Shown here piece by piece: positions 1 through 64,000 of a stretch of DNA of 64,000 nucleotides; positions within the stretch are counted from its first letter, which is position 1, and every line of letters begins with the position of its first letter. A program made the position numbers and the translations under genes. The stretch spans positions 1 through 64,000 of IMG/VR virus record IMGVR_UViG_3300032007_000069; one strand, 5' to 3'. The stretch is from a virus (taxonomy: Duplodnaviria > Caudoviricetes). The notes below the pieces were generated by a model. It was given only the letters and a program-made list of their open reading frames with translations. It did no database searches and was not told the DNA's origin.

Positions 1-2
1 TC

Positions 3-161
3 CTTCATTTCCCGAAGGGTGGCTTTGATGAGGAGGTGCTTGACAAGGTTCTGAGACGATACAAGGGACTGGAGAAGTTGAAGGATGGTCAGTACCTAAA
101 GTTCGAGCGTATTGTCTGTGTGGAGCATGGAAATATAGTCTATGACAGGAAATTTGAGTGA
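3..161 (+). CDS. 3' end of a gene entering from the left; function unknown (position could fit a MuF/minor head protein tail)
   Basis: Frame 3 is open from the window edge to TGA at 159-161 (LHFPKGGFDEEV...YDRKFE). Confidence 0.5.
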   Translation, partial: LHFPKGGFDEEVLDKVLRRYKGLEKLKDGQYLKFERIVCVEHGNIVYDRKFE

Positions 162-186
162 ATAAAGCAAAATAATTCGGCTTTTG

Positions 187-218
187 TTTGGTCAAATGGA
201 AAATTCTGGCTATCTTTG
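187..218 (+). promoter_or_regulatory. Class A phage promoter (TTTGGTCAAATG ... TATCTTTG)
   Basis: Bacteroidota -33 TTTG and -7 TAnnTTTG with a 20-nt spacer; one of six near-identical copies. Confidence 0.75.
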
Positions 219-246
219 CAACATCAAAATAAAACTCTATAACATG

Positions 247-289
247 CGGGGGGTGTACCACGAAAGTGGAGCCTCCCGTTCCCTTTTTT
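247..289 (+). terminator. GC-rich stem with inner CCAC-GAAA-GTGG hairpin followed by a T tract
   Basis: CGGGGGGT/GCCTCCCG outer stem, GNRA tetraloop, TTTTTT downstream. Confidence 0.6.
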
Positions 290-359
290 GATAGGGTTTG
301 TGAGCAAAAGTTAAACTTTTGTTTTTCAGCGATTTAGACAGAAAATAAATTGTTTTTTG

Positions 360-391
360 TTTGGTCAAATGAAATAATTTGGCTACCTTTG
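360..391 (+). promoter_or_regulatory. Class A phage promoter
   Basis: TTTGGTCAAATG...TACCTTTG with the same spacing as the other copies. Confidence 0.75.
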
Positions 392-439
392 CAATGTATA
401 TAAGAAACATCATTTATTAACGTCTAAATTGTAAGAGCA

Positions 440-1084
440 ATGAAAAAAGAAGAATTGAAAGCCGCCATCAAGGCCAACTTTGAGAACAACGAGTTTGCAA
501 CCGCAATGGGTCTGAACGACTCCCTGTTGCAAGAGTATGAAACCGTAGCTGGCAAGCGCAGCGCAGCAGCCATCGTGTCCTACTACCGCAAGAAGGCAGG
601 TGAAGCTCCTGCAGAACCAGAGACCATCACCTCAGAAGAGGTCGGCAAGGTAGAGGACATTCTCCCTGCAGAAGAGAAGAAGGAAGAGAAGGTTGAGGTT
701 CCGGCACGTCGGTTCGCCCTCGACGAGGTGTTCAACCTCAACGACATCAAGGAGCTGCTGGAAAGCGAGAATCCTGCGCTCTCCCTCTACTGCATCACGA
801 AAGAGGAGTTCGAGCAGGTCAGCGACGAAGAGGAGCGCATCAAGACCACCATGTACGTCAAGCCGGACGGTCTCGGTTGGGAGAAGGCTTCGGAGGTCAG
901 CCAGCTCTTGAAGGACAATGACTTGAAGTCGTTCCGCAAGCCTGGTTCGTTCTACAACAGCAATGCAGGCCTGCCAGTAGGTGAGGTCTATGTGAAGTAC
1001 ACCATGTATAAGGTCGGTGACGCTCTCCAGCGTTTCGCTTTCCGCACGAACACGTCGGCCATCAGATGTGCTACCTGTCTGTAA
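440..1084 (+). CDS. Hypothetical protein (214 aa)
   Basis: ORF with phage-like codon usage, downstream of a promoter and an AAGAGCA-ATG start motif. Confidence 0.8.
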   Translation: MKKEELKAAIKANFENNEFATAMGLNDSLLQEYETVAGKRSAAAIVSYYRKKAGEAPAEPETITSEEVGKVEDILPAEEKKEEKVEVPARRFALDEVFNLNDIKELLESENPALSLYCITKEEFEQVSDEEERIKTTMYVKPDGLGWEKASEVSQLLKDNDLKSFRKPGSFYNSNAGLPVGEVYVKYTMYKVGDALQRFAFRTNTSAIRCATCL

Positions 1085-1098
1085 GAAAGGAGGTCGGT

Positions 1099-1299
1099 AT
1101 GCAAGGTTTGACAGCAATGGTCAGCAAGAGCCTCGGAGTGTCCGCAAGAGAGGCTGATGTGATTATCGACGAGCAAGCGAGCATCGGACTGGATATGATG
1201 GCCAACGAGGGTCTGGATATTGAAGATGTCGAGGAACTGATGTACGACATGGGTATAGAACCCGACTATCTGGACGAGTTCCTTCTGAGAATGTGCTAA
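1099..1299 (+). CDS. Small acidic hypothetical protein
   Basis: ATG at 1099 preceded by AAAGGAGG; followed by a terminator. Confidence 0.7.
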   Translation: MQGLTAMVSKSLGVSAREADVIIDEQASIGLDMMANEGLDIEDVEELMYDMGIEPDYLDEFLLRMC

Positions 1300-1322
1300 T
1301 ACATTATTATCTATATAAGGAA

Positions 1323-1352
1323 AGAGGGTCTTAGCAAGTTCTAAGGCCCTCT
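1323..1352. terminator. Probable bidirectional terminator
   Basis: 12-bp stem AGAGGGTCTTAG/CTAAGGCCCTCT between convergent genes. Confidence 0.7.
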
Positions 1353-1373
1353 CTCTTTGTCTTTTGTCGTTGT

Positions 1374-1937
1374 TTATACCCCACTAAGCGTCTTCACGAA
1401 GCGCAGAGCTTCCTCCTGCTTGGCTTCCCTGTCTATCTTCGTGTCCGGCAGATCTGTGTCGCTCTCATCGAGAAGCCGTAGGAAGGTTGCCTCAATGTCA
1501 GACACCTGCACCTGGTATGTGGTAGCTGTACCTCTCGGCTCAACGGCAAGCCTCTGGAGTTTGACGGCTTGCTGGTATAGTTTCTCCAGCTTATCATCGT
1601 CCTTGGGTAGTTTGGTGTATGCAGCTTCCATATAGGTGCTGATGGCTTCCGGCATCTTATATCCATTGTAGGCTTCGAGTACTCTCTGGGCGACCTCCTT
1701 TGATTCGTTGCAGTAGTCACCTTCGCTACCTGTCATTCGTGCATCAGAGGCACGGAAATAACGAAGCCCTTTGTCGTAGTCGCTCAATGACATCGAGATA
1801 TGGTCTGCTATGAGCGAAGAGCAGTAGAACCCCATATAGACCTTCTCCTTGAATAGCTTGGTCTGCTTGGTGTCTTTGCCACACCCCATCAACACAAGGA
1901 TGGATAGCGTGAGTATGATGATATTCCTTGTTTTCAT
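1374..1937 (-). CDS. Lipoprotein, moron-like (candidate superinfection exclusion or lysogenic conversion)
   Basis: MKTRNIIILTLSILVLMG-C: basic N-terminus, hydrophobic core and lipobox. Opposite strand to its neighbours. Function inferred. Confidence 0.7.
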   Translation of the reverse strand: MKTRNIIILTLSILVLMGCGKDTKQTKLFKEKVYMGFYCSSLIADHISMSLSDYDKGLRYFRASDARMTGSEGDYCNESKEVAQRVLEAYNGYKMPEAISTYMEAAYTKLPKDDDKLEKLYQQAVKLQRLAVEPRGTATTYQVQVSDIEATFLRLLDESDTDLPDTKIDREAKQEEALRFVKTLSGV

Positions 1938-1941
1938 GCCG

Positions 1942-1949
1942 CAAAGTTA
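1942..1949 (-). promoter_or_regulatory. -7 box TAACTTTG four nt before the lipoprotein ATG (near-leaderless mRNA)
   Basis: The minus strand reads TAACTTTG-CGGC-ATG. Confidence 0.6.
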
Positions 1950-2004
1950 GCAAAAGTTCCGCAAATGGAGCATTGGTAGTTATAAAAACAAGGTTTCGTG
2001 CGTG

Positions 2005-2053
2005 AAATATGCGTTAGTTTCAAGCACTTTATGAAAAGATTATTGTAATTTTG
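2005..2053 (+). promoter_or_regulatory. Putative promoter of the head-tail operon (class B motif TGCG-N5-TCAAGCA plus TAATTTTG)
   Basis: TAATTTTG at 2046-2053; the upstream motif recurs near 47660 and 61986. Confidence 0.5.
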
Positions 2054-2152
2054 TGCCAAGAAAGCGTATGTAGATGTACGTTTGAAAACCTTCTCTGGAT
2101 GGTTATGCGTTCATCGCAACGCACGAAGTTTAATCATTTTAATTCAGTTCAC

Positions 2153-2932
2153 ATGAACAAGAGACAGAGAAAGGTTTTCACCTTATTGAGAACGAAGACT
2201 AAGGCGATCGGTCTCAATCGTAAGGAGCTGGAGGGTCTTGCGCTGAAGATTGACAAGAACCTGCAACTCGAAGAAGATGCCTCGGATGAGGAGGTTGACG
2301 CTGCTATCGAGGAAGCAATTGATGCGGCACTCCCATTCTTAGAAGTGAGCCAGTCCGTGGCTCAGCGCTCAATCCAATCATCACTCCAGCGTATGCGTGA
2401 CCAGAACGGTGACGATGATGATGCTGACGATGATGAGCCTGACGACGATGATCAGGACGATGGTGACGGAGACCGCAACGTTCACCAGCGCGGAAAGGGC
2501 AAGAAGAATCATCGTTCCACCAAAAGCAATTCTGAGGATAGTGAAATCATGAAGCTTCTCAAGAAGCAGAATGAGACTATCGAGGCACTGAAGGGCCAGA
2601 TTGACAACCTGCAGGGCGACCGTGTAACTGACGCGAGGAGAACGAAACTGAAAAAGCTCGTTGAGAACACAGGAACCTTCGGTAAGTCGGTGATGAAGCA
2701 GTTCAGCCTCATGTCCTTCAAGGACGAGGATGCCTTCGAGGACTATCTCGATGAAGTGCAGAAGGACTTGGACGACCTCAACCAGGAGCGTGCCAACGAG
2801 GGCTTGAAGAAGCTCGGCGAGGTGCCAAGCGGTGAGCGCAAGAAGAGTCCCGAGAACCAGAACGTGGACGTGCTGTCAGACTCAGACATCATTGCCTTGG
2901 CTGGCGGTGCTCCGCAAACAGAGAACAAGTAA
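2153..2932 (+). CDS. Probable head scaffolding protein
   Basis: Helical/coiled-coil protein with an acidic linker, upstream of decoration and capsid genes. Start moved to ATG 2153, since the longer ORF overlaps the promoter. Confidence 0.65.
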   Translation: MNKRQRKVFTLLRTKTKAIGLNRKELEGLALKIDKNLQLEEDASDEEVDAAIEEAIDAALPFLEVSQSVAQRSIQSSLQRMRDQNGDDDDADDDEPDDDDQDDGDGDRNVHQRGKGKKNHRSTKSNSEDSEIMKLLKKQNETIEALKGQIDNLQGDRVTDARRTKLKKLVENTGTFGKSVMKQFSLMSFKDEDAFEDYLDEVQKDLDDLNQERANEGLKKLGEVPSGERKKSPENQNVDVLSDSDIIALAGGAPQTENK

Positions 2933-2947
2933 TTAAAAGTTAAAAAA

Positions 2948-3358
2948 ATGGGTGCACAAGCAAATCTGAACAACGACGGATTTCACATTGATGCCGCTAA
3001 CGACTCAATCGTGATCCGCAAGTATGGTGCCGGCATCACCGGTGGCCGTACCCTTGACATGACTGACTTCCCTGCCGACCTCAAGTGCATCAAGGCTGGT
3101 CATGTCGTAATTCGTAGCACAGAGGACGAGACCCTGTATAAGCCCATGCCTGTTGCCGCAGGTGGTGAGGCATACGATTCTCTCCCTGCGAACTATGAGT
3201 ATGTGGGTGTTGTAGTTGCAACCAAGCCTGTTGACTATCCTCTCGTAGGTATCATGTACGCAGGTGAGGTGAACGACGTAGCAAGCCCCTATCCTGTGAG
3301 TTCCATCAAGGCTGCGTTGAAGTCTGCACTTCCCGGCCTCGTGTTTATGCACGACTAA
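2948..3358 (+). CDS. Probable head decoration protein
   Basis: 136 aa, beta-rich, between scaffold and major capsid genes. Confidence 0.6.
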   Translation: MGAQANLNNDGFHIDAANDSIVIRKYGAGITGGRTLDMTDFPADLKCIKAGHVVIRSTEDETLYKPMPVAAGGEAYDSLPANYEYVGVVVATKPVDYPLVGIMYAGEVNDVASPYPVSSIKAALKSALPGLVFMHD

Positions 3359-3389
3359 GTTGCAGAACCCATAAAATTGAAATAGGACT

Positions 3390-4988
3390 ATGCAAGAATC
3401 ATTGTTCATTCAGTTTATCATGGCTCTCTGGCCAAAGCTGTCTTTGTATGTCAATACGAAGGTGAACAACGGCCAGCCCATGACGTACCTTCATAAGACC
3501 ATGCTGACTCCTGTGTACAGCGCAGATCAGAAGTGGGAAGGTACTTCTGCCAATACGGTGTATGTAGCTGCTGACATGGTTGCTATGGATTCTCCTCTTC
3601 CCGTGAAGAAGCGTGACTCCGTTTCGACCAGCAACGGCAAACTGCCAAAGATTGGTATGGAGAAGAAGAAGGGTGAGACTGACATCAACACCCTTAACAT
3701 CATGAACGCTCAGTACCAGGCACTCGTGGCAGGTGGCAACCAAGCTGCTGCTGCCTCTCAGCGCCAGCGCATCATCCAGCGTTTCGCTGACGATGTTGTG
3801 TACTGCTCCGTAGGTATTGACGAGAAGAACGAGGCTAACTTCCTTACCGCTCTCGCAGACGGTGTGATGGCAGTTCCCGATGAGGAGAACACCGGAACAG
3901 CTCTCCGCGTGAAGTTCGGTTATGACAAGTTCCCGCAGAACCACTTCGGTGTCGAGGTGCTCAACCACATCGGCCGCGAGGACATCGAGCGTGTGCTTGC
4001 CAAGGCTAACGAGGATGGTGTGACTATCACTACCATCGCCATCGCCCTCTCGACTTACCGTGAAATGAAGAAGGAGCGCTGGGCTCGTGAGTTGGTGGCC
4101 GACGCCAAGGACATCACCTACACCGACAGCACGAAGCTGCCTATCCCGAACGCTACTGCATTCGATGAGGCCTTCGCAACTGAGTTCGGTGGCATCCAGT
4201 TCTTGAAGATCGACCGCACCGTGTACTTCGAGAAGAACGGCAAGCGCACTCCTGTCAAGCCGTTCAACGCTGACAAGCTGGTGTTCCTGTCGAGCACTAT
4301 GGTCGGCTCTCTCGTTTGGGGTACTCTTGCCGAGGTAACCAACCCTGTGGCAGGTGTGAAGTACCAGATTCTCGACCAGTACAAGCTCATTTCGGAGTTC
4401 TCGACAACGAAGCCTCTGATTGAGCACACCACTGGTGAGGCCCTGGTTATCCCTGTTATCGAGAATGTTGACCAGATTTACACCATCGACAAGACGAATG
4501 CTTTCGTGGTTGACACCGACGCTGAGACTGAGGACTCTGGCGACACCTACACTACCATCAATGGTAAGAAGTTCGTGAAGTCTGAGGCTATCGCAGGCTT
4601 GAACGCTCTCGGTGCAAACCTCCCGGCAAACGCAACTGACGATGCTGTAGTCAAGGCTGTCAACGCTCTGAGCGACAAGGACGAGGCCAAGTTCTTCAAG
4701 AACGTTATCTACCTGCCTAAGCTGACTCCCGATAGTCTGAGCTTCGCCAAGACTGCTGACAGCACTGGCAAGACCGTGAAGGTTGACTCTAACGACAAGA
4801 CCAACATGGCCACCGCTACTGCTACCACGACAGACGCTTGGATTACTCCGGCCATCAGCAATGGTGTAGTGACCGTCAAGGTTGCTGCCAACAGCGAGGC
4901 TTCGGCTCCTAAGCGCACAGGTAGCGTGACTGTGACTGTGGGCGAGAAGAGTTCTACCATCGCAGTAGAGCAGGCCGCTAACGCTTAA
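3390..4988 (+). CDS. Major capsid protein with a C-terminal BACON/Ig-like domain
   Basis: Position and capsid-like N-terminal ~370 aa. The last ~88 aa fit the BACON pattern (W..V.V.AN...KRTGSVTV...V.Q). Confidence 0.8.
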   Translation: MQESLFIQFIMALWPKLSLYVNTKVNNGQPMTYLHKTMLTPVYSADQKWEGTSANTVYVAADMVAMDSPLPVKKRDSVSTSNGKLPKIGMEKKKGETDINTLNIMNAQYQALVAGGNQAAAASQRQRIIQRFADDVVYCSVGIDEKNEANFLTALADGVMAVPDEENTGTALRVKFGYDKFPQNHFGVEVLNHIGREDIERVLAKANEDGVTITTIAIALSTYREMKKERWARELVADAKDITYTDSTKLPIPNATAFDEAFATEFGGIQFLKIDRTVYFEKNGKRTPVKPFNADKLVFLSSTMVGSLVWGTLAEVTNPVAGVKYQILDQYKLISEFSTTKPLIEHTTGEALVIPVIENVDQIYTIDKTNAFVVDTDAETEDSGDTYTTINGKKFVKSEAIAGLNALGANLPANATDDAVVKAVNALSDKDEAKFFKNVIYLPKLTPDSLSFAKTADSTGKTVKVDSNDKTNMATATATTTDAWITPAISNGVVTVKVAANSEASAPKRTGSVTVTVGEKSSTIAVEQAANA

Positions 4989-5001
4989 ATTGTGACGAGA
5001 C

Positions 5002-5328
5002 ATGAAGACGATTAGGCAAGCACTCATCGACGAGATTATCTACCCCATTCCGGAAGGTCTGGTGGAGAACAAGCTCATAGCCCGTGGGCTGACAGGCGAG
5101 GAAGAGTTCACGCTCGAAAGCGCCAAGTCCAGCGAGTATAGGGGGTGCTTTGCCGATTGTCTCGTCGCTCTGGTCCAGGCTGTGAACTTCTCAGAGTCCG
5201 ACAAGTCGGTCGGCACTCTGACAGACGAGGTTAAAAAGAAGCTCTTGAACAGAGCCAACTCCATTTACGAAGCCCTTGGTGAAGACTTAGTTCCCGAAGT
5301 CGAGCCGAAGGTTTACATCAACTGCTAA
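5002..5328 (+). CDS. Head-tail adaptor
   Basis: 108 aa, helical, first gene after the capsid; positional inference. Confidence 0.6.
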   Translation: MKTIRQALIDEIIYPIPEGLVENKLIARGLTGEEEFTLESAKSSEYRGCFADCLVALVQAVNFSESDKSVGTLTDEVKKKLLNRANSIYEALGEDLVPEVEPKVYINC

Positions 5329-5332
5329 GGAT

Positions 5333-5671
5333 ATGCCGATACTGAAGATGATGCCGCACAAGCTCTCCTATCTCTCCAAAGGACAAGAGTACGAGGATGA
5401 GAACGGTGACTTCCACGCTGGAACGGAAGAGTGGGTGGAACTATGTAAGTGTGACGTGGTTCCTGCCGGTGAGGCAAACACCATCACACTCCCAGATGGT
5501 ATGCAGCTGCAATACGCTTACACCATCTACCTGCCGAAGAAGACGAGGGAGTTTTCAGTCGGTGAGAAGGTGCGCATCAGCTTCTTCGGTAACGGTACCC
5601 TGCAGGAGAAGAAGGAGTTCTCCGTGAAAGGCTTCCATGCCTACCAGCATCAATGCAAGATGTGGGTATGA
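5333..5671 (+). CDS. Head closure (stopper) protein
   Basis: 112 aa, beta-rich; positional inference. Confidence 0.55.
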   Translation: MPILKMMPHKLSYLSKGQEYEDENGDFHAGTEEWVELCKCDVVPAGEANTITLPDGMQLQYAYTIYLPKKTREFSVGEKVRISFFGNGTLQEKKEFSVKGFHAYQHQCKMWV

Positions 5672-6159
5672 GCGACATTCGTCTGGTGACCTCCATGAAT
5701 GCCATTGACGAGCTGTTCGCCAAGGCAGCGAAGATTCTCTTCCAGAGGATTCAGTACAACCTCAGCTATCTCGGTACGTCATGTGTTACACGAGTACGTG
5801 ACAGGACGGGTTCTGAGAGTTGGTACGACCAGACAGGTAACCTCAGAAGTTCAATAGGCTTTGCCATCTATTCCTACGGACAGAAACAGATTGAGTCTGC
5901 CTTTGATTCAGTCCTCGGTGGTCAGGAAGGCTCAAGCAAGGGTAAGAAGATGGTGACAGACCTCGCAAGCCTATACTCCGATACATACGCATTGGTGGTG
6001 ATAGCAGCGATGGACTACGCAGAATTTGTCGAGGCCATAGAGTCGAAAGACGTTCTCGCATCGACAGAGATTTGGGCGAAGCAGCAAGTGAACAGGTACC
6101 TTCAGAAAGCTATCAAAGAAGCAGAAAACGAAATTCAGAAATTGGAAGTTGCACTATGA
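5668..6159 (+). CDS. Neck protein (HK97 gp10-like)
   Basis: DQTGNLRSSIG and AMDYAEFVE motifs typical of this family; ATGA overlap with the previous gene. Confidence 0.65.
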   Translation: MSDIRLVTSMNAIDELFAKAAKILFQRIQYNLSYLGTSCVTRVRDRTGSESWYDQTGNLRSSIGFAIYSYGQKQIESAFDSVLGGQEGSSKGKKMVTDLASLYSDTYALVVIAAMDYAEFVEAIESKDVLASTEIWAKQQVNRYLQKAIKEAENEIQKLEVAL

Positions 6160-6557
6160 AGTCGGACATACTGATAAAGGACGATTTGTTTCAGTTCATC
6201 AAGAACAGCCCCATTGCATCAGCCGTAACGGGCAAGATCTGCAAGCAGGGTGTGAGGCCTAAAGGCTCTGACAAGGAAGATGTGGTGATTTCGGTCATTG
6301 CGAACCTCAATGGTCAGATACAGGAAGCCGTGGTGAACGTGAACATCTACGTCAATGACGACATCAAGGCAGACGGCCAGAACCAGGAGGCCACCATCCG
6401 TCTGAGAACGCTCTGCTCCATAGCCTCTGAAGCATTAGAAGTAGGAAGTGGCGAGGACTACCGCTTCACTCTCGAAAGCCAGCGTGTGCTCGCGGTCGAT
6501 GATGCCAAGGTACACGTTATCAATAACAGGTTAAATTACAAACAAATAAACGAGTAA
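6156..6557 (+). CDS. Tail terminator/completion protein
   Basis: Directly before the major tail gene; ATGA overlap at 6156. Confidence 0.6.
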   Translation: MKSDILIKDDLFQFIKNSPIASAVTGKICKQGVRPKGSDKEDVVISVIANLNGQIQEAVVNVNIYVNDDIKADGQNQEATIRLRTLCSIASEALEVGSGEDYRFTLESQRVLAVDDAKVHVINNRLNYKQINE

Positions 6558-6562
6558 GAATT

Positions 6563-7120
6563 ATGTCTAAGCTTTCTTGGGGCAAGCCCCGAATTTTCGT
6601 AAAGGACCTCGATACCAACAATGCACCCTGGGTGGAGCTGAACACTCCCGTACAGGATTCCACTGAGTTGCAGCCTACCAAGGGCAACAAGATGGAAGCA
6701 CCTATCGAGGGCGGCGAGAATGAAGACATCATGTACCAGGCCTCTAAGTATGCGGTTGTGTACAACATCCGTAAGCTGAAGGGTCGCTCAGTGCCCATTC
6801 CTCACAAGAATGGTGTCGTGAGCAAGAACTATGCCTTCATGCTCATGCCGGAGGACGGAACCAATATCGGTTTCTACATCGAGAAGACTGCCGTGACCGT
6901 GGACGACAACTTCAAGTGCGCAGAAGGTGCAGCCTGGAATATCCAGCACGACGCCATCGCTGCCACATCGGGCAACACCGTGAAGTGGGGTACGGTCGTG
7001 GTAGCAGCCAAGACAGGCGAAGGTGCCACTGGCCACACCATCACCTTCACAGAGACTCAGCTCGCAGAGGGTCAGTCCACTGCAACTACAGAGTCTGGTG
7101 ACGTGACGGTGCTTTCCTAA
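6563..7120 (+). CDS. Major tail (tube) protein
   Basis: 185 aa, beta-rich, upstream of chaperone and tape measure genes. Confidence 0.7.
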   Translation: MSKLSWGKPRIFVKDLDTNNAPWVELNTPVQDSTELQPTKGNKMEAPIEGGENEDIMYQASKYAVVYNIRKLKGRSVPIPHKNGVVSKNYAFMLMPEDGTNIGFYIEKTAVTVDDNFKCAEGAAWNIQHDAIAATSGNTVKWGTVVVAAKTGEGATGHTITFTETQLAEGQSTATTESGDVTVLS

Positions 7121-7189
7121 GCCATCCCTCCTTTCAGACGTGTGGATAGACACCCCTTGGCAGTTCGGTAGGAGAGAACTGCCCATGTT

Positions 7190-7264
7190 GCGGAGATAGC
7201 TCAGTAAGCTCAGAGCGCTTCCTTTCCAAGGTAGAGGTCGTTGGTGCGAATCCAACTCTCCGCT
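7190..7264 (+). tRNA. tRNA-Gly(TCC), atypical
   Basis: Acceptor GCGGAGA/TCTCCGC, D stem GCTC/GAGC, anticodon loop TT-TCC-AA, T stem GTTGG/CCAAC. The T loop is TGCGAAT, the anticodon stem has one T-T mismatch, and CCA is not encoded. Confidence 0.75.
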
Positions 7265-7282
7265 CTAAAGAATGAAGAAGGT

Positions 7283-8026
7283 ATGGAAGACAAGTACATT
7301 GACATGAACATAGACGATGCCCTCATCGAGAAGCCCTATCCCTTCACCATCGAAGCGGAAGGCAAAGGTGAGCGGCATTTTTTCTTATATCCCGTCACAC
7401 TCGGCAAGCTTCACCTGTTGAAGAGGCACATGGATAACCTGCAGATTGACTTCAAGAACTTGCAGGCGAGCCCACACCTCGAAGCACTCCGTGTAGTGAC
7501 CACCAAGAGAGAAGAAGTATGTAAGGTGTTCGCATACCATACCTTGAAGCGCAAGAGAGACATCTTCGACCAGCAGCTTGTCAACGAGACGGCAGCTTTC
7601 ATCAACGACAACTCTTCGGATGAGGAGCTGGCCATGTTGCTCGTCCATATCATCACCAAGGACAACGTTGAGCAGTACAAGAACCACCTCGGAATCACCA
7701 AGGAGAACGAGCGAATGAGAGCCGTCGCTGATGCCAAGAAGTCCGCTCAGAAGTCGCAGAACGATTTCCAGTTCGGTGGCAAGACCATCTACGGAACGCT
7801 CATTGACACAGCCTGCGAACGATACGGCTGGCCCTACGACTATGTGGTGTGGGGTATCTCTCTGGTGAACCTGCAGCTGCTTTTGGCAGACAGAATACAG
7901 AATATCTACCTGTCCGACGAAGAGAAGGCTCATGTGCAGTCCTCGTTGCTCAATGACGATGCAGACGTGATAAACGCTGACGACAAGGGCAATATGGAGA
8001 GAATCCTGTCGATGGACTGGAGATAG
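7283..8026 (+). CDS. Tail assembly chaperone
   Basis: Between major tail and tape measure genes; start set to ATG 7283, after the tRNA. Confidence 0.65.
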   Translation: MEDKYIDMNIDDALIEKPYPFTIEAEGKGERHFFLYPVTLGKLHLLKRHMDNLQIDFKNLQASPHLEALRVVTTKREEVCKVFAYHTLKRKRDIFDQQLVNETAAFINDNSSDEELAMLLVHIITKDNVEQYKNHLGITKENERMRAVADAKKSAQKSQNDFQFGGKTIYGTLIDTACERYGWPYDYVVWGISLVNLQLLLADRIQNIYLSDEEKAHVQSSLLNDDADVINADDKGNMERILSMDWR

Positions 8027-8078
8027 AAATAAACGAAAGTAACGACCCACGCACGCGCGAGGCAACAGAAAATAAGTC

Positions 8079-11000
8079 ATGGCACTAAAGTTTGAGATAA
8101 CGGGCGACAACAGCAATCTCTTGAGTTCCTTGGACGGAGCGAGAGAAGGAGTACATCGAGCCGCACAGGACATCGAGAGTAGTGGTTTGGGCATAGAGGA
8201 TATGTTCAAGCGTATTGGCATTGCAGCCGGAGTAGCATTCTCCGTTGACCAAGTGAAGAGCTTCATCGGAAAGATAACGGAGGTGAGGGCATACTTCCAG
8301 GACATCGAGAGTTCCATGGAGGTGTTCCTCGGCAGTCAGCAGAAAGCCGCTCAGTTCACGCAGGAATTGAAGGACTATGCCTACTACAATATGTTCGAGT
8401 TCTCAGACTTGGCGAACGCGAGCAAGCAGATGATAGCCTACGGCAACGCTGTTGAGGACGTTATCCCCACTCTTGACCAGCTGAGTAACATCGCCACAGG
8501 TACAAAGGCAGACCTCATGGATCTTGTCGCTCTGTACAACAAGGCAAAGAGTCTCGGCAAGGTCGGAGCCAATGATTTGGCTTCTTGGGCTGTCAAGGGT
8601 GTCGTTGTCAAGGACGTGCTGAAGGAAATGGGTGACGAGGTGGATGATACCGCTGTTTCCTTCGAGCAGTTGCAGAAGGTGCTCAATAAGGTTACGGGTG
8701 AGGGTGGCATGTTCCACGACCTCATGCTGAACCAGATGAGCAACATATCTGCCGAGCAGGGCCAGTTGGAGGACAACCTCGCTGCCATGTACAATGAGAT
8801 TGGCGAGCAGTACCAGGACTTCATAACAGGTGCCATCAAGGCAGAAAGCTGGCTCGTTGAGCACTACAAGGAAGTCGGTTCAGTCATTCTCGGTCTCATC
8901 GCATCCTACGGAGAGTACCAGGCTGCATTGAAGGTCACACGTGCCATTGAGAACACGATGGCAAAGCAGGCCAACGGCATAGAGCAGACGAGACAGAGCG
9001 AGCTTTCCGACATCTACGGCAAGTACTCTGACAACTCCGACATCATGGCTATCGGTCAAGAGACAGCCGCAGAGGAAGCCAATACCGCTGCCATCCTGCA
9101 GAACACAGCCTCCCGTGAAGGTAACGTGTCTGCCATCGACGAGCAGATAGCAGCCCTTGAGCGCAAGATGCTTGCCGAGATCGACGAGTACGACAAAATC
9201 ATGGAAGGTGCTCAGTCTGCCATCGAAGCCGCCACGAAGAAGGAGGATGCCGCTGACAAGGAGATAGAAGTTCTCCAGCAGCAGGCAGACACCGCCAAGG
9301 AATATCTCGACATGTGCAATGACGAGGTGGATGCAGCCATCAAGTCCGGCGATGCACAGGAGATAGAAGCTGCTCGCAGGAACTACAATACAGCGGCCAC
9401 GGAAGCAGAGAACGCAGAGAAAGCCCTCTCTGCCGCTCAGTCGAACAAGGAGCAAGCCGCCAGTGCCAAGCTGACAGCACAGAAGAACCTTGAGACTGCA
9501 TCGAGCCGTAAGGTCGCCACACAGGAGAAGCTTACGAACTTCCAGAAAGCCGTCAGCGTCACTCAGACCAAGGCACAGACCACAGCCACAGGCTTATGGG
9601 TGGCAATGACGAAATCTGCAACCGCTGCACTCCACTCGCTGAAAGCTGCCATGCTTTCCAACCCATTCGGTGTGATACTCGCTGGTTTGACGACGATTAT
9701 CTCGCTCCTGCCTATCTTCACGTCGGAGGCAAGTGAAGCTTCTGCAGAAGTGGAGCGCTTCGGAGAGTCGGCAGTCAAGCAGGTACGCAACCTCGAAACC
9801 CTGTTCGCAGTCATTGAGAACACCAACACGAACAGCAAGGTACACAAGGATGCCGTTGACGAGCTGGTAAAGATATATGAGGAGTATGGCTTTAAGATAG
9901 ACGATGAGATTGACAAGCTGGAGCAGTTGCGCACCATGCACGACCTCGTTACCGAAGCCATCAAGAAGGAGGGTGAGGAACGTCAGAAAGCCAACCTCTT
10001 AGCCACCTATGAGGAAGCTCTGGAGGAAGCCACCACCAATATGCGTAATGCCCTGCAGAACGCTTTCGAGAATGCAGAGTGGGACGCATCCGGCACCTTC
10101 GACGATTGGGATGCCGAGGAGTACCAGGAAATGGCCAAGGAGCTTACAGCCATCATCGGTGGTATCATTCAGTCCGAGGGCGATGCTCTTGCCACACTCG
10201 AAGGTGATGAGCTGGAGGCAAAGATACAGGAGGTCAACGAGCGTATCAAGAAAGCCTATCAAGACATGGGCTTGCAGCTCTCCAAGGAGTTCATTCATAC
10301 TGGTGCCGATGGTAAGGCCTACACGTTCGATTCCCCTGTCGATGTCGATGCCATTCAGATTATGCGCGACTATGTGGACGCAACCCATGCTGTCACGGAA
10401 GGTCGCAAGAAGCTGATTGAGTCATGGGATCAGGGCAAGAAGTCTGTTGAGAACGAGACAGAGGCTGTTGACTACTCCACCATGAGCATCGAGGATTTGG
10501 CGAAAGCCGCTGCCGATGCAAGTGACAAGGTGACAGACCTCGGAGATTCCTCTGCCAGTCCGTCAGTAGATAAGACGTCCATTGACGATGCAGGTGATGC
10601 AGCCAGCAACACCAAGACAGGCATAGACCTCTTGAACGGCTTGACAGCCAAGCCTCTCGTTGACACCACCTCTATCGGCATTGCCATCGGTCAGACGAAC
10701 CAACTGCTCGGCAATATGTTCCAGATTGGTCAGATGGGTGGCGGTCAGAGTTCCTTCAGTCTCGGCTTCAATCCTAACAAGTTCGGCTTCGGTCAGTCCA
10801 GCACATTCAGTCTTTGGGGTGGCAAGAAGCCAGTATGGGGAACCATCGGAGGCAAGTCGGGCATTCAGTGGATGCCGGACATTCCCATCACAGACCCAGC
10901 TCTGCTTGCTCAGCAGGAGTTGAACAGCCGTGTCAATGGTGCCAATACCCAGAAGAAGGTCGATGATTTGTTGAAAGACGTCAACGATGCCCTCTCCAAG

Positions 11001-13682
11001 GCTGTCTTCGATAGTCCCGAATACAAGGAGCTTGAAGGCTTGAAGAAGCGCCTTGAAGCCAAGTCAAGGAAAGGCAACAGGAAGTCCGGCAATAAGAATA
11101 AGACCAACACAGCCGAGAAGATTGCCGATGAGCAGGAGAAGCTTGAGGACATGCAGGACGATTTGGCTTTCGAGCGTCTGCGCTCCAAGCAGGACATGGA
11201 GGCTCGTATTGCCGATGCCACCATTGCTGCTGAGCAGGATGCAGCCAAGAGAGTACGCATGTACCGTGAACAGCAGAACGCTGAGGAGATTCGTGCCATC
11301 GAGAAGCAGTCTGAGGATGCAGTCCGCAAGTACATCGAGGAGGAGAAGCGTATCTTCGAGCAACAGGAGAAGATCAAGAAGCTCCAGAACCCCAAGTACA
11401 AGGAGCAGAAGTTCGACGAGAGTACGGTAGATACATCTGCCATCACAGCCCAGTATCAGAGGCTCATCGACCTTACTAAGCAGCGCCAGTTTGGTGACAT
11501 CGCCCGTGAGAACGCTGAGGCTATGACTGACTACATGAAGCAGTATGGTAGCCTGCAGGACCAGAAGAGAGCCGTCAATGAGCAATATGAGCGCAAGATA
11601 GCCGACGAGTCCAATGCCATCAGACGTGCAGCCCTGGAGAAGGAGCGTGACGATATGCTTGAGGCTCTTGACTTCCAGCAGCTACAGGAAGAGATAGACT
11701 GGGAAGCTGTCTTCAATGACCTCGACAGGCTGAGCACAAGTTCCCTGCAGGCACTCCATGATAAGTTGAAGGCAGCACTCGACGCAGGTGACATCACAGC
11801 GGAGAACGCAAAGGTTATCTCTGAGAGACTGTTGGAGATTGAAGACAAGATTTCCGACAAGACGAGCTTCTGGGGTTCCCTCATCCCTGCCTTGAAGGAG
11901 CGCGAGAGACTTACCCGTGCAGCCAAAGCCGCACAGGAGGAGTACAACCGCCTTGTCAAGGAGCAGGAGGCAGCAGAGCAGAAGGTAGTCGAGGCTCAGC
12001 AGAAGATACATGACGAGATTGTTTCCCTCTACGGACAGGACATAGACCTCAGCAAGATCAGTGTCGAGGGTAAGCTTCAGTTGTATAACGAGCTTGGTGT
12101 CGATGCCACAACCGCTGCAGGTCAGCAGCTCACTGAGGCCTTCGGTCTTCTTGAGACTGCCACCATAGACCTCACGAAAGCTGAAGAGGATGCCAAGAAC
12201 GGCAAGAAGAAGTCTGAGGACGCTAAGAACCTGCTGAATGGCGGTTCCATCGGTGACATCTTCAAGAAAGCGCAGGAGGCAGGCGGTGGCGGTGTTATGG
12301 GTATCATAAGCATCGTCAATCAGAACGCTCAGAGCCTTGCGGACTTCGTGGATAAGGTTGGTCTCGAGAACACCGACTTCGGTGAGGCAGTACATGGCTT
12401 CGCAGACGGTGTGGCTGGTTTCCAGTCTGCCATCCAGTCGTTGGCCAGTGGCGACATCATAGGAGCAGTGAACGGAGTCCTTGACGGCATAGCAGGCTTC
12501 GGTCGCTCGTTCATATCCATCTTCGCAGGTGGTGGCAATGAGGAGGAAATGGAGAAGCGCATTGAGGAACTGGCTAAGGCCAACGAAGGCCTTTCTTCTG
12601 CCATTGACTCCCTCGCTGAGCGTATCGCAAGCAGTAACACTACAAACAGGGAGTCCGTTGAGGCTTACAAGCAGGCATTCCAGGCAGAGCAGGAATGGGA
12701 ATCCAACCAGCGAGAAGCCATCAATGCCCGTGCCTCAGAGTATGCCAACAGCGGTTACGGCTTCCTTGGTCTCGGTGGTAAGCACTCGTTCAACTACTAC
12801 ATGGCCGGCAACGGATGGGAAGGATGGAAGACCCTCTCTCAGACCTTGAAGGAGCATGGCGAGAATGTCAACGTGAACAAGGATAACTTCTGGTCGCTCA
12901 CTCCGGAGCAGATGAAGATACTCCGTGACTTCGCACCATCCGAATGGGCAGCACTCATGAACGGTGACGGACACAGGAACCCGATAGATTTGGTCAATCA
13001 GTACATCGACAGGGCAGGCAAGCTCGAAGAGATTACGTCCGCCTTGAACGAGAAGCTGACAGGCTACTCATGGGACGGCTTCAGAGACTCCTTCGGCTCA
13101 CTCCTTACTGATATGAGCAGTGACGTGGAGGACTTTGCCGACAACATGGAGAATGTCCTGTCGAAGGCCATCCTCAACTCCCTGCTGACAGCGAAGTACA
13201 AGGACAGGATTGATGCCTTGTACAAGATGATTGCCGATGCAGCGATGGATGATAATATCACCAAGGAGGAGGCTGATGCCATCAGAAACACCAACAAGCA
13301 GATTGCCGAGGACATGCTTGCCGACAGGCAGATGTTGCAGGATTTGGGTATCATCAATTCCAATGGCTCGGAGTACTCGCAGGAAGCCTCTAAGAAAGGC
13401 TTTGCCGCTATGGGGCAGGAAACGGCAGAAGAGCTGAACGGACGCTTCACAGCCCTCCAGATAGCAGGTGAGACGATTGCCGCACAGGCTGTTCAAATCT
13501 ACGGACAGATGATAGTGATGAGCCAAGTCCATGTGTCGAGCAACAGCTACCTCTCAGAGATAAGGAATATGATGATAACGGCCAACTCCTACCTTGAAGA
13601 CGTGGCGAAGTACAGCAAGAAGATGTACCTGGAGTTCACGGAGAAGCTGGATGATCTGGTCGATAACACTAAAAATATGTAA
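8079..13682 (+). CDS. Tape measure protein (1867 aa)
   Basis: Long Ala-rich helical protein with an N-terminal tape-measure motif (FEFSDLANASKQMIAYG) in the expected position. Confidence 0.9.
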   Translation: MALKFEITGDNSNLLSSLDGAREGVHRAAQDIESSGLGIEDMFKRIGIAAGVAFSVDQVKSFIGKITEVRAYFQDIESSMEVFLGSQQKAAQFTQELKDYAYYNMFEFSDLANASKQMIAYGNAVEDVIPTLDQLSNIATGTKADLMDLVALYNKAKSLGKVGANDLASWAVKGVVVKDVLKEMGDEVDDTAVSFEQLQKVLNKVTGEGGMFHDLMLNQMSNISAEQGQLEDNLAAMYNEIGEQYQDFITGAIKAESWLVEHYKEVGSVILGLIASYGEYQAALKVTRAIENTMAKQANGIEQTRQSELSDIYGKYSDNSDIMAIGQETAAEEANTAAILQNTASREGNVSAIDEQIAALERKMLAEIDEYDKIMEGAQSAIEAATKKEDAADKEIEVLQQQADTAKEYLDMCNDEVDAAIKSGDAQEIEAARRNYNTAATEAENAEKALSAAQSNKEQAASAKLTAQKNLETASSRKVATQEKLTNFQKAVSVTQTKAQTTATGLWVAMTKSATAALHSLKAAMLSNPFGVILAGLTTIISLLPIFTSEASEASAEVERFGESAVKQVRNLETLFAVIENTNTNSKVHKDAVDELVKIYEEYGFKIDDEIDKLEQLRTMHDLVTEAIKKEGEERQKANLLATYEEALEEATTNMRNALQNAFENAEWDASGTFDDWDAEEYQEMAKELTAIIGGIIQSEGDALATLEGDELEAKIQEVNERIKKAYQDMGLQLSKEFIHTGADGKAYTFDSPVDVDAIQIMRDYVDATHAVTEGRKKLIESWDQGKKSVENETEAVDYSTMSIEDLAKAAADASDKVTDLGDSSASPSVDKTSIDDAGDAASNTKTGIDLLNGLTAKPLVDTTSIGIAIGQTNQLLGNMFQIGQMGGGQSSFSLGFNPNKFGFGQSSTFSLWGGKKPVWGTIGGKSGIQWMPDIPITDPALLAQQELNSRVNGANTQKKVDDLLKDVNDALSKAVFDSPEYKELEGLKKRLEAKSRKGNRKSGNKNKTNTAEKIADEQEKLEDMQDDLAFERLRSKQDMEARIADATIAAEQDAAKRVRMYREQQNAEEIRAIEKQSEDAVRKYIEEEKRIFEQQEKIKKLQNPKYKEQKFDESTVDTSAITAQYQRLIDLTKQRQFGDIARENAEAMTDYMKQYGSLQDQKRAVNEQYERKIADESNAIRRAALEKERDDMLEALDFQQLQEEIDWEAVFNDLDRLSTSSLQALHDKLKAALDAGDITAENAKVISERLLEIEDKISDKTSFWGSLIPALKERERLTRAAKAAQEEYNRLVKEQEAAEQKVVEAQQKIHDEIVSLYGQDIDLSKISVEGKLQLYNELGVDATTAAGQQLTEAFGLLETATIDLTKAEEDAKNGKKKSEDAKNLLNGGSIGDIFKKAQEAGGGGVMGIISIVNQNAQSLADFVDKVGLENTDFGEAVHGFADGVAGFQSAIQSLASGDIIGAVNGVLDGIAGFGRSFISIFAGGGNEEEMEKRIEELAKANEGLSSAIDSLAERIASSNTTNRESVEAYKQAFQAEQEWESNQREAINARASEYANSGYGFLGLGGKHSFNYYMAGNGWEGWKTLSQTLKEHGENVNVNKDNFWSLTPEQMKILRDFAPSEWAALMNGDGHRNPIDLVNQYIDRAGKLEEITSALNEKLTGYSWDGFRDSFGSLLTDMSSDVEDFADNMENVLSKAILNSLLTAKYKDRIDALYKMIADAAMDDNITKEEADAIRNTNKQIAEDMLADRQMLQDLGIINSNGSEYSQEASKKGFAAMGQETAEELNGRFTALQIAGETIAAQAVQIYGQMIVMSQVHVSSNSYLSEIRNMMITANSYLEDVAKYSKKMYLEFTEKLDDLVDNTKNM

Positions 13683-13685
13683 GCT

Positions 13686-14159
13686 ATGACAGGTGACGTA
13701 ACGATAAACAACTACGATGCCTTCACTCGCTGGGGTGTGAATCTTGAGGACGGTGCTTTGTCGGCCCTCATGACCCCAGCACCCATGAAGGAGTTCATTG
13801 AGAGCAAGAGCCGTGTCGCTCACGGCAAGAAGATTATCACCAAGGCACCGAAGGTCGATGCAAGGGAGGTGACTCTTCCGTTCCACATCATGGCCAAGAC
13901 GAAGGAGGAGTTCTTTGACAAGTACAACCTCTTCTGCGAGGAGGTGCTGAAGCCCGGTGCCTTCACCTTGAAGACGAAGTACCAGCCTCAGAGGACGAAG
14001 ATAGTAGGCGGTGTGGCACAGACCATCCCAGAGGTGGTGTATCACCTCGTGTACCTCTCCTGTACGCAGTTCAGCCAGTATGACCAGCGCCTCGGCAGGT
14101 TCTCGCTGAAGGTCGCTGAGCCAGACCCCACTAACAGAGTAGCAGAAGTAACGACATGA
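13686..14159 (+). CDS. Distal tail (Dit-like) protein
   Basis: Immediately follows the tape measure gene; 157 aa. Confidence 0.6.
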   Translation: MTGDVTINNYDAFTRWGVNLEDGALSALMTPAPMKEFIESKSRVAHGKKIITKAPKVDAREVTLPFHIMAKTKEEFFDKYNLFCEEVLKPGAFTLKTKYQPQRTKIVGGVAQTIPEVVYHLVYLSCTQFSQYDQRLGRFSLKVAEPDPTNRVAEVTT

Positions 14160-16969
14160 TACAGATAAAGCGATTAGACAACACCACGGTACTGACGCTT
14201 GCCGACGTGCCGGAGGGTTCATTGGTTCACAGGGAGCTGATGGGCGACCACTATGTGAAGTTGCCCTTCACCTTGGAGAACCCTGTCTATCTGCATCTTG
14301 GCGACTACGTTGAGATTGCTCCCTACGGACGCTTCGAGCTGACTGAGCCGTATTCACCAAAGTACAACAGAGAGACGGCAGGCTATGACTACACCCTCCA
14401 GCTGGATGCGTACTACGTCAAGTGGAAGAACAAGACGGTAAGGTACATGCCTACCGCCAATGCCAGCGAGACGTCGTTCAAGCTGACAGCCGCCATCGGC
14501 ACCCACTTGAACGTCATTGTGAACGGCATCAATGCCCTCGGAGGCAAGGACACGAACTACAGGTACAACGGCTCTCAGTCGTTCACCTGGTCCTTGACGA
14601 ACTTCCCTGCAGACAAGGTGAATGCCGCCAAGTTCAAGGAGTACAACAACACCGACTTCATCACGGCTCTGAGCGACCTCGCACAGATGTATGACTGCGA
14701 GTGGTGGGTGGAGGCCAACGTTATCCACTTCGGACGCTGTGAGCTGAACGCTACGGCTGTGGAGTTTGAGATAGACGTGAACATGGAGGAAATGTCCGGC
14801 TCGGAGTCCAAGGCAGACTATGCCACCCGTATCATCGGCTTCGGATCTGACAGGAACCTCCCGAAGAACTACCGTGCGAACCAAGGTGCTGACGTCACCC
14901 AGAACGGAGTGGTGCAGAAGAGGCTTATGCTCCCTGCCACAGGACAGCACGCTTGCCCCTACGGCTATCTGCAGGACGGCAACCTTGCCAATGAGACGGA
15001 GGCCATCGAGCTTGTCGTGGTGGACGACGACATCTACCCTCGCACCAACTGCGTGGTAGGTCGTGTCGAGACCTACGAGAACTCCTACGAGGACGAAGAG
15101 ACCCATGAGACGGTCACACAGACGTTCTACAGGCTTTACGACAAGAGCGGCTTCCACTTCTCCAGCGACTACATTTTGGAGGGTGAGACGCTTCACATGA
15201 TATTCCAGAGCGGTTCCATGAACGGCATGGACTTCGAGTGCCACTATGATGATGAGCACGGCTACTATGAGGTCGTAGCCAACGAGGACTACGGACGTCT
15301 CTTGCCGGACACCAACCTGCACCCAGCCGTTGACGATGAGTTTGTGCTGGTCGGATGGGACAGCACACAGATTGGCAACACAGGTCTCATCGAGTCTGCT
15401 GAGGAAGAATTGTACCAGGCTATCGCTGCCAAGCTGCAGGAGATAAAGAAAGATCCGAACACGTACAACTGCAAGCTGATGTCGGACTGGTATGCCGAGA
15501 AGATGGAGGACGACAACCTCACCTACTACTCTCTCGGACAGCCCGTGACGATTGTCAACCCCACCTTCTTCAGCGGCAGTCGTGATTCGAGGATAATAGG
15601 CTATGAGCTGAAGCTCGACTTTCCGTATGACACTCCCGAATATATGGTCGGTGAGGCTGGAGCGTACTCACGTTCCAAGGCTATGGAGGAGAAGATTGAC
15701 TCTCTCACGGTCAATGGCCAGACCTACAACGGCAATGGCAACGGGAACGGCAGCGGCATCTACCTCATCACCACTACAAGCCAGACCCCTGCGAGCGACT
15801 TCAATGCCTACTCCGCTGCAAGGAGCGACAAGCAGTTCCTTCACAGGGACAGGGCAGACACGGCATTAGGCCCTATTACCCACAGGCAGAAATCGACCCA
15901 TGAGGCAGGTGCCCAGTTCGGACAGACGTTCACTCCTGGTCTTGTCGGTGTCGGTGGTCAGATTGACGGACAGGGACGTGCGGAACTGCGCTCCTTGAAG
16001 CTGTGGGAATGGCTGGAGGTGCCGGAGCTGAGATACAACAGAGTGACCATATACACAGGCATCCGTTGGGACACCTTCGGAGGCGGCATCATAGAGACTA
16101 TCACTCCAGACGCTAACGCTGAGACAGGTTCGGGAACACTGAAGCTCGACGACGGCGAGATTGGAGCCATTGCGGTAGGTGATCTGTGCATGGGTATATG
16201 GCACGACACCAGCGGAAACGCTTCTGCCAACAGCGATGATAACGTCGGTAACTTCACCTTTGCAGGTTTCAAGACGGTGTATTTCCAGATTACAGGGGTT
16301 AGCGGTGCCCACAATCAGAACTTCACCTACTTGCTGAGAGGCCAGGCACAGGGAGGTAACGGCTTCCATCCTTTCGTCGGAATGCACTTCGCTGGCCGAG
16401 GCAATATCAGCAACACGGCACGTCAGGCTTTCACCTACACCACCACGGAGTACAGCCTCTCGCTGAGGAACGTCAGCACATGGCAGTTCCAGCCCGAGAA
16501 CTACTACGAGATTCACGGGCACATCGAGGGTTTCAGTATGCCGGCTATCGACAGCGCAGGACAGCCATACACGAAAACATTCCACGGATATGGCCAAGTG
16601 TTCGGTAATGCCTATATATTCGGTCAATTAGACCAGTTCGAGCGCATATCCTATCGTTGCTTCATTGAACAATCTTTAGGCGGCTCACTGGCTCCAAATG
16701 AGACCGAGGATGTCGCAGTAAGCGTTCTCAACGGCTACGGTGAGGACGTGACAAGTCAGTTCACTCACATTGCGGTTACGAGGAACACTGGCGACGTGGC
16801 ATCAGATGCTTTGTGGAACGCTCAGCATACCGAGGTGACGAACCCCTTCCAGATCAGCTTCAATGATTTGGGCATCGACGGCATCCATAAGATTGTCGCG
16901 GTGTTCACGGTGGAGGCCTCGGATGCGAATAATCTGACAGCAGTAGCAACAGCAAACTATTTCAGTTGA
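14156..16969 (+). CDS. Baseplate hub / tail tip (Tal-like) protein
   Basis: 937 aa, after Dit; YATRIIGFGSDRNL and DDDIYPR motifs typical of tail hub proteins. Confidence 0.65.
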   Translation: MIQIKRLDNTTVLTLADVPEGSLVHRELMGDHYVKLPFTLENPVYLHLGDYVEIAPYGRFELTEPYSPKYNRETAGYDYTLQLDAYYVKWKNKTVRYMPTANASETSFKLTAAIGTHLNVIVNGINALGGKDTNYRYNGSQSFTWSLTNFPADKVNAAKFKEYNNTDFITALSDLAQMYDCEWWVEANVIHFGRCELNATAVEFEIDVNMEEMSGSESKADYATRIIGFGSDRNLPKNYRANQGADVTQNGVVQKRLMLPATGQHACPYGYLQDGNLANETEAIELVVVDDDIYPRTNCVVGRVETYENSYEDEETHETVTQTFYRLYDKSGFHFSSDYILEGETLHMIFQSGSMNGMDFECHYDDEHGYYEVVANEDYGRLLPDTNLHPAVDDEFVLVGWDSTQIGNTGLIESAEEELYQAIAAKLQEIKKDPNTYNCKLMSDWYAEKMEDDNLTYYSLGQPVTIVNPTFFSGSRDSRIIGYELKLDFPYDTPEYMVGEAGAYSRSKAMEEKIDSLTVNGQTYNGNGNGNGSGIYLITTTSQTPASDFNAYSAARSDKQFLHRDRADTALGPITHRQKSTHEAGAQFGQTFTPGLVGVGGQIDGQGRAELRSLKLWEWLEVPELRYNRVTIYTGIRWDTFGGGIIETITPDANAETGSGTLKLDDGEIGAIAVGDLCMGIWHDTSGNASANSDDNVGNFTFAGFKTVYFQITGVSGAHNQNFTYLLRGQAQGGNGFHPFVGMHFAGRGNISNTARQAFTYTTTEYSLSLRNVSTWQFQPENYYEIHGHIEGFSMPAIDSAGQPYTKTFHGYGQVFGNAYIFGQLDQFERISYRCFIEQSLGGSLAPNETEDVAVSVLNGYGEDVTSQFTHIAVTRNTGDVASDALWNAQHTEVTNPFQISFNDLGIDGIHKIVAVFTVEASDANNLTAVATANYFS

Positions 16970-16970
16970 T

Positions 16971-18230
16971 ATGAACGAGAATACATTTCAATCACAGAGG
17001 ACGCATACGCGCGTCAAGTTTGAACCGCTGACAGTGCATTGTCAGCTGGTTTGCCTTACCCCTCAGTCGCCGTGCGTACAGAGTATCACGGTGCTCTCGG
17101 GTTCTCCTGCATACGAGCCGGACAGGTCGCTGACACCAACCATCGTCTTCCCCGACGTGAGAGCCAACGACCCGGATAATGTCTTCCAGCACGGAGCAGC
17201 CAATGCCAACCTGTCGCTTGACACCATCGAGTGGCTTGTGGACGAGCAGCCTATCGCAGACGTATGGACGGTGAACACTGACTACGAAATCAACACCAGC
17301 GCGACAGACCTCAGAGGTGCCTTGACCATCAAGAAGAACCTCGCTGCATCCGCCAAGGCTGTGCTCCACTTCAGAGCCAAGTTCCTTGACTGGCGCACAG
17401 GCATCGCCTACGCTGTGGAGAGTGACGACATCGCCCTCACCTGCACAGACAAGGGCGAGGACGTCTATACCTGCTCGGTGGATAAACCAAGTGTCGAGTA
17501 TGACCCCCTCTTCGACGACCTCTTGCTCTATGAGCACAAGGTGGCCAGAGGTATCGCTGTGACAGGCACGAGGTCTGACTATGTGACAGGCAAGTGCTAT
17601 GAGCAGAGCGTCAACGTCTTGCTCTCTCTCGGCACTTCGCAGATAACGACGCTCCAGAACGACATCACCATGCGTGTGGTGAAGCTCGGACAGAGCACGG
17701 CACTCACTCCAAACAGCGAGGCGAGTCCGGAGCTTCTGCTTGCCACCTTCCCTACGGTCAAGTTCGACATGAGGATGATCGCCAAGGCAGAGTACGAGGT
17801 GCAGTTCTTGAAAGGCGGAAATATCATCGCCAGAGCCACGATTGGTCTTCACACGGCTACTACCATGCCGACCTTCGGAAAACCTCTCAGAGCGGCTGAT
17901 ATAAGCCCCTCGCAGGACGAATACTTCAACTCCGTGCTCTTGAACTTGGAGGACAGGCTCGTGGAGTACCCCGAGTGCTATTATCTGATAGAGTGGTTCA
18001 CGCAGGCGAAGTACAATGATAGCGGCACATGGAAGTACGCACAGGCCAAGACGTGGCAGAGAGGTGTCAACCTTGCTGCAGCAGTCAAGGACCTCGGAAT
18101 CGGTGTGACGGTGAATGACAGCTTCTTCGACCTGTGGTTCAACCTCGATGCCCATGACGCAAGAGAACTGATAACGGATGAGGATGGCTACGTCCTTACC
18201 GATGAGAACAACGAATTTCTGATAGACTGA
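16971..18230 (+). CDS. Tail-associated structural protein
   Basis: Beta-rich 419-aa ORF within the tail operon. Confidence 0.6.
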   Translation: MNENTFQSQRTHTRVKFEPLTVHCQLVCLTPQSPCVQSITVLSGSPAYEPDRSLTPTIVFPDVRANDPDNVFQHGAANANLSLDTIEWLVDEQPIADVWTVNTDYEINTSATDLRGALTIKKNLAASAKAVLHFRAKFLDWRTGIAYAVESDDIALTCTDKGEDVYTCSVDKPSVEYDPLFDDLLLYEHKVARGIAVTGTRSDYVTGKCYEQSVNVLLSLGTSQITTLQNDITMRVVKLGQSTALTPNSEASPELLLATFPTVKFDMRMIAKAEYEVQFLKGGNIIARATIGLHTATTMPTFGKPLRAADISPSQDEYFNSVLLNLEDRLVEYPECYYLIEWFTQAKYNDSGTWKYAQAKTWQRGVNLAAAVKDLGIGVTVNDSFFDLWFNLDAHDARELITDEDGYVLTDENNEFLID

Positions 18231-18231
18231 T

Positions 18232-18450
18232 ATGTTGTATAGTATCATTGACGCAGCGTTAGGCGAGGTGTACGGCTTCAAGCCAGCCCTCCACAAGACC
18301 ATCGTCAACGGCACGAAGATGGTGGTCAACGAGAATGAGTTACGGCTTGTCAACAATGACATCGAGGAGGCCGCAAGGACTTTGCAGGGTGTCGTGATGA
18401 GTCAGGCCGAAGTGGTTAACGAAATAAAAAGATTAGAACGAAATGAGTAG
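18232..18450 (+). CDS. Small tail-region protein
   Basis: 72-aa ORF tightly coupled to its neighbours. Confidence 0.6.
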   Translation: MLYSIIDAALGEVYGFKPALHKTIVNGTKMVVNENELRLVNNDIEEAARTLQGVVMSQAEVVNEIKRLERNE

Positions 18451-19513
18451 AGCAGGTGCGGCTTTCTCCGTCCGCTTCCTACGAAACGGAGACCAGGTAA
18501 TTGTCACGCGCAACATCATCAACAGGAACGGAGCTGGTGCAGCCCTGTTCCAAGTCGTTGACCCCAACAGCGGTGCCGTAAGCCCCGACTGGGATGCGAC
18601 AGGCAAGACAGGTGATGCGCAGACTGCGGTGCTCAATGCACAGCCCATCATCCAGCTCGGAGTACGGTCGAGTGCCGGCTATCCTGCTGAGATAACGGGT
18701 GTGAACTGGGCTTATGACGGCACGACGTTGAACTTCACGCTGAACGGCTCGACATGGGTGACGGCATCCAATGACAGCAGGTTCCAGGCGCGTATCAACG
18801 GCCAGTATTATGAAATGAAGATTGTGGGCAACCTCGCTTCGGCACAGGCTATCGCTAACAAGCAGATAACCTATGAGGTGAGCTACATCAGCAACTCTTA
18901 CACGGACAGTGTGAGGGGCAGCGTCGATGTGCTCATTCAGATGGCAGGCAGCGACTCGCATATCCTTCAGATTACGACTGACAGGGTGGAGCTTGACGAG
19001 ACCCATACGCAGGCCACCCTCACGGCAGTCGGCATGTATGGTACGGATAACGTCACCATCGGCAGCAACGGCTACACGATAAAGTGGTACCAAGACGGCA
19101 CGGAGATCAGTGGTCAGACGGCAAGCACGTTGACCGTGACGAGGGCTATGGTGGAAGGTGGCAGCATCTTCATCGCCAAGCTGTTCTTGAACGGCAATGC
19201 TGTGGCACAGGACAGCCAGCGCATCAACGATATTGCCGACGAGTACCAGATTGCCTACACCCCGTCCAATGCAGGCAGTAACTACTGCGGTATCGGGCAC
19301 AACGCTGTCTATACCCTCTCTGTGACGAAGAACGGCAATGCCTACGCGGGCAACGTGTCGTATGCCTGGCAGGTCTTCAATGCCATCGGAGAGTGCAAGA
19401 AGAGCGATGGTGTCGGTGCCACGGTTACGGTGACTCCGGACTACTGCCTCGTGGGCACTGGCGAAGGTGCATATCATGCCGATGCAGATGTGCAGGTGAC
19501 AGCAGATTTCTAA
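18443..19513 (+). CDS. Tail protein with Ig-like domain(s)
   Basis: IKWYQDGTEISGQTASTLTVT is an Ig-fold signature. Confidence 0.65.
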   Translation: MSRAGAAFSVRFLRNGDQVIVTRNIINRNGAGAALFQVVDPNSGAVSPDWDATGKTGDAQTAVLNAQPIIQLGVRSSAGYPAEITGVNWAYDGTTLNFTLNGSTWVTASNDSRFQARINGQYYEMKIVGNLASAQAIANKQITYEVSYISNSYTDSVRGSVDVLIQMAGSDSHILQITTDRVELDETHTQATLTAVGMYGTDNVTIGSNGYTIKWYQDGTEISGQTASTLTVTRAMVEGGSIFIAKLFLNGNAVAQDSQRINDIADEYQIAYTPSNAGSNYCGIGHNAVYTLSVTKNGNAYAGNVSYAWQVFNAIGECKKSDGVGATVTVTPDYCLVGTGEGAYHADADVQVTADF

Positions 19514-19533
19514 ACTCCTAAATAACAGGTATT

Positions 19534-20874
19534 ATGAGTAAAAGTTTGATTAACAAGCCCTACGTTCACCAGATGAGTGACAGCAACTCCATCTTCGGGA
19601 ACTTTGGCGGAGCGGTGGCCCAGATGACCATTGATGAGTTCCGCCAGCACCTCAACGACAACGATGAGGAAGTATTGAACAACCTTGCGTTCTACATAGA
19701 CGTGAACAAGGCATCAAGCCTCGGTTCCACCCGTGTAGATGTAGGTGGTAACATGCACATGCGCCAGCTTTGGGAAGACTCTGCTGTAAGTATTCTCATG
19801 GATAAGAATGGCAACTACTGCGAGCTGAACAGGAACGACAACCGCTACACAGCGGAAGGCGACTACCTGTTGCAGAACGACGGGACGATTATCTCGACCT
19901 ATGCGAACTGCGACTTCATGAAGATTATCCCTCAGACCTACGGACGTGTTCAGACGGTGACGGTCGGTGCCACCACCATCGCAAGGCTGTGGCTGTCTCT
20001 CGTTCCGCTGCCTGGCGGTTACATCATCCCTCAGATGGTTGTCGGCAAGTTCAAGGCAAGCGTTGTGTCGAGCGCCCTGCGAAGCCTCCCCGGACTGGTG
20101 ACTGCTGACAGCAACACCATCAATGCGTTCTGGACGAAGGCACAGGCAAGGAGCAAGAACCACGGCTTGGCGAACCTCGACTTCCGTAACCACCTGCTGT
20201 TCCACATGATGGCGAAGTATGCCTATCGTGACTCTCAGAACTGCAAGGGACAGGACAACACACCTATCTGGGGTGTCGGTCTCGACGGAACGGAGAACAG
20301 CGGAGGCTTCGACGGTCAGAAGAACATCAAGACAGGTATCGTCCTCAGTCTCGGTGACTATGACGGAAACGTGGCCACCACGGATGCCAACAGCAACACT
20401 TGCCATTGTGTCAACGTGGCAGGCTTCGAGAACCCTTGGGGTCAGAAGTGGGAAATGGTACAGGGTCTCTGCTCTGTAGGCACTGATGTCTATTGCTGGA
20501 GAAACAACTGGCTACCTACCGGCACTCCTACGGCTGAGTCGTTTGCCCATGTGGAGCATGTCAAGCTGACACGTGCCACAAGTGCCGTCACAGGCATGAA
20601 CATCATCGAGAGCCAGCAGGGACAAGGAGTCTATATGATACCTAAGCAATCCCTCAGCGGTGTAAGCTATGGCGATAACTTCTGGTACGCAGAGGCAGGA
20701 CAGCTGTGGCTCTGGGGCGGTCCCTCGTACCGCGGGTCGTCTTGCGGTCTCGCTTATGCGGCCTCGGACTTCGCTTGGTCGGCCTCGTACGCGTACATCT
20801 CGGCTCGCCTTGCTTACTATGGTTCCCTGCAAAAGGTGTCAGCAAGTCGATTGGCGGAACTCGCGGCTGCCTAA
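19534..20874 (+). CDS. DGR target 1: putative receptor-binding tail protein with a C-terminal C-type-lectin-like fold
   Basis: Carries VR1 near its C-terminus; GFENPWGQKWE motif; last gene of the tail operon before TR. Fold inferred from known DGR targets. Confidence 0.85.
   Translation: MSKSLINKPYVHQMSDSNSIFGNFGGAVAQMTIDEFRQHLNDNDEEVLNNLAFYIDVNKASSLGSTRVDVGGNMHMRQLWEDSAVSILMDKNGNYCELNRNDNRYTAEGDYLLQNDGTIISTYANCDFMKIIPQTYGRVQTVTVGATTIARLWLSLVPLPGGYIIPQMVVGKFKASVVSSALRSLPGLVTADSNTINAFWTKAQARSKNHGLANLDFRNHLLFHMMAKYAYRDSQNCKGQDNTPIWGVGLDGTENSGGFDGQKNIKTGIVLSLGDYDGNVATTDANSNTCHCVNVAGFENPWGQKWEMVQGLCSVGTDVYCWRNNWLPTGTPTAESFAHVEHVKLTRATSAVTGMNIIESQQGQGVYMIPKQSLSGVSYGDNFWYAEAGQLWLWGGPSYRGSSCGLAYAASDFAWSASYAYISARLAYYGSLQKVSASRLAELAAA
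20701..20814 (+). repeat. DGR variable repeat VR1
   Basis: 114 nt, ungapped against TR; I count 20 mismatches, all at TR adenines. Confidence 0.97.
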
Positions 20875-20901
20875 GCAGTCGCGTTGCGCCCGAAAGGGCG
20901 C
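20862..20901 (+). promoter_or_regulatory. Two tandem hairpins downstream of the VR1 IMH (candidate retrohoming cruciform)
   Basis: CGCGGCTGC-CTAA-GCAGTCGCG (stop codon in the loop) and GCGCCC-GAAA-GGGCGC. Confidence 0.7.
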
Positions 20902-21023
20902 TCCGCTTTCCTAAAGTAATAATCAGTAACAAAGAATGAAAGTTTAACAATTCTGCAGGTCAGACGACCGAAGGAACAAATCTCTCAAAAGCCATTACTT
21001 CGATGGTAGGTATAAAGGTATTG

Positions 21024-21137
21024 AAGCTGTGGATCTGGGGCGGTAACTCGAACAACGGGTCGAATTGCGGTCTCGCTTATGCGAACTCGAACAACGCTTG
21101 GTCGAACTCGAACGCGAACATCTCGGCTCGCCTAACT
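21024..21137 (+). ncRNA. DGR template repeat (TR)
   Basis: Ten AAC/AAT codons in the target frame; identical to VR1 and VR2 except at adenines (plus one missing codon in VR2); ends in IMH* ...CGCCTAACT. Confidence 0.97.
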
Positions 21138-21352
21138 ACGTTAGACAAGAAAAACTACAGGGTGTTAGTACTGCGTCATGGGAAAGCATCCGCATACCTT
21201 GAGCCTCGGCAGCGTGCAGTGTATGTATAGCACGTGTTGGTCGGAACAACATTCACCTTGCGCGGAATAGGGTCAGCCCAGCCGCCCGTGGTGTTAGTAA
21301 GCCATAGAAATGGATTTGAACGCTTCACACAGAGACGATAGCAAGCGAAAGA

Positions 21353-22783
21353 ATGAAGAGAGCAGGTCACATATATGAGCAGATGTCCGTCTGGGACAAC
21401 ATCGTGGAGGCTGAGAACATTTCCACGAAGCGCAAGATGCGCAATCCCGGAGTCGTCCGTCATGTCGCCAACAGGTGGCAGAACCTCATCGAGATACAGG
21501 GTATGGTCCTCGACGGCCGTATGCGTACCGATGAGTACATGCACGAGAAGCGGGTGAGCGGACAGGACAAGATGCGAGACATTGCGAAGGTGCATTTCCA
21601 TCCGTCGCATATCGAGCACCAGCTGCTTACGATGGCCGCTGACAGAAGGATAGACAGGACACTCATACGGCACACATACGCAAGCCGTAAGGGGTACGGG
21701 CAGATAGCCTGTGCCTTGCAGATCCGCAAGAACGTCCGCAAGTATCGCGGCACGACTCGGTGGTACGGGCAAGGTGACATCTGCAAGTATTACGAGAACA
21801 TTCCCCACTCCGTGATTAGGGAGAAGATGGTTCGCCTGTTTAAGGACGAGAGATTTGTTGACGCTTTCATAGAACCCTTCGTGCGGTTCGCTGAGGACGG
21901 TATAGGCATACCCCTCGGCATCCGTCCGAGTCAGAGCACAGGCAACCTGGTATTGTCAGACTTCGACCACTTCATGCTCGAAGAGAACAAGGTGGAGGAT
22001 TACGTCCGCTACCTTGACGATTTCTTCTTCACGGGCGAGACGAAGGGAGAGGTTCGGAGGAAGATGAAGAGGGCTGCTAAGTTCCTCAAGGAGCGGTACG
22101 GCTTCGTGCTCCATGAGCCGAAGATTCACCGCATCGAGGAAGGTGTGGATATGATGGGTTTCGTGTTCTACGGTGTCCGTAACGACATGTGGTGGAGGAA
22201 GTCAGACAAGAGACGCTGGCTCCATCACCGCAAGCAGGTCACCAACGGGAAGCGTCTGAGGGAGTTGGACGATGCCGCATGGGGAATGCTCAAATGGGGT
22301 AACAGCCATTGCAAGAAGCTGTGGAGCGTCAAGACCGGCAGACAGATACCTAAGAAGAAAATGGGTGTATCGTACAAGAAAGCAGGCATCCAGCGCACCG
22401 AGCGTCTGGACGCCAATGGTGTTCCATTCATCGACGACCCGAAGATAGGCATGCAGACATTGCTCAAGAAGCCTGTCGAGTGCCTTCGGTGGGTTCCGAA
22501 CGTGAAGACTTCTCAAGGCGAGGGACGTTATGCTGTCCGTGTTAGGTTCATGGGTGACACTTACAAGGTTATCGTGAATGCCATAGACATCAAGATTTTC
22601 TTCGCTGACATGACGAAGAACAAGGTCACTCGGCTGAAGACCGTGTTCATCGACAAGGGTTCAATGCACTATGGTATCGACGAGGAGCAGACCGAGATCC
22701 TGGAGGTCGATGGCCGCAAGGTTATCGAGCAGGATGGCAAGGTCGTCTTTGAAGATACGGGTGCTGAGGTAGAATTTAAGTAA
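21353..22783 (+). CDS. DGR reverse transcriptase with a ~140-aa C-terminal extension
   Basis: GDICKYY, LGIRPSQ (DGR-type GxxxSQ), YVRYLDD and MMGF motifs; adjacent to TR. Confidence 0.95.
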   Translation: MKRAGHIYEQMSVWDNIVEAENISTKRKMRNPGVVRHVANRWQNLIEIQGMVLDGRMRTDEYMHEKRVSGQDKMRDIAKVHFHPSHIEHQLLTMAADRRIDRTLIRHTYASRKGYGQIACALQIRKNVRKYRGTTRWYGQGDICKYYENIPHSVIREKMVRLFKDERFVDAFIEPFVRFAEDGIGIPLGIRPSQSTGNLVLSDFDHFMLEENKVEDYVRYLDDFFFTGETKGEVRRKMKRAAKFLKERYGFVLHEPKIHRIEEGVDMMGFVFYGVRNDMWWRKSDKRRWLHHRKQVTNGKRLRELDDAAWGMLKWGNSHCKKLWSVKTGRQIPKKKMGVSYKKAGIQRTERLDANGVPFIDDPKIGMQTLLKKPVECLRWVPNVKTSQGEGRYAVRVRFMGDTYKVIVNAIDIKIFFADMTKNKVTRLKTVFIDKGSMHYGIDEEQTEILEVDGRKVIEQDGKVVFEDTGAEVEFK

Positions 22784-22803
22784 CATCAAAAATTGTAAAG
22801 AAC

Positions 22804-23205
22804 ATGAATACAGGACATCTACAGAGACGGTTCAGTACTAACCGCCCCGAGGTTTTTGACAAAGAGACTCGCATTGTCTGCCTTGACATTCAAGAGGCTG
22901 TGGAGAACGACGAGAACGGACAGGAGCAGCAAGGCTTCTCCTTCATTCCCGTGGAGATCGACCACCAGATGGACTACGGTCACATCAAGTCTCAGCTGAT
23001 TGAAGCCGGCTTCGCCCAGAAGGATGAGTTCGGACTGCTGATGAACTCCGTGGAGAACATCATCAATGCCGTGAAGAACTCAAGCAGCTGGGCAACGTTC
23101 AAGTCAGCCTTGAACACCGAGGACATCGAGACGTTTGTTTCCTTCTGTGAGTTCCGCCGTGAGTGTGCCAATGCCGCTCATGTGGTAATCAGCAACTATC
23201 AGTAA
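22804..23205 (+). CDS. Hypothetical protein, probably tail-associated
   Basis: Acidic 133-aa ORF between the RT and the giant adhesin. Confidence 0.6.
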   Translation: MNTGHLQRRFSTNRPEVFDKETRIVCLDIQEAVENDENGQEQQGFSFIPVEIDHQMDYGHIKSQLIEAGFAQKDEFGLLMNSVENIINAVKNSSSWATFKSALNTEDIETFVSFCEFRRECANAAHVVISNYQ

Positions 23206-23211
23206 GCGCCT

Positions 23212-26200
23212 ATGAAAATCAAAGGAGCATTTCCTGTCCGATGGGCTGCGCAGGATGGAGCACCTGGTACTGGAGTCACTATCGTGCAAGCCTTGTGCTT
23301 CACGAAGTATGCCTCAAGCAACTCCGGCACCACCCATCCTGCGGACTCGTCGAGCGACTGGAAGACATCAGTACCCACGGTAGCCAATGGCAACTACCTG
23401 TGGACGTGGACGCATGTTCACTATTCGGATGGCACGCACACCGATTCCTATTCCGTGTCGAGGATGGGTATTGACGGTGTAGGTATCATTTCGTCTGTCA
23501 CGAAGTATTGTCAGAAAGCCAACACGAACACGGCACCGGAGAACTTCCCAGAAAGCGACTGGGGAGCGTTCCCTACCAACCTCGTGAACGACTACTGGCT
23601 GTACACTCGGACGATAGTGACGTACAGCAACCAAGACACCGCCATCAGCTATGACGTGGCTCAGATAGGCCAAGGCTCATACTATGCAGGGTGCCAGGAG
23701 TACTATTGCGTGTCTAACGATGGTGACAATGCTCCTTCGGGCTATCCCAACTCCAAGCCTTTCGTGGACGGTGTGGCTACTTATGCCAATGGTGAGGCAT
23801 GTAACGTGACAGGCTCATGGAGCACGTCCAAGCCTACGGCAAACAACTCCACCCCGTACATCTGGAACTTCGAGATCAGCTACGACAGCCGAGGCAACAA
23901 GTATGTCACACGTCCTGTCAGAATAGGCAACTTCGCCAAGGGTATCTCCAGCATCGTCGAGACGTACACCATCAGCTCCCACAATGACGTGGAGAGCATG
24001 TTGGCAGACTTGACGGAGCGTGGCGACTACCAGTGGCAGGACGAGCAGCATGCAGCCGTTCCGACTGACGAGTACCCGTACCAATGGAACAAGACGGTCG
24101 TGAACTATAACAACGGCAGTCCGGACACGTACTACCATATCAGTGCCGTGAAGGGTGCCGACGGCAAAGGCTCGACGTACATTGACCTCGACAATGAGAA
24201 CGATTCCATGCTCTATGACGGAGCAGGGAACCTCATAGGCGGTAACAGCGGATGGGTGACGAGTAACATCAGCCTCTACTCGAATGGTCAGAAGATAACC
24301 TCCAACCTGCCTACATTCTCCATCAAGGAACGCAGCGCGTCCATCACCTCCGCCAATGCGGTTATCAGCGGACAGGTGTTGACCGTGAAAGGCCTCACGG
24401 GAGATAGCGGCTGGGTCGTTGTCAAGTGTACCTACAATAACGTGGAGTACACGGCAAAAATGACCATCAAGAGGCTCGTGGGAGTGGATAAGTATGAGCT
24501 TCAGCTGAACCACAACGCTGTGTCGTACAATACGACGACAGGTGTGCTTTCCAACACCGATATAGCGGTCAATGTGTACAGGACAGCACAAAACGGCTCA
24601 CGCACGAAGGTCACTACCATGGCCACCTATACGCTTACTGCCAAGCTATACCCGAACGGAGCGAGCACGAACTCAAGGAGTATCACCTTCAACTCCAGCG
24701 GTAACGGAACGGCAAGCATCACTGCAGAAGAGGCAGCGGCATGGACGAACTTCGCCATCGTGCTCTTCAAGAACGGCAGTGAGGTTGACCGAGAGACCAT
24801 CCCCATCAACAAGGCACAGAACGGTGGCCAAGGTCCTGGTGCCATCATCCTTGACCTCGACAACGAAAATGACTCGATGCTGTATGACGGGGCGAATAAC
24901 AAGCTGTCGGGTAACGTCACCTCACAGGCAAGGTTGCTCGATGCCGGAGAGGATAAGACCTCTGACGTCACGAACTGGGACTTGGTGGATAAGACCAACG
25001 TCACGGGTTCCATCAACGGCAGCGGACTTGTCACCATCACGGCTATCAGCGCAACGTCCGGCAGTGCCGTGGCTGTCGCCACCTACGGAGGCCAGCAGTA
25101 TAGGGCGAAAATCACCATCAAGAAACTGGTCGGTGTGGATAAGTTCGAGATTGTCTGCTCTCCAAATGCGCTGACGTACAACACGACGAAAGCCACGAAC
25201 CAGCAGCAGGCGGTGAATGTCAAGGTGTACCGCACAGGCCAGAATGGAGCGCGGTCGCTTGTCGCCAGTCTCTCCACCTATGGTCTGAAGTTGAGGTACT
25301 ACTGGCAGACGACACAGGGAGGTACATGGGGAGGCCCTTCGTCCATCACGGACGGAACTGAGGACGGCAAGTACAACAGCGGTGCAGACAAGACCCTGTA
25401 TGCGAACATGTACTATGCCTATCGGTATGAGCTTCTTGACTCGGATAATGTCATTCTCGATGTCGAGACGGTGCCTATCAGCAAGACCTCTGACGGAGAG
25501 GGCAAGGATGCTATCATGCTCGACTTGGATAACGAGAACGATTCCATCCTGTACGATGGTGCCGACAACCCTGTTTCCGATGTCGTGGTCAGCACGGGAA
25601 GCCTCTATAAAGGACCGAACAAGGTGACGAGCGGCATCACATGGAGCATCGCCTCTGTCGAGGGCTGTACGATGATGAACAACGGTGCAGCGACAAGCAG
25701 CAGCTACTCACGCTCCAACTATCCCACGGCAGCATGGATAAGCTCCAATGGTCTCGTGAAGGTCAACGGCTTGTCTGCCTCACAGGGCAAGGTGGTGGTG
25801 AATGCTCACTATGGCGATAACGACTATCAAGCCACCCTCACCTTGAAGAAGCTGAGAGGTGTCGATAAGTATGAGCTGGTTCTGAAGCCTGCGGCATTGA
25901 CGTACAACTCCACCACGGGTTTGGTGAATGGCGCGTCTTCCGCAACCGTGATTGCTGAGATCTGGAGAACGGCACAGAATGGTGACAGGACGCTGGTTGA
26001 CGACTTCAACGGAGCCAATCAGTACGGCTTGTCGATTGTCGTCACTCCGGATGCAGGAAGCCTCTCGGGTTCAACACCTAAGAGCTATGGCCTCGATTTC
26101 GCTGTCAGCAGCTCGCTTGCCAACACGGCATCGAATATCGCTGTGACGCTGAAGAAGGGAACCATGACCTATGACAGCGAGACCATTCCCATCGCCAAGA

Positions 26201-28950
26201 CGACGAATGGTAGCGGTTCTCCTGGTCCTGCAGCCAAGGCCATCTATCGCCTGTCGTTCGCTCAGCCTGCCACTCCTACGGGTGCAAGCCCACAGGGTAG
26301 CGGTGCCCTCGCATGGCATGACGACCCATTCGTGCAGGATGATGTCAAGATAGACCTCCAAGGTGACTGGTTCAGAGACACGGACGGCTTCATGCGTGCC
26401 CCTGCAGTCGGAACGTATCAGTACGTTCATGAGACCCTTTCGTTCGTGACCACAGCGAGCAACCAGAAAGTGTACCTCAGAGTGAAGGCAACGCTCGGCA
26501 GCGGTTCGTACATAAGAATCGGAAACCTCGATGCGACGGTTCCTGCAACCGACTACATGCGTAGCGTGAGCGGAAGCAACCAGGACACTGGAGATATTGA
26601 GGTGACCGTGCCTTACGCAGGTACGCACTTCATCATTGTGAGGTACTATCGAGGCGGAAATACAGACACCTATGCCAAGTTCGCCTGTGGCAAGATGGAC
26701 GTCTGGCAGTCCAACGCTAAGACGTACAATGCAGCAGGAACCATCACGGCATGGAGCACACCTTTCAAGGTAGGCTCTGACAGCGAGTCGGATTCCTCTG
26801 AGACCCATGCGAACATCTTGAAGCAGACAGCTTTCATCGCTAACAAGATGGATGCCTGGCTGACGAAGAACGGCTCAACCTCTGAAGGTACTGGAGGCAG
26901 GAACTCATACGTCGGTGATCCCGATTACGGCTCTTCCATCAAGGAGCTGCTGATGCAGTCTGTATGGGAACCGGACGGTGACCAGCCTCTCAAGGCGAGC
27001 AAGTGGTACACGCTGTCCTTCTGGGCAAAGTCGAAGCCTTACATTCAGATTACGAAGAATGAGACCAGCAATGCCTATGGTTTCGCAAGGGTCAAGCCCA
27101 TCTACTTCGAGGCAGGTGTGACCAACACCATTTGGGTGAACGGCTATGTCTCTTCTGCAGCCAAGAACGCAGGAAAGAGTCTGAGGGTGTTCGTCTATGG
27201 TGACGGAGAGAATGACGGATGGGGCAGCACAATCGCTTCGGTGAAGATTGAAGCCACGTCTGCCACTACTGCCAGCGCCACCTTCACGGTTCCGACGACA
27301 GGATGGTACAACATCATGGCATACGTCTATTTGGAGCCTAACGGAGGCAATAGCCCCGTCGATGGCCAGACAGCCCGTGTGAACTACTATCGTGTCGATA
27401 GGGGCATGAGGATGAGGACGTACCTCTATCCGAACTGCAATAATGGCGAGCAGTCCAGCTACACAGCCATTGACACCTCAGCAGGTCGTATCTTGGACGG
27501 TCAGATGCTCTCTACCTCTCCTACCGACAACGGAGCGGAGTTCAAGCTCACTGAGGACTGGACGAAGCACACGTTGGTCTTCAAGACGAGAAGCTATATC
27601 CCGAACAAGCGCCAGCAGTTCTTGATAAGGATGCACGAGGCTTGCAACGGCATATACGTCTGTATGCCTAAGCTCGAAGAGGGCACACAGGCTACAGGCT
27701 ACGTGACCAATGACAATGACCCCGTGGATCTTGCCATCGAGGAAACCGGATTCCCGAACGACAGAGGTGTATGGGTAGAGTCACCTGCCACCCCTTACCA
27801 ATGGAATGATACGAGCCGCGACTATGTGGCTTCATCAGTCAGCGGTGAGTGGAAGCGCTACTTCGTCAAGAAGAAGGGTATGGTAGTACCTAACGGCACA
27901 GGCCCGACAAGCGGTGGCAACAGCTATTGGGAAGAAGGTTCGAGGATAAGCACTCTTTTGGTGAACACCATCGTAGGTGCGAATGCCGAGATTACCTTCG
28001 CCAAGAGCAACCGCATCCTTGTCACCAATGCAAACGGAACGGTAGCCGCTGGTATGGGCGGTGCTGAGAACGGCAACGACGACTATCCTCTGTGGGTGGG
28101 CGCCACCTATGCGAACAGAGCCAACGCTCCGTTCAAGGTGTCCCTGGCAGGAAAGCTGTATGCCAATGGCGCGGTTATCATGGGTAAGATTACAGGCTCA
28201 GTCAGAAACCCCTTCTGCAGGACTGACAACATACCCACGGACTACAATGGCGACAACCTTGCGCTGGTGTCTTCTTCGTCTGGAACCGTGACCATCGTGA
28301 CGGGAACCTTCAATATGATGATGGGAAGCAACCCAGCCAATATGAGCGGTAGAACCATCAGACTTGTTGCAGGTAAATGGGGCAACACCTATGGAAACGG
28401 AACGGCTACGGTCTATTTCCGTGACAACAGCTCTTACAACACCTACCCGATTTGGGAGAACGGTCACGAGGTTGACCATATCAGCATTTCAAACGAGGTG
28501 GTCGAGCTGCTTGGCTATGGTGACGGCAGTACCTTCTTCGGTTGGATAGTTCTGAACAGGATTGACTTCATGACGAATGCCCAGTATGGTGTCGGTGCGA
28601 AGTGTCTGATGTACGGAAAGATTACAGGTACTCCGAGCGGTTTGACAAGAAACTACTTGAAGGCCTTCGACGCATCGAGCATCACCATATCGAGGACGAA
28701 CACGGGTCTGTACAAGATTACCGTGCCTACATCATGGAAGCTGTCAACGAACCACCTGCTTGTGCTGGCCACTCCTGTAGGCTATATCTATAACGGAAGT
28801 AATATGCTGTTCTGCTCGGTCGAGAGCATAGAGACTGACAGCTCCGGATATGTCAGCGCTTTCACCCTGCAGTGTTCTGACGACCAGTCAAGGAACGACG
28901 GTTGTATCAGCTTCGCGGTGTTTAACATGAACGATTGGACGAACTATTAG
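23212..28950 (+). CDS. Giant tail fibre/adhesin (1912 aa)
   Basis: N-terminal antireceptor-type repeats (GNYLWTWTHVHYSDG), three tandem 223-aa repeats, CBM-like segments (YTLSFWAK). Confidence 0.75.
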   Translation: MKIKGAFPVRWAAQDGAPGTGVTIVQALCFTKYASSNSGTTHPADSSSDWKTSVPTVANGNYLWTWTHVHYSDGTHTDSYSVSRMGIDGVGIISSVTKYCQKANTNTAPENFPESDWGAFPTNLVNDYWLYTRTIVTYSNQDTAISYDVAQIGQGSYYAGCQEYYCVSNDGDNAPSGYPNSKPFVDGVATYANGEACNVTGSWSTSKPTANNSTPYIWNFEISYDSRGNKYVTRPVRIGNFAKGISSIVETYTISSHNDVESMLADLTERGDYQWQDEQHAAVPTDEYPYQWNKTVVNYNNGSPDTYYHISAVKGADGKGSTYIDLDNENDSMLYDGAGNLIGGNSGWVTSNISLYSNGQKITSNLPTFSIKERSASITSANAVISGQVLTVKGLTGDSGWVVVKCTYNNVEYTAKMTIKRLVGVDKYELQLNHNAVSYNTTTGVLSNTDIAVNVYRTAQNGSRTKVTTMATYTLTAKLYPNGASTNSRSITFNSSGNGTASITAEEAAAWTNFAIVLFKNGSEVDRETIPINKAQNGGQGPGAIILDLDNENDSMLYDGANNKLSGNVTSQARLLDAGEDKTSDVTNWDLVDKTNVTGSINGSGLVTITAISATSGSAVAVATYGGQQYRAKITIKKLVGVDKFEIVCSPNALTYNTTKATNQQQAVNVKVYRTGQNGARSLVASLSTYGLKLRYYWQTTQGGTWGGPSSITDGTEDGKYNSGADKTLYANMYYAYRYELLDSDNVILDVETVPISKTSDGEGKDAIMLDLDNENDSILYDGADNPVSDVVVSTGSLYKGPNKVTSGITWSIASVEGCTMMNNGAATSSSYSRSNYPTAAWISSNGLVKVNGLSASQGKVVVNAHYGDNDYQATLTLKKLRGVDKYELVLKPAALTYNSTTGLVNGASSATVIAEIWRTAQNGDRTLVDDFNGANQYGLSIVVTPDAGSLSGSTPKSYGLDFAVSSSLANTASNIAVTLKKGTMTYDSETIPIAKTTNGSGSPGPAAKAIYRLSFAQPATPTGASPQGSGALAWHDDPFVQDDVKIDLQGDWFRDTDGFMRAPAVGTYQYVHETLSFVTTASNQKVYLRVKATLGSGSYIRIGNLDATVPATDYMRSVSGSNQDTGDIEVTVPYAGTHFIIVRYYRGGNTDTYAKFACGKMDVWQSNAKTYNAAGTITAWSTPFKVGSDSESDSSETHANILKQTAFIANKMDAWLTKNGSTSEGTGGRNSYVGDPDYGSSIKELLMQSVWEPDGDQPLKASKWYTLSFWAKSKPYIQITKNETSNAYGFARVKPIYFEAGVTNTIWVNGYVSSAAKNAGKSLRVFVYGDGENDGWGSTIASVKIEATSATTASATFTVPTTGWYNIMAYVYLEPNGGNSPVDGQTARVNYYRVDRGMRMRTYLYPNCNNGEQSSYTAIDTSAGRILDGQMLSTSPTDNGAEFKLTEDWTKHTLVFKTRSYIPNKRQQFLIRMHEACNGIYVCMPKLEEGTQATGYVTNDNDPVDLAIEETGFPNDRGVWVESPATPYQWNDTSRDYVASSVSGEWKRYFVKKKGMVVPNGTGPTSGGNSYWEEGSRISTLLVNTIVGANAEITFAKSNRILVTNANGTVAAGMGGAENGNDDYPLWVGATYANRANAPFKVSLAGKLYANGAVIMGKITGSVRNPFCRTDNIPTDYNGDNLALVSSSSGTVTIVTGTFNMMMGSNPANMSGRTIRLVAGKWGNTYGNGTATVYFRDNSSYNTYPIWENGHEVDHISISNEVVELLGYGDGSTFFGWIVLNRIDFMTNAQYGVGAKCLMYGKITGTPSGLTRNYLKAFDASSITISRTNTGLYKITVPTSWKLSTNHLLVLATPVGYIYNGSNMLFCSVESIETDSSGYVSAFTLQCSDDQSRNDGCISFAVFNMNDWTNY
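24181..26220 (+). repeat. Three tandem 223-aa (669-nt) protein repeats
   Basis: xDLDNENDS(M/I)LYDGA starts at 24181, 24850 and 25519; GVDK(Y/F)E and ET(I/V)PI motifs recur in each unit. Confidence 0.9.
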
Positions 28951-28952
28951 TC

Positions 28953-29219
28953 ATGAAAATCAATTTTGACGAAATGAAAATCTACACCTCCCTCGACAAA
29001 GAGGGCGGTGTAGTTCAGAGCATCAGGAAGGACTTCGCCAACCTCATCTATACAGAGGGGAGAGGCATCGAGGCTCATGCCCTTGCTCTGAAAATCTACA
29101 ATGGCGATGCAGAGACGGAGTACAACGACATGGAAGTTGCCATGATAAGAGACTTCTCGAAGATCTGCAGCCCATGTGTGATTGACGCTTTCGAGCGTGC
29201 TCTGAAAGGAGGTGTGTGA
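28953..29219 (+). CDS. Small protein after the tail fibre (possible fibre chaperone)
   Basis: 88-aa ORF starting at ATG 28953. Confidence 0.6.
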   Translation: MKINFDEMKIYTSLDKEGGVVQSIRKDFANLIYTEGRGIEAHALALKIYNGDAETEYNDMEVAMIRDFSKICSPCVIDAFERALKGGV

Positions 29220-29536
29220 TGAAGCTTGTGTTCAATAACATCATCCCCTTCAAGGGCTATGCTGCCATGTGTATCGGCAACCTCGTGTTCGTGAGGAAAG
29301 GAGTGCGAGTCACGACGACCCTCATCAATCACGAGGCCATACACTCTGAGCAGTGGAAGGAGTGCCTGTATGTGTTCTTCCTGCCCATCTACGTCCTGTC
29401 ATTCCTTTGGCAGTTCGTTAGGTGCTGGAAGTGGCACCAGGCATATCGGAGCGTATGCTTCGAGCGTGAAGCCTATGCCCACCAGTCAGAAGAAGGCTAC
29501 CTCTCAAAGAGGAAGCGCTTCGCTTGGGTAAGGTAG
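29219..29536 (+). CDS. Small hydrophobic protein with an HExxH motif
   Basis: NHEAIH followed by a hydrophobic stretch; first gene of the lysis region. Confidence 0.6.
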   Translation: MKLVFNNIIPFKGYAAMCIGNLVFVRKGVRVTTTLINHEAIHSEQWKECLYVFFLPIYVLSFLWQFVRCWKWHQAYRSVCFEREAYAHQSEEGYLSKRKRFAWVR

Positions 29537-29610
29537 TTTGTTGGCTTCTATCTGCACTGCGGTCGTGAAGGTGGAGCCGGTTATGGTTGAATCATTTGTT
29601 TAACGTAAAA

Positions 29611-29973
29611 ATGGATTTCAGTGTAGTATTAGAAGTATTCGCGGCTGTTACTACAGCCCTTGGCGGTTGGGAGGCCATCAAGTACCTCCTAAACCGCAAG
29701 ACGAACCAGCGCAAGGAAGAGGCGGAAGCCGACAGCGTGGAGTTCGGTGTGCTCAAAGAGACGATAACCTTCCTGCAGGAACAGCTCCATGAACAGGTTA
29801 TGCAGGATGCGGAGAAGGAGAAGCGTTTCGTAGAGCAGACTCAGCGATTGCGGAAGGTGCAGGATGAAAACTCGAAGCTCCTGCAGGAGAAAGCCAAGCT
29901 GGAGTTAGACCTTCAGATGTACCGCTGCATTCGGAAGAAATGTAATAATCGTGAACCTCAAAACGGCTATTAA
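29611..29973 (+). CDS. Holin candidate (one N-terminal TM plus coiled coil)
   Basis: Hydrophobic N-terminus, directly upstream of the endolysin. Confidence 0.5.
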   Translation: MDFSVVLEVFAAVTTALGGWEAIKYLLNRKTNQRKEEAEADSVEFGVLKETITFLQEQLHEQVMQDAEKEKRFVEQTQRLRKVQDENSKLLQEKAKLELDLQMYRCIRKKCNNREPQNGY

Positions 29974-29975
29974 GT

Positions 29976-30761
29976 ATGGTTTTGAAAAAAGGTAGTAAAG
30001 GACAGGAGGTCAAGGCGCTGCAAGGTGCCTTGCACCTCTATCCGCAAGACGGCATCTTCGGTCAGAAGACGGAGGATGCGGTGAAAGCGTTTCAGAAGGC
30101 CAAAGGCTTGAAGGTCGATGGCATAGTCGGTAACCAGACTTGGGCGCTCCTGTTTCCCGAAGACAATGGCGGTCTCGCCATCACGAAGGGATATATCAGC
30201 ACCCATATCACACCTCTGAGGAACAGGCCCATCAAGTACATTGCCGTCCACTACACGGCAGGCAGCACCTCAAGAAAGGGCACGGCACTCAACGCGAGGA
30301 ACGTGTTCTTGAAGCGTAAAGCCTCTGCTGACTTCGTGGTGGATGATGGTAGTATCGTGCAAATCAATCCAGATCTGCAGAACTACTACTGCTGGAGCGT
30401 GGGCGACAAGAAGAACCCATATTCGGGCGGTGGCAGGCTCTATGGTGTGGCCACCAACAGGAACACTATCTCGATAGAGGTCTGTTCCAATCTGAAGAGC
30501 GGTTTCTCTGTCAACTATGCAAACCATGAAGGATGGTACTTCACGGAGGCCTCACTCGACAACGCTCTGAAGCTCATAAGGCATCTGATGAAGAAGTACG
30601 GTGTTCCTAAGAGCAACGTTGTTCGCCACTATGACGTGTCGGGAAAGCTGTGCCCAGGTGTGGTAGGCTGGAACGACTCCTATGTTTATGAAGACAACGG
30701 CAAGCAGCTCAGCAAGAAGAGCGACAGCTCGAAGTGGCTTGCCTTCTGGTCAAGAATCTAA
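29976..30761 (+). CDS. Endolysin: peptidoglycan-binding domain plus N-acetylmuramoyl-L-alanine amidase
   Basis: DGIFGQKTEDAVKAFQ...DGIVG (PG_binding_1); VHYT, SIEVC and RHYDVSGKLCP (Amidase_2). Confidence 0.9.
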   Translation: MVLKKGSKGQEVKALQGALHLYPQDGIFGQKTEDAVKAFQKAKGLKVDGIVGNQTWALLFPEDNGGLAITKGYISTHITPLRNRPIKYIAVHYTAGSTSRKGTALNARNVFLKRKASADFVVDDGSIVQINPDLQNYYCWSVGDKKNPYSGGGRLYGVATNRNTISIEVCSNLKSGFSVNYANHEGWYFTEASLDNALKLIRHLMKKYGVPKSNVVRHYDVSGKLCPGVVGWNDSYVYEDNGKQLSKKSDSSKWLAFWSRI

Positions 30762-30773
30762 ATCGGTAAAGTT

Positions 30774-31370
30774 ATGATGGACTACATGAACCCCAACGAA
30801 CACTGGCTCAATCCCGAACTGATGAAGGATATGAAGCCGGATGATGCACAGAAGCTTGGATGCTGCACAGCCATCGGCTACATTGCAGCCATCTTCGTAG
30901 GTCTGCTCCTTTGCGCCCTGCTCGGCTCCTGCAGAAGTCACAAGGACGTAGTGAACGAAACCAGGGACAGCGTGAGGGTGGAGGTCAAGGAGAAGATCGT
31001 CTATGTGCCGGACACGACCTACATCACCATCCCTGCTCAGTCGGCAGAGGTGACGGTCAAGGACAGCACGAGCCATCTGGAGAACGAGTACGCTGAGTCC
31101 GATGCCCGTATCAACCCAGACGGCACCCTGTTCCACTCGCTGGCCACCAAGCCGCAGGAAAAGCCTGTGGAGTTCCAGAAGCCTATCGTCTCAAAGGACA
31201 GCATACGTGTCGAGACGAAATGGCGGACGCGAACCATCACCAAGGAGGTCGAGCGCAAGAAGACATGGTGGGAGCAAACGAAGTCCTACGGCTTCTATGT
31301 GCTTGTGTTGCTTACTTTGTTCCGCTACCGAAAGAAAATCTGGAAAGTGCTCATGGCCATCAAGGTCTGA
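30774..31370 (+). CDS. Spanin-like lipoprotein (lipobox plus C-terminal TM)
   Basis: LLLCALLGS-C lipobox; C-terminal hydrophobic helix followed by basic residues; follows the endolysin. Confidence 0.55.
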   Translation: MMDYMNPNEHWLNPELMKDMKPDDAQKLGCCTAIGYIAAIFVGLLLCALLGSCRSHKDVVNETRDSVRVEVKEKIVYVPDTTYITIPAQSAEVTVKDSTSHLENEYAESDARINPDGTLFHSLATKPQEKPVEFQKPIVSKDSIRVETKWRTRTITKEVERKKTWWEQTKSYGFYVLVLLTLFRYRKKIWKVLMAIKV

Positions 31371-31395
31371 GCTGGCGGACGTACAAACAGACAGC

Positions 31396-31805
31396 AAACG
31401 GGGCTACAAGTTTCTTGTGGTCTCGTTTTTGATGATGCCACAGGTGAACAAAAATCGGTCTTAACTCGCACTCCCACAATGTCTTACGAGTTGCACACCG
31501 AAAAAACGGGGCAACAAGCGGAACGGAAAATGTGTTCAACATGGATAGGCAAACAGGGCTACAAGAACGGAAAAAACGGGGCTACAAGAATTGCTTGTAA
31601 CTTGCACTACCACAATACATTACGGAAGAGGTGTCTGAAAAACGGGGCTACAAGAAGCCGAAAAACGGACACAAAACGAGGCACCAAACAGGGCAACAAA
31701 CGAGCACAATATAAGAATATATAAGAATGATAATATATAGGATTATTCACTTCGTTCATAATCCGCGAGGTCGTTTTTCCGAGGTTTAGCTTGCGCTAAA
31801 CTCGG
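31396..31805. repeat. Intergenic iteron-like array, AT-rich tract and two hairpins
   Basis: AAAC(G/A)GGGC(T/A)ACAA-type units at 31396, 31504, 31551, 31574 and 31640, with tandem units at 31663-31707; same motif as 48173-48218. Confidence 0.7.
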
Positions 31806-31894
31806 TTAGGTGTCTTGAAGCAGTTTCGTTAAAAGTGAGCAAAAGTTAAATCTTTGTGTATCAGCGATTTATAGAGAAAATAATTTGAAAAACG

Positions 31895-31926
31895 TTTTGT
31901 CAAATGAAAAAAAATGGCTATCTTTG
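31895..31926 (+). promoter_or_regulatory. Class A phage promoter
   Basis: TTTTGTCAAATG...TATCTTTG with the same spacing. Confidence 0.75.
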
Positions 31927-31965
31927 CATTGATATAAGAAACAAAACCATCTAAATGAAAGAGCA

Positions 31966-32274
31966 ATGAAAACAGCAGAAGTAAACCAGAGCTTAGTCGG
32001 TAAGAGAGTCCGGATAACCGAAGGCCTGTATAAGGGCGAAGGTACGATTGTAGCAACAGTCGAGGGCAAGACGAAGAACCACCCGAAGAGGATAGCAGAA
32101 GGTGAGCCGGAAGAGGTCGTCTGCTCCAAGGGAGTGAGAGTTCATCTTGACAAGCCAGTGTTCCAGTCCTCTGGCTACGGAGTCCAGCACACGGAATGGT
32201 GGGAGGATGAGGCTGACATGACAGCAAGAGTGTTCGATGATTGGGGAAGCCTCCAGTACGTCGAATTGATATAG
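31966..32274 (+). CDS. Hypothetical protein
   Basis: ORF with an AAGAGCA-ATG start, after a promoter. Confidence 0.75.
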   Translation: MKTAEVNQSLVGKRVRITEGLYKGEGTIVATVEGKTKNHPKRIAEGEPEEVVCSKGVRVHLDKPVFQSSGYGVQHTEWWEDEADMTARVFDDWGSLQYVELI

Positions 32275-32300
32275 TGTCTAACATCTAAAGTAAAAGAGCA

Positions 32301-32789
32301 ATGGAAAGAAGCAGATTGAAAGCAGCCGTTGAAGAAATGACGGCCATCCTGCAGGAAATGCAGGAAGAAGCGAACGAGTACGACCGCCAGCGGTCAGCAT
32401 GGTATTATGAGCAGCTTGAGCAGCATCACAGCGGTCTCAGCACCATAGCCGAGTTCCAGAACGAGACAGTGGAGAACTACAGGAAGCTGCACAGCGACTT
32501 CTACATCGGTGACTTGATTCACAGAGTCGAGAACCTGGAGAAGCGTCTGGATTTCTTCAACGTGAATAATGCGATGCTCCAGCAGTTCAAGGCAGAGGCC
32601 AAGAACCGGGTGCCTGCAGGCTGGAAGTATTGGGAAGTGACTTACAAGGACAGCCAGTGTGCCGTTGACCAGCACTCGAACTTCTATGCGCCCACTCCGG
32701 AAGAGGCAGGTGAAATGTGCAAGAAGGTGTACTGCTTCGGTCACAACACTATCGACATCGTAGAAGTGAAGGAGGTAAGCCATGATTGA
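32301..32789 (+). CDS. Hypothetical protein
   Basis: ORF with an AAGAGCA-ATG start. Confidence 0.75.
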   Translation: MERSRLKAAVEEMTAILQEMQEEANEYDRQRSAWYYEQLEQHHSGLSTIAEFQNETVENYRKLHSDFYIGDLIHRVENLEKRLDFFNVNNAMLQQFKAEAKNRVPAGWKYWEVTYKDSQCAVDQHSNFYAPTPEEAGEMCKKVYCFGHNTIDIVEVKEVSHD

Positions 32790-32997
32790 TTTGCCTGCAA
32801 TCGCCCAGCAGATATTAGATACTGCCTGGAGCCAGTTGGAAGATGCCGACTACGAGAACCATGCGCGTGTAATCATAGGTGGTGACATGGTGCTCATTGA
32901 CAGAGACGAGTTTGAGGAGTTGAAGCAGGTTGTCACCAATGACAGAGATCTGCAGGACTTCGAGGAAATAGTAACCATCAAAGAAGAAGACTTATGA
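32782..32997 (+). CDS. Small acidic hypothetical protein
   Basis: Overlap-coupled ORF. Confidence 0.65.
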   Translation: MIDLPAIAQQILDTAWSQLEDADYENHARVIIGGDMVLIDRDEFEELKQVVTNDRDLQDFEEIVTIKEEDL

Positions 32998-33713
32998 GAT
33001 TGAAGCATATCACATTTACTGGCATTGATTGGCGAACGAGCATGAATGCCTTGTTGGAGATTCAACGTCAGTACCCACTTGTAGAGTTCGGTGTATTGAC
33101 AAGTTATCATTGGAGCGAGAACGGGAACCGCTATTTGCGTCCGGACATCATTCGAGGATTGCGAGGAAGAGGTCTGAACCTCTCACTCCATCTATGTGGT
33201 TCTGCAGCACATGATGCAGCAGTAGGTGAGTGGGAGAAGATAGACGAGTTGTTGCTCGGTTCTCTCGACATCTTCAATCGTGTGCAGTTGAATATATCGA
33301 GCAGGAAGGACAACCCCGAGCACTGCTGGATTCCTCTGGTCATAGGTCAGGAGCTTATCGTGCAACAGCATGACGGTGACGATATGCCTGTCTATAAAGC
33401 AACGGTCAAGAAGTGGTCAGAGCATCCGTTCCCACATCGAGATACCATCAGCGTCCTGTTGGATGCAAGCGGAGGTCGTGGCATAGACACACCATTAAAG
33501 GTTTTGCCTACAAGTGGCAAGGTAGGCTATGCAGGAGGCTTCAACCCAGATAACGTAGGCGAGAAGCTGTCGTTCCTGCTGGAGAACACTCGTATGGGTG
33601 AGTTTTGGATAGATATGGAGTCTGGAGTAAGAACAGACGATTGGTTCGATACCGACAAGGTATTACAAGTGCTTCAGACGTGTCAACAGGTAATCAAAGA
33701 GCATGAGGTATGA
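32994..33713 (+). CDS. Phosphoribosylanthranilate isomerase-like TIM-barrel protein
   Basis: LLDASGGRG, YAGGFNPDNV and WIDMESGVR resemble TrpF C-terminal motifs. Confidence 0.6.
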   Translation: MRLKHITFTGIDWRTSMNALLEIQRQYPLVEFGVLTSYHWSENGNRYLRPDIIRGLRGRGLNLSLHLCGSAAHDAAVGEWEKIDELLLGSLDIFNRVQLNISSRKDNPEHCWIPLVIGQELIVQQHDGDDMPVYKATVKKWSEHPFPHRDTISVLLDASGGRGIDTPLKVLPTSGKVGYAGGFNPDNVGEKLSFLLENTRMGEFWIDMESGVRTDDWFDTDKVLQVLQTCQQVIKEHEV

Positions 33714-34213
33714 AGAAGATTGATTTTTACGAGAAGAAGAAGGCCTTGCATCTGGAAATGCTTGAGGCCATCGTTGCCCTCTTCGAGAAGGCTGGCTTTG
33801 ACGAGATAGACTTCCTGCCGGAAGGAGAGTGGCAGCGTAACGCATACGTCCTGTACTGCCCAGATGGAGCATACAGCATACAGGAGTTCCGGGTATGGAA
33901 GGTTCGCTGCAATGATGGACTGATAGAGGTTCTTGCGGAAGGTGACGAGGATGAGCACTGGATTTCCTGCGAACATGCAGGTGACATCATGACAGACTCC
34001 CTCGACAGCCTGTATGAGGCGGTGTATGATGAAGTGGCAGATCTGAACCATGTGTACTACGTCTGCGAGCTTGACGAGAATGGCAAGCCCACAGGCAAGG
34101 TCACGAAAGAGACATGGCGACTGGAGTATGCAGAGAGTCAGATGGAGAGCCGAGGTTTCATCTATAACGACTTCGAGACTGCCTTGCTGCACGCTCAGTA
34201 CGGCAAAAGTTAA
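33710..34213 (+). CDS. Hypothetical protein
   Basis: Overlap-coupled ORF. Confidence 0.7.
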   Translation: MKKIDFYEKKKALHLEMLEAIVALFEKAGFDEIDFLPEGEWQRNAYVLYCPDGAYSIQEFRVWKVRCNDGLIEVLAEGDEDEHWISCEHAGDIMTDSLDSLYEAVYDEVADLNHVYYVCELDENGKPTGKVTKETWRLEYAESQMESRGFIYNDFETALLHAQYGKS

Positions 34214-34248
34214 ACTATCTGTAGCAGCAGCGATTTCGTGCGATTTCG

Positions 34249-34280
34249 TTTGCTCAAATGCTATTTTTTGGCTAACTTTA
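34249..34280 (+). promoter_or_regulatory. Class A phage promoter
   Basis: TTTGCTCAAATG...TAACTTTA. Confidence 0.65.
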
Positions 34281-34325
34281 CAGCGTTATAAGAAACAAGA
34301 TTCATTCATCTAAACGCTAAGAGCA

Positions 34326-34841
34326 ATGGAAGCAAAATCAAAGGTCGTAAAGACGAAAAAGATGATGTGGAAAGGCAAGGCCTACGACATCGAACTGACA
34401 GAAGAGCAGCTGAATGACATTCGCCATGAGGCTGACGTGTGCAAGCTGAACGGATGGGGGTACGACATATTCCTCCAGTGCCGTGTCGGCAACATGATTA
34501 GGGAAGACTGGCCGGAAGTTTGTGCCACCTGCTTCAAGGAGGCGAACCCAGAACTGAAGGTCGGCTTGGGTGCAACGATGAACCTCTATAGTGACCGCAG
34601 GGCCATGACGATAGTCGAGGTCGTGAGTCCGAAGGAGATAGTGGTTGCGCACAACGACGTGGAGTGCCTGGACTACTACGCTGGCAGCTACGAGGTCAAG
34701 CCGACGTACAATAAGAACAGGACTTGTTCCTTCACCCTCAGACGTAACGGCACATGGGTAGAGAAGGACATGCCTAAAGAGAATGGTTGTGTAACATTGA
34801 CGGTAGGTGTGCAGAGACACTACATCGACCCGTCGTTCTAA
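34326..34841 (+). CDS. Hypothetical protein
   Basis: AAGAGCA-ATG start. Confidence 0.75.
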   Translation: MEAKSKVVKTKKMMWKGKAYDIELTEEQLNDIRHEADVCKLNGWGYDIFLQCRVGNMIREDWPEVCATCFKEANPELKVGLGATMNLYSDRRAMTIVEVVSPKEIVVAHNDVECLDYYAGSYEVKPTYNKNRTCSFTLRRNGTWVEKDMPKENGCVTLTVGVQRHYIDPSF

Positions 34842-34855
34842 GAAAGGAGGACACT

Positions 34856-35089
34856 ATGAACAAGGCAAGAAGAAAGTGGCTGGAAGACGTCATTGAGAAG
34901 ATCGAGGAGGCTCAGCAGGAAATCGCCAGCATCGCTGAGGAAGAACGCGAGTGCTTCGACAACATGCCCGAAGGTCTGCAGGAAGGTGAGCGTGGCCAGT
35001 CCATCAGCGACAATGCAGACAGCCTCGAAGAAGCGGACAGCGATTTCGAGTCATTGTTAGACACCCTCAGAGAGGTATTGGAGAGATAG
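34856..35089 (+). CDS. Small acidic coiled-coil protein
   Basis: ATG 34856 preceded by AAAGGAGG. Confidence 0.7.
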   Translation: MNKARRKWLEDVIEKIEEAQQEIASIAEEERECFDNMPEGLQEGERGQSISDNADSLEEADSDFESLLDTLREVLER

Positions 35090-35092
35090 CCT

Positions 35093-35338
35093 ATGCAGAC
35101 GTTGGAGAAGAAGTTCCCGAATGGCTCAGTCCACACCTATACGCTGACAGAGCCGGACAAGGCTGGCACCACCTCCCATCGGTGGGCTACGAAGGACGGC
35201 AAGCCGTTCCTCCATATCATGCCGAGTGAGGAAGGATATTGCAACCTGTTTATCCATTGCGGAGAGGCAGGGTATCTGAAGCAAGGGGAGCTGATGGTTC
35301 CCTTCGACAAGTTGAACATTGAAATGATAGCGATATGA
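35093..35338 (+). CDS. Hypothetical protein
   Basis: Operonic ORF. Confidence 0.65.
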   Translation: MQTLEKKFPNGSVHTYTLTEPDKAGTTSHRWATKDGKPFLHIMPSEEGYCNLFIHCGEAGYLKQGELMVPFDKLNIEMIAI

Positions 35339-35511
35339 GCGAGAGTCTTAAAGAACTACTGAAGCAGCGTGACGGACATATTCCGACCGTGCTGCACTAC
35401 GAGGAGCTGCTGTATGCCATAACGAACAAGCTTGACATCAGTTATGAGACAGCACGCAAGAGATACGGTCAATACACCTATGCCCAATGGGCGAAGATAA
35501 TCAAGTTTTAA
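35335..35511 (+). CDS. Small hypothetical protein (58 aa, not in the ORF track)
   Basis: ATGA overlap; MSESLKELLKQRDG...AKIIKF; fills the gap between neighbours. Confidence 0.6.
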   Translation: MSESLKELLKQRDGHIPTVLHYEELLYAITNKLDISYETARKRYGQYTYAQWAKIIKF

Positions 35512-35522
35512 CACTAAGAGCA

Positions 35523-35903
35523 ATGAACATGAAAGCAGAAACATTCATCGAGAACAACGTGGTTGAGAACGGAGGTTTCAACCAGCTTGAGGTAGTCGTG
35601 AAGAACGATGCCCTGGAGGCAGTGAAGATTGCCCACAACGATGCAGTCAAGAAGTGGAGCCTATGGTGCTTCAACTATCACACCCCCTTCGAGCGTACCA
35701 TCTGTGAGATTTGGGGTGGAACGCTTGCTGGCTTCGGTGGCCGGTACTACTGCGAGAACAACCACTTCACCCAGCACTTGATAGAGAAGTGGCAGTCATT
35801 CGAGAACAGAGGTGACGCAAGGATGCTGTTCTTCTACTGCGACCTTGACAGCGGTCTCAGAGAGCAGCTTGTGAATTGGGTCATGGAACACTACGCTGGA
35901 TAG
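35523..35903 (+). CDS. Hypothetical protein
   Basis: AAGAGCA-ATG start at 35523. Confidence 0.7.
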   Translation: MNMKAETFIENNVVENGGFNQLEVVVKNDALEAVKIAHNDAVKKWSLWCFNYHTPFERTICEIWGGTLAGFGGRYYCENNHFTQHLIEKWQSFENRGDARMLFFYCDLDSGLREQLVNWVMEHYAG

Positions 35904-35904
35904 T

Positions 35905-36171
35905 ATGCAGTTCGGTATAAACTGGAACGATGGCTACGAAGTGACCGTGCTGATGGTCGGAGAACATGGCTTTCTGAGGCACTTTCCCTTGCGCAACTTC
36001 GGAGAGCACCAAGGCGATGCGAGAATCTTCAAGGAGGTCGATTGCCCGAAGCTGACAGATGCCCAGATCCGTATGCTGATTAAGAACTACGACCCGAAAG
36101 TGAAGTACAAGCGGATAAGCGGAACGAGGTTTGTCCGTGAGAAGGTCACAGACCAAGAACGTAGTCAATGA
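35905..36171 (+). CDS. Hypothetical protein
   Basis: Last gene of the operon; overlaps the integrase stop tail-to-tail. Confidence 0.6.
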   Translation: MQFGINWNDGYEVTVLMVGEHGFLRHFPLRNFGEHQGDARIFKEVDCPKLTDAQIRMLIKNYDPKVKYKRISGTRFVREKVTDQERSQ

Positions 36172-37360
36172 CCTTGCGGTTGGCTTCGTCCACCTTGCGA
36201 TAGTCCGGAGCGATATAGATGGCTGTTGTCTTGTTGCCATACGAATGGCCCAAGGCAGCAGTTATCGTTTCGCGCGGTATGTCGAGCTGGTTGGCGATGG
36301 TTGCCCATGAGTGCCTGGCCACATAGACGGAAAGACCAGGAAAGGCAGACAGGTACTCCAGAACTCGCTTCCCATCCTTCATGACGTGCCTGCGTGGTCC
36401 GATTTGCTTCAATGCCCTGTTGATTGTGCTTGTGTATGTGTGAGCGTCCTTGAAGTTGTCGGCTACGTTGAGCAGCTTCTTGGCTCCCCTGTAGCGGTCG
36501 ATGATTTCCTGTGCCTCCGGCTCAACCTTGATGTTATAGGGTCTGGAGGTTTTGGAACGCTGGTATATAATTCTACCATCCTCGACTTTTTCGAGGTCAC
36601 AGAGGTCAACAACGTTGATTCCGATGAGGTAAAATATCAGCTTAAACATGTCGAGGTACTTACGCTCGTGTGGCAGTACGGGATAGTTGAACAGCTCCCT
36701 CAGCCTCTCGACGGAGTATGCTCGCTTGATGGTTGGCACAGGTCTCACCATGAACTTGCGGAAAGGGTAGTTGTCTGTGATGTCGTTGTCGATGGCATCG
36801 TTGAACACGGCTCGGATATTGCGGAAGTGGATGCTCCTGGTATTCTGTGACGGCTCGAAGTCCATGAGGAAGGTGTCGAACTTCGTGAGCCAGTCCTTGT
36901 TGATCTGCTCGAAGGAGAGTTGTCCGGCCTTGGTGTCGTACTGCTCGATGCGCTTCAGAGTCTCTTGGTAGATTTCCCTTGTGCGCTGTTTCTTACGTGA
37001 TGCGGTGTAAGCCTTGAAGCGCGACAGGAACAGATTGCTGTTCTCTGCCATAGGGTCAAGCCTCTCCAGAACGATGTTCTTGATTTGGACGGCAGTCTTC
37101 TTGGTCAGCTCTCCGTCTGCAGTCATTTGAAGCAGTAGGTTGTCGATTCTCTGCTTCAAAGTCTGAATGTATGAGTTGAGCTGAACTTTGTTCGGGCAGT
37201 CCTTGACCTTGCCGATACGTTTGTCCCACTGGCTTGGCAGTATCTTGACATGAATGGAGAGGAGAGCGGTGTCGCTCTTCTTCGTGATGGCCAGCTTGAG
37301 CGGTGCAGGCTCGCCATGCTTGATTGCCCTTGTGTCGAGATAAAGCTTTGTCGTTACCAT
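36146..37360 (-). CDS. int: Tyrosine integrase
   Basis: N-terminal arm-binding and SAM-like domains; catalytic-type residues in RSKT, YVARHSW, ALGH and the Tyr of TAIY. Confidence 0.93.
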   Translation of the reverse strand: MVTTKLYLDTRAIKHGEPAPLKLAITKKSDTALLSIHVKILPSQWDKRIGKVKDCPNKVQLNSYIQTLKQRIDNLLLQMTADGELTKKTAVQIKNIVLERLDPMAENSNLFLSRFKAYTASRKKQRTREIYQETLKRIEQYDTKAGQLSFEQINKDWLTKFDTFLMDFEPSQNTRSIHFRNIRAVFNDAIDNDITDNYPFRKFMVRPVPTIKRAYSVERLRELFNYPVLPHERKYLDMFKLIFYLIGINVVDLCDLEKVEDGRIIYQRSKTSRPYNIKVEPEAQEIIDRYRGAKKLLNVADNFKDAHTYTSTINRALKQIGPRRHVMKDGKRVLEYLSAFPGLSVYVARHSWATIANQLDIPRETITAALGHSYGNKTTAIYIAPDYRKVDEANRKVIDYVLGL

Positions 37361-37364
37361 CTAT

Positions 37365-37688
37365 TTGCAGGTTTCTTGCAGGTGATCTCGCTGAACCTCC
37401 CTGTTTACGGGCTTCTGAGCCGTTTTTTGTTGCAGGTTATTTGCAGGTTTTTCGGTTCAGATTGAGCCAAAATGGTGCAAAGTTGTTCAGAAAGTAAGAA
37501 CGTCCACCTTTTGGGTGAACGTCTCAAAACCCTTTGTCTATCGGCTTTTCAGCGGAGAGAGGGGGATTCGAACCCCCGAAACACTTTTGATGTTTACACG
37601 CTTTCCAGGCGTGACTCCTGTCTTCGTATTTTGTTGTTTTCCAGCGACTTGCGAAAGCCTTGTTTCTGATTTGCAGGCTATTTGCAGG
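37365..37688. repeat. Integrase arm-type sites: three tandem pairs of TTGCAGG
   Basis: 37365/37376, 37430/37441 and 37671/37682; each pair has an 11-bp period and they flank the att core. Confidence 0.75.
37552..37613 (-). other. attP core: 3' part of tRNA-Ser(GGA)
   Basis: Minus strand CACGC-CTGGAAA-GCGTG, long variable arm, GGGGG-TTCGAAT-CCCCC, TCTCTCC-G; no 5' acceptor or D arm; next to int. Confidence 0.88.
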
Positions 37689-37784
37689 TTTTTTGACTTC
37701 GCCTGTATGCTTGCCGCTGTTTTGTTCATCATTTATTCTTCAAAGAGCGATTTCGGCACGTTTAAGCGCACGAAATGTTAAATC

Positions 37785-37900
37785 TTGGCATAAAATAGAA
37801 TTTTCTTAGGAAATCCTTTGGATATTCTAAATTAAATTGCTACCTTTGCACTACATTATTTATATAACCGCACAAAAGTAGGAAAAAAGTGCTTGAGTGC
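37785..37900. promoter_or_regulatory. Divergent promoter region between int and the xis operon
   Basis: Plus-strand TACCTTTG at 37831-37838; minus-strand TACTTTTG at 37872-37879; paralogous to 39834-39946. Confidence 0.6.
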
Positions 37901-37979
37901 AAAGGAAATTTGAAGAAAAATGACGCAAAGTGCACGATTTTTAACGAAAACAGGCAGAAATGGCCTCGAAATGTCACCA

Positions 37980-38288
37980 ATGAGGGCAAAATTGTTCGCT
38001 AAAGTGGCAAAAGAGGTGCATGACAGCATCTACGAATCATCCTTAGAATCGGACAATGCGTATGCCTCGTTTGACTGCAAGTCCGGAACCATCGAGGTTG
38101 AGCTGACCCGCTTCGGTGACGTGAACGTTTCAGTCGTGCATGAGAACGAACACTCATCCCCCACCCTTGAAAAGGCAATCAGCGAGCACCTGCCCGACTG
38201 GTCCGACGTTGAGGCTGAGGCTGAGAAGGACATGAGAGAAGAACAGGAGTTCCGTGACTACCTGTGGCGGAACTGCCGATATATGTAA
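37980..38288 (+). CDS. Hypothetical protein
   Basis: Acidic ORF; start uncertain (37920, 37971 or 37980). Confidence 0.65.
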   Translation: MRAKLFAKVAKEVHDSIYESSLESDNAYASFDCKSGTIEVELTRFGDVNVSVVHENEHSSPTLEKAISEHLPDWSDVEAEAEKDMREEQEFRDYLWRNCRYM

Positions 38289-38306
38289 CATCTAAAGGCA
38301 AGAGCA

Positions 38307-38522
38307 ATGAAGGAAACAAAAGAAATCTGGTCCCTCTTGAAGCATGAAGCCCAGTGGGACAGAATGACAGCCAAGCAAAAGCTGTTGACAGTCTGGTTCA
38401 GTCTGTCATTTGTATTGTTAGGTTTGTGTGGCGAGAGTCTGTTGTTCGCAGTGATAGCAGTTGCGAACTTCGGGCTCTCTGCCTATTTCACCACCAAGTA
38501 TGTACCGATGGAGGACGAGTAG
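38307..38522 (+). CDS. Small two-TM membrane protein
   Basis: Two hydrophobic helices; AAGAGCA-ATG start. Confidence 0.7.
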   Translation: MKETKEIWSLLKHEAQWDRMTAKQKLLTVWFSLSFVLLGLCGESLLFAVIAVANFGLSAYFTTKYVPMEDE

Positions 38523-38523
38523 T

Positions 38524-38925
38524 ATGGAATGGACGACTGAACAGCAATCCAAGCAGCTCATCGAAATCGGTGTGCCTGTGGTGACTTATGACGAAATGGT
38601 AGGTAATGTGCCGAGGTGGTCGTTCACCACGCTCATGCAGATGCTCCCGGCCACGATCTGGCACGAAGACAAGAAGTATCGCCTCTATATGTGCAAGTCC
38701 GGCTCTGGCAGCTACACGTTGTGGTATCGTCCGCTCCATGGCGGCGAGAGCCTAATGACGCTTGTTGACAGGTCTCTGACGAACCTTGCGTACAGAACCA
38801 TCCTCAAGCTGAAGGAAGGTGACTATGTGAAGATAGTTGGCTGGCCTCGCCTGCTCAACCTATCGAAGGAAATGAATAAGGCATACAAGGCAGCAGCCAT
38901 GTTGAAGAAGGAGGAGGAAGAGTAG
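38524..38925 (+). CDS. Hypothetical protein
   Basis: Operonic ORF from ATG 38524. Confidence 0.65.
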   Translation: MEWTTEQQSKQLIEIGVPVVTYDEMVGNVPRWSFTTLMQMLPATIWHEDKKYRLYMCKSGSGSYTLWYRPLHGGESLMTLVDRSLTNLAYRTILKLKEGDYVKIVGWPRLLNLSKEMNKAYKAAAMLKKEEEE

Positions 38926-38926
38926 T

Positions 38927-39130
38927 ATGGTAAACGAAGAACCGAGAGTGCCGCCTACGGCAAGATACAGCATAGGTGAGGCAGCGCAGATACTTGGTGT
39001 TCACCGGAACACTCTGCGCAGACACACGAACACTGGTCCTACGGGCATCAGTTGCAGCTATCGGAAGTCGAACAACCGCAAGTTCTACACGGGCTTGGAT
39101 ATAGTGAAGTTCTGGAGGGCAAGCGTATGA
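38927..39130 (+). CDS. Excisionase-like MerR/HTH_17 DNA-binding protein
   Basis: YSIGEAAQILGVHRNTLRR...KFYTGLDI winged-HTH pattern; near int. Confidence 0.75.
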   Translation: MVNEEPRVPPTARYSIGEAAQILGVHRNTLRRHTNTGPTGISCSYRKSNNRKFYTGLDIVKFWRASV

Positions 39131-39132
39131 GG

Positions 39133-39444
39133 TCAGGAACGGGGCTTGTTCTTCCTTACCATCCTTGGCGGTACGTTGGTGCCATCCTGGAACACTGCCC
39201 CCTCGCCTGTCAGCAGCCACAGCGCGGACACGTTGTGGTGTTTAGGGAGGAGCGCGAGCACTTCGGGTTTCAGAACGGTGTTCGTCGGCTTCTCCTTAAT
39301 ATGCTGGAGGTTGCGCCTGTTGAGCTTGTGGTCGGACGTGAAGGACTGCAGCCCTCGGAAGTGACCAGCCTCGGTCAGTATCTCGATGGCCTTGAAGAAC
39401 CTCTCTGTGATTGCCACACCCTCTGGCGATATGCGCATAGCCAT
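39133..39444 (-). CDS. HTH-like protein co-transcribed with the repressor
   Basis: SALWLLTGEG motif typical of XRE-related phage proteins. Confidence 0.6.
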   Translation of the reverse strand: MAMRISPEGVAITERFFKAIEILTEAGHFRGLQSFTSDHKLNRRNLQHIKEKPTNTVLKPEVLALLPKHHNVSALWLLTGEGAVFQDGTNVPPRMVRKNKPRS

Positions 39445-39446
39445 AG

Positions 39447-39833
39447 TCAGTCGAATTTGCTTTCAAGGAGGGTGATCAGTCTCTCCAGATTTTGGGCATT
39501 GAGCTTGTTCGCCTCAGCGTTCATGAGGTTCGCATCAGCGTTCTTTTTGCCGAGCTGTATGAACTCGCCCATCATCTTCACCATAGCGAGCATGTTGCCA
39601 TCATTAGGATATTCTAATGGCGGCACGTCGCTGAGCATGTCACCTTCACCTGTCTTGAGCCATGTGAGGTTCAGCTCCGGGAAGCCCTTCCCGATGAGAG
39701 AGAGGGTTCCATCGGTGATGTTGTCATTCACCTTGCTACAGAAGCCGTTGGAGAGTCCGCAGATTCTCTCAAATGCCGATGGCTTCATCTTTTTGGCGGC
39801 TAAGAAGTCGTATAGCCTGTCTTTTACTCCCAT
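39447..39833 (-). CDS. CI-like repressor (XRE HTH)
   Basis: FERICGLSNGF...FPELNLTWLKTGEG; divergent from a cro-like gene. Confidence 0.75.
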   Translation of the reverse strand: MGVKDRLYDFLAAKKMKPSAFERICGLSNGFCSKVNDNITDGTLSLIGKGFPELNLTWLKTGEGDMLSDVPPLEYPNDGNMLAMVKMMGEFIQLGKKNADANLMNAEANKLNAQNLERLITLLESKFD

Positions 39834-39946
39834 AATGTTAAAAATTGTTGCAAAATAGCATTTTCTACGGATATTCTTAGGATATTCCGAAAATTATGGC
39901 TACCTTTGCACTATCATTTAATAAAAACAATGCAAAATTAGCAAAA
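39834..39946. promoter_or_regulatory. Lysis-lysogeny switch with divergent promoters and GGATATTC repeats
   Basis: Plus-strand TACCTTTG at 39901-39908; minus-strand TAATTTTG at 39933-39940; GGATATTC occurs twice. Confidence 0.65.
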
Positions 39947-40195
39947 ATGTTTGAAAGTAAAGCAGAAAATCAAGAAAAAGTGCAAAAATTGACCCTCAAG
40001 GGCTATTATTTGCAAATTCCCGATGCAGTCCATCCTAAGACTGACTTCGTGAATGAGATTGCGATGGAGGCTGGAGTATCAGTTGCGACGGTTCGCAACT
40101 GGGTCATTTACGGAATGAAGCCTCAGAACCGAAAGCACGTCGATATTCTTGTCCGAAAGACAGGTATTCCAGCAGACGAATTATGGGAGGATTGA
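39947..40195 (+). CDS. Cro-like HTH protein
   Basis: IAMEAGVSVATVRNW HTH; start set downstream of the promoter. Confidence 0.7.
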   Translation: MFESKAENQEKVQKLTLKGYYLQIPDAVHPKTDFVNEIAMEAGVSVATVRNWVIYGMKPQNRKHVDILVRKTGIPADELWED

Positions 40196-40740
40196 TGATG
40201 AACGGGATAGAGTTCTATACGATTGACAGCGAGGTATGGTTTCTCACCTCTGACGGCAAGAACGAGCGTCTTGACGAGACACAGGATGAGGTTGTTGCCA
40301 TGCTGATCGAGCGTATGATGGAATGCTACCCAGAGGCTTACAAAGCCCTCTCGAAGTTCTATGCTAAGAGTGCGATGAACGTGCACTACTACCGCTTCTT
40401 GATTGCCCGTCGTTTCTGCAAGTGCAACTTCGGCAAGCTTGACACAGCCGAGATTGACTGCAACACGACGTTCCGCTTCGAGAAGGTGAGCTGCCCCCTC
40501 AGAGGTGAATGTCCCTTGGAGGGGGTTGTCTGTATGCCTAAGTTCAACAGCCAGCTTTCCAAGAAGGAACTGGACGTGATGCGTCTGGTCTATGAAGGAT
40601 GCAGCAACGATGAGATAGCCGACAGGCTGTACCTCTCACCCTTCACGGTGAAGAACCACATCAAGTCTGTGTATGCGAAGCTTGGCATCCATGAGAAGAG
40701 TGAGTTCATCCAGTATGCTAACAAGAACAAAGTGTTTTAG
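40195..40740 (+). CDS. Regulator with a C-terminal LuxR-type HTH
   Basis: LSKKELDVMRLVYEGCSNDEIADRLYLSPFTVKNHIKSVYAKLG. Confidence 0.85.
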   Translation: MMNGIEFYTIDSEVWFLTSDGKNERLDETQDEVVAMLIERMMECYPEAYKALSKFYAKSAMNVHYYRFLIARRFCKCNFGKLDTAEIDCNTTFRFEKVSCPLRGECPLEGVVCMPKFNSQLSKKELDVMRLVYEGCSNDEIADRLYLSPFTVKNHIKSVYAKLGIHEKSEFIQYANKNKVF

Positions 40741-40776
40741 TTTTCTATATGTTTAATTCGTTAAATTCAAAGAGCA

Positions 40777-41721
40777 ATGAGTTTATTTAAGAAACCGAGC
40801 GAACTTGAGTTCGTAACGACCATTAAGATGCTTGTCTATGGTCAGCCTGGTATCGGTAAGAGTACCATGGCACTGAGTGCACCGAACCCCGTCCTGTTTG
40901 ACTTCGACGGAGGTGTACAGCGTGTAAACGTAGCGTTCCAGTGTCCTACGCTGCAAGTGAAGAGTTGGGAAGAGGCCCTGCAGGCTCTCGAAGAGCTGAA
41001 GAGCGGTGAGGTTCCCTGCAACACCATCGTTATCGACACAGCCGGCAAGATGCTGGACTACATGTCAGATTTCATCATGCGCAACGACTCAAAGATGCGT
41101 ATGCGTGACGGTTCCCTCAGTCTGAAAGGCTACGGAGCGAGAAAGGTGATGTTCCAGAACTTCCTCAGAGAGGTGGCCATGATGGGCAAGAACATCGTCT
41201 TCGTAGCGCACGAGCGAGAGGAGAAGGATGGTGAGACGAAGATCGTCCGTCCCGAGATTGGCGGTTCATCCGCTGGCGACCTCATGAAGGAACTGGACCT
41301 TGTTGGTTATGTGCAGGCTGTAGGCTCTGACAGAACCGTGTATTGGACTCCACAGGAGAAGTTCTATGCGAAGAACACCTGCAACCTGCCTGCATGGCAG
41401 AAGATACCTGTCATTGTAGATGAGAAGGGTAACGTGACACAGGTCAACGACACCCTGCAGAAGGTGTTCGGCTATTACGAGGCCAACGTGAAGAAGATTG
41501 AAGAGACCCGCAAGCGCTACAATGAGCTGCTTGAGGAAATCGAGATGGCCATCGAGAACATCACCGATGCCAAGTCGGCTAACGAGTTTGCGAAGAGCAT
41601 TGCCGAAGCAGAGATTATCTGGGACAGCAAGGTTCGTGCCCGTGAGCTGTTCAAGGGCAAGGTCGAGCAACTGAAGCTGAAGTGGAACGCTAAGTCAAAG
41701 ACTTATGAAGATGCAGCCTAA
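40777..41721 (+). CDS. Sak4-like AAA_24 ATPase (recombinase)
   Basis: YGQPGIGKST Walker A, IVIDT Walker B, VFVAHE. Confidence 0.8.
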   Translation: MSLFKKPSELEFVTTIKMLVYGQPGIGKSTMALSAPNPVLFDFDGGVQRVNVAFQCPTLQVKSWEEALQALEELKSGEVPCNTIVIDTAGKMLDYMSDFIMRNDSKMRMRDGSLSLKGYGARKVMFQNFLREVAMMGKNIVFVAHEREEKDGETKIVRPEIGGSSAGDLMKELDLVGYVQAVGSDRTVYWTPQEKFYAKNTCNLPAWQKIPVIVDEKGNVTQVNDTLQKVFGYYEANVKKIEETRKRYNELLEEIEMAIENITDAKSANEFAKSIAEAEIIWDSKVRARELFKGKVEQLKLKWNAKSKTYEDAA

Positions 41722-42667
41722 CTATGCTTTTTCTCCATCCCTGTTGGATGCTTTCCAGCGCATGGTCGATACGAAGGTAGAGGAGTTCTTCTATCAAGAC
41801 GAGACAGGCGCATGGCATCTGAACTGGAATGAGACAGAAGAGACGCTCCACTACTCCGAGGAGGAAGTGGACGCTCTTCTGAAGCAGGAGTTCCTTGACA
41901 AGTTGAACAAGGTGCCCATGCCTCCATCCGAGGCAGCAAGCAAGGGCACTGCGTTCAACGAGATACTTGATTGCCTGGTCAAGAAGTGCAAGCCGACGAA
42001 CCCTGCCATCATCATCAAGACGGTGCGCAGTGGCGAAGATCTGTTTGACGCTCGCTTGAAGAAAGCCATGTATGAGGCTGACTGCTTGGGCAAGAATATC
42101 ATCCCAGAGGAAATGAAGCCTGACGAGAGCATAGCGGAGTTCAATAAGATTGGCATTCCGTTCATCTATGTGGCTTTGGACGGCTTCGAGTTCTTCTTCG
42201 ACAAGAACTTCTGCATCGAGGCAGCGGAGTACTTCAAAGGCTCCATCTGCCAGTACTACACGAAGGGTATGATTGAGACCTCTAAGGGTGTTGTGGAGTT
42301 GCACGGCTATATCGACTACCTCAGAATGATGAAGGTGTTCGACTGCAAGACGACGAAGCGCTACACCTTTGGCGACTTTCAGAAGAAGTGGCAGAGGTAC
42401 ACATATCCGTTCACGCTCATCGAGTCCGGCATGATGAACGAGGTGAACTGCTTCGAGTTCACCATCTACGTCCTCAGCGGTGGCTCGTCTCGCTCACCCC
42501 TCATCACAGGAACGCAGTTCAAGGAGGTCTATACTTACGACCATGAGCAGGCAAGGATGATGCTCACGCAGCAGTGCGAGCGTCTGATTGAGTTCCTGGA
42601 GGCTAACAGAGATAAGATTACTAACATGAAAGTATTTGGTGAAGATGGCATTCCAGATAACAGGTAA
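41705..42667 (+). CDS. PD-(D/E)xK exonuclease (RecB/Cas4-like)
   Basis: LHGYIDYL...FDCKTT; paired with the Sak4-like gene. Confidence 0.65.
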   Translation: MKMQPNYAFSPSLLDAFQRMVDTKVEEFFYQDETGAWHLNWNETEETLHYSEEEVDALLKQEFLDKLNKVPMPPSEAASKGTAFNEILDCLVKKCKPTNPAIIIKTVRSGEDLFDARLKKAMYEADCLGKNIIPEEMKPDESIAEFNKIGIPFIYVALDGFEFFFDKNFCIEAAEYFKGSICQYYTKGMIETSKGVVELHGYIDYLRMMKVFDCKTTKRYTFGDFQKKWQRYTYPFTLIESGMMNEVNCFEFTIYVLSGGSSRSPLITGTQFKEVYTYDHEQARMMLTQQCERLIEFLEANRDKITNMKVFGEDGIPDNR

Positions 42668-43133
42668 GATAGAATTGATAGGCGAGATAGTATCAAAGCC
42701 GTCAAAGAACGGTGGCCAGCCGTTCCAAAGCAGGGAGTTCGTCCTTGATGCCACTCGTTTCAATCCAGAGACGGGCGAGCCGTGGGAGAACCATCCCAAG
42801 TTTGAGTTGAGCAGCCGGAACGTGAATATCACGGATGGCTTCCAAGTCGGTCAGAAGGTGACTGTTGACTTCTCGCTTCGAGGAGCGAAGTACACAGACC
42901 AGGCGACGGGAGAGACGAAGTACTTCACGTCCATCAATGCGTTCAAGATTACTCCTGCAGAGCAGCAGCAACAGCAGCAGACTCAGTATTCATCACAGAG
43001 CCAGCCCACGTTCCAGCAGCCTGCACAAGTCCCTCAGTACGCACAGGCTCCAAGCCAAGGTGCTCCGTTCCCTCCGCAAGTTGACGCTAATGGCGAACCT
43101 CTACCAGAGGGAGCCGATGATCTGCCGTTTTGA
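42645..43133 (+). CDS. Single-stranded DNA-binding protein (DUF3127-like)
   Basis: OB-fold-like N-terminus, Q/P-rich linker, acidic DDLPF tail. Confidence 0.8.
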   Translation: MAFQITGKIELIGEIVSKPSKNGGQPFQSREFVLDATRFNPETGEPWENHPKFELSSRNVNITDGFQVGQKVTVDFSLRGAKYTDQATGETKYFTSINAFKITPAEQQQQQQTQYSSQSQPTFQQPAQVPQYAQAPSQGAPFPPQVDANGEPLPEGADDLPF

Positions 43134-43134
43134 T

Positions 43135-43362
43135 ATGGAAAAGGAGAAGCCTACACAGAAGAGCATGATTCTTGCTCATCTGAAGAGTTTTGGAAGCATC
43201 GAGCCGTTACAGGCCTTGCGTGAGTATGGTTGCTATGCCCTGGCACAAAGGATAAAAGACCTTCGTAACGAAGGGCATGACATCATTACTGAGACCATCA
43301 CCTCTACGAGCCGCATCACAGGTCGGCCAGTTCACTTTGCCAACTATATCCTCCGAAGCTGA
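43135..43362 (+). CDS. Small winged-HTH protein (HTH_39-like)
   Basis: ILAHLKSFGSIEPLQALREYGCYALAQRIKDLRNEG. Confidence 0.7.
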   Translation: MEKEKPTQKSMILAHLKSFGSIEPLQALREYGCYALAQRIKDLRNEGHDIITETITSTSRITGRPVHFANYILRS

Positions 43363-43817
43363 TGGCATTGTTCAACCTCCATAATGAGTATGAGCGACAG
43401 CAGTTCAAGGAGTACTGCAACAAGGTCTATGAGGAGTGTATCAAGGCACCCCTCGGCCTTGTTGAGGTAAAGAAGAAGCACAGACAGCGTTCTGACTCGC
43501 AGAACAGGTATCTCCATGTATGCCTCGGTTACTTCGCATCAGAGTTCGGCTATTCGCTGGAGGAGGTCAAGCAGGACATTTTCAAGCGTAAGCTGAACAA
43601 GGACATCTTCGAGGTCGAGAGAGTGAACAGGCGCGGACAGAAGGTGAAGCGTCTCAGAAGCACAAGAGACCTCGACACGCTGGAGCTGACGAATGCTCTG
43701 GAGAGGTTCCGGAACTGGTCGAGTGCAGTCGCAGGTCTCTACATTCCCAACCCGAATGAGACTGAGGCCCTGTTTGCGGCACAGAAGCAGATGGAAGAGT
43801 ACGAGCAGTATTTGTAA
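43362..43817 (+). CDS. NinB-like recombination accessory protein
   Basis: RQRSDSQNRYLH and RSTRDLDT motifs. Confidence 0.55.
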   Translation: MALFNLHNEYERQQFKEYCNKVYEECIKAPLGLVEVKKKHRQRSDSQNRYLHVCLGYFASEFGYSLEEVKQDIFKRKLNKDIFEVERVNRRGQKVKRLRSTRDLDTLELTNALERFRNWSSAVAGLYIPNPNETEALFAAQKQMEEYEQYL

Positions 43818-43835
43818 CCAAAATAAGTAACTAAA

Positions 43836-44093
43836 ATGAAGAAATTTAGCAGACAAGAAATTGAGACCAAGGTCAACGAAGTGTTGGTTGACAAGTTGGG
43901 TGTCAGCGAGAGTGAGGTAAGACCGGAAGCCAAGTTGGAAGACGATTTCGGTGCAGACTCCCTCGATGCTGTGGAAATCGTGATGGAACTGGAGAGAGAG
44001 TTCGGTATCTCTATCTCCGATGAGGAACTGGGCGGTGTGACCTCCTGTAAGGTCAGCGACGTCTATGACCTCGTGGAAAGACTACAGAAGTAA
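43836..44093 (+). CDS. acpP: Acyl carrier protein
   Basis: DDFGADSLDAVEIVMELEREFGISISDE retains the phosphopantetheine Ser. Confidence 0.9.
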   Translation: MKKFSRQEIETKVNEVLVDKLGVSESEVRPEAKLEDDFGADSLDAVEIVMELEREFGISISDEELGGVTSCKVSDVYDLVERLQK

Positions 44094-44106
44094 AACCAAT
44101 AGAATT

Positions 44107-44553
44107 ATGAGATTTATGAACGAAGTAAGGTTAGATTTAGTGCAGTACGACGATTTGAACAATCGCATCCGTACTAAGACTGAGAGAATCAATGCCCTGG
44201 AGTAGGAGTTGTCGAAGCAGAAGGAAGACCATGAAGCCGAGATAGACAAGCTCGTAAAGGAGGGTAAGGTAAGAGTGGTGACGAAGACACGTCCGTTCAG
44301 CTTCTTCGCCATCCTCGAAGGTCATGCTGAGCCGAGTGTTTCCTACAAGGGCTTTGATGAAATCAAGGCTGAGGTGGAGGAGCACTTCAAGCAAGGTCTG
44401 TTCAACGAGGAACTGGAGAAGGAGAAGCAGAACCAGCTTAACGGCCTCGTGAAGCAGATTGCCGAGAAGGACACAGCCATCAGCGACCTCAAGGCTGAGA
44501 TTGAGAGACTAAAGAGCCGTTCCCTGTGGGAGCGCATCATGAACAAGTTTTAA
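44107..44553 (+). pseudogene. Coiled-coil gene interrupted by an in-frame TAG at 44203-44205
   Basis: ATG 44107 frame reads ...ERINALE*ELSKQKEDHE... continuously to TAA at 44553. Confidence 0.6.
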
Positions 44554-44570
44554 CCCCTAATAGTTTAAGT

Positions 44571-45308
44571 ATGTATGCAGATTTGAAGGGTTATGTGCCC
44601 GAAAAGGTCGAGTTCGTTTTATCCGACCATGTGAAAGAGATTTTCCCTGCTGAGCTGGACTTCACCCAGATCGAGGGTCTGAAAATCAAGAATGCCAACG
44701 ATGCCATCAAGTTCGTCGGCAAGGAGTTTGTAGCCACCTTCCCAACAGGTGAGACGGTCATGCGTAAGCTGGATGAGTTCGAGGTGCGCAATATCCGAGA
44801 GGAGTATTGTGTGATGCAGGAGAACGAAGTCCCCAAGCGCAAGCTGAACCTCGAAGAGACACTGGAGGAAATCAAGGCGATGAAGAAGCGTGCCGAGCAG
44901 GCATACGACTCCATCCTCGCTGAGGTTGCCAAGTACGCTGCGGAGGTGAAGGCCGGCACCCGTGAGGTGCAGCTGTCATCGAAAGAGACCTTCTGTATCG
45001 CTCTCGCTGGCTACTATGCCATCTACACCTACGACAAGGTGCGCAAGGTGTTCGTGCTGGCAAAGGCTTTCGAGATTCACGACCACTCTGAGTTGTGGGC
45101 CAACGAGGAAGCCAACCGTGAAGCCATGCTGAAGTTCTTTGGTCTTGAGTTCCCAGAGACACCCAAGCCGGAGGAGAAGGAGCAGAACGAGAACACCGAC
45201 AACGAAGGTAACGACCTGCCTTTCGCAGGCGAGGAAGAGACCGAGCAAGATGCCGACGATGCCACCCAAGGCAGAGACCCTTGGGAGGAAGATGAAGACG
45301 AAGAGTAA
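44571..45308 (+). CDS. Hypothetical protein with an acidic tail
   Basis: ATG 44571 after an AT-rich spacer. Confidence 0.75.
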   Translation: MYADLKGYVPEKVEFVLSDHVKEIFPAELDFTQIEGLKIKNANDAIKFVGKEFVATFPTGETVMRKLDEFEVRNIREEYCVMQENEVPKRKLNLEETLEEIKAMKKRAEQAYDSILAEVAKYAAEVKAGTREVQLSSKETFCIALAGYYAIYTYDKVRKVFVLAKAFEIHDHSELWANEEANREAMLKFFGLEFPETPKPEEKEQNENTDNEGNDLPFAGEEETEQDADDATQGRDPWEEDEDEE

Positions 45309-45320
45309 GTAGTAACAATC

Positions 45321-45346
45321 GGGAGTGGGTAGCAATACCCATTCCC
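45321..45346 (+). other. 11-bp GCAA-loop hairpin before the helicase start
   Basis: GGGAGTGGGTA-GCAA-TACCCATTCCC; no clear T tract. Confidence 0.55.
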
Positions 45347-45358
45347 TTCCTAAGAGCA

Positions 45359-46534
45359 ATGAGATACCAATTAAGACCATATCAGAAGCAAGCCTCCGAT
45401 GCTGCAGTGGCCGCTTTCACCTCCAAGCAGGAAAGCAACGGCTTACTCATCCTGCCTACGGGTGCAGGCAAGAGTCTCGTGATAGCAGACATCGCCCATC
45501 GGCTCGAAGGCCCGCTTCTCATTCTACAGCCCTCTAAGGAGATCCTGGAGCAGAACTTCGCCAAACTACAATCCTACGGCATTTGGGATAGCTCGATATA
45601 CTCGGCCTCAGTGGGGTATAAGGAGATAAATCGCATCACCTTTGCCACCATCGGTAGCGTGATGAACCACATGGATGATTTTGCTCACTTCAAGAACGTG
45701 ATGATTGACGAGTGCCACTATGTCAACAGCAAGGGTGGCATGTATGAGGAGTTCATCCATGCGGTGCCGAGGAAGGTGGTAGGTCTGACAGCTACTCCAT
45801 ACAGGCTTGGCAGAGGCGCAGAGGGAATGTCTATGCTGAAGTTCCTCACGAGGACGAAGCCGAGGATATTCAGTCGTGTGCTGTACTGCTGCCAGATTTC
45901 AGAACTGCTGGCGAAGGGCTATCTTGCACAGCTGAGCTACTATGACCTCACGGCTATCAATCTCGAAATGGTGAAGAGCAACAGCACAGGTGCCGACTAT
46001 GACGAGAAGTCGCTGAAGGAAGAGTATGAGCGTAGCGGTTTCTATGACAAGCTGACCACGACCACGCTGAGAGTGCTGAAGCCTAAGAGCGGCATCCCTC
46101 GTAAGGGTGTGCTGGTGTTCACTCGCTTCACGGAGGAAGCCGACAACCTCGTTGAGAAGCTGATGGTGAAAGGCATCAGAGCAGCCATCGTGACAGGCGA
46201 GACTCCAAAGAGGGAGCGAGAGAATATGCTGGAAGACTTCAAGTCCGGCAAGATACAGGTCATTGCCAACGTCGGTGTGCTGACGACGGGCTTTGACTAT
46301 CCAGAGCTTGACACCATCATCCTTGGCAGACCCACGAAGTCGCTGGCATTGTACTATCAGATGGTAGGTCGTGCCATACGTCCGCATCAAGGCAAGGATG
46401 GATGGGTGATAGACTTGGGTGGAACTTACAGACGGTTTGGTGCCGTCGCAGATCTGAGAATTGACTGCCCTCCTGGTTCCTCGAAGTGGGCGGTGTATTC
46501 GAGAGGAAGACAATTAACGAACGTAAGTTTTTGA
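45359..46534 (+). CDS. Superfamily 2 helicase (DExH)
   Basis: PTGAGKS, IDECH, LTATP and QMVGRAIR motifs. Confidence 0.92.
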   Translation: MRYQLRPYQKQASDAAVAAFTSKQESNGLLILPTGAGKSLVIADIAHRLEGPLLILQPSKEILEQNFAKLQSYGIWDSSIYSASVGYKEINRITFATIGSVMNHMDDFAHFKNVMIDECHYVNSKGGMYEEFIHAVPRKVVGLTATPYRLGRGAEGMSMLKFLTRTKPRIFSRVLYCCQISELLAKGYLAQLSYYDLTAINLEMVKSNSTGADYDEKSLKEEYERSGFYDKLTTTTLRVLKPKSGIPRKGVLVFTRFTEEADNLVEKLMVKGIRAAIVTGETPKRERENMLEDFKSGKIQVIANVGVLTTGFDYPELDTIILGRPTKSLALYYQMVGRAIRPHQGKDGWVIDLGGTYRRFGAVADLRIDCPPGSSKWAVYSRGRQLTNVSF

Positions 46535-46540
46535 AGAAAT

Positions 46541-46795
46541 ATGGAAGTGCTAAAGTTATTCGACTACATTCAGAAAAGAGTGAACGGCAAGAGAAATGAC
46601 AGCATCGTTCAAGACCTTGTTGACGATATGGCGAGAGACAAGGAACTGAAAGGTAAGACTGGCGCGGAGATTGTCAGTCATATCCGCTGGAAAGCATGTA
46701 CAGGTGCCAGAGAGGCATTAGGTAAGTTCCTGCAGAGCTACAAGCAGTATTGCAAGGCTCACAACTATCTACCAGAACAAGTAAGCATGAGATAA
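46541..46795 (+). CDS. Hypothetical protein
   Basis: Operonic ORF. Confidence 0.65.
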   Translation: MEVLKLFDYIQKRVNGKRNDSIVQDLVDDMARDKELKGKTGAEIVSHIRWKACTGAREALGKFLQSYKQYCKAHNYLPEQVSMR

Positions 46796-46796
46796 T

Positions 46797-47129
46797 ATGA
46801 AGAGAATCTATATCAGCTTGCCCATCAGTGGCTACGACTATTCCGAAAGGAAGCAGCTTGCCCTATCAGTCCAACAGGAGTTGGAGAAAAGGGGCTATGA
46901 GGTGTTCAATCCCATGTTCAACGGACTTCCGAAGGACGCAACCACCAACGAGCACATGAGGGTCGATTTCAAGATGCTCTGTGAGTGTGACGAGATTATC
47001 ATGCTGCCTAAGTGGAACCATTCCGCTGGTTGTACGCAGGAGTTCAATGTGGCCGTGTCGATAGGTTGTGAGGTGAAGTTCCTTCTGTCGGTTGAGCCGT
47101 TCATCATGTTAGAGACTAAATTCAAGTGA
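46797..47129 (+). CDS. DUF4406 / nucleoside deoxyribosyltransferase-like protein
   Basis: RIYISLPISG...VFNP...LPKWNHSAGCTQE. Confidence 0.7.
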   Translation: MKRIYISLPISGYDYSERKQLALSVQQELEKRGYEVFNPMFNGLPKDATTNEHMRVDFKMLCECDEIIMLPKWNHSAGCTQEFNVAVSIGCEVKFLLSVEPFIMLETKFK

Positions 47130-47131
47130 GT

Positions 47132-47623
47132 ATGTTTCCATGGTACATGAAGAAGCGCAAGCAGAAGAAGTCGGAGCCAGATCTGTTTCCTGCGGCAAAG
47201 AAGACGAGAGCCAAGAAGCCTGTTGACCTCACCAAGAAGCTCGACAAGGTGTTCAGCGCATACATTCGTCTGAGGGATTCCATGCCCAACGGCTGTTTCC
47301 GTTGCATCAGTTGCGGACAGATAAAGAGGTTTGAGCAGGGCGATTGTGGTCACTATCATTCCAGAACCCACATGGCGACACGATGGGAGCCGGATAACTG
47401 CCACATGGAATGTCGCGGATGCAACAGAGCAAGTGCCGACCACCTCATAGGCTACCGCAGGAACTTGGTCGAGAAGATAGGTCTCGACAGAGTGAACAGG
47501 CTCGAAATGATGGCACACTCGCAGAAGCACTGGCTGGACTTCGAGCTGCAGGAGAAGATTGACTATTTCACCAGAGAAGTGAAGAGGTTGAGTGCAGAGA
47601 AAGGTATCAATGTCAAAATCTGA
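47132..47623 (+). CDS. ninG: NinG/Rap-like recombination endonuclease
   Basis: FSAYIRLRD, CISCG, DCGHYHSR and NCHMECRGCN. Confidence 0.85.
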   Translation: MFPWYMKKRKQKKSEPDLFPAAKKTRAKKPVDLTKKLDKVFSAYIRLRDSMPNGCFRCISCGQIKRFEQGDCGHYHSRTHMATRWEPDNCHMECRGCNRASADHLIGYRRNLVEKIGLDRVNRLEMMAHSQKHWLDFELQEKIDYFTREVKRLSAEKGINVKI

Positions 47624-47656
47624 AAAAATGTTAGCAGTCAGGCGATTTCTGCCGAA

Positions 47657-47815
47657 AATGTGCGTCTATCTCAAGCATTTTTGCTATCTTTGCATAGAAA
47701 TTAAGAGCATCTGCATAGTGACGTTTGCAGAGGACAATATAAGAAACAACAGGTTCCGTTCAGTGGCCGCTCTAATGTCACCTGCGCAAGCAGAGAGCAG
47801 TCCTGTCCGGAACCT
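47657..47815 (+). promoter_or_regulatory. Class B promoter plus a structured 5' leader of the replication gene
   Basis: TATCTTTG at 47685-47692; hairpin TCTGCA/TGCAGA; stems AGGTTCCG/CGGAACCT and GCTCT/AGAGC; CTGC-GCAA-GCAG hairpin. Confidence 0.6.
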
Positions 47816-47828
47816 ATTTTGATAGAAG

Positions 47829-48764
47829 ATGGAAGGTTATGTCAAACTCTATAGGTCGTCGTTGAAAGACCCTCTGTACATGAAGGAGGTCTTCACGAAA
47901 TGGCAGGCATGGTGTGACCTCATACTAATGGCCTACCATACACCGACAGACATCTTCGTAAGGAATGTGAAGGTCAAGGCTAAGCGTGGCTGTGTGTACA
48001 TGAGTGTCGCAGATCTTGCTGAAAGGTGGAGGTGGAGCAGAGGTAAGGTTGACAGGTTCCTCAAGTATCTCGAAGATGATATGAGGATAAAGGTCAAGGT
48101 GAGCAATATCGTGAACTGCATAGCCATCGTGAACTACGAGAAGTTCCAGCAGCCCAGCCAAGACGAGCGTACAAACGGGGCAACAAACAGGGCATCAAAC
48201 GGGGCAACAAACGGACACAATAGAATAAATGATAATAATGATAATATATTATTATTTCCAGCGTCGCCCGAAAGCGACACTGGTGAGGGTGTCCTTCAGC
48301 AGATTCTCTCTCAGATGCAAGAACTGAAAGACCGCCTCGATGCACAGGAGCAGCCCAAGCCGGAGAAGAAGACGAAGAAGAAGGAGCCGAACCCCCTTAT
48401 CGTTGAAGGAAGGAAGGTGTTCGAGAAAAGGTACGCAGACCTGTTCAGCGACAGCTACTATTGGCAGGCAAAGGATGCAGCGGCTATGGATGCCCTCACG
48501 AAGAAAATCATCTACTCACGTCAGCAGAAGGGAATGAGCGTTGAGGTCGAAGACGTGTTGAAAGCACTCGGTGCTCTTCTGGAGAGTGTGCAGGACGCAT
48601 GGATATTGAAGAATTTCAGCGTGACGAACATCAATTCAAAGTATAACGAGATAGTGGCCCAGGCAAGGGCTGCAAAGAATAACAGCAATCAAGATGGGAC
48701 GGATAAACGTAGAAGCTCTGAAGTCACAGCTACTTCAGCGGAAGATTACAAGGGAGCGTTTTAA
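47829..48764 (+). CDS. Replication initiator (replisome organizer)
   Basis: GYVKLYR...W.AW.DLIL N-terminus, internal iterons, upstream of a loader ATPase. Confidence 0.75.
   Translation: MEGYVKLYRSSLKDPLYMKEVFTKWQAWCDLILMAYHTPTDIFVRNVKVKAKRGCVYMSVADLAERWRWSRGKVDRFLKYLEDDMRIKVKVSNIVNCIAIVNYEKFQQPSQDERTNGATNRASNGATNGHNRINDNNDNILLFPASPESDTGEGVLQQILSQMQELKDRLDAQEQPKPEKKTKKKEPNPLIVEGRKVFEKRYADLFSDSYYWQAKDAAAMDALTKKIIYSRQQKGMSVEVEDVLKALGALLESVQDAWILKNFSVTNINSKYNEIVAQARAAKNNSNQDGTDKRRSSEVTATSAEDYKGAF
48173..48252 (+). repeat. Origin iterons within the rep gene
   Basis: Tandem AAACGGGGCAAC, AAACAGGGCATC, AAACGGGGCAAC and AAACGGACAC, then an AT-rich tract. Confidence 0.75.
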
Positions 48765-49341
48765 GCTGCCCTTGGATAAGGAACAGGCGGTGGATGCCCT
48801 CACGGCTGCGTATCAGGCAGAGGTGGAGTACCGCAAGAGGTCTTTCGTCCTCGACGAGCACACGAAGGGCAACATCGAGCAGCTGGCTTCATTCCTCATC
48901 GGTGGAGGCAGCAAGTTCGGCATCATGTTCAGCGGTGTATGCGGCAACGGCAAGACAACCCTGCTGTATGCCTTCCAGAACTTGTTGAACTACATGAACG
49001 ACAGAGGCCTCATTGAGGGAAGGACTGGCATATCTGTGATAGATGCGAAAGATGTTGCGTGGTATGCCAAGGACGTGGAGCGTTTCCGTCAGTTCAGACA
49101 GCGTGAAATGATGGCTATTGAGGATATGGGTCGTGAGCCTGTTGAGGTGCTGGAGTACGGCAATGTGCTCAATCCTGTCATTGACCTTCTGGAGTACAGG
49201 TACAACGAGCAGCTGTTCACCATCATAACGACGAACCTTGTGCCGAAAGAGATCCGCGAGCGCTATGGCAACCGCATAGCAGACCGCTTCAACGAAATGT
49301 TCGACAAGGTGATTTTCGGCAACGAGACGTACAGAAAGTAG
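48694..49341 (+). CDS. DnaC/IstB-like helicase loader ATPase
   Basis: GVCGNGKTT Walker A, AIEDMG, IITTNL and RIADRFNEM. Confidence 0.85.
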   Translation: MGRINVEALKSQLLQRKITRERFKLPLDKEQAVDALTAAYQAEVEYRKRSFVLDEHTKGNIEQLASFLIGGGSKFGIMFSGVCGNGKTTLLYAFQNLLNYMNDRGLIEGRTGISVIDAKDVAWYAKDVERFRQFRQREMMAIEDMGREPVEVLEYGNVLNPVIDLLEYRYNEQLFTIITTNLVPKEIRERYGNRIADRFNEMFDKVIFGNETYRK

Positions 49342-49386
49342 CGAAAGTTAAACTATATGTAGCACAGGCGATTATAGGATTTTCCG

Positions 49387-49418
49387 TTTGGTCAAATGCA
49401 AAAAATTGGCTATCTTTA
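49387..49418 (+). promoter_or_regulatory. Class A phage promoter
   Basis: TTTGGTCAAATG...TATCTTTA. Confidence 0.7.
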
Positions 49419-49451
49419 CAGCATATAAGAAACATTCATAATTCAAGAGCA

Positions 49452-50291
49452 ATGGAAACATCAGAGAAAGTTTTGCGTACCTCGACACCGCGAGCCAACA
49501 GGCAGCATGTATGTTCTGTCTGCGGCAAGCCGATAGAGAAAGGTGAGAGGTATCTCAATATCACCATCAAGCAGGGAAAGAAGCTTGTCAGTCGCAAGAC
49601 TCACTTCGGTTGCAGCGAGAAGAAGGAGCAGCCGAAGGTCATGGCGGTCCCTGGAGTCCCGGTTACGGAGGCTCAGTTCAAGCAGCAGGTGCACGACGAC
49701 ACGCTGACGATGCTTGAGACGTTCACCTTTGAGGAGAACATGAAGATAGCGTTCCTCCCTCTCATCATCACAGAGGTTGCCTGGCACTATGCCTTCAAGG
49801 TTGTGAAGCAGGCAGCGGACTATAGGATAGAGGCGACGAAGAAGCTGTCGAGAACCGTGAAGATGTTGCGCGAGAAGTACATCAGCGATTGCAAGAAAGA
49901 CCTCGATCGTGCCCATATCGAGAAGATGGAGAAAGGTGCCTCGATGTTCATTAAAGGCTGTGGCAATGATTTCCTGCTCCTGTTCTTCTCGATGAACAAC
50001 CTACTGAAGAAGCAATGGGCAGACGTTCCGTATCTCGACATGAGGACGAATGCCTGTATCACGATGGTTCTTCTGAAGATGTTGAAGGAGCACAGCAAGA
50101 AGATGGATGAGCTGATGGCAAGCAAGCTCGGTGGTGACGTGCCGGCCTACCGCAACCCCATCAACGAAGCGTTGTGGGACTGCATGGATGCCTATGCCGA
50201 CCCCTGTCAGTTCTCCTTTGACGGTCATGTAAGGACGTCGATGCAGATAATCATGAAGAAGTTCAATCAGATAGAATGGGACATCAAGTAA
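49452..50291 (+). CDS. Hypothetical protein with an N-terminal zinc finger
   Basis: CSVC...HFGC; AAGAGCA-ATG start. Confidence 0.7.
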   Translation: METSEKVLRTSTPRANRQHVCSVCGKPIEKGERYLNITIKQGKKLVSRKTHFGCSEKKEQPKVMAVPGVPVTEAQFKQQVHDDTLTMLETFTFEENMKIAFLPLIITEVAWHYAFKVVKQAADYRIEATKKLSRTVKMLREKYISDCKKDLDRAHIEKMEKGASMFIKGCGNDFLLLFFSMNNLLKKQWADVPYLDMRTNACITMVLLKMLKEHSKKMDELMASKLGGDVPAYRNPINEALWDCMDAYADPCQFSFDGHVRTSMQIIMKKFNQIEWDIK

Positions 50292-50310
50292 CCCCTAAAT
50301 AGAAAGTTTT

Positions 50311-50676
50311 ATGGAAAAAGAAATGACGCTCAATCAGTATCAGCGGTGTGCACTCGAAACGGCAGTGTACCCGAAAGAGTTCAAGACCATCTATCCGGCT
50401 CTCGGTTTGACTGGAGAAGCTGGAGAGGTCTCAGACAAAGTGAAGAAAGTCCTGCGTGACTCGGAGGTGATTATCCGTGACGGTGCAGGCTCCATCGTTC
50501 TGCCAGATCAGAAGCGAGAGGAGTTGGCCAAGGAGGTCGGTGACGTCCTTTGGTATGTGGCAACCCTCGCACACGACATCGGCTATTCGCTGGAAGAGAT
50601 AGCAGTGATGAACTACGAGAAGTTGAAGTCTCGCCAGCAGCGTGACCAGCTTCATGGAAGTGGTGATAATCGTTGA
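50311..50676 (+). CDS. MazG-like NTP pyrophosphohydrolase
   Basis: GLTGEAGEV...KEVGDVLWY (EXXE/EXXD metal motifs). Confidence 0.88.
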
Positions 50677-50696
50677 ACCCCTAAAATCAAAGAGCA

Positions 50697-51305
50697 ATGA
50701 AAGAAATTGTAGTAGCAGTCCCGGACGGCAAAAGAGCTGAATGGGTGAATGGTGTGCTCACACTCGTTGACGACGTTGTGGAAGCCACGAAAGACGAGCG
50801 TCCTGTAATGGAACGCATCAAGACGTTTGAAGATGCCTGCGATGAAGTTGGCAGACTTGCCGAAAGAGGTAACGAAGGCCTTGCCACACTACTGGCAGAC
50901 TATGAGTCCAATGCTGACAACATCAAGACGAAGGGTACGCTGGCATACATGAAGCTGTGCATCATAGCGGCAGCTCTCAACGAAGGTTGGGAACCTCAGT
51001 TCACTACTGACGAATACCGCTGGTACCCTTGGTTCACATTATGGACGAAAGAGGAACTGACAGACAAGACCGAAGAGTGGAAGCAGGAGCATAAGCTGTG
51101 GTGGGGCGGTTCCTCGCTCCTCGGGTCGCTTTGCGGTCTCGCTTATGCGCGCTCGGCCCCCGCTTGGTCGCACTCGGCCGCGTGCATCTCGGCTCGCCTT
51201 GCTGTCAAGTCAGAAGAGTTGGCAGACTACTTCGGAAAGCAGTTCATTGAGATTTGGGCAGACTATGTTGGCCCGTTTAACCTAAAGGAAGAAAGTGATG
51301 ATTGA
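50697..51305 (+). CDS. DGR target 2: small protein carrying VR2
   Basis: Contains VR2; AAGAGCA-ATG start; no signal peptide or TM; outside the structural operon. Confidence 0.9.
   Translation: MKEIVVAVPDGKRAEWVNGVLTLVDDVVEATKDERPVMERIKTFEDACDEVGRLAERGNEGLATLLADYESNADNIKTKGTLAYMKLCIIAAALNEGWEPQFTTDEYRWYPWFTLWTKEELTDKTEEWKQEHKLWWGGSSLLGSLCGLAYARSAPAWSHSAACISARLAVKSEELADYFGKQFIEIWADYVGPFNLKEESDD
51093..51203 (+). repeat. DGR variable repeat VR2 (remote)
   Basis: 51102-51203 aligns ungapped to TR 21036-21137 with 21 mismatches, all at TR adenines. The upstream AAGCTGTGG also matches, with the ATC codon missing. Confidence 0.95.
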
Positions 51306-52470
51306 TAAGCTGAAAGTTTATGCACGGACGATAGAAGATGAAGCCGTGCAGCAGATTGACAAGATGAACGGCTGTGATGCGTACAAGGATTGCCTGGTGC
51401 GCATCATGCCGGACTGCCATGCAGGTATCGGTTGCACGATAGGTACGGTCATTTACCTGCAGGACAGGATAGTTCCCAATACGGTAGGTGTTGACATCGG
51501 CTGTGGTATGCTGGTCACCTGTCTCGGCAAGCAGGAGGTGGACTTGGAACGTCTCGATGAGGTAATCAATGAGAAGATACCTTCGGGCTTCAATATCCAT
51601 GACAAGCAGCGTCGAGCCTTCCACCTGCTCGACAAGATGTACTGCAAGGAAGTCATTGACGAAGACATGGCTCTGCGAAGCATCGGCTCCCTCGGTGGTG
51701 GCAACCACTTCATCGAATTGGATGAGGATGGTAACGGCAACAAGTACCTTGTCATTCACAGCGGAAGCCGAAACCTCGGCAAGCGAGTGTGTGACTACTG
51801 GCAGAAGAAAGCTGTTGACTACTGCAAGAAGCAGCAGTGCGATGAGCAGGAGATTATCGCACGTCTGAAAGCAGAAGGTCGTGAGCGTGAGATTTCAGCA
51901 GCCATAGCGGAAGCCAAGTCAAAGGCTGGTAAGATTGACAAGGAGCTGGCATACGTCGAAGGTACGGATGCCTCTCACTACCTGTTCGACATGATGATCT
52001 GCCAGAGCTATGCAAGCGAGAACCGCCACACCATGGCCGACATCATCTGCCGTGAAATGGGATTGAAGGTGGAGCGTCAGTTCCAGACCATCCACAATTA
52101 CATCGACCTGCAGCACAAAATCCTGCGTAAGGGAGCAGTAAGCGCCCTCAGAGGCGAGGAACTTCTGATACCCATCAACATGCGTGATGGCTCGCTCCTC
52201 TGTGTCGGCAAGGGCAACCTTGACTGGCTCTACTCAGCGCCTCACGGTGCCGGACGTCTGATGTCTCGCAAGAAAGCCAAGGAAACGCTCGACATGGCAG
52301 ACTTCGAGAAGTCGATGGAGGGTGTCTATACCACCTCGGTTTGCGAGAGCACGATAGATGAGGCTCCGATGGCGTACAAGCCCATGAAGGAGATCCTGGA
52401 GTGCATCGAGCCGACGGTGGAAGTGGTAGCGGTAATCAAGCCCTTGTACAATTTCAAGGCGAAGCAGTAA
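51298..52470 (+). CDS. rtcB: RtcB family RNA ligase
   Basis: MPDCH, GVDIGCG, GGGNHF, HSGS, HN and APHGAGR motifs. Confidence 0.93.
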   Translation: MIDKLKVYARTIEDEAVQQIDKMNGCDAYKDCLVRIMPDCHAGIGCTIGTVIYLQDRIVPNTVGVDIGCGMLVTCLGKQEVDLERLDEVINEKIPSGFNIHDKQRRAFHLLDKMYCKEVIDEDMALRSIGSLGGGNHFIELDEDGNGNKYLVIHSGSRNLGKRVCDYWQKKAVDYCKKQQCDEQEIIARLKAEGREREISAAIAEAKSKAGKIDKELAYVEGTDASHYLFDMMICQSYASENRHTMADIICREMGLKVERQFQTIHNYIDLQHKILRKGAVSALRGEELLIPINMRDGSLLCVGKGNLDWLYSAPHGAGRLMSRKKAKETLDMADFEKSMEGVYTTSVCESTIDEAPMAYKPMKEILECIEPTVEVVAVIKPLYNFKAKQ

Positions 52471-52489
52471 CCAAAAGCAAAGTGAAAGT

Positions 52490-53860
52490 ATGACGTACAA
52501 TGAGACGATATTGTTCCGTCGCTTCATGGAGAGCAAGGGGGTACTCAATAATTACGAGTACCTCTACCGCTCCCATCGTTTCGACAATCGGGATATAAAC
52601 CAGTTCTTTGATGAAGTTGATGCAGAGGACGTGATATTGTCGGCCTTTGACTTCTCTGGAGCAAGGAGCACCATCTTCGGCTATCAGTATTGGAAGAAGA
52701 TGAATGAGAAATGGCAAGTCCGTCTCAGCGAGTACAGAAATTCCGGCCAGTTGGAGGAGAACGTTCAGATATTGTGCGTCCACTGCAAGCGCACGTTACC
52801 GAAGTCTTCTTTCGCATACACCACGAAGGGAGTCTTGCACAAGCATTGTAAGGAATGCGAGAGCGGTGAGTGGGACAGGAAGCGCAAGGAGAAAGAAAAG
52901 GAAGAGCAGGAACGTGAGAAACAGGAGAAAGCGGCCAAGCAGCTCGAAAAGGAAATCATGGAAAAGGAAACCAAGTTGAATAAGACGACGAAGGTTTGCA
53001 CCCATTGCGGTAAGCGTAAGCTGAGGTCTGAGTTCCTCCCCTCATCCACTTCTGAGGACGGCTTGCAATCCTGGTGTAGGAAATGCCAAGATGCAGCGGC
53101 AAACGTAAGTGCTGAGGCAGACTGGCAAATGGAACGTGAAAAGAAGCGCGAGGAAATGATCGAGCTTCCGTCCGCAAAGCCTGCCTCCCTCGACAAGCTG
53201 ACGGCACCGAAGCTGGGTGAGTATGATGCTACGTTGCACTATAAGGCAGCGCAGAAGAGTATCACCTTCAACGCTACCCTGTCGGAGCAGCTGCAGGCTG
53301 GTCAGTTCACCAAATGCTATCTGAAGACGGATATGGCACAGAGGTTATTCCTCATCTTCAATCGTGTCGAAGGTGCCAACGTCGTAGGTGTCAGCAGCCG
53401 TGCATCCATGTTGCTCGGTATCAACTCAGCCGACATTTGCAGGTCGCTGGCAGCTCGCTTCAACCTGTCGCTGGGTGAGAACTACTACCTGCACATCACT
53501 CGTAACCTGTCGAGACGTGAAGAGGTGGCCACCATCGAAGTGCTGGCAGTCAGAAGCCGTGAAGAGTATGTTGGTATAGCGCAGAGACGTGATGGCAACG
53601 AGCCATCAGAGTCAGAACTGGAGCATCCGGTGGTTCAACCTCAGCCGATAGTTGAGACACCAGCTCTGAAGAAGTCAGAACCTAAGAAACCCGAAACGAA
53701 ACCCACTATGGAGTTTAGCACACCAATGAAAGCCGAAGAGAAGCTTCAGTGGCTTATCGAGAACAATCATTTGACCGAGCAAGACCTCGCTGCCTTCCTC
53801 TACAAGAAAGGATGGAAGTTGCAGGAGCCTGTGAGGTCGTATAAGAAATTCACACTATAA
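52490..53860 (+). CDS. Protein with two CxxC-CxxC zinc-binding modules
   Basis: CVHC...CKEC and CTHC...CRKC. Confidence 0.7.
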   Translation: MTYNETILFRRFMESKGVLNNYEYLYRSHRFDNRDINQFFDEVDAEDVILSAFDFSGARSTIFGYQYWKKMNEKWQVRLSEYRNSGQLEENVQILCVHCKRTLPKSSFAYTTKGVLHKHCKECESGEWDRKRKEKEKEEQEREKQEKAAKQLEKEIMEKETKLNKTTKVCTHCGKRKLRSEFLPSSTSEDGLQSWCRKCQDAAANVSAEADWQMEREKKREEMIELPSAKPASLDKLTAPKLGEYDATLHYKAAQKSITFNATLSEQLQAGQFTKCYLKTDMAQRLFLIFNRVEGANVVGVSSRASMLLGINSADICRSLAARFNLSLGENYYLHITRNLSRREEVATIEVLAVRSREEYVGIAQRRDGNEPSESELEHPVVQPQPIVETPALKKSEPKKPETKPTMEFSTPMKAEEKLQWLIENNHLTEQDLAAFLYKKGWKLQEPVRSYKKFTL

Positions 53861-53870
53861 CGGAAAGGTT

Positions 53871-55028
53871 ATGAAAAAGAAAGACGTGGAAAAGTGTCAG
53901 CACATCAATCTGAGTACTGACCCGAACGAAATCCTGCAAACCATGCTGTTGGAGTTGCCAACGGTGAAGTACTTCTTCATGAAGGACTATGGTGGCAAGA
54001 AGAAGTTCTTTGACCATCAAGACAAGACTCTTGACAAGTGTTTGGAAGAAGAGAAGTCCAGCGTTACCGACATCAGCGAATATATCTCGCAGAAGGGTAA
54101 CAGATGGATGTCGTACAGCTTCTTCGAGTATTTCCCTCGTGCCAAGTTTGCACAGGCATGGCCTACCTCATTCATCTACTATGAGACCTATGGCTCATGC
54201 GGTGCCTTCTTTCCCACCTACCGCCCATCGAAGAAAAAGGGCGACAAGGGCAAGATTAACGAGGTCTATGGTGTGCTGATATTCACCTCACACTTCTTCC
54301 AGAGAATGTCGGAGAGGACAGGCAAGGCATACCGCTCCCGTGAGCTGATACAGGAGTTCATAACGACGAAGGAAACCCATGCTGCACAAGCCGATGCAGA
54401 CGGTGAGGTAATCATGAAGTTCAAGGGTGGCTATGGCTTCGGTGTCCTGCGAAGCGAGAAGCCGTATGTCCTGGAGGTGAGAACGTTCCTCACGGATGAG
54501 CAGCTGTCACCCAAGCAGAAGCGCAAATGCGAGAAGATTGATGCCTATGCAGAACTGATAAAGGACGGAACCTTCTTGAAGGACGTGAGCAACCATACAG
54601 CCTACCATTCGACGAACACTCCAGAGGAGAATATGAAGCAGGCTATGCACAACCTCGAACTGGCGAAGAAGATAGGTGCAGATCGTTTCCTTATGCTTGC
54701 CGGAATGGTGCACTTGACGTTCTTGAAGCTTATGACTGACATACTCGGCATGAGCCTTGAAGAGATTAGTCCAGCTCAGAACGTAGTCATTGGCAACGAG
54801 ACGCAGGAGTGCTATGCAGACTTCTTGAATAAGTATGAGCACTTCGATGGTCGTAATGCAACAGATGAGGAAAACCAGCAGTTCAGAGACGACCTGTTGG
54901 ATTGCATGGTCAAGGCGGCAAAGAAGCTGAAGTTGCGTAGTATGACCAGAGAGCGGATAGAACAGCAATTCGACAAGGCTCTTGCGCATAGTAATGCTAA
55001 CACAGAGGCGTTTGCAGATGGAAAGTGA
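53871..55028 (+). CDS. Hypothetical protein
   Basis: 385-aa operonic ORF. Confidence 0.75.
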   Translation: MKKKDVEKCQHINLSTDPNEILQTMLLELPTVKYFFMKDYGGKKKFFDHQDKTLDKCLEEEKSSVTDISEYISQKGNRWMSYSFFEYFPRAKFAQAWPTSFIYYETYGSCGAFFPTYRPSKKKGDKGKINEVYGVLIFTSHFFQRMSERTGKAYRSRELIQEFITTKETHAAQADADGEVIMKFKGGYGFGVLRSEKPYVLEVRTFLTDEQLSPKQKRKCEKIDAYAELIKDGTFLKDVSNHTAYHSTNTPEENMKQAMHNLELAKKIGADRFLMLAGMVHLTFLKLMTDILGMSLEEISPAQNVVIGNETQECYADFLNKYEHFDGRNATDEENQQFRDDLLDCMVKAAKKLKLRSMTRERIEQQFDKALAHSNANTEAFADGK

Positions 55029-55353
55029 AATGAAGATACTTGAGCTGCCGTTGAAGTCTCGGTGGTACTTGATGATAGAGTCTGGCATCAAGCCGGAGGA
55101 ATATCGTGAAATCAAGCCGTATTGGAGCAAGAGACTGATTGGCTTTGACAGCCCCTTGTTCTCCCACAGGAACGGCTACAGCCAGTGTAACGCAAAAGGT
55201 TATACGCATGTCCGTTTCCGCTACGGCTATACGAAGCGGTCGATGCTCTTCAAGATTGAGAGCATTGTGATAGGTCGCGGCAATCCCGAATGGGGAGCGC
55301 CTGCTGACAAGAGTGTGTTCATCATAAAGCTTGGAGAGAGAGTATGCCAATAA
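55018..55353 (+). CDS. ASCH/PUA-like domain protein
   Basis: LPLKSRWYLMIESGIKPEEYRE pattern. Confidence 0.65.
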   Translation: MESEMKILELPLKSRWYLMIESGIKPEEYREIKPYWSKRLIGFDSPLFSHRNGYSQCNAKGYTHVRFRYGYTKRSMLFKIESIVIGRGNPEWGAPADKSVFIIKLGERVCQ

Positions 55354-55652
55354 GACCGGAGAACAGGGCCAGATACCCGAAGGATTGGAAGGAGATACGT
55401 GCAAGCATCTTGAAGCGTGCCGGCAACCGATGTGAGTTCTGTGGCATCGAGAACTATGCCATCAGAGAGAACGGTTCCAAGGTCGTGCTGACGATAGCCC
55501 ACCTCGACCATATCCCAGAGCATTGCGACCCGAGCAATCTGCGAGCTTTGTGTCAGAAGTGTCATAACCAGTACGATGCAGCCCATCGTGCAGAGACAAG
55601 GAAACGTACCAGGAATGAAAAGGAAAAAGATTTGCCCTCATTGTGGCCGTAG
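55344..55652 (+). CDS. HNH endonuclease-like protein
   Basis: CEFC...LTIAHLDH...NLRALCQKCH. Confidence 0.75.
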   Translation: MPIRPENRARYPKDWKEIRASILKRAGNRCEFCGIENYAIRENGSKVVLTIAHLDHIPEHCDPSNLRALCQKCHNQYDAAHRAETRKRTRNEKEKDLPSLWP

Positions 55653-56199
55653 CCTGTGGCTGTCCTCATTCTACCCTCAGAAGGGTGGTGGAAGGTCAAG
55701 CTGGTGCAAGGATTGTCAGAGGCAGTCCAAGCGTGACTGGTATGCAGCCAACAGGAAGAAGCCGGATGGTACGCACTATGACAGAGAGACGGGAAGGTGT
55801 TATGTTCACAACGGCTGCAGCAAGCGTATCATGTGGAGCCGTCAGATGCTCGATGATCTGCGCTCGATGTTTCCGACCACTCAGAACGCAGAACTGGCAG
55901 GCATCCTCGGTGTGAGTCAGAGGACGATGATACGCAAGGCTCGTGAGCTTGGTCTGGAGAAGAACAAGACTTGGCTTCTGAAGCAGTGGGAGGACAACAG
56001 GTTTCTCGCTCATTGCGTGGCAAAGCAGAAAGGCTATCCGGGTTCCATCAAGAAGGGTGAGCATAGAGGTCGTGACAACGAGTTCAAGCCTGGTCACAGA
56101 ATGGCTGACGAAGAGAAGGAGAAGCAGTCTCGCTCGTTGAAGGCCTCATGGGTGAAAAGAAGATTCAAGAACATAATGAAGAAAAGACATGGCGAATAA
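55615..56199 (+). CDS. Zinc-finger/HTH hypothetical protein
   Basis: CPHC...CKDC; ELAGILGVSQRTMIRKARELGL. Confidence 0.65.
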   Translation: MKRKKICPHCGRSLWLSSFYPQKGGGRSSWCKDCQRQSKRDWYAANRKKPDGTHYDRETGRCYVHNGCSKRIMWSRQMLDDLRSMFPTTQNAELAGILGVSQRTMIRKARELGLEKNKTWLLKQWEDNRFLAHCVAKQKGYPGSIKKGEHRGRDNEFKPGHRMADEEKEKQSRSLKASWVKRRFKNIMKKRHGE

Positions 56200-56347
56200 T
56201 GACTTCACTTATTGCAAGGGCAATCGTTGTGCCCTCAGAGAGCATTGTGTCCGCTTCGTGGAAGGCTGCAAGCTTCCAGAAGATAACATGGAGTGGATGC
56301 AGAGTTGTGACGAATTGACAAGAATGGGATTCATTGAAACTGCATGA
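56189..56347 (+). CDS. Small Cys-rich protein (52 aa, not in the ORF track)
   Basis: MANNDFTYCKGNRCALREHCVRF...; overlap-coupled at both ends. Confidence 0.6.
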   Translation: MANNDFTYCKGNRCALREHCVRFVEGCKLPEDNMEWMQSCDELTRMGFIETA

Positions 56348-56628
56348 AGAAGTACAAGTACAAGAGAGAGCATTTCGACTCGCAGGAGCAGTACGACAGC
56401 TTCAAGGGCAAGCGTACTAAGTGGCAGAAGTCATGGCTGGATAAGTTCGAGTCAGCCAATCCGGAGCACAAGGAGAGACGTTTGCTCAGGCAGCGTTTGT
56501 ACTCTCGCTATTACCATCATACCGACTGCCACCAGAGCTTTGCGGAATGGCTGCGTGAGACCCTTCATATCGACAATATAAAGACGGTGCCTCTGGAACG
56601 TCTGAAAGCGTTAGTGAGCAAAAGTTAA
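56344..56628 (+). CDS. Basic hypothetical protein
   Basis: ATGA-coupled ORF. Confidence 0.6.
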   Translation: MKKYKYKREHFDSQEQYDSFKGKRTKWQKSWLDKFESANPEHKERRLLRQRLYSRYYHHTDCHQSFAEWLRETLHIDNIKTVPLERLKALVSKS

Positions 56629-56673
56629 ATCTTTGATTTCAAGCGTTTTGTGCTGAAAATAATTGCGTTTCTG

Positions 56674-56705
56674 TTTGGTCAAATGAAAAAAAATGGCTAA
56701 CTTTA
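56674..56705 (+). promoter_or_regulatory. Class A phage promoter
   Basis: TTTGGTCAAATG...TAACTTTA. Confidence 0.7.
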
Positions 56706-56740
56706 CAGCAAATAAAAGAAACATAAAAAATCATAGAGCA

Positions 56741-57133
56741 ATGAGACAGCAAGAGTTTGAAAGCAGGGTACAGATGCAAGTCAGCATCGAAGAGTACAGC
56801 CACATCGAGCAAGTGTACATGAACAGCGACCTCGACAAGGATGAGTTCTGCAAGTTATGGGTAAAGATGAACCGCTCCAGAGTTCTCGCATCCATCGAGA
56901 AGGAGAAGGCTCGCAAGCAGCAGGAAGCCTTGAACGACAAGCTGTGGTACATCGTCACGAAGTATGGAAACAGAGATTACAAGTACATCGGCAGCGAGTC
57001 AGCCTACTCCGGCTTCACGAAGAGAGAGAAGGCAACGATTGAGTCTGCAGGTCTGGAACTTGAAAGCGGTATCTGTCCGAAGGTCATGAGCACAGTGCTC
57101 TACGAGATCCGCAAGTATCTGAAAGCAGCATGA
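56741..57133 (+). CDS. Hypothetical protein
   Basis: TAGAGCA-ATG start at 56741. Confidence 0.7.
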   Translation: MRQQEFESRVQMQVSIEEYSHIEQVYMNSDLDKDEFCKLWVKMNRSRVLASIEKEKARKQQEALNDKLWYIVTKYGNRDYKYIGSESAYSGFTKREKATIESAGLELESGICPKVMSTVLYEIRKYLKAA

Positions 57134-57189
57134 GAGAAGGGAGGGTTCGCCCTCCCACCCATTATAAGAAACGTTTAATTGAAAGAGCA

Positions 57190-58104
57190 ATGAAAGTAAA
57201 GAAGTTAGTTTGGTCGCCTTCTAAGACATACAGAAGCGACGGTAAGAATTACAGGATTTCGGTCCATGCAAGTCTTGACGATGATTGTCATAACATGACT
57301 TGTGATTTCAGTATCACTGGTGACGTTTACGAGCAGAAACGTAATGGCAGATGGGAGCACTACACAGGTGGTTGCATCCATGAAAGGATTGTAAGGCACT
57401 TCCCAGAGCTGAAGAAGTTCATTCCTCTGCACCTGTCGAATTACCTTGGCCAGCCGATGTACCCCGAGGCTAATGGTCAGTATTTCATCAGAGAGAGAGG
57501 CAAGAAGGTTGCTATGGATGAGCTTCGTTGTACTGCAGAAGAGTTCACAGCTCTATCCTGTTATTGTGAAACAGAAGATCGTCCGTACTTCAAGTATCTG
57601 CTTTTCAAGATTGGTTTGGTTGACCGCTGGAAGAAGGAAGCTGACGAGTTCATCAAGTTCCTGGAGGAGAAGACTGGCAACGAATGGGAGAACCCATACA
57701 AGCCGGAAGAGGAAAGGTTTGTTCTCCGAATGACGGATGAAGAGAGGAGTGAGATAGAGAAGGATGAGAAAGAAGATTTCTACTCCATCGAGAATGTGAA
57801 AGCAAGAGCGGAAGAGCGTCTGCGCTTGAAGAACGAAGCAATACGGGCAAAGGTTATTGAGGACTGCGAGAAGGAGTGCAAGAAAGCTACGGAAGAGCGC
57901 GATGTCAAGCTGTACATCTTCGACTGCGGGCTACCTCTCAATAATGTGATTTTCTACAACCACACGAAGGAGGTGGTGTTCAACTGGCAGGACTATGAGT
58001 CTAAGATAACCCAAGAGCAGTTCGATGAATTTGTCAGCAAGGTTGACTATTCGAAGCTGCCGGAAGGTGTCACGTTCCACTTCGGAAAGAAAGACAAGAA
58101 GTAG
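57190..58104 (+). CDS. Hypothetical protein
   Basis: AAGAGCA-ATG start at 57190; upstream GGGAGGG-TTCG-CCCTCCC hairpin. Confidence 0.75.
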   Translation: MKVKKLVWSPSKTYRSDGKNYRISVHASLDDDCHNMTCDFSITGDVYEQKRNGRWEHYTGGCIHERIVRHFPELKKFIPLHLSNYLGQPMYPEANGQYFIRERGKKVAMDELRCTAEEFTALSCYCETEDRPYFKYLLFKIGLVDRWKKEADEFIKFLEEKTGNEWENPYKPEEERFVLRMTDEERSEIEKDEKEDFYSIENVKARAEERLRLKNEAIRAKVIEDCEKECKKATEERDVKLYIFDCGLPLNNVIFYNHTKEVVFNWQDYESKITQEQFDEFVSKVDYSKLPEGVTFHFGKKDKK

Positions 58105-58135
58105 TTTTAGTATTCACCATAAAAGTAATTAAAGT

Positions 58136-58795
58136 ATGGAATTTTTCAAGACAATCGCAGATTTCCTGCAAGACGGCCAGCAGCTACAGATGGCCATTCG
58201 TAAGAGCGGTGAAAACATCGCAGTAAGTATCTTGCCCGACAACAGAGGTGTCAAGGACAAGGCAGTAGAGAACATCACTCCGCTGGTCATGAGCGGAAGC
58301 CCAGAGGAGTTCGAGGAAGGCTTTGCCGACGCTCTCAAGCCTCTGCAGGAGGCACAGGGCTTAGTGTCTAACATCAAGGAGTTTGAGGCGAACACCGAGA
58401 AAGCCAAGCGTGAGTCCGAAATGGCAAAGAAGCTCAAGGACGAAGCCGCTAAGCAGAAGAAGGAGTTCAACGACCTCATCGCTCTTGCCCGTAAGAACAA
58501 CGAGGAGCACAAGTTCAAGGATGCTCGCACGGTACTGGCAAAGGCTACTGCACTCCCTGCAGCAGAGAAGTCAATCATTGACAAGGTGCGCAAGGAGATT
58601 GACGACAAGTCCGGTGTCGGTAATATGTTCGGAGGCGAGGAAGATCTGAGCGACGGCAAGGGTATCTCAGTATCGGCATCCAAGCCTGCACCTGCTCCAG
58701 AGAAGAAGTCAGACACGGACGCTGCCTTTGCTGAGGCAATGGAACTGTCTGACGAAGACAACGAGAATGACAACCAAGAAGAAGAGGAGGAATAG
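58136..58795 (+). CDS. PRTRC system protein E
   Basis: VSILP...PLVMSGSPEEFEEGF N-terminus with an acidic tail; directly before protein C. Confidence 0.75.
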   Translation: MEFFKTIADFLQDGQQLQMAIRKSGENIAVSILPDNRGVKDKAVENITPLVMSGSPEEFEEGFADALKPLQEAQGLVSNIKEFEANTEKAKRESEMAKKLKDEAAKQKKEFNDLIALARKNNEEHKFKDARTVLAKATALPAAEKSIIDKVRKEIDDKSGVGNMFGGEEDLSDGKGISVSASKPAPAPEKKSDTDAAFAEAMELSDEDNENDNQEEEEE

Positions 58796-58798
58796 ACT

Positions 58799-59008
58799 AT
58801 GGCACTTAACGTAACAGGTATGAAGCGTGTCTTCAAGTTCGGTAATCGTGAGCTGAAAGACCCAGACAAGAACATGTCGCCCGAAGATGTGATGCAGTTC
58901 TATTCGGGAACGTACCCGGAGTTGACCACCAGCAACGTCCACGGCCCCAAGGTCGAAGAGGATAAGGCGGTCTATGAGTTCAAGACAACGGTAGGAACAA
59001 AGGGATGA
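58799..59008 (+). CDS. PRTRC system protein C (ubiquitin-like)
   Basis: RVFKF...DPD...SPEDVMQFYSGTYPELT...FKTTVGTKG with a terminal Gly. Confidence 0.9.
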   Translation: MALNVTGMKRVFKFGNRELKDPDKNMSPEDVMQFYSGTYPELTTSNVHGPKVEEDKAVYEFKTTVGTKG

Positions 59009-59015
59009 GTAAGAA

Positions 59016-60203
59016 ATGCGAACAGCAGTCAGATTTCCACAAAGCCCTGTACGGAGTTATAGAGTCACTCCACAAGTCAGAGTATCGCGTGAGAGAGGAG
59101 CGGCACGAAAGGCTGCTTCCTCCCTCAGCGCCCCTGCTTTTCTGACACAGCGGATTGACGATATACGTCCGGCAGAGACGGATGGCATGAATGCTTACGG
59201 CATAGACCTCGTGAAGAGCTATAAGCATGTTCTGAAGTGCTGCAAGAGGTTCTGTCGGTTCGTGGGTCTGAAGTTTGACTTCACCCCACGGGCTGACCTC
59301 ACGAAGAGCCAGTTGCTCGGAGAGCTGATAGATTATTTCGACAAGCTGATACGTCCGCTCGGTCTGGATTTCTTCGTCAGCAAGAAGACATCGCAAGGCG
59401 ACGAGACAAGCGTTCTCGAATGTGCAGTCTATCGGTACGGCTCAGAGCTGGCAGAGACTATCGTGATTATGTATGTCGCTCCTGCGAGGTATCTGTCCCC
59501 TAAGAGCGCAGAGTACTTCAAGCGGTTCATGAAGTTCTTCAGTGACAGCACGAACATTCCGCTCGGCATCATAGGTCATAGCGAGAACTTCTATCTCGAC
59601 AGCATCCTCGGTATGTACGAGGAAGATCCGTTCTACGATGAGGATGATGAGGACGAAGAACGTGACAAGCGCAAGGCCATAGCTGCTGCCTACAACGAGG
59701 ACGGTGAGTTTTGGAACCTGTTTGATGAGATAGGTTCTCTCCCCAAGCAGGATGCAGAGAAGCTGGTAGACGAGATAGACAAGTACAGGTGTGAGAGTCC
59801 GGAAGAGGAGCTGGGTCTCATGGAGAGTCTGATAGAGGGCATCCCAATCGTCAAGGACATGAACTACTACTGGTTTGAGTTCAATCCAGAGGATGATGGC
59901 CTGCCCGATGCCTACGGCAATACTGATGGCGACGGATGGTCAAGCGGTGTGTTTGCCTCTGCCATCCTCTACTCAGAGCAGGATGGTATCAGCGAGCAGC
60001 TTCTTGAATCCATCAACAGCGAGGTAAATGCAGGTATCATGATGTCCGGCTGGAACATTCATCAGTACCTCTACGAAGACGTGAAGAAGGAGGTCATAGC
60101 CGACTTCATGCGTTGTAAGGATAAGGTAGGAGATTTCGACAAGTGGTTACGTTCTTATTACACGGAAATGGAAGAATTTGACAAGTATGGGAAGTCTAAG
60201 TAG
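59016..60203 (+). CDS. PRTRC-associated protein (position of protein F)
   Basis: Acidic 395-aa ORF between proteins C and B; family assignment is positional. Confidence 0.55.
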   Translation: MRTAVRFPQSPVRSYRVTPQVRVSRERGAARKAASSLSAPAFLTQRIDDIRPAETDGMNAYGIDLVKSYKHVLKCCKRFCRFVGLKFDFTPRADLTKSQLLGELIDYFDKLIRPLGLDFFVSKKTSQGDETSVLECAVYRYGSELAETIVIMYVAPARYLSPKSAEYFKRFMKFFSDSTNIPLGIIGHSENFYLDSILGMYEEDPFYDEDDEDEERDKRKAIAAAYNEDGEFWNLFDEIGSLPKQDAEKLVDEIDKYRCESPEEELGLMESLIEGIPIVKDMNYYWFEFNPEDDGLPDAYGNTDGDGWSSGVFASAILYSEQDGISEQLLESINSEVNAGIMMSGWNIHQYLYEDVKKEVIADFMRCKDKVGDFDKWLRSYYTEMEEFDKYGKSK

Positions 60204-60888
60204 TATTTTGAATAGCAAGTTGGAGCCGACTGATGCCCTGGTGTTCTATAAGAGCACGTTGAGCAACGGAGGCTCGTATGTGGAACACAGAGCCATCAAG
60301 AACGGTGTGATGGGTGCAGGTGCTCCGCTCGAAATAGATGTGCTTGCGAAGATTATGAAGACGGTGGATAAGTTCGCTCACGACACCACGTCGATGGTCT
60401 CGCTGCATGGAGTGATACCAGAGAACCTTCTGTATGCCAGTGCAAGCATTGACAGCTACAAGATGGTGTGGTATAGGAAGCCAGAGAAGCGGATGATGTA
60501 CTTCGTTGATACGCTCGGCATACCGAACGGGGAAATGGAGATACCTGGTCTTGTGTACTCGACGGACGGGCGAGGCCTCAGAGTCTTCGCCTTCAAGGGC
60601 AGCAAGCCGAAGAAGCTCCTGTTCTATGCTCCGTTCTTCAATGTTGACGACCATGTGTGCCTCGGCAGTGCTAAGATCGCCAAGCCGAAGGTGCAGACGT
60701 ACCAGAACTGGATGCAGTACTGGGAGGATATGTTTTGGAAGTCTGAGTTTGCGCACATCTTAGGCGGAAATCCGGTGAAGGGCAACCTTTCCATCATTAC
60801 CAAGGAGTGCATCAAGGAGCATAAGCCCTTCCCTATGGGGCAACTGAAGAAGTCAAAATTCACATTACAAAGGTTGTATGAAATATAG
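60187..60888 (+). CDS. PRTRC system protein B (E2-like)
   Basis: MVWY...PGLV...APFFNV...VCLG...WEDMFWKSEFAH. Confidence 0.82.
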   Translation: MGSLSSILNSKLEPTDALVFYKSTLSNGGSYVEHRAIKNGVMGAGAPLEIDVLAKIMKTVDKFAHDTTSMVSLHGVIPENLLYASASIDSYKMVWYRKPEKRMMYFVDTLGIPNGEMEIPGLVYSTDGRGLRVFAFKGSKPKKLLFYAPFFNVDDHVCLGSAKIAKPKVQTYQNWMQYWEDMFWKSEFAHILGGNPVKGNLSIITKECIKEHKPFPMGQLKKSKFTLQRLYEI

Positions 60889-61675
60889 GCATTTTGTTCA
60901 CAATTACATGCTGAACCCTCAGCATCCGTTGACGGTCTCGGTGATAGGAGCTGGAGGAACTGGCTCGCAGGTACTCACGGCACTCGGGAGAATGAACTAC
61001 GCTCTGATGGAGCTGGGGCATCCTGGTCTGCAGGTGAGAGTGTATGATGAAGACATAGTGACCCAAGCCAACTGCGGACGTCAGTTGTTCGCTCCACAGG
61101 AGATAGGTCTCAACAAGGCTGATGTGCTTGCTACGAAGCTGAATATGTTCTTCGGAACGGCATGGGAGAGTTTCCCTGTCATGTACGATGTGAACACGGA
61201 ACGCTCGAACATCACCATATCGTGCGTCGATACGGTCAAGTCACGTCTGGAGATAGCGAAGAACCTGCTTAACGGACAGAACAGCAGGTATGGCGACATG
61301 GGAAGGACGTTCTACTGGCTCGACTTTGGCAACACGCTCAACTCTGGTCAGGTGGTGTTAGGCTCGGTGTTTGACATCACACAGCCGAAGGGCAAGAGAA
61401 GCTGCATAGGCAAGCTGAGGACGGTGACTGAAATGTTCGACCTCTCGAAGGTGAATGAGAAGAAGTCCGGTCCAAGTTGCTCCCTTGCAGAAGCGTTGAG
61501 CAAGCAAGATCTGTTCATCAACTCCACGTTGGCAAACATAGGTATGGCGCTCATGTGGAAGATGTTCACGAAAGGAGTGCTTGAGACACAGGGTGCGTTC
61601 CTCAACCTCGAAACGATGAAGGTAAACCCGATAAAGATAGAGAAGGTATGGGAAGGCCGACAGGTAACGGATTGA
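60878..61675 (+). CDS. PRTRC system ThiF (E1-like) protein
   Basis: GAGGTGSQV, DEDIVTQANCGRQ, CVD, WLDFGN and SCSLAEALSKQDLFIN. Confidence 0.9.
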   Translation: MKYRHFVHNYMLNPQHPLTVSVIGAGGTGSQVLTALGRMNYALMELGHPGLQVRVYDEDIVTQANCGRQLFAPQEIGLNKADVLATKLNMFFGTAWESFPVMYDVNTERSNITISCVDTVKSRLEIAKNLLNGQNSRYGDMGRTFYWLDFGNTLNSGQVVLGSVFDITQPKGKRSCIGKLRTVTEMFDLSKVNEKKSGPSCSLAEALSKQDLFINSTLANIGMALMWKMFTKGVLETQGAFLNLETMKVNPIKIEKVWEGRQVTD

Positions 61676-61911
61676 TAGAACTGGTTGACGAGAAGTCACA
61701 GGACAGAGGCTTCTTCTGCATGAAGCTCGCTGGCTACATCATGCAGGAACGTAAGGAGCAGTTGACCCTCGACCCTGCAGATCTGTGGGAACTTCGTTTT
61801 GCCGAGGCGAAAGCAGGTGCCTGTGCCTACCGTGACATCTGCCCCATCCATGCAAGGACGATAGCAAAGAGAGGCAAGCAGGTTATCCAGCTCTCATTCG
61901 AGTTCCTGTAG
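61648..61911 (+). CDS. Small Cys-containing hypothetical protein
   Basis: CAYRDICPIH; start uncertain (61648 or 61720). Confidence 0.5.
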   Translation: MGRPTGNGLIELVDEKSQDRGFFCMKLAGYIMQERKEQLTLDPADLWELRFAEAKAGACAYRDICPIHARTIAKRGKQVIQLSFEFL

Positions 61912-61981
61912 AAGTGCTCTTTACATACCAAAGCGATTAGAGAAATGTTAAATAAATCTTAAAACAAGCGATTTTTGGGCA

Positions 61982-62018
61982 AAATGTGCGTTTATTTCAA
62001 GCATTTTTTGTACCTTTG
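61982..62018 (+). promoter_or_regulatory. Class B promoter
   Basis: AAATGTGCGTTTATTTCAAGCA...TACCTTTG; near-identical to 47657-47692. Confidence 0.65.
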
Positions 62019-62038
62019 CATAAGAAAACAAAGAAAAT

Positions 62039-62437
62039 ATGAAGATATTTACCAGCTATTTCGCAAACATGAGCAAGTTGAGCAAGGAGGGTGTCATGCC
62101 AATCTGCATCGCTCGCTACGCTCCAAGATGGTACAGCGGCCCTCAGTATTTGGACGTTGCGCCAACAGGTTATATGCTGAGTGCAGCCTGTAACCATGAG
62201 GAATATCTGAAGAAGTACGACGATATACTGAAGCGTCTCGTTCCGGCTGATGTGGTGAGGTCGATAGAACGTATCTCACAGGGCAGGGACGTGGCTCTTT
62301 GCTGCTATGAGAAGCCTGGTGACTTCTGCCACCGCCACCTTCTGGCTGACTGGCTCACAAAGAACGGCTACGAGGTTAAGGAGTGGGAGTCCAAGGAAGA
62401 GAAAGCCAAGGCACAGCAGCTATCCCTATTTGACTGA
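62039..62437 (+). CDS. DUF488-like protein with a C-terminal QLSLF motif
   Basis: IFTSYFA...LAP-like VAP...LCCYE...FCHRHLLADWL; ends in QQLSLFD. Confidence 0.7.
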   Translation: MKIFTSYFANMSKLSKEGVMPICIARYAPRWYSGPQYLDVAPTGYMLSAACNHEEYLKKYDDILKRLVPADVVRSIERISQGRDVALCCYEKPGDFCHRHLLADWLTKNGYEVKEWESKEEKAKAQQLSLFD

Positions 62438-62529
62438 TACTTTTTTGTCATACGAATAAAAGTTTAGATTGATTAAAAACTAAAGTTGATTTCTCTCAGC
62501 CTGCCGTCTGAGAAGACATGCAGGCAAAC

Positions 62530-62602
62530 GCTTCGATAGCTCAGTAGGTAGAGCAACAGCCCTTTAAGCTGTGGGTCCATGGTTCGAGTCCATGTCGTGG
62601 CA
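62530..62602 (+). tRNA. tRNA-Lys(TTT) with C33
   Basis: Full cloverleaf: ACAGC-CCTTTAA-GCTGT anticodon arm and CATGG-TTCGAGT-CCATG T arm. Confidence 0.85.
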
Positions 62603-62611
62603 CAGACTGAT

Positions 62612-62699
62612 GAGCTTGTATGGCTTACGCAAGTAAGAGGTAAAGGGAAGCCAGATGTAGATGCTGGCAACGATGCAGGTTCGAGTCCTGTCAAGTTCG
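62612..62699 (+). ncRNA. Atypical tRNA-like RNA (possibly Tyr(GTA)-derived)
   Basis: Acceptor GAGCTTG/CAAGTTC and a canonical T arm; enlarged D region; GCCAG/CTGGC stem with a 9-nt loop ATGTAGATG. Confidence 0.5.
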
Positions 62700-62705
62700 G
62701 ACGTT

Positions 62706-62779
62706 TAGCAGTTAGCTCAGTTGGTAGGAGCGCCCGATCGTTAATCGGGAGGTCATGGGTTCGAGTCCCATACTGCGTT
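62706..62779 (+). tRNA. tRNA-Asn(GTT) with C33 and a weak top of the acceptor stem
   Basis: CCCGA-TCGTTAA-TCGGG anticodon arm and ATGGG-TTCGAGT-CCCAT T arm; only 5 bp in the acceptor. Confidence 0.75.
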
Positions 62780-62865
62780 CTAATTGGTGTCCGTTACGGA
62801 GCAAGTAAGTCCAGATTCCAAATGGCATGCAGCCACTCCGGCAATTACCGAAACGGCACCAACAT

Positions 62866-62938
62866 CGCGGAATAGAGCAGATGGTAGCTCGGCTGGCTCA
62901 TAACCAGCAGGTCGCAGGTTCGAGTCCTGCTTCCGCAA
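62866..62938 (+). tRNA. tRNA-Met(CAT), initiator-like
   Basis: C1:A72 mismatch, GAGC/GCTC D stem and CT-CAT-AA loop. The anticodon stem GCTGG/CCAGC has only two of the three initiator G-C pairs. Confidence 0.88.
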
Positions 62939-62953
62939 CAAAGATTGCGAAAT

Positions 62954-63823
62954 ATGAGATATATCGTATCGAGGGAAATCCTCAACCAGAACATTGATTC
63001 TGCGCAGACCATGATAGGTTCGCGCAGACTTTCGTTGATGTTCAAGGAATACTATGAGCGCCTGTACCTCCTTGTTGACCAGCACCCTACGGGCGACATC
63101 TTCGCCATCAATCTGCAGGATAGTATCTGCTATGCCTTGGGTATGGCAAACGAGAAGAACAAGGGAGCCTTGGTGAATAACATCATGGACGCGAAAGCCC
63201 TGCATGATAAGGGCATGAGCCAGTTCTATGTACCTATCGACACCTGCGATGGACGTGAGGGCTTGCCAGTCTATGAAGCGAAGCTGCTTGCTGAGGCTAT
63301 CCATGAGTTCATCGGTAAGAAGACGCTGGTCACTGGTATGGTGACGAATGGCTGTATCAACGACCTTCATCTGAAGACGAAAGAGGAGTGGAAGGAATTG
63401 TGGTCTGCTTTCGGGAACCATCTTACAGGCCTCTCGGTAGGCGGTAGCTACTGGCTCGACAAGGCGAAGGATCTGCCGGAGTTCGTGCGAGACGTGAGGA
63501 TAGGCCGCTTCATGCTGTTCGGCTATATCCCATACAGCGACAAGAAGTATGGTAGGAACTGCATGGTGGTAGAAGGAAACGTCCTCGGTGTCAATCTCAG
63601 ACAGCAGAAGGTGATGGTTGACCTCGGTGATGCCTACTGCGACCCTGTTCAGTGTGTGCCGTACAACGAAGACCTGGTATTCACGGAGTCTTCGAGCAAC
63701 TACGCTCTGTACACTACACCTCAAGCCTCTCGGTATTACATCGGTCAGCGGCTTCTATTCACCCCCAATTACAAACATTCATCGGCCTTAGCAAGGTTGG
63801 AAGTACAATATGACTATGAATAG
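62954..63823 (+). CDS. Alanine/ornithine racemase-like (PLP TIM-barrel) protein
   Basis: PIDTCDGREG, LSVGGS, RIGRFMLFG and MVDLG resemble YhfX/ornithine racemase family motifs. Confidence 0.6.
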   Translation: MRYIVSREILNQNIDSAQTMIGSRRLSLMFKEYYERLYLLVDQHPTGDIFAINLQDSICYALGMANEKNKGALVNNIMDAKALHDKGMSQFYVPIDTCDGREGLPVYEAKLLAEAIHEFIGKKTLVTGMVTNGCINDLHLKTKEEWKELWSAFGNHLTGLSVGGSYWLDKAKDLPEFVRDVRIGRFMLFGYIPYSDKKYGRNCMVVEGNVLGVNLRQQKVMVDLGDAYCDPVQCVPYNEDLVFTESSSNYALYTTPQASRYYIGQRLLFTPNYKHSSALARLEVQYDYE

Positions 63824-64000
63824 GACAGTTGGTTTTGAACTTGAAATATCTGATGTGAAGCGGAGCGATGTATTCGTTCCGCAAGGCTATAGCTGGAGCC
63901 GTGAGGAAACACTCTACGGCACAAACGGCAAGCGTCAATCCCCCACCTCATTGCTCGGAGGCGAGTTGAACACCAGGCCACTATCTTTCACCCATGAGGA
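63816..64000 (+). CDS. Putative amidoligase (Amidoligase_2-like), 5' part, truncated by the window
   Basis: MNRTVGFELE...W...GGELNTRPL fits the R.xG.E.E and E..xP.L pattern. Confidence 0.55.
   Translation, partial: MNRTVGFELEISDVKRSDVFVPQGYSWSREETLYGTNGKRQSPTSLLGGELNTRPLSFTHE

Follow-up and report, generated by a model that had tools for sequence, protein, structure and literature searches.

Is the open reading frame at 50697..51305 (+ strand) a second, remote target of a DGR whose template lies some 30 kb away beside a tail gene and, if so, what might its product do? The window analysed here is positions 1 to 64,000 (64,000 nt) of the IMG/VR virus record IMGVR_UViG_3300032007_000069, which is 74,327 bp long with a completeness of 99% (CheckV). 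Phage DGRs are usually treated as host-range devices that vary tail tips. In the founding DGR, that of BPP-1 (mtd-avd-TR-brt), the template repeat (TR) is transferred to a VR in the C-terminal part of the target by adenine-specific mutagenic retrohoming, with a distinction between IMH and IMH*. That system serves a single adjacent target, a trimeric tail-fibre protein with a C-type lectin fold, and it also includes an Avd gene and, behind the VR, a GC-rich hairpin.

A preliminary description of the locus had implied that a remote second target would be novel. The arrangement was, however, published in 2021 for Quimbyvirus, whose DGR targets two proteins, one of them in the structural module (Benler et al. 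2021, Microbiome 9:78, PMC8008677), in 2025 for human-gut temperate phages (Nature 2025, PMC12629997), and also for the Roseburia phage Shimadzu (Cornuault et al., 10.1101/575076). A remote second DGR target in the family to which this ORF belongs is already known, and the present genome is a further example, from a gut-type phage.

One TR, two VRs and one reverse transcriptase

A direct-repeat search of the window returned a three-member family of about 109 nt, at 20702-20810, 21025-21133 and 51091-51199, and a repeat search of the whole record gave just three TR-like copies, namely TR, VR1 and VR2. The TR (21024..21137, + strand) is non-coding, rich in AAY (AAC/AAT) and located between target 1 and the reverse transcriptase (RT) gene. 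VR1 (20702..20814, +) forms the C-terminus of target 1, a 446-aa tail-module protein (19534..20874, +) that belongs to phrog_5302 ('tail protein'), and VR2 lies within the 202-aa product of ORF 50697-51305, here called target 2. The core of VR2 (51102..51203, +) aligns without gaps to TR 21036-21137 over 102 nt, with 21 mismatches that all fall at TR adenines. There are 24 adenines in this TR segment, and random placement of the mismatches would put 21 out of 21 at A with P = 6e-19. Across the same 102 nt VR1 has 18 mismatches to the TR, again all at TR adenines.

The AAY codons of the TR are read in VR2 as TCC, CTC, CTC, CTT, CGC, GCC, CCC, CAC, GCC and TGC, and all ten are unlike their counterparts in VR1. 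Replacement of the AAY adenines reaches 19 of 20 in VR2 and 16 of 20 in VR1. On realignment every number given in the preliminary description for the match between TR and VR2 was borne out, a recount of the AAY adenines agreed with it, and its proposal that VR2 was mutagenised independently of VR1 stands, given that no AAY codon is common to the two.

The description had also placed a common IMH end in the two VRs, and this we found as well. The IMH-like 3' end of VR2, GGCTCGCCTTGCT (51191..51203, +), is identical in VR1 (20802-20814) and unlike the corresponding GGCTCGCCTAACT of the TR (21125-21137), with CCTTGCT in both VRs versus CCTAACT in the TR, a difference of the IMH versus IMH* kind as judged from the sequence. 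Two of the 21 mismatches of VR2 (TR 21134-21135, AA to TG) are common to VR1 and represent the fixed IMH/IMH* difference, not new mutagenesis.

At the other end, the homology of VR2 to the TR continues upstream for a further 9 nt (AAGCTGTGG, 51093-51101, +, equivalent to TR 21024-21032), with a 3-nt gap before the core. The ungapped match stops at 102 nt because of a 3-nt deletion peculiar to the VR2 of this genome, which at 51101/51102 is without the codon matching TR ATC (21033-21035); this codon is kept in 13 out of 13 close relatives (as I, V, L, F or C). It is ATC, TGC or TTC in near-identical relatives and, since it varies among them, its adenine is a mutagenised site too. A 2-residue insertion within the VR was seen in one relative (P0391), and this insertion together with the lost codon indicates that small in-frame indels occur at or in VR2.

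The RT is encoded by a single 476-aa ORF (21353..22783, +) that matches PF00078 (E 2.5e-8, above the cut-off) and phrog_1423 (E 7e-50). Its best named relatives are the LoVEphage RTs, at 31% identity, and about 140 of its residues lie beyond the Pfam RT domain. The likeness to BPP-1 extends to the A-site differences between TR and VR, the IMH/IMH* distinction and the position of the VR in the C-terminal part of the target. However, there are several differences, the first being that the two targets are 30 kb apart. No avd-sized ORF was found between target 1 and the RT, as none of the ORFs listed among target 1, TR and RT fits (window 20875-23205), and the acidic 133-aa ORF that follows the RT (22804-23205) has no relevant NCBIfam match. 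Likewise, no significant hairpin was detected after either VR: the 3' flanks contain short imperfect inverted repeats only, with folding energies no better than those of shuffles (z -0.3 for the VR1 flank and +0.8 for that of VR2). The DGR cassette is followed by a gene for a 1912-aa protein (23212-28950) in which a unit of about 220 residues occurs three times; at the DNA level these are repeat families D8 and D12, spaced 651-726 nt apart. The product is presumably either a tail fibre or a large protein of the distal tail.

With one RT, one TR and two A-only VRs that have a common 3' end, ORF 50697-51305 is a second, remote target of the phage's single DGR. By analogy with BPP-1 it is very probable that VR2 receives sequence by retrohoming: the TR RNA would be reverse-transcribed with adenine-specific errors, and the cDNA would, independently of VR1, be directed to VR2 by the IMH end and replace it.

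VR2 is diversified in the population

VR2 had been described as hypervariable, and in a survey of homologues the diversity is indeed restricted to the VR, at A sites. VR2 is hence not invariant across relatives, one of the outcomes that the description had named as counting against it. We gauged this diversity by comparison with publicly available contigs of the species. Between contig L005 and the window gene, the 498 nt outside the VR contain 8 differences and the 114 nt of the VR contain 23, of which 19 are at TR adenines; the same pattern was seen with contigs L006 and L007. Across 14 same-species proteins (90-94% identity) the scaffold is near-invariant while all 14 VRs are distinct, and the variation within them is found at the AAY-coded positions and the ATC-coded residue only. 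The dN/dS ratio is 0.07-0.30 for the scaffold and far above 1 for the VR. Moreover, dS within the VR is about 0 even against relatives with a scaffold dS of 1.4-1.5, which fits repeated overwriting from a conserved TR. We conclude that VR2 is diversified in the population and that its scaffold is under purifying selection; that VR2 is active in this very genome we infer from its relatives. Over 56 alleles of VR1 and 41 of VR2, residue usage at the diversified sites is the same, in the order Y > S > N > D > A > G; it does not separate the two and gives no hint that selection acts on them differently, and a bias of the RT may be the cause.

Target 2 belongs to a widespread family with no recognisable lectin fold in its predicted scaffold

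The ORF at 50697-51305, which comes from the ORF list, is real, because full-length homologues begin at the same Met. VR2 occupies residues ~133-169 of its product and is followed by a conserved C-terminal helix. Target 2 matches phrog_11581 ('unknown function') with E 2.2e-46, residues 23-191 aligning to positions 30-191 of the 200 in the profile. A word-indexed search gave 4236 matches, and an exhaustive search of clusters at 50% identity gave 1289 with E<=1e-3, of which 510 had E<=1e-10; phrog_11581 is a widespread family of ~200-aa proteins of Bacteroidales phages. In alignments the scaffold carries the conserved motifs RP-x-ERIKTFEDA, KL-x-IIAAALNEGW-x-P-x-F, E-x-RWYPWF and, at the C-terminus, ELA-x-Y-x-GKQF-x-x-IWAD, and the hypervariable block of the homologues follows the pattern GGxSxxGSxCGLAxAxSxxAWSxSxAxxSARLA.

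Targets 1 and 2 resemble each other only in the 39-43 residues specified by the TR, both by BLASTP and by profile-profile comparison with hhalign, in agreement with the previous statement that the two proteins are unlike outside the VR. One encoded segment therefore sits in two proteins that are otherwise undetectably related, and that the two targets have no more than the 39 TR-specified residues in common is new here.

An AlphaFold2 model of target 2 made with 103 diverse homologues had a pLDDT of 83.8 and a pTM of 0.76, superseding a run with 36 close homologues that reached a pLDDT of 59. In the model a beta-hairpin at the N-terminus is followed by three helices (44-95) and by short helices at 118-131, and the C-terminal helix covers 173-191; the VR part is of low confidence (pLDDT 50-73). 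Foldseek gave no match to the model in the PDB at E<=0.001, and with VIA-align against 48,161 chains the best hits (Z 4.6) were to designed helical proteins and were uninformative. Searches with target 2 in BFVD and in the ESM Atlas returned only uncharacterised phage proteins and unnamed viral clusters, respectively. There was no match for target 2 in Pfam, NCBIfam or PADLOC, nor in a sequence profile search of the PDB. Among the 103 family members, none matched a lectin, FGE or DUF1566 profile, or indeed any Pfam profile, even at E<=1. The scaffold as modelled may be a strongly reduced lectin fold or some other scaffold. The Quimbyvirus targets were both named C-type lectin proteins by Benler et al. 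(PMC8008677); that target 2, as predicted, has no recognisable lectin fold is new here and a further difference from BPP-1.

Several members of the family, including P0122, P0126, P0142 and P0160 (330-362 aa), are extended at the N-terminus by about 170 residues or carry an insertion behind the N-terminal hairpin, and no informative domain was found in these extended proteins. One member, P0139, gives a sub-threshold match to Tad2-like (Thoeris anti-defence) proteins (E 0.0011), which was not relied on. Neither target 2 nor its neighbours matched any of the defence and anti-defence families.

Target 2 is encoded among replication and nucleotide-metabolism genes

A Bacteroidota-type promoter repeat (TTTG ... 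TAnnTTTA; repeat family D1; 49369..49435, +) heads an operon that runs from a 279-aa ORF through MazG, target 2 in third place and RtcB to an HNH/Lar-like 456-aa ORF and more, and no terminator-like site was found on the + strand from this promoter at 49.4 kb to 56.6 kb. The upstream neighbour is a MazG-like pyrophosphatase (50311..50676, +) and the downstream one an RtcB tRNA ligase (51295..52470, +), the start of which overlaps the stop of target 2. We considered whether MazG, target 2 and RtcB form a conserved unit and rejected this, as the adjacency of MazG and target 2 is kept in close relatives only and other genes replace RtcB in relative L003. Genes for a helicase, a DUF4406 protein, NinG, and DnaD-like and DnaC-like loaders are found upstream.

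Two arguments for an intracellular role that the preliminary description had drawn from the gene itself proved weak. The first was promoter class. The window contains seven copies of a 67-nt promoter-like repeat of the Bacteroidota sigma-A type (TTTG ... TAnnTTTG/A), at 169-235, 342-408, 31877-31943, 34231-34297, 39859-39925, 49369-49435 and 56656-56722, and because the same type (169-235, 342-408) precedes the structural-gene block, promoter class is uninformative on timing. Several of the genes downstream of these repeats begin with AAGAGCAATG. The second was the missing signal peptide. By direct reading the N-terminus of target 2 has no hydrophobic stretch; virion proteins are also without signal peptides, so this is uninformative on location.

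The placement of the family in other phages is more telling, and in at least three unrelated phage groups the homologues are in every case found amid genes for replication, recombination or DNA modification, and in none within the structural block. Neighbours include helicase, NinG, NinB, DnaC/DnaD-like loaders, RecT, SbcC, D12 methyltransferases, ASCH and MazG; distant members adjoin either RecT, SbcC and an MBL hydrolase or D12 methylases, NinG, DUF4406, ASCH and RNase T. At 80 IMG/VR loci taken with 10-kb flanks, the replication proteins of this phage have relatives in at most 23, and its structural proteins in at most 2.

From this gene context we lean towards target 2 being a soluble, non-virion binding protein, made from a replication/nucleotide-metabolism operon, that would bind a variable intracellular ligand in phage-host or phage-phage conflict. 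In such a protein a TR-specified surface of 34-39 residues would be grafted onto a small scaffold of beta-hairpin plus helices. A cytoplasmic binder is plausible on the same grounds, and the overall explanation, in which a remote DGR target acts as a non-virion binder, is the one that we favour with moderate confidence. Small early-region proteins of a conserved, widespread family, rewritten from the template that also serves the tail protein, point to an additional use of hypermutation, one that probably takes place within the infected cell.

The position of the gene may also be compatible with a virion role, and target 2 might be a virion-associated accessory adhesin, such as a small protein for receptor binding or decoration, that uses its N-terminal part to dock onto the tail or head and provides a second diversifiable binding site. 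The TR-specified binding segment is the same as that of the tail protein, with the same residue usage at diversified sites, and the variable N-terminal extensions and insertions of some members could be docking adaptors; the homologue in Bacteroides phage Versailles is, moreover, annotated as a 'tail protein'. However, that annotation most likely reflects the match of its VR to DGR-targeted tail families, as the phrog_5302 matches of family members are limited to the VR, and outside the VR there is no similarity to structural phage proteins. Given, in addition, the conserved placement described above, in at least three unrelated phage groups amid genes for replication, recombination and modification and here in an operon with MazG and RtcB, we consider an adhesin unlikely.

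phrog_11581 is a recurrent second target of phage DGRs

Among the closest known systems are those of Quimbyvirus and LoVEphage. Their second target ('ORF 80/84') is distal and non-structural, with methyltransferases and a tRNA ligase nearby; it was proposed to act in phage-host conflict, and the abstract of that study flags the arrangement as without precedent (PMC8008677). The likeness to the present phage is close: a single TR serves a tail-module target plus a phrog_11581 target, and the latter is a homologous protein, distal from the RT cassette, that differs from its own TR at A only. In the LoVEphage-species phage BI-TP1 the homologue, gp84, has 45% identity over 76% of the query and a VR with 12 mismatches to its own TR; its gene is flanked by those for a TIGR02757 protein, ASCH and methyltransferases, with the tRNA ligase 5 kb off. 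LoVEphage differs in that its RT is in three overlapping frames (as published) as against a single 476-aa ORF here, in its TR sequence and, by the capsid protein, in its backbone, and the neighbours here are MazG and RtcB. The major capsid protein of our phage has no LoVEphage match, its best named relative being that of Cellulophaga phage Nekkels (31%), and the two-target arrangement therefore recurs on unrelated phage backbones. We conclude that phrog_11581 is a recurrent 'second target' of phage DGRs, Quimbyvirus and LoVEphage included, and the present genome is a clean further case, on a backbone unrelated to LoVEphage.

A tblastn search with target 2 against phage records returned Bacteroides and Phocaeicola phages only. 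The Versailles homologue mentioned above has 29.5% identity and is encoded between NinB and a replisome organiser, and its VR has 14 mismatches to its own TR, which lies beside an RT; our literature search on phage Versailles found nothing on its DGR. Among human-gut temperate phages, four prophage species have been reported to carry a second VR that is distal and in the vicinity of counter-defence genes (PMC12629997). These 'double VR' prophages are mentioned there briefly, without family definition, structure or function, and can be likened to the present case by arrangement. In phage Shimadzu, too, one TR serves two VRs, the first (VR1) within a tail gene and the second (VR2) within orf43/44, of unknown function, and reads show that both are actively mutated (10.1101/575076). 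However, its host is a Firmicute, and it showed no detectable sequence similarity to target 2 in the above tblastn search.

Family members with VRs occur in phages without RT and TR

Of 40 IMG/VR records that are at least 45 kb long and carry a family member, PF00078 matches were found in 26, and tblastn identified an RT in one more. Ten of the 29 near-complete genomes with a family member have neither an RT nor a TR-like repeat, and three of these ten have direct terminal repeats. These DGR-less carriers are G021, G025, G028, G033, G038 and G040 (loci L048, L057, L063, L075, L089 and L091) together with G014, G017, G024 and G029; their VRs, written by a DGR and with the VR-type 3' end intact, match TRs found in sister phages. 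In six of these carriers the scaffolds are near-identical, the VRs are all different and the VR-type 3' end is kept, and the variation in the VR is found exactly at the adenines of the TR of a sister phage, G031. What is new here is that VR2 genes written by a DGR occur as orphans in complete phage genomes without RT or TR. The genome of G021 has 98.5-99% identity to the RT flank of G031 and G030 up to a point where the match ends abruptly, as though the DGR/tail module had been swapped.

A single loss of the DGR would freeze one VR, and the orphan pattern therefore needs many losses, recombination or rewriting in trans. There could have been many independent losses of the DGR; phages with and without a DGR could have recombined in the early region; or a co-resident DGR could be rewriting the orphan VRs in trans, which is conceivable because the gene keeps a competent IMH end in phages without RT and TR. 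The function of target 2 may also be independent of ongoing diversification, since family members persist in phages that have no DGR.

The orphans bear on a further explanation, that VR2 is a bystander overwritten whenever the DGR fires, its diversity being tolerated and not selected. AAY templates cannot yield stop codons, so that overwriting would be cheap, and 10 of 29 near-complete carriers keep the gene without RT or TR, both of which speak for a bystander. So does the finding in Shimadzu that the VR2 alleles include no dominant variant, which its authors read as weak selection (10.1101/575076). However, a TR-matching VR with a VR-type 3' end is kept across very different TRs and backbones, which would be hard to account for without selection for target status, and the variable positions are gathered in a single uninterrupted stretch of a small protein that is well conserved. 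We therefore regard the bystander explanation as improbable. An origin of VR2 from VR1 or from a relative's VR, through duplication or gene conversion and without retrohoming, would account for the CCTTGCT end that VR1 and VR2 have in common and the TR has not, but it is effectively refuted by the difference between VR1 and VR2 at every AAY codon, by the identity of every non-A position to the TR and by the finding that near-identical genomes differ at VR2 almost only at TR-A positions.

Returning to target 2 as a non-virion binder, the survey adds to the published examples a very large family, a predicted scaffold without a recognisable lectin domain and DGR-written copies in DGR-less phages, and it makes phrog_11581 a well-defined family for experimental study. 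A more far-reaching form of the idea, which we put forward as a speculation with a rather small chance of being right, is that phrog_11581 is a phage-borne, DGR-programmable intracellular 'antibody' in which a minimal non-lectin scaffold displays the TR-encoded loop and so neutralises or senses variable defence proteins of the host or proteins of rival phages, with the orphan copies being rewritten in trans. If this were true, the repertoire of binders would be common to a prophage community.
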